From assembly GCA_021432655.1 (NCBI GenBank), contig MU271507.1, positions 1 through 33,382 of the forward strand: a DNA stretch of 33,382 nucleotides, written 5' to 3'. Below the pieces are notes generated by a model. It searched no databases. It had not been told where the DNA came from and saw nothing but the letters and a program-made list of their open reading frames with translations. This document shows, in pieces, positions 1 through 33,382 of the stretch (its first letter is position 1; every line of letters starts with the position of its first letter). This DNA is from Atractiella rhizophila. Taxonomy: Eukaryota. Both the position numbers and the translations under genes were made by a program.

Positions 1-1304
1 TTACGTCATTGTCTGAATGAATTCTCATGGTAGATGTACCAGATTCAGTGCCGTCAAAAGCTCTCTGAATGCTGTGGTGGGTGCTTTGACCAGTCGCTTT
101 GGTTCTGCATCTCAAGACTCGATAGAACGTTGTCGAACTTGCCACGAAATTGTTCAACAAAATTTCCAACCAAGCAGAGATATATTTCGAGGATCCAGCT
201 ACATTTTCTATCAATAACTCACCTGAGAATCGCGAGATCACGAAAGATCTGCTGCAGTACGAAATCAGTTGGGCTAACACAGTTGGTATTTTCTTGTCGT
301 TGGACTTTCATATGAGTAGAGATACAGCTGTATAGTTGGAATGAGACAGTCACAGCCGCTGTCAAGCAGGGCAACGCGAGTGCGGAAGACGTTATCGGCT
401 CGGAGGTCCAGCGATTCTTCCTCATTGTCATCACGGATGCCTTTCAAAAGTACAAGATTGCGTTGGATGACCGACTGCTCTTCAAAGAAAGGGGTATTGT
501 GAATAACTACAAAAATATCACAGAAGGTGACGCTGCTTGTTTCTGCCAGTGATTAGGAGATGCTCATTATGACAGCCGTCACGACTGAATATATTAACGA
601 GGTGCTCTCAGCTGCACTAAAACCCTCACTCTTTCTCCTTCCAGTTGCTGGAGGGTTCCTCTTTTCTGTTTCAGTACTTCGTCTGAGTACTCGATGGCCG
701 CGTGGTCAGTCTCATCTCCCTTTGTCATTAAGACCGTCTCACTGACCTGTACTTCTGTAGACCTGTGGGATTGGATTTCGATTTCCGCGTTGGCAGCGAT
801 AGCAGTTATCCTGCTCTTCTTCGCTCTTCTCGACATCGGCAACAAAGGAACCTCATCAAACTTGGTCCCTTACATCCTCCTAGAGGACAATTGGCTAAGT
901 AAGCTTTCCAATGGTCAATGCATACGACATTACCGGTTGATGTGCCCTCACTAGTTCCTCTCGTTCTATTCATTTACACTGCGATAGTTGTGGGAGAGCA
1001 ATTGCTCCTTCTCCTTGTAAGGAGACGATATCACAACGGCGACCGTACCACACCAATACAAATGCGAAGAAAAGCGGAAGGGCTGAGAGATGTGAACGAG
1101 AAGGAACAGCCGCCATCCACGTCGAATACATGCCGGACTGAGACTGAGAGCCAGACTCAGGATGTAGGAGAGATTTCTGACGAGGCGAATAGCCAAAGTC
1201 AGAGAATAAGTGCGGAAGAGACGAGAGCAACGTCATCTGATGAAGGAAAAGAGAGTATACAGGCATTGACTCCAAGAAAGCATCTCCCGACGATAAAACG
1301 TTAG
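1..1304 (+). CDS. 3' portion of a multi-exon integral membrane protein gene (possibly fungal LtrA/low-temperature-requirement-A-like); 5' end lies outside the window
   Basis: Exons splice into one frame: ...QAEIYFEDPATFSINN..., WNETVTAAVKQGNASAEDVIGSEVQRFFLIVITDAFQKY..., hydrophobic segments LFLLPVAGGFLFSVSVL, WDWISISALAAIAVILLFFALL and LVPLVLFIYTAIVVGEQLLLLLV, then a polar tail ending at TAG 1302-1304. The LtrA-like call is only a recalled resemblance. Confidence 0.55.
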
Positions 1305-1376
1305 TATTTATTGCACAACATACATGATTCAACTGGATTTCCTTTCACCATGCCTTTATTGACTGTCAAACACTCA

Positions 1377-4300
1377 TCATGTGAACGTTATCTTGAGATT
1401 TTGGCCTCTCCTGAGCAACACGGCAATCTCTGTGCCACTTCGCTGGATCACACCAGCGCCTTCGGCGCGCTTGCCTTGAAATGTGTTCGAGATCAAAGCA
1501 ACTGTCCGATCTTTGACAGCTTTGTCCGCGATGAGCTGGATGCTCTGAGGTACACTGTTCTCCCAAACAAGAGAGATTCCAATACCATCTCTGGCCCTGC
1601 CGCCCGTGAAAGAGCCTGATGGCCAAGAAGGAGACAATGCAGGCAGAATCGTGATACGGGTCTCGTTTCGGAACCTGCGGCAGATCAGACTGTGCCTGCT
1701 GATATGACAGCAAGATATGAGGACAATGAACGCACTCAAGCGTTGAATCAAGTGACCGATAAAGCATGTTCACCACAGCTGCTGGGGCTCCACCATTGGC
1801 ATCCTAGGCAAAGCGGCACAACTTGTCATATATCTCTATACGAAGGGGCTACTCACAAACTGGAACAGTGCCTTGTGTCCGCTATACATCGACAGGAGAT
1901 TGCCCGCAAGGTTACTGAGATATCATGAGCAGGAGTGAAAGAGAGGGACATGTCCACTGACGACCATATTGTGTACCGTAGCTGAAACGTCGCCCAAGTA
2001 CTGTTACCCAACGAGCTGGCAACGACAGAACGCATAATCTGCGTTTAATGTGAGCGACGATTCTCAGTCAGCAGAATTGAAACCTTTTCCCAACCAGCAT
2101 CTGAATCGGACGTTCCTTTGCCTGCCATACAGCCCACATAAGCTTTAAAGACACAGCAGAAGAATAAATATAGAAGAAACATTTGCCTCGTGCATTCAAA
2201 GAGACTGCGACAGCGTCCAGCACCGTTTGGTTTTTAAGAGAATCTCCGAGATATCCGCTCACTAGGACAAGTTTATGCTGAGTTTGATCTTGGAAGACAT
2301 GACAGGTTGACAAACCTTGGTAGCCGGGATACGTCCCCAGAAGGTGAGAAAGATGCCTGTGCTGATCTTGCGGGTTGTCGTAGTCAATTTTCCATTCTAG
2401 ATTGACAATAAATTATGCGGACGTCGAAACAATACCAGTACGAGCCTTGAAACTGTCCCCAACTCCCTGTGTTCGTCAGGTATCAATACCTTGTCGGCTA
2501 CGACACGCACCAATTCTGACGCCGTCTGACAGTCGCTCCAAGGTCGACTCCACATTAGAGAGGAATTCTGTGTCGGTCTCTCCAGATAGTTCCCAATCCT
2601 TCCTGATGTCGTGGAGCAGCTCCCAAATCGCATTTTGGTTCCCAGTACACCCGAAAGAAACGGTTGCTACCCATTCTCAGCATAGGCTTTCCGAGATCAA
2701 GGTGCAACATACTCTGCTCCGCTGAGTTGCATGGATTGATAACAAGGGTTGAGTCATTGAAGTACTGGTCTTCTACAAGGAATGACATCTGAAATTTTGC
2801 GTGATCCTGTTGTTCTTTCAGCACATTATGAGAACCGCCAAATACAACTCACCTTCATCAAGGGCCATGTAACTTCTCTGAAGAAATCGACTTCCGATGG
2901 ATTGTAATCTAGGTGATCATGCAAGTGTTGCAATAGCCAAGCAGGCAGAGACGACATATCTGCCCACTGCGAACTAATTTGTCAACTGTGGAATCGTTGA
3001 GGAATTCAATACCTGTGGATGAGAAGGCGATCCCGCCCCCTGCGTGAATGCCTCTCAGATGCAGTTCACAGATGGAAAGACGGTCCCACCTTCATTCCGG
3101 TATATCCAAACACTGAGTAAAGGCACGTCAGCCTAGACAACTGAGCGTCGAGGTCTTACGATTGCTTTCGGTATGGGCCGTGTATCCGCTGGCATTATAA
3201 AGAACTTGTGCGGTCTCCGTCCCACGATCTTTCAGCGCGTACTGCAATTGTTGACCTTTACTGAGAAGGAATTCGCTAAAGCAAAAGATGACGACATACG
3301 AGCATCCAGTAACCCATATTCTCAATCCCTTCCCCAATCCCTGTTGTCTCTCCAGCCCATTGATACATTTGAATATTAATATCGAGATGGTAATCTAACT
3401 CTTCTTAGCTTCTAAATATCGCGAGAGAAATAATTACCTGCTCCCCAAGGACCTAGAATATGGATTTCAGCAAGGAATAATCCCAAGTAAAGCGGCAGCA
3501 ATCATACCCGAGACATCTTGTAACCAAATTCCTTGAAGATTGGGAGGCAGGTTATGATGAGGTCGATCCTTTCCCTTTCGCGCACTGCTGATCAACAGAT
3601 GCCTCCCAAAATTGAAAACATTCCATTCGAGTAAAGCGTTCCCGACCGAATAGTCGTAACGTTCAGTCAGCTGATCAGTTGGCGTGTTGATGTCTTCCTC
3701 GTTAGATGACTGCCCAATATCCAACTTGAAGGCACCCGAGAGAGCAGCGTAGTCTTGGATGTGTTCAGCTACTCGTCACTGTTAACTAACTTGAGACGGT
3801 GACGGCGGCAGAAGACGAACCCAGTAAATCGTCAAAACTTTTCAAGCTTGCCACGTTCACGTTCGACACCGGAAGGGTACTGGCTTCGTCATCGCCGCGA
3901 CAAGAATATCCGCCATCCTTTCCACAACGAGAGAGGTCAAAGTTGGTCTCACCACTCCAAACAACCCGACACTCCCTAGCTCCTGTCACCAGTACTTTCG
4001 CTCCGTCTGCATTGTCCTCGCATTGAACGGCCGCTCTTTCGTCGGCATGCACCGATGCCAAGATACCATACGACATAGAATCCACTCCGTACGTGTCGTT
4101 TGTCACTTCTCCTCCAAGCCAGAGCGCTGCCGACACCTTTGATGTCTGTTCCGAGACACATTTTGCCTTCGGAACGAAAGACATAGGAGTTCCCAAAGTG
4201 TAAGTGAAGTTGATGGGTATGGAAGAGAGAGTGTTGGTCGCGCAGAGACTGGCGGGGTATGAACAGAATGAGACACTGGACAGACTTTTAGTTTGCTATT

Positions 4301-5135
4301 CTGACGAGTGAGTTTGAAGCGAACCGCTCATAATTCCCTGATGAATCGCTCCAAGTCACGTTTATCAAGCCTCTATCCATGTCCAACGCTCGAGTGTAGG
4401 AGGTGAGGTCATCGAGTCTAAAAGGAGACGAGATATTGAGTGACCCTGCCGTGATGTATGTACCCTGTTATGAAAAAGAAAAGAAGGCATCAATGACCAC
4501 AAAGCTGCTGGTGAGGGAATGCAAACCCACATAGTCGTCTGAGCCTGGTCCCAGAAGATTATCAATCTGTCCGGTTCCATTCGCAAATATCCTAGCACGC
4601 GCAGCGGCCAGTTCCTGGGCATAATAATCCGCTGTCGAAGCTGGTGGATTCTACATGTCCCTCTTGAGCTTGGCCCTTTCCGCTCCATGGTTGGAATGTG
4701 AAAGCTCAAGAAACGTACGCCACCACTGTATGAAGCGTTTCTGAATGGCCCACCAAGCCACAACGAGTGGATGTTGAGCTGCACGCAATGGTTCAGGATT
4801 ACACCGTTGACATGAAGAGATGGGAGAACGGACCCAATGGGTGTCCAAGTCTGGTGAACCCGTCGTCATCTCGCCCAGGTACCCGTTTCCTCTTTAATGC
4901 ATCCCAAGTTTGACAATCAAGATCAATGGAAGGGAAAGCAAGGAGAGACGAACATGGGGTATGCTTGATAGTACCAGTCCTTGCCAGGTCCGACACTCCA
5001 TAATGCATTGAGGGTGTCAGGACGTTTGGAAGTTGATGTCGGATTCGGGGGAGGTGTGAGGGTGATCCGTGCTGCCTCTGCCGTCAAAGGCAGAAGCAGA
5101 AGTAAGGCGGCACAGAGGGGGAGCGGGGGAGGCAT
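1377..5135 (-). CDS. Secreted glycoside hydrolase family 95 (alpha-L-fucosidase-like), many introns
   Basis: Signal peptide MPPPLPLCAALLLLLPLTAEA. GH95 motifs occur in the correct order after splicing: YPIGNGYLG...LNIHSLWLGGP, FNFGRHLLISSAR...PPNLQGIW, DYHLDINIQMYQW, NPCNSAEQ, GQFQEWK...HRHLSHLLGTYPG, DAGWEK, LFQFDANGGAPAAVVNML, ILPALSPSWPSGSFTGGRARDG. Confidence 0.93.
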
Positions 5136-6479
5136 GGTGTTTGAAACTCCGTCCTTGGAGCGCTACCGGGTGGAGTGACGAAGAGATAGATATAGACATA
5201 AAGAAAAGGGGGAGAGCATTCGGAAGAAGGCCCGGATGGCCTCGTCGTGATACGCGTCACACATCCCTCCACCCTCTCCCCGCAAGAGCTACTGGTTGGG
5301 GGAGGGGACCCCGCATGAGGTAGTGGTCCGTGGAGCCTGTTTCCCAAATAGGCATGACAGTCATCATTCCTAGATGCAATATATCTCATCTTCTCCCCCT
5401 CAAATCCTGACTATCATTGGATATGAGCGCATGCACGGTGAGGTGACAACAGTCCCCCTCGTCTCATCGTCAGTGATCCGACCTTAGAACCTCTCCGTCA
5501 CACGGTTGCGTTTTTCAACCGGTACACAACGGATGTGCACTCGAGAACAAAAAGTGTATCGATCTGATTCACATAAAGCCAATTCGTCTTTCAGGCTGTT
5601 TTCATATTCTCTGGGTGATTGACCTTCGCCTTTCCACCTACTCAGGCATTCGCTCATCCATACAGTCAGTCATAGCCAGACAAAGGACGGTGCAGCTCGG
5701 GTGTTTTGCTGAACAGAGAGAATAAGCTGAATGCTAAATGGACAGGGGATCAGCTCCATCGTATTTTTTGACCACCACATCATCACTGCTAGGTGAAGGG
5801 AGTAAATGATGTCACGGTTTACTGGCTCAATATCTCTCAGCAGAGAAAGAATTTTTAATTTTCGTTCGTTTTGTGCGTCATCACGTGAGTGAAAGAGGCT
5901 CAATATCTTTTCTCTAAATCGTCTTCTCAACTCGTATTATTAGACGAGGTAAGGAGATGTTTTAAACAATTCTAAGTCGCTCAACCATTCCATCTTGATG
6001 GAATTCAGACGTCAAGCGATGATGGAGGACAGAGCAAGGTCTTTTCGGAAGAAATTAAGAGGGAGGAAGGTCTTCAATCTTGTGATATGGTACCATGCAT
6101 TGAATCGAGCTTTTGAGTCGCTCATGCGCAAGAAGTACTCTGTATTAGGCCTTCTAACTGCTCATGAAAGAGGGAGCACGTAGTGGTTGGACAAACACGT
6201 CTTTCGACTGCCTTCATGTGTACCCATAGAGAGCTCTCTCTGCATAGCTGCCTAGCGCTACAGCTCGAAGAATCAACTCACATCGCTGAGACCCAGAACA
6301 TGCTTCAGTAACAAACAATGAACAGCCCAGCTTTCCACATGAGCATGTCAGCCCACAAAGTCGAATACTCGTTCTTTTCTCCGCCTTGTCTTGGCAATTG
6401 GCCAATCAAAGGAACCCTCGGCCCGTTTCCGGCGGAACTAGAAGAGAAAAAGGCGATCGCAAACGGTGGCACACACACC

Positions 6480-8261
6480 ATGAAAGCACCTAAACTGTTC
6501 CTCACCTTCTCTCCGCCTCCCTCGCCCTCGCCCCTTCTCCCCTCGCACCCGCCCCACGCCCACTCCCAGTCGCTGCCCCTCACCCCCACGCGCACCATTC
6601 TCAGCCCGCCGATGGACGTGATGCCCTCCGCGGTCAACCTCAGGCCGGATGCGTCGACGAGTGCGCAGCGGATCAGAGCGCGGAGCGTGACGAATGGACA
6701 GACCCAGGACGCGGGCAATCCGAACTTGCAGCCGGCGGTGGCGAAGGTGGAAGAGTCGAGCGAGGACTCGTCGAATGAGGGAATGGATGTGAAGGCCGGG
6801 AGTGGAATCGGGGACGAGGCCGGATCAGCGCTCGCTCTTTTACAGGGAGGTGTGTCGATGAAGGGGAAGGAGAGAAGGAGGGAGAATGGGAGCGATGTGT
6901 CGTTGGAGATGGACGATCTTCTCTCGGAAGAAGCATCCACCTCTTCCACTCCGCCCACGTCGAACCCTCCCTCCGATCCAGATACATCCAAACCGACATC
7001 CCATCTCCCTCCTCCGTTACTCGAGCCTCCGATCATACTCGAACCGGGAGTGTTGCGGAGAGGGCTCCTCATATTATCCGTAGTCTTCCTCTCCTCCCTC
7101 GCAATCTGTGCTTTCCTCGTCTCCACGTTACCAGCTTTGAAGATCCCACACGAAGCGAAGGATGTGCTGGGTATATTTAAAGGCCTACAAGAGTACCGTA
7201 CGAGTTCATGGAGTGCCGAGGTGCACGTACTCTCCGTTCTATGGTGTGTATATTTTCTCTTTCTTTCCCCTTTTTTTTGCTTTGTCAATGAGGGCTGGAG
7301 TGACGGCTGATGTTCGGCTATTTGGGAACAGCGTGTTGCTCCTCTTCAAACAAACGTTTTCCATCCCTGGAAGCATCCTCATGAACATGCTCCTCGGCGC
7401 TCTCTACTCCACCTGGGCCGCCACACTCTACTCCTGTCTCCTGACCGCTCTCGGCTCACTCTTTGCCTACGAGCTCGCTCGGATCTTCTCTCCTCTCGTT
7501 CGTCCTCCCCTCCCTTCTCTTTCTCTCACTCACTCACTAAATCTCATGTATTGGATGCGTTGGGTATGTTATAGGTATCATACTACCTCCCCACCCCGCT
7601 CTCACTCACCAAACGCACCCTCCCCTCGCCCACCTCCTCCCAATTCACCTCCTCCCTCCTCCTCGCCCGTCTCTTCCCCCTCCTCCCCTACTCCGTCCTC
7701 AACCTCGTCTCCGGCGTCCTCCACCACCCCCGCCAACCGTTCTTCTGGACGATCGTCGTCGGCAGCTGGCCCTACAACTACGTCACCACCCAGTGCGGCG
7801 AGATCCTGGCCCTGGCCGGCGCGAGCGAAGAGGGCATCGGAGGCATATGGAATGCGAGGATGGTCGGAAAGCTCTTGTTTGTCAGCTTGGTCTCTACCGT
7901 CCCTCTGGTGGCGAAGAACCAGCTGCAGAGAGCGGTGACGGCGCTCCTTGCCCATGTCAGTCTCTTGACCGGAGCCGGGAATGGGGTGGGAGGGAGAGGA
8001 GATGGAATTGGGATGGGAAGTCTGGGAGGAGGGAGGAGGATGTCGGGGAGGGAGAGGAGGAGGAAGAATAGGAGCGACCTTTCTGGAATCGGAGGGGGTA
8101 GGACGTATGGGCACGTGCCGAGGAAGAGCGCGGTCATTGTCGGCGGATTTGCTGGAGCAGATGGGAAGGGGAAGGGGAAAGGGAGTGGAAGTGGAAATGC
8201 TGGGAGGGGAAGGAGCGGGACGGGACGGTTGGAGGAGGGATGGTTTGAACAGGGTCAGTAG
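6480..8261 (+). CDS. VTT/SNARE-associated Golgi (DedA superfamily) membrane protein, TMEM41/TVP38-like
   Basis: Three exons (6480-7243, 7332-7497, 7575-8261). Motifs FKQTFSIPGSILMNMLLGALY, LLARLFPLLPYSVLNLVSG and FFWTIVVGSWPYNYV. Long Pro/Ser-rich N-terminus and Gly/Arg-rich tail. The start codon could alternatively be an in-frame upstream ATG (6318 onward). Confidence 0.85.
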
Positions 8262-9383
8262 ATGCTGAGGATTGTTTTTTGTGGCCGTTTTTGGGGATAG
8301 AGAGGTGGAGGTGGAAGTGGGAGGAGAGGATATATAGTCCATTGGATTATTTATGTATTATCTTTTACAGTAGTAGTATTTTTCTGTGGTAATTGTCGAC
8401 CCAACATCTTTTTCTTCCCATCTTTACATGCATCTTTACCCATAGTCGAGGTGGAGATTCCGCGTTTTACTCATCCGGGAACCATTTTGTTTTGGTGATT
8501 GAAACGACCAAGCTGACGATGCATCACTGCCAACTCTATCTCGTGGACTGGTATAATAAAAGGAGCTAACACACCAATGCAGGGCTTGTTTATGATGCAC
8601 AGAGGGAATTAATGCCGTGCGCGTATTGAGATAAGTGCGTTTTCCTTTCTCCATCAATCTCTCACTGGGTTGGTCTCCGTCGTGCACGTTGGGACAGTTC
8701 GCTAGTGTTCAAGTTGATCAAGCGAGCAAGGAGAGGTACTTTGACTCTGAGAGAGTCGCGCAGGTTCTTGCTAGCGAGAAAAGATGCTCCTCTACTCGTC
8801 CTCATAAAGTAAAGTGGAGCCATTATTATCAACGTTCAGATGTGTTCGCTCGCTTAGCGTTGTTCGTTTCGCAAACGTTGCTTTGCTGGCTGAACGAGAT
8901 GAGGAAGGAATCTCCAAGGAAGAGGAGGATGTTCAAGGGGGTGGGTTGAATGGGTGAGGAACCAGGGGATGAGTTACAGTGGAGAATGAAGGAAGCTGCT
9001 CTCAAAGCTATTGGGGATTCATTAATATTCATTCCTGATCTTGGAAACTTTGTGTTTGATGAAATGACCCTTCTGTGGGCTTACGTTGAGAGTTCTACAA
9101 CGAGGTCGAATAAAGGAGAAGATTAGAATGACCACCAGCGTTCAGCTGACACATTCTGTTCTGGCTCCCCATTTATCCTCCTGAGGTTTCAGGTCACTCG
9201 TCCAAGCTTTCATGAAAGAGAGATATGCTATTGCACATTACTAAGAAAGATATACAAATGTTGGCTGGAGAAGAGGCGTAATAGGTATTTTTACAAGTGG
9301 CTAGCAATCAATGACTTGTTTCCACCCCGATTGACACGCCAGTTTCGTCTCTGGGGGAGGGCAAGGACTAGCAAACGATAGAC

Positions 9384-9935
9384 TTGAAGGATGTTCCACC
9401 CTCGCCGTCATTCGTCGCTCCATGTATCATGAGTTCACAGATGGAGCTGTCACTTGATGCTGTTGGGTTTCCGACTATCTCCAATATTTGCGATAGAACA
9501 CTAAAAGATGAGTTCTCCGTTTTCTCCAACTCTTCTGGATGGAACTGGCTAGGCCTTATGAGGTCAGGCGAGGATACCTCACGATGGCTCAAAGAGAATG
9601 GTAGACCCAGGCGCACACCAGCGGACGGTCCTTCCAAACTATTTCCAGTCGTCACCTTCTTACCTTTAGCCGTCAACAGTCTTACCATATTCTGGAGGGT
9701 CGACGACGGTTAACGAGGGTTTTATCCGGACTCCATGGAAGACATCGGTTACAGGAATATTCTGGTTGGTCGAGTTAACCGCTGAGCTCCCTCCCGTCAT
9801 CTTTCCCCACGCTAAGGCAGTCCCTTTTTCTGCCAGCAGGACGTCTTTCCCAATCGTCAGAGGTAAGAAGGTGCAGATGAGTGGCATTGTGTACCTCGGC
9901 CAGACTGTCAGCGCTTCTACACTATTCATCTCCTA
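9384..9935 (+). pseudogene. Probable decayed gene fragment of an unidentified family (paralogous to ~14113-14237 on the opposite strand)
   Basis: Frame KLFPVVTFLPLAVNSLTIFWRV continues after a +1 shift as TVNEGF...LVELTAELPPVIF. Clear nucleotide similarity to the inverted copy near 14.1-14.2 kb. Confidence 0.35.
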
Positions 9936-10386
9936 AAGCACGCATCATCGCTGCTATTTTCAAGCTTCATCCTTGTGCTCTACACCTCACCTGACCTCCC
10001 TCTACTTATCCTCCCCCCATTCGTTGAACCGCACACGTGGATGTAATCCGGTCCATCGACCCCGCGGAGAGCGATGCCGTCCTGTATTCTTGGGTTTGAA
10101 TTGGCTTTCCTCACGCAAGCAACAGCCAAATGAACAAAAGGCGATCTATCTACGGATCAGCGCTGAAGCGCTTAGGATCAATTCATCGATCTATCGCTTG
10201 CTTATCCACTCTTCATTCTCCCAAGAAGCGAGGCGGGAATTAATAGACACGCGGAGCCATGTCCTTACCATCCTCATGCGTCCTGTACGGTCCGAAGTAT
10301 GGCAATACTCCCTTACTTTATAACGGAGGCTTATTGGTGTCTGTCTCCATGAATCTGTGAAGCCAAGTCCATCTAGACCATAGACC

Positions 10387-13055
10387 ATGCTCCAGAACGC
10401 ATTCTTTGCCTTTATGGCCTTGCAGGCCATCGCGTACGCTGCTTCTATCCACACTGGTACCAGCACTGGTTGGGATGACCCGGTGCTGAAGGAGAAGTTG
10501 AAGAGAGCAGAGTTTCACTCCGTCTACAACGGCTCTGGGGAGCTGGGAAAGAGAACGACGAATGAATGTGGAGCTCAATGCACTAGTATGCATTCCTCTA
10601 ACGGGCATGGGTCTATGAGCTGACAACTTCTGCAAAAGCCTTCTGCTACACGGGTGCGTTTTTGACCCATGCTACGCCTAAAGGAAGAAACGTTTAAAGA
10701 ATGGTTGATGTGATCACAGGGGATGCGGGTACTGGTGTGTACTCCCTTTTCTTTGAAGTAGACCAGGCTGAAGTGTTCTCTCGAAGGTCCCAACACAGGA
10801 GACTGTGCGGATATTGGCGGCATGATTAGCGTGGGCGTGTACGGCTCTCAGTTCACAACGAAAGCAGGACAGGAAACTTCCATCGTCAAAAACTCTTGCA
10901 AGACCTTTTTCCACAAGTCCGCCGTTTATGCTATTCCTGCCAAAGTTGACAATGGCGCTTTAGCCAAGCCTCAGATGGACAAGATGTGTGTTGATATTCC
11001 TAAGCACCTACACTGTATTCAATGGATTTCAGGCTGTCTATTGCACGGCAGACCTTGGTATGTTCTTTCAAATTTTGCAATGTTTCTAGATTGTTTAACG
11101 GTTTCATGAAGCTGCTGTAAACAACTACATCGCGAACAATTGTGCTGCTGCACAGAATGCACACGGTGGTATTTGTGTTTCTGGCGATGGCAGATTCTAC
11201 ATCGAGACGATAAATTCCTACAATCAAGGTCCTTTTGCTTCAGGTTCGTAATTGCTTCTTTTACCGTTGAAATGTTTGGGCTGACCCGTAGACGAAGTGA
11301 ATCTCCCTTTTGCTTCCGGGAAGATTCGAGGTGTCAACCTGTACGCTTTGTCCTCTATCCCCCGCAAATTGTTTCATCGTTTAAACAAGAGGAGGACTGT
11401 TTGTCGTTGAGCCCTGGTTCGTTCTTCGATATCCATGCCCGGTTAAACTGACCTCTAGATAGGATGATGGGTGGAGAATGGGCTAGAATGGTGCTTTCTA
11501 TCCACCCTACCGACTAATATTGATAAAACGTAATGTAACAGGGCTGCGATGGGACAAATGACGAATGGCAGTGTATGACGGAGCGAAATGCTCAAGCTGG
11601 ATTTGAATCACACTGGGACCAATGGTTGCTGGTCCAGATCTACGCCAGAAGAAACATGCTAATTGTGCATTTAGGATCACCGAGCAAGACATAATACAGA
11701 TCGCAAACTGGGGATTGAATACTGTTCGCATCCCTGTCGGGTAGGCGCTCTGGTTTCTCATTTGTTTAGCCAATTGCTTTTGACGATCGGTAGATACTGG
11801 ATCGTGGATGGGGCGAGAGCTGCCTCTGATCCATATGCGACAGGAGGTTTCAGCCGTCTTCAGCGCCTACTGCAATGGTGCAACACTCACAATGTTTACG
11901 CCATCATCGATCTTCACGCAGCGCCTGGAGTCTCTACTCCCAATCAACAATTCGCTGGTCATTCCGTCCCCGCTTCTCAGGTTGGATTCTACAACGAGGA
12001 TAACTTTGGAAGAGCGAAACTTTTTCTCTGGAATATCACGACTCATAAAATAACAGACCCATCTTTTGCCGCGGTTTTCGCTCTTGAAGTTCTCAACGAA
12101 CCTTGGACGCAAAACACTGGCAGCCCATCCAACATCGGCCTGATTACTTCCTACTACCCGACAGCTTATCAGACTATTCGAAGCCGAGAGCAAGAGCTCG
12201 GGAGGACATGCTCAAATACGGGAACTCCTTACAAACGATCTTTCGACAAGCGAGCCTCTTATACCGACTGCCTCAACATCCTGTTCATGGACACGAATTG
12301 GGGCAGTGGCGATAGTGCTACATTCCTGCCTGGATTGAGTCGTAAGGTTTTCTTTCACATTTCCAATGTCGTTCTCACACTATTGCACTTTAAAAAGATG
12401 TTATGTTTGACGACCACCGATACTTCGCATACAGCCCTGACCTTGATACCACTGGCGAAATTCTCTCGTAAATCTTCCAAATTCTGAAGTGTGCTCTGAT
12501 CTGACCCGCTTTCTATCGCAGTGCCGCTTGCGACACCAATCCTGTGAAGCAAGGTGCCGCTCCCAAGGTCTTTGGGGAGTTCTCGTCAGTTCTTACCTCC
12601 TAACGCGAATTTTTTTGGACCTTTCTGTCCAGGCTGGCTACGACGAATCAGAATGGAGATCTGAACACTGGAAACACTGCTTTCTACCAAAATTATATGA
12701 ACCGCCAAATTCAGACTTATGAAAAGGTGAGTTTTCCTTTTATTGAGCCCGCTTTATACTCACAATTATACAGGGTATTGGATGGAGTACGTTCCTTCTC
12801 CGGAGACTTCTCAACTCTGATGATGCAACCTATAGCGTTCTGGAGCTACAAGACGGAGACCGACTATCAATGGTCTTATATCAAGGGTTAGTGGCTAGAT
12901 TTGGTTGATATTCGAAGTCTCCCTAACATTTCCAACGTGTCCAGGGGTTCAAGCAGGGTATGTCATCCTTTTGTTGCGTTTTGTTGATTCAAATCGTTCT
13001 TGCCAGTGTCATTTCTTCCAACGCAGCCACAATGGCTTCTGCGGGTACTTGTTGA
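10387..13055 (+). CDS. Secreted GH5 beta-glucanase (most like GH5_15 endo-beta-1,6-glucanases) with an N-terminal Cys-rich domain; ~19 introns
   Basis: Signal peptide MLQNAFFAFMALQAIAYA. Spliced motifs GKIRGVNLGGLFVVEPW, HWDQWITEQD...GLNTVRIPVGYW, DLHAAPG, LEVLNEP (acid/base Glu), YYPTAYQTIRSREQELG, FMDTNWGSG, FDDHRY, VFGEFS (nucleophile Glu) and WSYKTE. Stop TGA at 13053-13055. Confidence 0.9.
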
Positions 13056-13275
13056 TACAACGGATCTTAAACCTCGAAATCAAGAATTATGTACTGTCTT
13101 TTGTATGATCGATAACGTCAAGAATGCAAATTCGCAATCAGAGAGCCTCTCCTGGAGATACCCTCTCACCTGCGTCAGAGCCAAAATGGCAAACACAGGG
13201 AAAGAGTGAGTTTTGCCAGAATTTAGCCCCAGTGTAACATCGAATCTCTAGGAAGTAAGGCGGCTTCGATAATGT

Positions 13276-15064
13276 TCAGCAATATAGGGACAAAGGTCTG
13301 TCGGTTTCTAACAGCCCCAATAACATCTTTGGGAGTTCTTCTGGAGCTCTAAGAAAAGGGTGTGGCCCACCCGTCCCCGACTGGCTTGCACTGCTGCCTA
13401 GTCGTCTATCGATTTTAGCATACCTAGACAGCAATCGGACATATAGCGGTATAAAGTCAACTCCTGCGCCAAAGCTGCTAGACAACCGTGTCATCCGAAG
13501 GTGTGTGAGAGCTGGGATGTATTTATCCTCTGCTAAATAGTTGAATGCTCCTGCAAGCGTGCAATCTTCTGGGGCACTTCGTGATTCGTCGAAGGAAAAT
13601 AGAATTATGAGAAATTTGGGATAATTAAGCATTAAAGATGAAAACCAAGTCCTGGAAATAATATAGAAGTAAGTCGCTCATCTACAGAGTAGGGAGGGCT
13701 TCATGTCTCCTCATCTGCCTGCTTTTCTTGCCATCCCTTTCCTATCTTGCCCGTGACCGCAGGTCCCTCTTCCTCGCTAAACCTAGGCCACTGAAACGAT
13801 TCAAACCCGGTCAAATGAAGAGAGGTCTACAAGTCTTAAAAAGTCCTTGGATGGGTTGTACCGAATTACACATCTTGCGATGTTGAGGAGAACGTATAGC
13901 GTAAAGCTGATTAGGTGAGTTGGAAAAGGTCAGATGAGGGAGGCAGGCAGCACAAGATGGGCCTGAAAATACCAGCTACGATGCGTTCTTGGGGGAGGAG
14001 GAAACGCTCAGAAACCGCTGACGGTTCTTGCGGAAGCACTCTTTGCACCTGATCCTCCATGCCTAGACCTTGAATCTGACCTTGCGAACCGTTGTACCTC
14101 CTCGGGAACGGCAAAGTTGGCGGGAGGAAGCTCAGCGGTTAACTTGACCAAATCAAATCCTCGTTAACCGTTGCAACCCGCCAAACATAACAGAGACAAC
14201 TTGAGAGGCAGAGAGGTGAACATAGGAAATAAGTTTGCATGTTTGAAGTAGGATTCCCGTCCTTTTTTCGTGCCAAGATGCTCTCTGTCGCTCCGTCGAA
14301 AAGGATAAACAAGCATAAATGGAAAAAGAGCCTCTGTCACTCTAACATCTCTAATATCAGGCCTCCTGGACTGACCTGGGACCTAGGAGCACGTCAGCTG
14401 CACCATCCAGAAGAGTTGGAGAAGAATGGAGAACACAATTCACAGTGCAAGCGGGAGAAGGGAGAAGGAGAGCAAACGAACCAATCAGGAACGCTCGCAT
14501 ATCCCCGCATGAATCAGCGGCCCCAAGCGCGTGAATAGAGGGATAAAGGAAAAAGCGAGAGGAAGTGAATGCGAGTGCCCTAGAAAAGCAGCTATAGAAT
14601 GCAACTACTGTGGTAGTCTGGTGACTTGCAAAACGAACCGAGAAGGCACAGGATAGCTCTTCTGATATTCTGGTGGATTTTACTTTGACTGGTTCTAAGT
14701 CCGTGACCCGCTGGCTTTCCTGCGTGTATTGAACCAGATTGACCTCTCCCGTCGCCAGACACAGCTTCCCGAAGGAGTTTTCGCCACCACAGAGAAATTG
14801 TGAGCTTGCCAATTGTGGTTTACTAGCGTAGTGTACACATGAAGCAACCAAGTAATGGAAACAGCAGCGTTTTGACAACCGGCGTAACAACAACTTCACC
14901 AATTTTGTGCACTGCTTTCGCAAAGAGTTTAAGACGATTGTGGCAGGAAGGACTGAGAAGTCCGCCTTGCGTGATGACCTTGGCTGGTACCATGGTGCGA
15001 CGAACGAGAACGTGAGCGTCGCTAAACGATCAAGAGAACTGTAGCCAACAGGAGACGAGGCCAT
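13276..15064 (-). pseudogene. Possible degenerate gene remnants (fragmentary minus-strand ORFs, includes the paralog of the 9.6-9.8 kb segment)
   Basis: Broken frames such as NLFPMFTSLPLKL / VWRVATVNEDL / VKLTAELPPANF match the 9.7 kb relic. The flanking ORFs 14357-15064 and 13276-13632 have no recognisable domain, and I could not build a continuous gene. Confidence 0.3.
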
Positions 15065-16377
15065 GGCACGGGAACACTTCTTTCAGGTGTGCAACTGCAA
15101 TAACGAAGTAACAGGATGATAACGAACGGGGAGAAATAATCGGCATCTTTCAAGCTTCAGCCCCATTTTGTTTCATGTTTCATGATTTCAGAAAGATCTC
15201 TCGCTATCCGAGCGCCTTTCACGAAAGCAATTCAGGTCCGCCGGCTACTATCCGCGCCAAAATTCAGCCAACACATCCAGATTTGAGATACCTTTACACC
15301 TCTGCACTTTGACAGGAATAACTTGAATCAACTTCTTTACCAACTCCCGCTTCCAGGCTCCGTCACTACCCTTCAGGTCTCCCGATATACCACAACGTTG
15401 AGCGAATGCCTGTTCACTCGCCGTGTTCGCTTCTAACTCGTAGTTCCCCCCTACTTCGCTGCAGTCAGCTTGCTAGCTCGCTCCACTCGACTCCATCTTG
15501 AAAGAACTTAAGGTTTAGCACTGAGTTAGGGATTCGGGCGAAGTGAGATAGACCCAAATCAACGGATTGAGAACGTCCGTCGCCTCAACAAAATTTTCAA
15601 CACTGATGTTCTTCTTCTGCTGCAGGTCAGCCAACATCGTTACTTGTGCCCTGCGTGACGTGTGTGGCGCCTCAGTGCAATAACAATCTAATTCGCAGTC
15701 GACATTTCTTTGCCCAACTTCTTCTGGTTGAAAGTCTCGAGTGGATGAGAGATTTGAGAAGAAGTTGGTTGAAATTCCCACATTCAGATATTCAAGGAGC
15801 CCCGATCAACCGTTCAAACAGTCGGCGCGAGGGACAAAAGGTCAATGCTCTTTGCTAATGGAGGACGGAGGGGAAGACGATCGAGAAAGAATGAAAAAGA
15901 GGTCCTAACCTTCAGAACAAATCCGGGGTTTTCTAGCTCCAGTTCGAACCCGCTCAAACCGCCAGGAAGACGTAGTTCTCGGTTTCCAGCTTCCCCAAGT
16001 AGTTTTAACTTACTCTTTGTGTCGGCTTTGCTTTGTAATAAGTTAAAGTCTATCCCATGCCTTAAAACACCAGTCCCTTTCACTCCAGATCTGCCCCTGG
16101 CGAAAGGAACGACACCTTTACTTCATCAAAGTCCTCCGCAATCATTAGTAATCGACATCGTTTCAGCCTTACTTAATATTGATACTAATATTTCATACTC
16201 TAATACTTGTCAGCTTCATTGTTTTGCCCAACATACGTCTGCGCGGAGTTCACTTCATTATTGCACTTCATTAATCACTTCCGTAAAGCAGCGGTCACAC
16301 CCGCCGAGGAGCCCAGCCCCCCTAAACGAGCGTATATCAACCCAACCCGTCTTCACCCATCCAACAATCGTCCTCTG

Positions 16378-17469
16378 ATGGATTCGCCAGCCCTCAAACG
16401 CTTCCGCCTGCGCACAAGTCGCTTCTCTCTCTCGCCCCTTCCCCCGCCGCTCCCACCAAAAGACCGACTCGTTGACGGTCAGAACAAAAACCAGACTAGG
16501 AACCAATGGCTGAACGAGAAGGACGAGTCGTCAGCGTCACAGTGCTGTTGGGCAGAGGAAGAACATTGTAGCGTCCGTTCCTCGAGCGAGAGATCGAAGA
16601 CGTCCACTCCTTCCATCCGTTCTTTGTCCTCGTGGTCGTCTGATGCGGGTGCTGCTTCGACCCCCGCTTCGTCGCCGTTGTCGTCTCCCACTCGAAGCGA
16701 CGCTGGAAAGGATCGAGCGTCCAGGTCGAAGCTGATGCGTTTCTCCCTCCTGATGGAACGCAAGGCACACTCTTTCCGCTCCTCCTTCTTGCATTCCAAT
16801 TCGCAGCTGCCGAAGATGCGAAGCTCCGAGTTGAGGAGGGACGAGAACAAATTGTTGAATCGACACCACGTAGTCATCTCCTTCGACAGGCTCGAAGGTC
16901 TCGATGAAGACGAGGAGATGGAGTTCAGGAGAGGAGGAACCAGGCCGTCGATCTCCAGGTCACAATCCACTCCGATGTTGAGGGACGGGAATTCGAAGGA
17001 CGGGAATCGTTACGATTTCAGGTTTTATCACCCCTATGCGCCGCTCTCTTCCCCTGACGCTCCGCCACCCATCCCTCAATTTGAGGAATATGCTCCCGCT
17101 CCTCCACCTCACCTTCCTTCTGCCTTCCAACACCCCAAAGCTGATCCATTCCCCGCCTCACACAAGGCTCATTCCATCACTAACGCCTGCGCCAACCCAC
17201 ACCTCCTGCCTCCCAGTCCACTGAAAAATTCCGTAAAGGTCAAGTCACCGAAGAAGAAGAAAAACTTGAAGGACGAGGAGATCATTGTGAGATGTGTAAA
17301 GATGGAAAAGGCGTTCTGTACAGAATCCATATTCGAATGCGACCACGAGGAGGCGGAATTCGAGGGAAGGTTGCAGGATATACAAGAGGAAGATGAAGAA
17401 GATGTCGATCCCTACATGTCTACTTGGAGGCTCAATCGTACGTTCCTCCTCAAATCTTTCCCGGTGTAG
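16378..17469 (+). CDS. Intronless hypothetical protein, Ser/Pro-rich and probably disordered (363 aa from first ATG)
   Basis: Long stop-free frame (open from 16207; first ATG 16378, MDSPALKRFRL), basic KSPKKKK patch and acidic C-terminal tract. No recognisable domain. Confidence 0.65.
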   Translation: MDSPALKRFRLRTSRFSLSPLPPPLPPKDRLVDGQNKNQTRNQWLNEKDESSASQCCWAEEEHCSVRSSSERSKTSTPSIRSLSSWSSDAGAASTPASSPLSSPTRSDAGKDRASRSKLMRFSLLMERKAHSFRSSFLHSNSQLPKMRSSELRRDENKLLNRHHVVISFDRLEGLDEDEEMEFRRGGTRPSISRSQSTPMLRDGNSKDGNRYDFRFYHPYAPLSSPDAPPPIPQFEEYAPAPPPHLPSAFQHPKADPFPASHKAHSITNACANPHLLPPSPLKNSVKVKSPKKKKNLKDEEIIVRCVKMEKAFCTESIFECDHEEAEFEGRLQDIQEEDEEDVDPYMSTWRLNRTFLLKSFPV

Positions 17470-18063
17470 GTCTAATAGCCGATGTCACTGAGATAGATCC
17501 TTAATGAGCTACCATGTGCCTTAGATTCGTTTCGTTTCGTATTTCGTGTTTTTCAATTTTCTTCGAATTTTTCATCGCAGTACTCCAAACTCGTTCAGTT
17601 CCCCCCTCCTCTGCACCGAAGGCAGATAGTCGTTCGTTCTCCCTTTCGTTCGAAACTCCAACATTCGACGATCCACCGCCTTCATTTGTTTCTCTCCTTC
17701 ACATCAGTGTCGTCCCTCGTTTCCCCAAACATCGATAGATTCTTCCCTTTAATATCGTTATCCTTCAAGCACTTCCTTTCGATCTCCTTCGTGTCATTGT
17801 TGATTGATATCGACACGATCATTCGTCGTTCTTCCATTCTCAGGGATCAGTTTGGTAATATTGGTTCGAAGTTGATGGAAGTATTTGGTATTGTTGTGCC
17901 AGCGTGTAGAGTATCAAAAGATATCAAAAGGAAAGGAGGATACGTGATGTGTGTTGAAGTTATTACGTTTTTGACTTTTACTTTCTTTCTGCCCTTTTGA
18001 GCTGGCTATCGCATCTGGTGTCAGTTCCGCCCGCTCCCGTAGTTTAGTCTGTTTTTCAGCTAT

Positions 18064-18179
18064 CTGAGGTTCATCTTTTCTTCGTCCTGTCACTCTGATG
18101 AACCTCAGGTAGGTGACTCCTCACCAACGTTCATGCAATGCTGATCTTTTCTTCGTTCTGTCACTCTGATGAACCTCAG
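18064..18179. repeat. Two-copy 36-nt direct repeat whose first copy closes a perfect 12-bp inverted repeat
   Basis: ATCTTTTCTTCGT(C/T)CTGTCACTCTGATGAACCTCAG at 18073-18108 and 18144-18179 (one mismatch). CTGAGGTTCATC (18064-18075) is the reverse complement of GATGAACCTCAG (18097-18108). Confidence 0.9.
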
Positions 18180-19052
18180 TTTCAACAATGTGTAGGGATA
18201 TCATCAAAGCTTTTTGATAGACTGTGCAATCCTGATCTCCCGGTTTGCTCATCATTCTGTCTGTCATTTGGATTGTATCTCTCAGTTTGGGTCGCACTCA
18301 TTCGAACGAGTTGAAGAGGTTCGTCAAGGATCTTGTCACCCGACGAGAGTAAAGCGAGAGAGGAAGAAAATAAGGAAGTTCAGCATGTTTGATTTCTAAG
18401 ATTTTCCCCTTTGTTCGCTATTTATATATTTTTGTAACATGGTACATGGAGCTTGTAAACCTCTGGCTGTAAAGATATATTGGTCTCGTTATTCCTATCT
18501 TATGACACGTAAATTTTCTTCAGAAGCACGAATCATTTTGGAGACTGGTGCTGGAGATTTGCACTTGAGGGCGGAGGAGACATAGACAAAGAAGTTGCAG
18601 CCAAGGATCAATTATTGTTGGAGGCTTCGCGATCGCGACGACGAATGCCATGAATGCACCTGTCAGTTCAACAATTGTTGAGGGAAACAAGAATGATAAT
18701 TGCAGTGTCGGCAGAGAAAGGAGTTGAAGAAAATGCATCAAAGATTGGAATGGTATCGATATTGATGGAAATAATGAAACTTCCTTTCTAAACCTACACC
18801 AACTCTTCAAGTTCAAGAAGGCCGCTAAAAGTACATTAGACAATACTGTCCTTCAAAAACAAATAGGCTACAGTGATCGAAATCTCGAAGGGAAAAAGAG
18901 GTAGGGAGAGAAGATGTTGCGAAGGGGACTCGAAATTAACGAGAAACAAGGAGACAACGCCACAGTGGCTTGTAACGAGCGACTTGGAAATGCGAGAGCA
19001 AGAAGGGAGGATGATTGATTCTGTCCGTCTGTCCGTCTAATGGCAGATTTTG

Positions 19053-22000
19053 TTATTCCATCTTTGGACGATGGGAGGTGTCGGCTCCACGTATGAAGGA
19101 GGTGAGAAAGTTGAGGAATCGATCGCCGTATTCGTTCGGCGGAACTGCAGATATCATATGCTGCATCCGTCCAATCAGTTGGGAAACTCCAGAAAGGGTA
19201 ACAGGACAGACGTACTTTATCGTGTTGAATACCTTTGAAGAAGTGTTCTATCCTCTTGACAGAGTTGTACGGGGTCAAAATATCAATTATACCTACACGC
19301 GCCATACAGGATTGTCAACATTCTCCACTAACTATCCCTACGGTTGAAGGAGAGGACGAACCAAGGTAATAAATAGTATCCAACGGCTTATTCTCTCCAT
19401 CCGTAGCCCTAAACCCTCCCTCGTCCTGATAAAAGATCAAGTGTTTCCTCTCCGCTCCTTCCTGCTCCGGTAGGCCGCTCTTTGCATCGCTCAAACTCTT
19501 GGGATCTGCTTTATGAACCGCCTTCCTCAGCGCGCTCGCTTGTTGGATCATCGTCGGCTTCCTCCGTACTTTAACGGTATCGGGCTATCGTCACACAACA
19601 ACGACAGACGCAGTCAATATGAATAGAACAACATGGAAGGGTAAAAGATGACGAACCTGGAAAACAGTCAACATCCCGTCCCTCAAATTCTCCTTATTTC
19701 CCCTCCCCAAATCGTGCAACCCGATGAGCAACGAGTAATCCATGATGCCCAACCTCTTCAAGAACTCCGTGTCCCTCTTCAACTGTTCTTCAAAGTACAT
19801 CCTCTTCTCCGGTCCCAGCTCAAAATGCCGTCCTCGATGGAGCCAGTTGAGATCCTTCAGGACTGCTCCTGACTTTTGAGCGGCTTTCTCCTCTGGGTAT
19901 TCACGACCGATCGCTGAACCCTATTCAATCGTCCATCATCAGATCACGATGCCGCTTTGAGAGGAAATTGGGAGAAGAGACAGACCTTAAGATCGTAAGT
20001 CTCGTGAATATCCCTATGAGGAGGGAACAAATTGTTCATGACCAAGAAATGGATCTTCCTCCCCCTAGGCAACTTAACTCTATGAAGCCCATAAAACCTG
20101 CTCAAAAGGGTATGCGGATTTTTAAGGACATGCTGATGGTACTCCTTCAAGACCTTTCTCAAAAACTTGTGTTCGGTATGATGGATCGTCTTGATGATGA
20201 ACCGATAATCCTTCGAGAAGTAAAAGAACGATCCGCTCTTCCCGGGTGAGCCGAGCTCTGACAGGATGTAGTTGGCGGTTAGGGAGAGCAAGTAGTCAGC
20301 GGGATCGATCCGAAAATGGTCTCGAAGTTCGCGGAAGACCCAGGGAGAGTAGTCTTTGAATTTGAAGTCGTACTTTGCGGATGGGGTCAGTTCGTTTCCT
20401 ATGCTGTTGGATGAGGACAACAGGTAACACATCCGTCAGATGTTGGATCAGACAGAGGAAGGATATGACGTACAAATCGAAACTGTATTTATGACATGCT
20501 CCATAGTCCTCATCCACCAGTGGCTTCTTCAACTTTGCCTGCCACCTCGAGACCTACACCAACACATCAATACTTCTTCCTCACAAATAAAGAGGGAGAC
20601 AAACCGCAATTCGAATGCCAGTCAACATATTATACATAAGCACATAATTCGCATGACCCTCCCCAATCAAATTGCCAACCATAACCCTCTGTTCCTCACC
20701 CTCCCTCCCCTCCACCTCCCTCCTCTCCCTCCGTCCAGCACTCCCACTCCTCCTCCTCTTCTCCCTCTCCCTCTCTTTCTCCTTCTCTCTCTCCCTCCCC
20801 TCCTCCACGCTCGCCCTCCTCACATCCGCCTCCATCTCCCTCCTCGCCGCCTCCCTCCCCCTCCTGATCGCCTCAGACCTCAACCTGATAGACGCCTCAA
20901 AATCCTCCGAAGACGTCGTCGTCGTCAACGGACGCCTCGAGTACGCATGCGCCGTCGTGCTCCCTTCTCCTCCTCCTCCTCCTGCCGCAGACGTTGAGGT
21001 GGAGGAGATGTAAGGGAGCGGAAGACGCGGGACGCCGCTTCCCACCGTCCCTGAACTGCCACGACGCATGTGTGCCCCTCCGGCCGCTGAGAGGGTGGAA
21101 CTACGCCGTTCTGTTGCTCCATTCGGTCCGGAGACGGAGTGCCGCTTGGGCGGCGACTGGGTTGGAAGGGTGAGGTAGTGGGATGGAGTCTTTGGTGGGA
21201 GTTGAGGCGGGGAGGGGGTGGTGTTGGCTCGCATGAGGGAGGAGGCGGCAGCTGTTGTTGGGAGGATGAGCTGGTGGTGGTTTGTCGTTGAGGAAGTAGG
21301 GAGATGGGTGGATAGAGGCGGAGAGTAGTGTGAAGATGTGGATGAGGAGGTGGGGAACATGGAAGGGTCGTATGGGATGGAAGACAGGGAGCCAGAGGCA
21401 TCTCGTTTCTGTTTTGGTGGTCGTCGCTCTGATGGATATGGAGCGGAAGGAGTAGAAGGGGACCCGGAGGCGCCGTTTGGTGTTGAGACGGATGTGGAGG
21501 TCGAAGGAGAGGGATCGGTCGGTGACGAACGGAGAGCGAGGGAGGCAGAGGTGGGTGAGTCCGTGATGAGGTGCAACGAGGTCGACTTGGCGTGTCCCTT
21601 AGCCGCCTCGTCGATGGCTGTCGATGTTGAGGCAGACGGCGAGTCTGTTCGCTTGGCGTCTGTTGAAGAAGAAGCAGAAGAGAGGACACGGGAATTGGCG
21701 GTCCTGTCGCTAGGTCCGCTCATCGCTGTGTCCGTCAAAACGGTCAACGCCGTGTCCCAAACACAACTTATGCAAACGAAAAGCAAAAACGCACAAGTCT
21801 GAGGGACAGTGCCCATTCGTTCGTCGATGGGAGCAGGGATGAACTCGACCCCACCCCCTTCGTCCACTTTCAGGCGCAACCGCACCTCCTCCCCGTCCAG
21901 TCCCGCGGCTTCCATCTTCCTCGCAAGCAGCGCTACCGGGTTCACCCCCTCCTCCTCGTCCTGCCCACCCGAGGGGCGACTGGACGTGGAGGGATGGGCG

Positions 22001-22107
22001 ATGGGCTGGGGGGCGAGGGGAGGAGTGGGAATGTCGAGGGACGCCTTCCGCGGCGTCTGCGGTGGAGATGGCGGGAGATGGGGATAGGCGGTCGGTATGG
22101 AGGTCAT
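19053..22107 (-). CDS. MSS4: Phosphatidylinositol-4-phosphate 5-kinase (Mss4/Its3 ortholog)
   Basis: [109 protein letters not shown] and [13 protein letters not shown]. Long disordered N-terminus from ATG 22107; stop TAA at 19053-19055. Confidence 0.96.
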
Positions 22108-23005
22108 GTACAGAGTATTAGCTGAGAGGTAGATAGATGATAGATGCTCGTCGAGAATAGCACAAGAAGGAGAGTGAGTGGTCGGTGTAAAATTGGATGC
22201 CGTCCGCCGGAACGCCGTGCACACACCACGTGACATCACGCGACAGCACATCATAACTCCTGCTAACTCTATATTTTTATTTCGACAAGTGTATATATCC
22301 TTGAGGCCAGTCTTGAGGCAGAAGAGGGCTAGAGAAGGAGGCTGTCGATAAATATACTATACATTGCTCCTGTTCCTGCCTTGTTCCCAGTTGCTGCTCC
22401 CTGTCATGGTCAAGATGGGTTACAGGCTCCAAATCCGCTGCGTTCATGGGATGATAACACGCTCTCTCTTGGACTCAGGCTGAAGGTGAAATACTTGATA
22501 AAAGCGAAGCAGGCAGTGGTCTTGAAGGTTCCATTCGCGAGAGCGTTCAACAGCACCACGGAAGTAACGCTCGCACGAGCGGGGTATCTAATTCCAGTAC
22601 GCTCATCTATCTACCCCCTGACTGCTCGACTAACGAGTCTCCACTACCTTTCCCAGCCTTTTCCCAGTCTTCTCCGCTTGATATTTGACACACCTTCAAG
22701 TGGTTGTGCGCCAAGCCTCGATCCCGTCAACACGTTTATTTTGGGCTCTACCTTGCTCATGGAGGCATCCCTCGAACGAGAGAAGAAGGACGGATTATAC
22801 GGCTGCTCCGGACAGTACGCTTCCTTAACTCGCTACGTCGTGGGACAGAATCTGCAGGTGTTCAAACGTTCTCGTAGGTACGGGAGAGGGGAAGTCTTGC
22901 CTGCTCCTCGCCAGCAGTTAAAAAGAGATGACCCTGGCATCATGATCAATCACCATCCAACGCTTCGTACAGTAGAGGACGTACACCTACTCAAGGCAAG
23001 AACAG

Positions 23006-24176
23006 ATGTCCTCCAACTCCACCACTTCGTCAATCTTGGGAGGCTATCCGACGCACGACCCAGACACAACCGCGTCAGCAGCCTACGCCATCGGCTACGG
23101 ACTCCTCTTTCCCTTCGCCGTGTACCGATTCATCAGACGGGAATCCAGGAGCAAATACTACATCGTCGCGAGCGCCTTCATCCTCATCCGAATAGCCAGC
23201 TTCGTCATCCGAATCATCATCGCGGAGCATGACCGCAAAGAATCGACAGGCATCGTCGTCGCCGAACAGGTCTTGCTCTCCACCGGATATTTGGGCCTTA
23301 TAGGAATATTTATCGACCTTTTCTTTCGGGTGCGCATACTCGTCGACTATTTTACATGAAAAAACAGACTGAGAGGGAGAAATTGTAGTATAAACTTGTC
23401 GGCGTGGTGCAAGCTTCTGCCAAACCGAAGGACGTGTTGCTTCCCATTTTGGGAGATGGCGGACCGCAAGTAAGCCTATTGAATGTTGCATGATGACTAG
23501 GATAGGACTGAATATTGTCAGTACCAACTAGTCGACGATGATTCAGCAGCGAGCAATAGCAAGGACTTCTACAGGCGAGCCGTGGGTTGGGTAGCGACGC
23601 AGTCGATTCAGCTCGCCATCATTTTCTCCATCATCGCCGCTACGAAATACGATAAACCAGAGGACCAAGATACTGTCAAAACACTGCGGTACGCTTTACC
23701 ATCGTCCTAACGCTACCTTGACGACGGCGTGTTGTAGTACCCTATCCTCTGTCATAGTGTTGTTGGATTTAGTTTTCGTCCTCCTTCTCATCCTCGCTCT
23801 CCTAGTCGTCATGTCTACCAAGAAGCTGTACGGTTCAAGAACATCGACCATCGTCATCTTCATAGGAACAGGACTTCTCGTGCGTAATCCCTGCCCATCC
23901 GGGAATGAAACCTGACTGAATGCAAAGCTCGTCATACCCGCTTATCGATTGGTGACGGGGAGCAACACTGACATATTTTCAAAGACGGCCAAGATCGAGT
24001 TTTACCTGTTGCAGCTCCTCCCGGAATTTCTTACGACGGTTCTGGTTGTGCTGTGCAAGCTGAAGGAGATGTTTGGAATGCAGAAGGTTGATGAGGAGGA
24101 AAAGGAGAGGATGAAGCGTAAATATCCTCATGGAAGAAACAGGATTGTCAAATTGCTCGGTGCAGGATACTTCTAG
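23006..24176 (+). CDS. RTA1-like fungal multi-pass (about 7 TM) membrane protein
   Basis: N-terminal LGGYPTHDPDTTASAAYAIGY, FILIRIASFVIR, AEQVLLSTGY and a terminal FYLLQLLPEFL helix. Alternating hydrophobic segments across several short introns. Confidence 0.7.
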
Positions 24177-25187
24177 AGTTAATTTTCTGTATGTGCAATA
24201 CATTCTTTGTTGTCAATGTATTGGTTTTCGTTGAAGTCCTACTCCATCACAACGTGGCGCTCAATGCTTGAATATTAGAACTCCAAGTCACCTGGATCAT
24301 GATGTATACTTATAGGAGTAGCTTTTTACCTACCCGTTGACTCTCTTTGCATTCAACTCAAGCAAAAGATGCGTGAACGTGCGCACTAGTACTTGGTACA
24401 CATTGGTCCGCTGTTCATCAACGATAAGTTTGCTCTTGCCTTGCCGACTGGCTGGTAGAATGCTTTGAATAGAGTTTGCGAAAATCCTTCTCTGTACTAA
24501 AAGTTATCCTGATCATGAAGTTTCGTGAGAGAGTAATTCGATTGCAAGGGATGTGGGCTGAAATCAGTCCTTCTTGCTATTCGACCCCGGCAGGTGAACG
24601 AGTTCTTTCCTCCTGCACTCCAAGGTCCGAAAGATGATTCCTATCGACACCATTCCAGCTGGTATTCCCAAGCGGGAAGAGGGAGCGGGGATCAAGGAAG
24701 AGATTGAGTAATTAGCGATAAAGCGTAAATGCGAGCTGAATACTTGCAATACTCTAGCCCTACTCCCTACTTACAACGAAATCGGTGTGCGGGCTCAGGG
24801 ACGGATTGATTATATGATGCGGGGTGGTCCCGCTCGACAACCCACCTTTATAATCGACATATTTTACCTGCCCGGCTGACAATCATACCTGCAAATGGCA
24901 AGCTCCACTTTAACATACAGAACATCAAACAAACGGTGGCATTCTAATGCTGAAGAAGTTCAACATCCTAACAGTGAGCCACGAAAGTCTAACATCGGCC
25001 TAGATAGCACCAACTGTGATTAGGGACTGGGGAGCGAGCAAGTCGCGGAAACCTTGGAATCTAGATTCAAAATGTTCAACCAATCCACATATAACGGCTA
25101 GACAATTCGTTTCAAAATAAAAGTGTCACCAAACCGTTTTTCGCGAAACACTTTCGGAAAGATCTTGAACCTGAGGCTTGAGAAACA

Positions 25188-25742
25188 ATGACCAAAAACA
25201 AACTAAATAAATCAGACTATCGTCCTCCTTTGCCTCGCGGATCAGCCTGTTTAGTTGACATCCCTTCCTCTTCTCTTGTCTCCGCTAAAACTGTGGATAG
25301 AACTGTAGGAAGCGCAAAATAGCCTGCGATGGAGCACAACCTAGCTGTACACCTTGTCAAAAGGGTCAAAAGACTCAAGGTTATGCTCCTATCAGCTGCT
25401 CGTATGATTCGCTCGCTGCCAAGTAAAAACTCCGGACGAGAGGCTCACAAGCATGGAAGAGCGTATCGGTGAGACCGCTTCTTGCGCTCAGCCGAAGGGT
25501 GGTGATCTTCAACTTTAACAGCGTCTTTAGAAGTGACGATGCGAGAGCAAGAGGACCTCATTCACAGGCTCAACTTGCTAAAGTCATCAAATCCGTCTAT
25601 TCTCACAAGTTTGAGTATCGTAATCACACTTCAGCGGAATTTACAGAAGAGGAGAGAAGGGTGTTGCAGGCCACCGGTATTGTCAATATGGATGGAAATC
25701 TTTTGGTGGATCCTCAGGTATTGTCAGCCTAAAATCCCGTAG
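25188..25742 (+). pseudogene. Zn(II)2Cys6 binuclear-cluster transcription factor gene, frameshifted just after the DNA-binding domain
   Basis: Exon 25188-25253, intron 25254-25300, exon from 25301 give MTKNKLNKSDYRPPLPRGSACLNCRKRKIACDGAQPSCTPCQKGQKTQGYAPISCSYDSLAAK* (stop 25424-25426). A coiled-coil-like KTPDERLTSMEERI|ASLEVTMREQEDLIHRL follows in the -1 frame. The 3' end is uncertain. Confidence 0.8.
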
Positions 25743-26191
25743 GTCTCCTGCATTGCGGGATTTTTGGTTCTCATTGTATTGTCAGCAAACCTCAATCGTG
25801 GAGAACAAATTGCTTTTCACGGAATTGGCACAAAGAGCAACAATTCCATCTAAACACAAGGAATATCGAACGTTGAAGCATAAAAGCACTCGAGTCCTTT
25901 AACTTTTGAGCCCTTGCCAGCCATGAATGGCTTGAACGTATGCCCATGCAATGATAGCTATCAGATCGTTACTGTAAACTCGTGAATAGCACTTTGAGCG
26001 TTATTTGACAATCACAGAGCCGAATTACTTCTCAATAGTTGGGAAGTATTCAACATCATCTCCTCCAATACCACCCGGGGTAATACGAGAGCTATGAGAC
26101 AGCAAAGGAGGACCAACTCGACTCAGAAGAGAAGATGCTCACGTTTCGCTCTACACCAGACGAACGATGGTGTCGTTGAAACAGGACCAAC

Positions 26192-26319
26192 TATACCCAA
26201 GAGCCGGGCTGGACTACTCTCTCCTGAAGTCCAAGCCAACGGTTAACGCGGCTCCTCTAGAGGTGGGCAACGGTAATGTGGAGGCCTATGTGCGACCCTT
26301 GTGAATAAGAAGGATATTG
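26192..26319 (+). repeat. Degenerate duplicate of the first exon region of the downstream patatin lipase gene (26851-27012)
   Basis: Shared collinear blocks TATACCCA, AAGAGC..GCTGGACTAC.CTCT.C.GAAGTCCAA.CCAA, TATGTGCGACC and GTGAA.AAG.AGGATAT. The copy lacks the ATG-containing stretch and has an in-frame TAA. Confidence 0.85.
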
Positions 26320-26864
26320 GGTTTTCCTCAGAGTCGGTGTGTTACGATGATGTTAAACCTAATTCGAATTTTGCCGAAATGCACCAAAGTCCTTTAGTTT
26401 GTTCTCGCGTGGGGCATCGTTCTCAAGAGGAACTCGAGATTCTGACTATCCAAATGACAGAATGGCTGGCAACAGCTCGCTCTGAGCCCAATTTCACTTT
26501 TGGACAATTAGTCATAAAAGATAAAGCTACCAAGCTTCACGCTCATGCTGATACCTTGTTCTTGAGACAGAAAAATTGATCCCATAGCTGGAAGATATTC
26601 AATATAATGTATTCTCAGCAATGCGAGAACATGGGGAGATGTTTCTGTATTAACAATAGATGCTCACATAGGAACCATACTCAAATTGAAGAGCGCCGCA
26701 CTAGTAGACCCCAGGATCCCACATCACCATTTTCATTTCTCTCTGTAACCCAGACATGTCCCAGACGCAGTACGTACGCGAGAGGAACGATGACGTTTGC
26801 CCACAATCCCAGCCAACCACATTGCCACAACAACTTCCCGCGTGAACGTATATACCCATAAATT

Positions 26865-29800
26865 ATGCTTAACCGTCTCAAGAGCTCAGCTGGACTACGC
26901 TCTGCCGAAGTCCAAACCAATGGATCTCGTTCAGAAGTGGGGGATGACAACGGGGAGACGTATGTGCGACCGCCTGAGTTTGATATGGATTTCGTGAACA
27001 AGGAGGATATCGAGGTATTTAGAAAGGTGTGCATTCCTTTGGAAGTAATCCCGAGATTGGGAGCGAGTTCTTGTTACTGCGACCATGTTTGCTGCTTTGC
27101 CCTGCCAATCGTATGCTTCATAGGAAGCTACCTTCCTGCCGTCAATAATGACGCTTTGAAGGTTGCAAGCCTTCTTCTAACAAAGCAGAGACCTGAAATG
27201 ATAGTATGTACGCAATTGTACAAATCATCAACGATTTGAGTAGGTGTCCTGATAGATAGTCAGTTCTAAACGAATGCGCAGACCTCGATTATAAGCCCAA
27301 CTGCTTTATATAAGAGAGAGTCTTGATGCTGATGGCAATGTTCCTACCTCAGGCACTTTCCGTGACAGAACCTGAACCTTCGATCTATCCCCTAACACCG
27401 CGAGAGCGGCGAGTTCAGCATATCTCAGCGGTCTCTGATTTTGCGCCCATAAATCAGAAGGTGTCAAAGAAACGGTGAGTTTTGAGCTTTCAATATTTCC
27501 ACTCCACTGATGCCTCACAACAGCTCAAAAATGCAACGAGTAAGTCCATTCAACTCTAAGCACAAACTAAATCAAATGGTTTTGGTTCCACAGGACGTAG
27601 TTCGTGAAGGATGGGCGTATCCCATTGCTCGATGGCCGTTGATCTTCTTCATTGGCCTTTTCGTTGTTCTTCAATTTTTCTCCTATATCTTGGTGCGGCA
27701 GTTAGTCAACATTATTGAATATTTTAGTGCTTGTACGTCTAATCGTTGCGCCGTTCCCGTTCTCATTACTGAAGTGTTGCACAGGGAGAGGATATCGTGG
27801 CCTGTTACGGTTGCGTTTACGGAAGGCACCTACTTACGATAAATGGAAAGGTTCGTTGTGCCTGACGTATGCCTTGGTAAGAAGTCATTAAACCTTACAC
27901 AGAATGCGCCTTGGATCTAGATCGACACCTTGGCTTGGAGGAGTGGAAGAAGAGCGACGAGAACAGCTATTATGATTGGTCACTATTGCGAAAAATATTT
28001 GAGAATCTTCGGGAACTGGTTGGTTATTCTGGTCAGTGATGGTCAGTGAGCTCAAGAGAAGGTTAGAGAGAACGTGGTGATTACGATGGCGTCCGTTCAG
28101 TCCTAGAAATCTGTCTCCGCTCCAACTTCGCGGGCACAGGTTCGTCCTTCCGATTTTGAACACAGAGACCTAAAGCCCCCCTGTAGAAAGCTTTCGTCTA
28201 TACGCAGAGACACATTTGGGTTCGAAAAATCTGCTCGAACGCTATGTAGACGAAGGCGTGCTTCATTTCGTTTTCTGGTATTCGATGCTTATGATAGCGG
28301 TAGTTGAGAAAAGCGTTACCTTCATTCGCAATGCCCCCACTGACCGGATGTCGACGGAAGAGAAAGCTAGCTTTTTCAAATATGCATCCAAAAACTATGG
28401 ACGGACTGCACTTTGCCTTTCCGGCGGTGCCAGCTTTGGATATTATCACTTTGGCGTCCTGCGAGCAATGTTGGATGCTGGACTCCTCCCTCAAGTCATC
28501 AGTGGTACCAGTGCGGGAGGGTTGGTAGTGCGTGACTTTGTTTTGGCGTGACCGGTGGATAATCATGAATGATTGGTGAACAGGCTGCTTTTGCCTGCTG
28601 CTATAAAGAGGATGAATTGAAGCGACTCCTGATACCCGTAAGCCCCTTTTTTGTCTGTAGTCTAGTCAGAATTCTCATCCATAAATATAGGAGGTGGCGG
28701 AGAAGATTACTGCATGCTCTGATTCATTCAAGGTCAAATCATTTCCCACTGCCCATCCCTCAGAAAACTTATCCGTGGTGTAGGTCTGGTACGCTCGGTA
28801 TCGTAAAACTGGCGCCAGGTTGATACTTTCGCCTCCGACGAAAAAATTGCTAATTAAGAAACAGGTTTGATCCGGTTGAATGGGCTGAGAAGTGTGAGGT
28901 TCTTCCCGAAAAGATTACGCATCTGACAATGAAGAAGGTTCTTTCTGGACACACGTTTGTTGCTTGCTGATGTCTTCACATGGCTGCTTAATTTACGCAA
29001 ACAGGGAAACACTACCTTCAAAGAGGCATTTGAGCGGACTGGAAAGATCCTCAATATCTCAGTGGTCCCAGCTGATCCCCATTCGCCGACGAAACTTCTA
29101 AACTACCTTACGAGTCCCAATGTGATCATTGCTACTGCTGCAATCGCCAGTGCTGCTGTCCCAGGTACGCCCAAAGCCCGACTGTTGCTTTTCTCTAATG
29201 TCCTTTCCATAGGCATCCTGCCGCCAGTGGTACTGCTTGAGAAAGATCGAAACGGGAAGGCACGACCCTACGAATTTCATTCCAAGCACAGGGATGGCAG
29301 TTTGCGTGTAGACATTCCACTGAGTACGTGCGCAGCTCAAAGGCATTTCTAAACTCATATAATCGCAGAATCGTTACATCTGCTCTACAATGTCAACTAC
29401 TCTATCGTGTCCCAAGTCAACCCACATGTTCACCTTTTTTTCTTTCAACCTGTAAGTTGTGTTTGTTACGATAATTACCAGCTAACAGCGAAATACAGAG
29501 AGGGAGTGCTGGCAAACCGGTTGCTCACCGCAAAGGTAAAGGATGGCGGTAGGTTTACATCATTGCTGCAGACAGCTCGTGCTGAACGCGCCATGTAGTG
29601 GAGGATTCTTCCTAAGTGCTGCCGAACAGCTGCTGAAAATCGAAATAGCCAAGAACTTTCGTGTATGCCGGCAGTCCGCATTTGATGTGCTTTGTATAAT
29701 GAGTGGGAACAGATTATTCGAGATCTCGAACTTTTGCCAGAGGTTGGCGGTATGGATCTCGCCGCTGCATTCTTGCAGAAATTCGAAGGTACAGTCACCT

Positions 29801-30487
29801 TGACACCGAAGAGTCGACGTATGTATCTGTCCCTTCTTGCGTTGATAGACAAGTGACAATTAGACAGTGTGGGATTGGGTGCGCATACTGGATGATCCCG
29901 ATCCGAAGGTCCGTACAATATTCCTTGTGTTGTTGGCCCTGAAAGCTATCACAGGAGCTTGCGCGGATGATAGACGTTGGCCAACGTGCGACTTGGCCGA
30001 AGCTGCATATGATTGAAAATCGGATGAGGTGAGCACTCCTGCCCGTACGCTATTGTCGCTGACAATAATGTTTTCAAGGATCGAGAAACAGATTGAGCTA
30101 GGAAGAACGGAGAACCGACGCGGCAAGAGTCTTGTTCATGACAGGATTCTTCCCAACATCGATGGCGCGAACGGTAGTGGATCTGAACTTGACCCGTTGC
30201 GGGCGATGTCCGCAGTCGAAAGCACGACGACTCCAGAGAGCGACGAGAAAGCTGGAGAGAAAGAAAACGGAAACAAGAAGAGGAAAAATCCTTTCTCGCC
30301 AAAGTCATTGAGACGACAAAAGGCTTTGTCACGATTGGGGATGAGGAGGACCTCTGATCATATGATCAATATTGAGGCTGGGGGCGAAGCTAGACTAGGA
30401 GAGGGAGGAACCAAGTTTCCTGATATTTTGTCAGAAACTGAGGCGGAGGACGGCCGATCTGAACAAAGGTCGGGAAATGCTCGGTAG
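26865..30487 (+). CDS. Patatin-like phospholipase / triacylglycerol lipase (Tgl3/4/5-like), many introns
   Basis: YGRTALCLSGGASFGYYHFGV (oxyanion region), ISGTSAGG (GxSxG serine), TFKEAFERTGKILNISV, LLNYLTSPNV...ASAAVPG, RDGSLRVDIP (catalytic Asp) and VSQVNPHV. N-terminal ISAVSDFAPINQKV and a TM segment. Confidence 0.93.
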
Positions 30488-30677
30488 CTTCCACGTTACC
30501 TTTGAAATCAAAGTAACACTTATACTTCTTGTGTCCATCGGACCTTCCATGTAGATATTAGACGAATATACCCTGCTTCTCATGTATATAGAAAGCTCCG
30601 GATTTTCTCAATAGGGATTGTGAACACCGTTAAATGCTAGACATCAGTAGCGTGTCTTCTGAAACAAGCATGCATTG

Positions 30678-31754
30678 TCACAGGTCAGGACTGGGGGGAA
30701 GCTCGAACTTCAAGCTGTCCCTATCGTCACTGGTTATCCTTGCCCATTCCAGGACAACTCGGTACTAAACGAAACTGTTTGTCTAGATGTAAACAGGATG
30801 GGAAGGCGCACAGTATACAACATCATTTCAACTCTCCCCATGCATTGATTCGCAAATTCTTGTCCGTTTTGAGCGATCTGCACCAAGCCTCCTTCACTGC
30901 TCCGTTCGAACTAAATAGAGGGTAAGAAGTACGTACGCGCTCAAGTTCTTCGTCATGAGAGAGTGAAGCGGCTATGTTACGATGAAATCCTAGAGCTGAA
31001 GTACCGAAGAAGTAGAGCAGGATATTGTGTACTGTTCCACCCCAATCTGACAATACTGAATGACAGAGCTTGAGGACATACCCTCCGCTAATTTCAAGCT
31101 CAGTGGTATATAATGGACCCAAGCTATCGCACCTTTAAGTCATAAATCCTGGAGGGGGATAGATCGAAAGACTGACGTATAAGAAGTTCATCCATCGCCT
31201 CCCTAAACATCCTCGTCTTCATCACCGCACTACTGCTCTTCAACAAAGACCGAAGCCTTCCGCTGAAGGCGACTCCATCACCATCCCAAACGACCTTGAA
31301 CCGATAAGCAGTTTTAAAATCCCTCCATCCGGAGAATCGGAAGCTCTCCTCCTCTCTTTGGGCAGCCAAGGATTCTTCTTCTCCATGTACGTCTGTGCCG
31401 GTCAGAGCTACGTCGGCCAGAGTGTTCAAAATGTCGATTGGGAGAGAAAGCGCTCGTACGGTAGTTGTGTTTTGGCTTGTGGTAGAATGGAAAGGGAGAA
31501 GTACGGTATTTTCTGTAGTCGGGGAGATGGTGTTGAGCAAGGAGACGAAGCGTTGACGGACCCATCCTCGATATGTATGACCTATCGAGCGACCTCCAGT
31601 CCCTGTACCCGTCCAATATACTTTAGATGACTTCTCTTCCCATGTGACGTCGTCCTTTCCAAAATTTACGAATCAACGCAGTCGATTAAGTGAGAGGGAG
31701 GCGACAAACCGATGGATTATACGGACTGTTGTCGTTCCAATACCACGCCGGTGG
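30678..31754 (-). CDS. Glycosyltransferase family 90 (CAP10/Cxt1-like), C-terminal half only; 5' exons not found in the window
   Basis: Spliced: PPAWYWNDNSPYNPS|DDVTWEEKSSKVYWTGTGTGG...RQRFV, YRFKVVWDGDGVAFSGRLRSLLKSSSAVMKTRMFREAMDELLIPWVHYIPLS, IAQNGQEFA...YRVVLEWARITSDDRD. Stop TGA at 30678-30680. Confidence 0.88.
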
Positions 31755-33382
31755 CTAATGCCTATCTCTCAGCTTTCTGGTAACTCAGTGAGACAGCAGG
31801 TAATAAGAAGTCCAACACCCTAGTGGCTTGTAGAGCTGCGCTACCTGCTCCTCGAGAAGAAGACCGTCCGTTTACCAAGCTACCTGTCCTCGTGCGTGGC
31901 CACCTTACTAGAGTCACGCCCCACTTAAGCCTTAGTGACACGAGCTTACTCTACATAGTATACAATGTATTTGTCTTGGTACATGATCGAAAATAATACA
32001 ACATTAAAAACAACAGAACCAACAGCATTACATATTACATCATGGTCGGGCGGTGCGTGGGGTAACGTGTATAAGATGTTACGGGGTTTAACCCTTACGT
32101 TGGGGTTATTAAAACCTTAATACTTAGAGAGAAAAGTAAGTTTGGTTGAGTGTTAAAATCGCAACACTTAGAACTGAAGGACAAAACCTTTTGTCACAGT
32201 ACTTACGACTTTGCTGACTTTAGTACAAGTTCTTCGCTTTGCACGAAGACAATAAAAATAAGGAAAAGAGTTGCAATACCCCAATAAAAGCGGAACTCGT
32301 TGCACTCTCGCTTAAATTGTCCGGTAGGTTAGCTAAAGCACCCAGTTAGGTTTGGCAAGCGTGACCTGACTAACCCTGTGGTCGAGGAGGCAAGGCGAAA
32401 AAGACTCATGTCTCTGGTCAAAGGAAAGGGTGTACACGTAGGTAGTTAGAGAGTTCGTATGGTGCTTATATAAAGGCGAGTGCCGGCGGGCGGTGGGGGG
32501 ATGAAGCTGGTCACCGTGAAGGAGGTGCCCGCGGAGAGGGTTACAGCGTGGCGAGGTAAAGCGAGGGAGGTACGTTCGGAGGAGGGGAAAGAGAGAAATT
32601 GAGGTAGGCTTCATGCTCGTGCGGTCCTCGACGACGAGCCTTTCTTGCTGTACCCTGCACACGCGCGCTCCTTGCCTTCTCAGCATGGAACCCTCCTCTA
32701 CCTACGTTACCTTGCGCCTACCCTGAGACCTGGATCCTCTCGGCACCTCTTGTACGACTGTTACCGAGTCCCTAAACCACGTTGATAAGGACTGCAGCTG
32801 GAGAAACACTTACGATACCTACTTGGTTTCCAGTAGCATGGCACCCTCTTTTACCTTCTCTATGAGGTTCCATGCGAAGCAGTAGAACTGGGCGAACAAG
32901 ATGTGCAAATACTACCTGGGTAGCCGAATAGGTTGGGCAGTCACTAATAGTTTCGAAGAGGCAGTATTTGTTGTGCAGCAAGTTTCTTGCTTCGAACCTC
33001 CAACGCCTAACGAGAGTGTAGACGTAACGACCGACTGATAAGTAGAACGTCCGTTCAAATGCGGCGAGTGGAGGAAACTTAAGGTCCTGGTGCCGGCGAG
33101 GCCGGAGGAACGGATGCTGCAGGACAACGGATGGACAAGAGGTTTGAGAGCGCGTTCCGTTCGACCACAGGGACGGGGGAGGTTGAAAAGGAGGTATGGG
33201 TGGAAGCGTCTACTCAGCCTTTGAAAATAGTGAAGGCTAAGCCTGACCACGCTCGCTGGTCTAATATCCCTGGAGGTACGGAAGAAGGAGGTAGGAGAGA
33301 GGACCCCTATATGGTGGCTTGAGCAGGGATATAAGAGTCGGTCGTTCGACCTGCCTAAGCGACTATAAAACTAGCACCCGGA
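31755..33382 (+). other. Degenerate TpA-rich segment with stop-interrupted + strand reading frames (mutated repeat/transposon-derived or pseudogene DNA)
   Basis: Frames such as FGKRDLTNPVVEEARRKRLMSLVKGKGVHVGS*RVRMVLI*RRVP... and VEET*GPGAGEAGG...EDPYMVA*AGI*ES are broken by TAA/TAG/TGA codons. Hand count in 32701-32880 gives 13 TpA vs 6 ApT. No transposase motif recognised. Confidence 0.5.

Follow-up and report, generated by a model that had tools for sequence, protein, structure and literature searches.

A single 20-exon gene of Atractiella rhizophila occupies positions 10387 to 13055 on the forward strand of the window (the whole stretch of 33,382 nucleotides analysed here, contig MU271507.1) and encodes a 561-residue NCBI protein, P0004, in which a putative signal peptide, a putative propeptide ending in LGKR, an eight-cysteine domain, a linker and a glycoside hydrolase family 5 (GH5) domain follow each other in this order. 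Taken as a whole, the data are best explained, with a probability that we put at about 0.5, by a fused secreted enzyme whose Cys-rich domain would act as a lectin-like binding head.

P0004, annotated as 'glycoside hydrolase family 5 protein [Atractiella rhizophila]', was recovered letter for letter from the window DNA by a splice search (Table 1). All 19 introns are of the GT..AG type and 46–66 nt long, the large GH5 exon matches the protein at 100% identity, and the protein's 180 N-terminal residues are those spliced from the window. The window's other long open reading frames gave Pfam matches to GH95, VTT-domain, PIP5K and patatin families. An earlier, sequence-only reading of this DNA had proposed that canonical splicing of eight small exons carries the Cys-rich domain in frame into the hydrolase; its frame, its peptide and its seven GT..AG introns (47–66 nt) were reproduced, but exon 8 starts at 11298 and not at 11292. 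Intron 7 is crossed by contigs of three runs (X14, X2 and X3), and in all three the acceptor used puts the start of exon 8 at 11298, so that neither these transcripts nor P0004 contain the residues 'DE' of the peptide as first read.

Splice joints of the gene were seen in the RNA contigs of all four runs examined (13 joints), and introns 1–15 are all covered, since the first joint holds both 15-nt micro-exons between its two sides; at introns 16–19 the RNA contigs show only loose ends reading through the 13-nt micro-exons. One contig (X14 record 7, 421 nt) covers exons 1 to 8, both 15-nt micro-exons included, another (X14 record 6) spans 10300–10505 and reaches the 5' flank, and a third (X2 record 12, 308 nt) starts in exon 6/7, crosses exons 8–10 and enters exon 11, in the GH5 core, differing from the window by one letter in the domain part and by none in the GH5 part. 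This last contig, the only one to bridge domain and GH5, comes from one run (X2) whose status as RNA is an automatic guess, and we argue that it derives from RNA because five introns are missing from it. It provides the RNA check of the domain–GH5 junction, and the annotated protein, the bridging spliced contig and the exact 20-exon reconstruction together bear out the single fused gene that had been proposed.

A similar arrangement exists at a paralogous Atractiella locus, which we compared through its annotated proteins only and which is annotated as two genes, P0012 (domain) and P0005 (GH5), both listing a 46,209-base contig. Residues 17–194 of P0004 show one change in 178 residues with respect to P0012, and the GH5 parts of the two loci are 63% identical (233/370). 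Apart from one of 22 residues, the read-through tail of P0012 is the translation of window intron 8, and P0005 begins inside strand beta1 of the GH5 barrel. The paralogous gene thus seems to be split in annotation because its model reads through intron 8, the split models being the defective ones, and the two proteins are probably, as judged from these overlaps, products of one gene. Since the translation of a short upstream reading frame in the window recurs at the N-terminus of P0012, the near-identical block begins upstream of the ATG. The GH5 paralogues P0007 and P0008 have no Cys-rich domain. We infer that one of two old GH5 paralogues recently received the module from the other, through an event ending near exon 9 (gene conversion or segmental duplication).

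P0004 is presumably secreted, as its signal peptide and Kex2 site, both judged by eye from the sequence, suggest; in the model of the window's protein a helix occupies residues 3–18 and pLDDT is below 50 at residues 16–55, the propeptide region. A Kex2-type protease would cut the propeptide at KR56, and a [KR]R pair lies within 20 residues upstream of the domain in 18 of the 32 family members having the CxxxCxxxC start. The eight cysteines counted in the sequence-only reading were found again, at residues 61, 65, 69, 83, 114, 131, 146 and 157. The linker has pLDDT below 50 at residues 174–185; it contains no dibasic or other evident cleavage site, so the mature enzyme would keep its Cys-rich domain.

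Table 1. Features of the fused gene and of its product P0004 in the window
Feature	Position	Strand	Remarks
5' flank with short upstream ORF	10259..10351	+	24/27 translated residues equal the annotated N-terminus of paralogue P0012
Coding region	10387..13055	+	20 exons, 19 introns, 561 codons + stop; splice search
Exons 1–5	10387-10585, 10639-10653, 10720-10734, 10787-10916, 10964-10985	+	
Exons 6–10	11033-11057, 11112-11243, 11298-11340, 11390-11416, 11463-11490	+	
Exons 11–15	11542-11624, 11675-11740, 11794-12341, 12398-12467, 12522-12584	+	
Exons 16–20	12633-12726, 12774-12786, 12836-12886, 12945-12957, 13007-13055	+	
Signal peptide (putative), residues 1–18	10387..10440	+	Hydrophobic N-terminus; presumed cleavage after AYA
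Propeptide (putative), residues 19–56	10441..10554	+	Ends in dibasic LGKR (KR, 10549-10554); presumed Kex2-type cleavage
8-Cys domain, residues 57–172	10555..11221	+	Exons 1–7; KP4/Hce2/Y3-type alpha/beta sandwich predicted
Linker, residues 173–186	11222..11317	+	End of exon 7, intron 7 (11244-11297), start of exon 8
Intron 8	11341..11389	+	Decides between fusion and two genes; spliced in RNA, joint 11340->11390 in X2
GH5 catalytic domain, residues 187–561 + stop	11318..13055	+	Pfam PF00150 and motifs
NEP Glu364	12098-12100	+	Probable acid/base, from GH5 motifs
GEFS Glu487	12577-12579	+	Probable nucleophile, from GH5 motifs

No Pfam model matched the Cys-rich domain of P0004, whether searched as a whole or as single exons. 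A phmmer search of 1.84 billion representatives (E<=1e-3) gave 45 matches, two of them from Atractiella and 43 other cluster representatives (E 1.2e-18 to 6.4e-4, 27–49% identity), the similarity extending along the entire domain (about 115 residues). These 43 proteins are mostly of 170–230 amino acids, and most have the domain in a C-terminal or nearly C-terminal position. Stand-alone uncharacterised basidiomycete relatives of the kind named in the sequence-only reading do exist, among them Coprinopsis CC1G_07128 and Grifola A0H81_00050. The motifs P..DC, F.NQ, YC and NC.A.QNAHGG.C are conserved, and Cys, Pro, Asp, Asn, Tyr and Gly columns are invariant or near-invariant in the family alignment. 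The CxxxCxxxC start occurs in 32 of the 44 rows, most of which have eight cysteines from there onward, and P0004 carries the pattern CxxxCxxxC...DC...SC...YC...NC...GxC together with QNAHGG/F.NQ. Searched with the family profile, P0004 is recovered at E 2.1e-38, and by sequence the domain is a member of an unnamed, uncharacterised basidiomycete family. Among the papers searched, none names CC1G_07128 or PIIN_06237. Six UniProt accessions of family members are absent from the text supplements of a recent survey, whose KP4 inventory may already include the family, its full cluster tables being outside this comparison (PMC12382754).

The domain occurs with several partners. In Serendipita relatives (P0045, P0058 and P0047) it stands on a Ser/Thr/Pro-rich stalk followed by a single membrane helix, a segment that, in the profile of a divergent subgroup (A2), gave matches to the transmembrane segments of integrin and syndecan; P0018 ends in a long Ser/Thr tail, and P0021, which joins the domain to a dienelactone hydrolase, looks like a merged gene model. 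Only Atractiella proteins, from two loci, combine it with GH5 among the databases searched, which may lack many fungal proteomes; the domain is thus not routinely attached to GH5, in line with the sequence-only reading, and its pairing with a beta-glucan-cutting enzyme is, provisionally, seen nowhere else so far. All the named family organisms outside Atractiella we take to be Agaricomycetes, lineages having been looked up for Serendipita and Atractiella only. A. rhizophila, a root endophyte, belongs by its looked-up lineage to Pucciniomycotina. In a tree of the 50 domain rows with the CxxxCxxxC start (rows without it were excluded), 38 rows form a core clade (SH-aLRT 96) and Atractiella lies outside it, in the unresolved base; this tree holds no evidence for or against horizontal transfer.

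The proposal that the domain is reminiscent of Ecp2/Hce2- or KP4-like folds stood at the level of fold and failed as Pfam Hce2 membership by sequence. The Hce2 model (PF14856, gathering score 25 bits) did not match P0004 (E<=10) or P0012 (E<=1); sub-threshold matches appeared in four of the 43 relatives (15–21 bits, E 3.7e-4 to 0.03) and in P0058 (20.8 bits, E 4.6e-4), and none among 19 further members (P0060–P0078). The KP4 model (PF09044) did not match P0004, and GBD_Y3 (PF22803) matched neither the window protein nor its relatives. Sequence searches of solved structures with P0012 and with the profiles A1 and A2 found no relative, A2 reaching transmembrane helices only. A family-profile search in which the best 8000 candidates were scored returned 23 proteins and reached no Hce2 protein, a result that, at this depth, says nothing on a link to Hce2.

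The predicted structure, in turn, supports a KP4/Hce2/Y3 alpha/beta sandwich at the level of fold. The domain is modelled with pLDDT of about 85–96 in the 99%-identical paralogue P0012 and of 75–87 in the window's own protein. Its best solved match is Zt-KP4-1, also called Zt-NIP1 (8ACX), with a VIA-align Z of 11.2 and an rmsd of 2.8 over 104 of 112 residues (Foldseek E 3.2e-4, probability 1.00, TM by target 0.62–0.69, identity 15–19%). The Y3 lectin of Coprinus comatus (5V6I; Z 9.3, 105 residues) and the LDL lectin of Lyophyllum decastes (4NDS; Z 6.7, 89 residues) come next; both are secreted basidiomycete proteins of the same sandwich fold that bind glycans, according to their PDB titles and to the part of the literature consulted (PMC6368629), but they have no sequence match to the window domain and are not fused to enzymes. 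KP4 of the Ustilago maydis virus (1KPT), of the same general alpha/beta sandwich, scores weakly, within a range common for the method (Z 5.8, rmsd 3.9, 89 residues). Weak, too, is the match to the plant-specific DUF26/Gnk2 proteins (6GRF, Z 5.4; 6GRE; Gnk2 with mannose, 4XRE, Z 4.0), whose Cys-rich sandwich has been related to fungal lectins (PMC6368629). The ESM Atlas model of the exact protein gave TM values of 0.71–0.73 to Hce2-bearing clusters and of 0.60 to a GBD_Y3 cluster. Z values of 9–11 at 13–16% identity between modelled and solved structures show neither homology nor function.

That a GH5 enzyme lies downstream of the domain was confirmed by sequence and by fold. Residues 230–530 match PF00150 (E 3.3e-17, 63.3 bits against a cut-off of 23.5), the motifs NEP (363–365), HRY (451–453) and GEFS (486–489) are present here and in the paralogues P0005–P0009, and the top Foldseek matches are GH5 (beta/alpha)8 barrels (E 5e-16). 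The nearest solved GH5 sequences (E about 1e-27, N-terminal half) and folds include exo-beta-1,3-glucanases of Candida albicans (Exg, 1EQP/1CZ1), Aspergillus oryzae (AoBgl, 8Z2W-Y) and Saccharomyces cerevisiae (Exg1, 1H4P), all at 20–24% identity, and the rutinosidases 6I1A and 6LA0 score as well as these. We take these solved neighbours to be members of GH5_9 and GH5_23. Part of this subfamily assignment can be traced to table 1 of a GH5 classification (PMC3526467). None of these enzymes has the N-terminal domain of P0004. The top feature match (0.96) is a cluster automatically named 'glucan endo-1,6-beta-glucosidase', and the label 'beta-1,6-glucanase-like', used earlier for this enzyme, goes back solely to such a name and is a putative one. 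Most likely, the GH5 part would hydrolyse beta-1,3- or beta-1,6-glucan.

Between a toxin and a glycan-binding role, the modelled fold and its neighbours lead us to favour a binding or targeting module. The domain would be a non-catalytic, lectin-like head, in effect an unclassified carbohydrate-binding module, docking the beta-glucanase on a wall glycan that may belong to a different fungus, to the producer's own hyphae or to the host root; such docking would raise the local concentration of the enzyme on its insoluble substrate. Several observations argue for this role: lectins or a mannose-binding protein account for four of the eight best solved neighbours; the stalked membrane forms of Serendipita and P0018 have the layout of surface sensors or binding heads and not that of toxins that diffuse, which suits the second option of the sequence-only reading, a glucan-binding module, no less than a toxin; the conservation of polar motifs extends from Atractiella to the Agaricomycetes (up to 42–46% identity); and an N-terminal module, a low-confidence linker and a glycoside hydrolase is the layout of carbohydrate-binding modules. 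On the other hand, the single best structural match (8ACX) is an antifungal effector and not a lectin, and the linker differs from many fungal CBM linkers in being short and not rich in Ser/Thr.

This best match is also an argument for a module of antagonism, the explanation put first in the sequence-only reading, which we consider unlikely yet the most serious of those competing with the binding head. The domain would be an antifungal toxin of the KP4/Hce2 type, and the GH5 would open the beta-glucan layer of a competitor to let the toxin reach the membrane, in analogy to Hce2–GH18 chitinase fusions and to zymocin. Zt-KP4-1 inhibits fungal growth, and KP4 structural groups have been proposed to be antimicrobial, in the sections of the survey consulted (PMC12382754); Hce2 lies at the C-terminus of 'class III' GH18 chitinases (PMC7441637, in part), GH5_15 beta-1,6-glucanases have been linked to mycoparasitism (PMC3526467, in part), KP4 itself appears among the structural matches, and the sub-threshold Hce2 matches described above point in the same direction. 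However, the window domain itself has no Pfam Hce2 or KP4 match, lectins are nearly equal in the fold search, the membrane-anchored and Ser/Thr-tailed relatives are unlike released toxins, and the family is well conserved over basidiomycete classes, which would be unusual for arms-race toxins. Moreover, no toxin or immunity family is among the Pfam matches of the window's other long open reading frames, and GH5_15 is no more than a candidate subfamily for this enzyme.

An effector at the host interface, in which the domain would bind and the GH5 trim beta-glucan (wall fragments or callose) in the root apoplast, so that plant immunity is escaped or modulated, appears improbable. Ecp2/Hce2 proteins are described as plant-pathogen effectors in the parts of the two studies consulted (PMC12382754; PMC7441637). 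Spliced contigs of the gene were found in the root metatranscriptome run X1, at several joints, small shares of its sampled words occur in further runs (X4–X13), root metatranscriptomes among them, from which we draw no claim on habitat, and relatives of the domain exist in root symbionts of the genus Serendipita; all this is entirely circumstantial, as the contigs show presence and not level. Most family members, besides, come from genera that decay wood or litter.

Very improbable, in our view, is an intramolecular chaperone or inhibitory pro-domain that folds the GH5 or holds it inactive until removed: its position, preceded by a propeptide with a dibasic site and followed by the catalytic domain, would suit such a role, but no cleavage site is evident in the linker, whose low confidence does not suggest a docked domain, the domain is free-standing in 40-odd cluster representatives and also has non-enzyme partners, and GH5 paralogues do without it. 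An artefact of annotation or assembly, with two adjacent genes falsely merged, as the annotation of the paralogous locus and the merged-looking P0021 might suggest, is largely refuted and hardly credible, because neither a stop codon nor intergenic DNA separates the two parts, exons 8 and 9 are linked in frame across an intron of 49 nt with GT..AG ends, introns 7–10 are spliced out in an RNA contig that differs by 0–1 letters, and it is the split models of the paralogue that are defective.

With the binding head as the preferred reading, the protein can be set beside the systems it resembles. Hce2/Ecp2 proteins, like the domain described here, are small and secreted, with a Cys-rich alpha/beta sandwich, and they are found both free-standing and fused to a wall-polysaccharide hydrolase (PMC7441637, in part); KP4 and ECP2/Hce2 proteins have been placed in one structural superfamily (PMC12382754, in part). 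In contrast to Hce2, the window domain has eight cysteines and conserved polar motifs of its own, lies N-terminal to a GH5 instead of C-terminal to a GH18, and belongs to a basidiomycete family, Hce2 being mainly ascomycete. Among papers that mention both Hce2 and GH5, the titles listed suggest no fusion of the two. The GH5 fusion thus extends, as a variant, the known Hce2–GH18 type of fusion. DUF26 domains, in turn, occur as free secreted proteins or as membrane-anchored ectodomains, like the Serendipita relatives.

Few effector folds are as widespread in fungi as those of the Ecp2/Hce2 and KP4-like proteins, for which we know of no molecular target. A domain of this fold joined to an enzyme with an assayable substrate class offers an experimental handle, with which it can be asked whether the domain binds polysaccharide or kills fungi once the wall is opened. 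Another outcome is the definition of a basidiomycete domain family that lacked annotation; it counts more than 60 proteins here, in enzyme-fused, Ser/Thr-tailed and membrane-anchored forms. The two Atractiella loci, which share a near-identical 5' module while their GH5 domains are 63% identical, present module shuffling in the act. More tentatively, and with some doubt, the domain may found a new lectin or carbohydrate-binding family on the KP4/Hce2/Y3 fold, basidiomycete-wide, captured and recopied in Atractiella as the targeting head of a glucanase. If so, glycan recognition would be a shared property of the fold, including Ecp2/Hce2 effectors and KP4-like toxins, and the membrane-anchored forms of Serendipita would act as sensors of fungal walls or of glycans, as a counterpart to the plant DUF26 receptor proteins.

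The window is fungal, and A. rhizophila, according to the lineage looked up, belongs to Pucciniomycotina. In a protein search with eight hits at E ≤ 0.001 out of 812 candidates, the large exon at 11795-12340, translated to 182 residues, was 100% identical to P0004, a 561-aa protein annotated as 'glycoside hydrolase family 5 protein [Atractiella rhizophila]'. P0004 was rebuilt letter for letter by a splice search, along one path of 20 exons (10387-13055) separated by 19 introns, each with GT..AG ends and a length of 46-66 nt. The path includes four micro-exons (see the table), all RNA-supported: two lie between the two flanks of a contig joint, and two are read in loose contig ends. The sequence-only reading had proposed eight small N-terminal exons; their splicing gives the peptide that it described, with seven of seven introns GT..AG and of 47-66 nt, and the model stood in all but the exon 8 acceptor, which is at 11298 and not at 11292, dropping two residues ('DE'). 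The two candidate AG acceptors of exon 8 are 6 nt apart (11292-11298), and the upstream one adds two residues in frame. The downstream acceptor was used in the three runs crossing intron 7 (X14, X2 and X3), and an alternative isoform via the upstream one, of which none was seen in the contigs of these runs, is possible. We also noticed a short upstream ORF (10259-10357, 31 codons translated) directly 5' of the start codon, at least part of which lies in the 5' UTR, since X14 record 6 covers 10300-10505.

Part of the 10300-13100 region is present in 14 public sequencing runs, and spliced contigs were obtained from all four runs compared (X14, the root metatranscriptome X1, X2 and X3). Record 7 of X14 (421 nt) extends from exon 1 to exon 8, two 15-nt micro-exons being the letters between the sides of its first joint. 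Record 12 of X2 (308 nt) begins in the last part of exon 6, crosses exons 7, 8, 9 and 10 and reaches 68 nt into exon 11. It has one mismatch to the window in its domain part, matches the GH5 part throughout, and derives from the window locus, since the paralogue is strongly different in exon 11. By this contig, the Cys-rich domain and the GH5 core are in one spliced molecule. In all, 13 listed joints cover introns 1-15, and at the last four introns loose contig ends read through the 13-nt micro-exons. Transcript support here means assembled contigs, not reads, the full gene being pieced from several contigs, none of which spans it all; the classification of X2 and X3 as RNA is an automatic guess, for which their contigs without introns argue. 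We conclude that a single transcript encodes a single modular protein.

Features of the window and of the encoded protein P0004
Feature	Position	Strand	Source
GH95 gene	about 1380-4300	-	Pfam on ORFs
VTT-domain membrane protein gene	7575-8258	+	Pfam on ORFs
Four micro-exons, 13-15 nt	10639-10653, 10720-10734, 12774-12786, 12945-12957	+	Splice search and RNA contigs
PIP5K kinase gene	18871-20435	-	Pfam on ORFs
Patatin-like phospholipase gene	near 28174-28548	+	Pfam on ORFs
Hydrophobic leader, putative signal peptide	P0004 residues 1-18
Low-confidence stretch ending LGKR	P0004 residues 19-56
8-Cys domain (Cys at 61, 65, 69, 83, 114, 131, 146, 157)	P0004 residues 57-172
Linker, pLDDT below 50, without dibasic site	P0004 residues 173-186
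GH5 (NEP 363-365, HRY 451-453, GEFS 486-489)	P0004 residues 187-561

The protein would be secreted, its propeptide would be removed at KR56, and the domain would stay tethered to GH5 through the flexible linker. Pfam identified in P0004 PF00150 alone (E 3.3e-17, residues 230-530), and the N-terminal 190 residues gave no Pfam match even at E ≤ 10. The domain is an addition to the enzyme, since in the GH5 paralogues P0007 and P0008 hardly anything separates the hydrophobic leader at the N-terminus from the ...IRGVNLGG barrel strand. The nearest solved sequences to GH5 are the fungal exo-beta-1,3-glucanases 8Z2W, 3O6A, 1EQP and 1CZ1 (E about 1e-27), together with 1H4P (E 4e-18), all these matches covering the N-terminal half only, and the nearest folds are the same exo-beta-1,3-glucanases and the rutinosidases 6I1A and 6LA0 (20-24% identity). 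The best feature match (0.96) is a cluster automatically named 'glucan endo-1,6-beta-glucosidase', and GH5_9 is described in the literature as comprising enzymes that modify the wall, with activity on beta-1,3 and some on beta-1,6 linkages. The earlier description of the enzyme as 'beta-1,6-glucanase-like' is a lead, not a result. A low-confidence GH5 loop (window about 12215-12260, P0004 residues 404-417) holds two KR dipeptides, and dibasic sites recur there in the paralogues P0005-P0008; Kex2-type cleavage within the enzyme may occur at this loop.

At a second Atractiella locus, the domain part (P0012, 229 aa) and the GH5 part (P0005, 372 aa, starting inside the first barrel strand) are both listed on one 46,209-base contig. 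Residues 17-194 of P0004 differ from P0012 at one of 178 positions, and residues 195-561 share only 63% identity (233/370) with P0005. The annotated N-terminus of P0012 equals the translated 5' flank of the window gene (10259-10339) at 24 of 27 residues, and 21 of the 22 residues of its C-terminal tail are those obtained by translating on into intron 8 of the window gene, up to the same stop. A block that begins 128 nt or more upstream of the ATG and reaches roughly to exon 9 is thus near-identical at the two loci; window positions 10259-11416 take in the near-identical 5' flank, exons 1-8 and intron 8. The catalytic domains of the two loci are old paralogues. From this comparison, made via annotated proteins, we infer as the simplest reading that the module was recently transferred to a second GH5 gene by gene conversion or segmental copying. 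The annotation of the second locus as two genes is probably a retention artefact of intron 8.

The domain is a member of a conserved family. A word-indexed search of shorter proteins gave one match among seven candidates, P0012, from the same species, and phmmer, run exhaustively on 1.84 billion representatives with P0012 as query, retrieved 45 proteins at E ≤ 1e-3 (P0012, P0004 and 43 others, mostly of 170-230 aa); a profile search added 20 members among the best 8000 candidates scored. The CxxxCxxxC start is present in 32 of the 44 aligned rows, in which the domain is usually at the protein's end; [KR]R occurs at most 20 residues upstream of the domain in 18 of these 32, and many of the remaining rows have xRQ at that place. 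The named family proteins, all 'hypothetical' or 'uncharacterized', are from genera that include Grifola, Coprinopsis, Trametes, Lentinus, Antrodiella, Jaapia, Galerina, Pluteus, Phlebiopsis, Vararia, Hericium, Auriscalpium, Amylostereum, Marasmius, Gymnopilus and Serendipita; we take all these genera to be Agaricomycetes, the lineage of Serendipita having been looked up. A quick tree built from the 50 rows that have this start places Atractiella outside a 38-row core clade (SH-aLRT 96), with the base unresolved. Among the members found in the searches, a GH5 partner is present in the Atractiella protein only. In P0021, from Antrodiella, the domain is followed by a stretch resembling a translated intron and by a dienelactone hydrolase, probably a merged gene model, and P0018 carries a long Ser/Thr tail. 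In Serendipita P0045, P0058 and P0047, the domain is accompanied by a Ser/Thr/Pro-rich stalk, one membrane helix, with matches to integrin, syndecan and ephrin-receptor transmembrane segments, and a cytoplasmic tail, a layout reminiscent of wall sensors in fungi and of DUF26 receptor proteins in plants.

The domain is predicted to have a KP4/Hce2/Y3 fold. The AlphaFold2 model of the P0012 domain (44-row family alignment), one residue different from the window protein, has a pLDDT of about 85-96 and the order beta-beta-alpha-beta-beta-beta-beta-alpha-beta-beta; in the full-length P0004 model the domain has a pLDDT of 75-87. In Foldseek against the PDB, 8ACX (Zt-KP4-1, formerly Zt-NIP1) had its eight chains among the top nine ranks (best chain: E 3.2e-4, probability 1.00, TM by target 0.62-0.69, 15-19% identity), and the Y3 lectin 5V6I was at rank 8 (E 0.011). 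All-against-representatives structural alignment gave 8ACX (Z 11.2, rmsd 2.8, 104 residues), 5V6I (Z 9.3, 105 residues), the LDL lectin 4NDS (Z 6.7, 89 residues), KP4 1KPT (Z 5.8, 89 residues), the DUF26 structures 6GRF (Z 5.4, 97 residues) and 6GRE (Z 4.5, 103 residues) and Gnk2 with mannose, 4XRE (Z 4.0, 97 residues), with all other rows at Z ≤ 4.4. For the ESM Atlas model of P0004, two clusters of basidiomycete 'hypothetical protein' entries gave TM 0.84 and 0.81, clusters that in part carry Hce2 gave 0.71-0.73, and a GBD_Y3 cluster gave 0.60. Zt-KP4-1 has been shown to have an Hce2 Pfam domain and a KP4 fold and to inhibit fungal growth, and KP4 and ECP2/Hce2 proteins to be groups within one structural superfamily (PMC12382754); DUF26 has been related to the lectins LDL and Y3 (PMC6368629). 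The 'Ecp2/Hce2- or KP4-like' character proposed by the sequence-only reading thus holds at the level of fold (Foldseek, structural alignment and models) and does not extend to sequence-level membership: Pfam on P0004 and P0012 gave no Hce2, KP4 or GBD_Y3 match, and family profiles searched by sequence against solved structures found no relative. Sub-threshold Hce2 matches were observed in four of 43 relatives (best P0045, E 3.7e-4, 21.1 bits where the cut-off is 25), as well as in P0058, and in none of 19 further core members; the Pfam scan of P0012, P0058 and further members also gave unrelated families at E 0.015-0.15.

Pfam was run on 114 of the 124 window ORFs of at least 85 aa, the ten within the fusion gene being left out, and no toxin or immunity family was among the matches. 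ORF fragments at 1380-4295 (-) match the catalytic and the C-terminal domain of GH95 as well as a GH65-N-like domain, and are probably parts of a multi-exon alpha-L-fucosidase-type gene. A 591-codon open frame (20584-22356, -) gave no Pfam match and is probably low-complexity coding sequence. Strong GC skew swings were observed at 7001-9000 (-0.22 then +0.36) and 20001-22000 (-0.26 then +0.26), with GC up to 0.61.

We favour, at a probability of about 0.5, a lectin-like targeting role for the domain, because four of the best eight solved fold neighbours are lectins or a mannose-binding protein, the domain is stalked and membrane-anchored in relatives, polar motifs are kept across basidiomycete subphyla, and the protein is laid out like an enzyme with a carbohydrate-binding module. 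Less probable, yet with real support from the top structural match, an antifungal Hce2 protein, and from the known Hce2-GH18 fusions (PMC7441637), is a domain that acts as a toxin with GH5 as its wall-breaker. Action of the domain-GH5 protein at the host interface, suggested by just the root-derived transcripts and the Serendipita relatives, is improbable. The fusion is real and expressed, and so far unique, and offers an assayable handle on what a very widespread effector fold binds.
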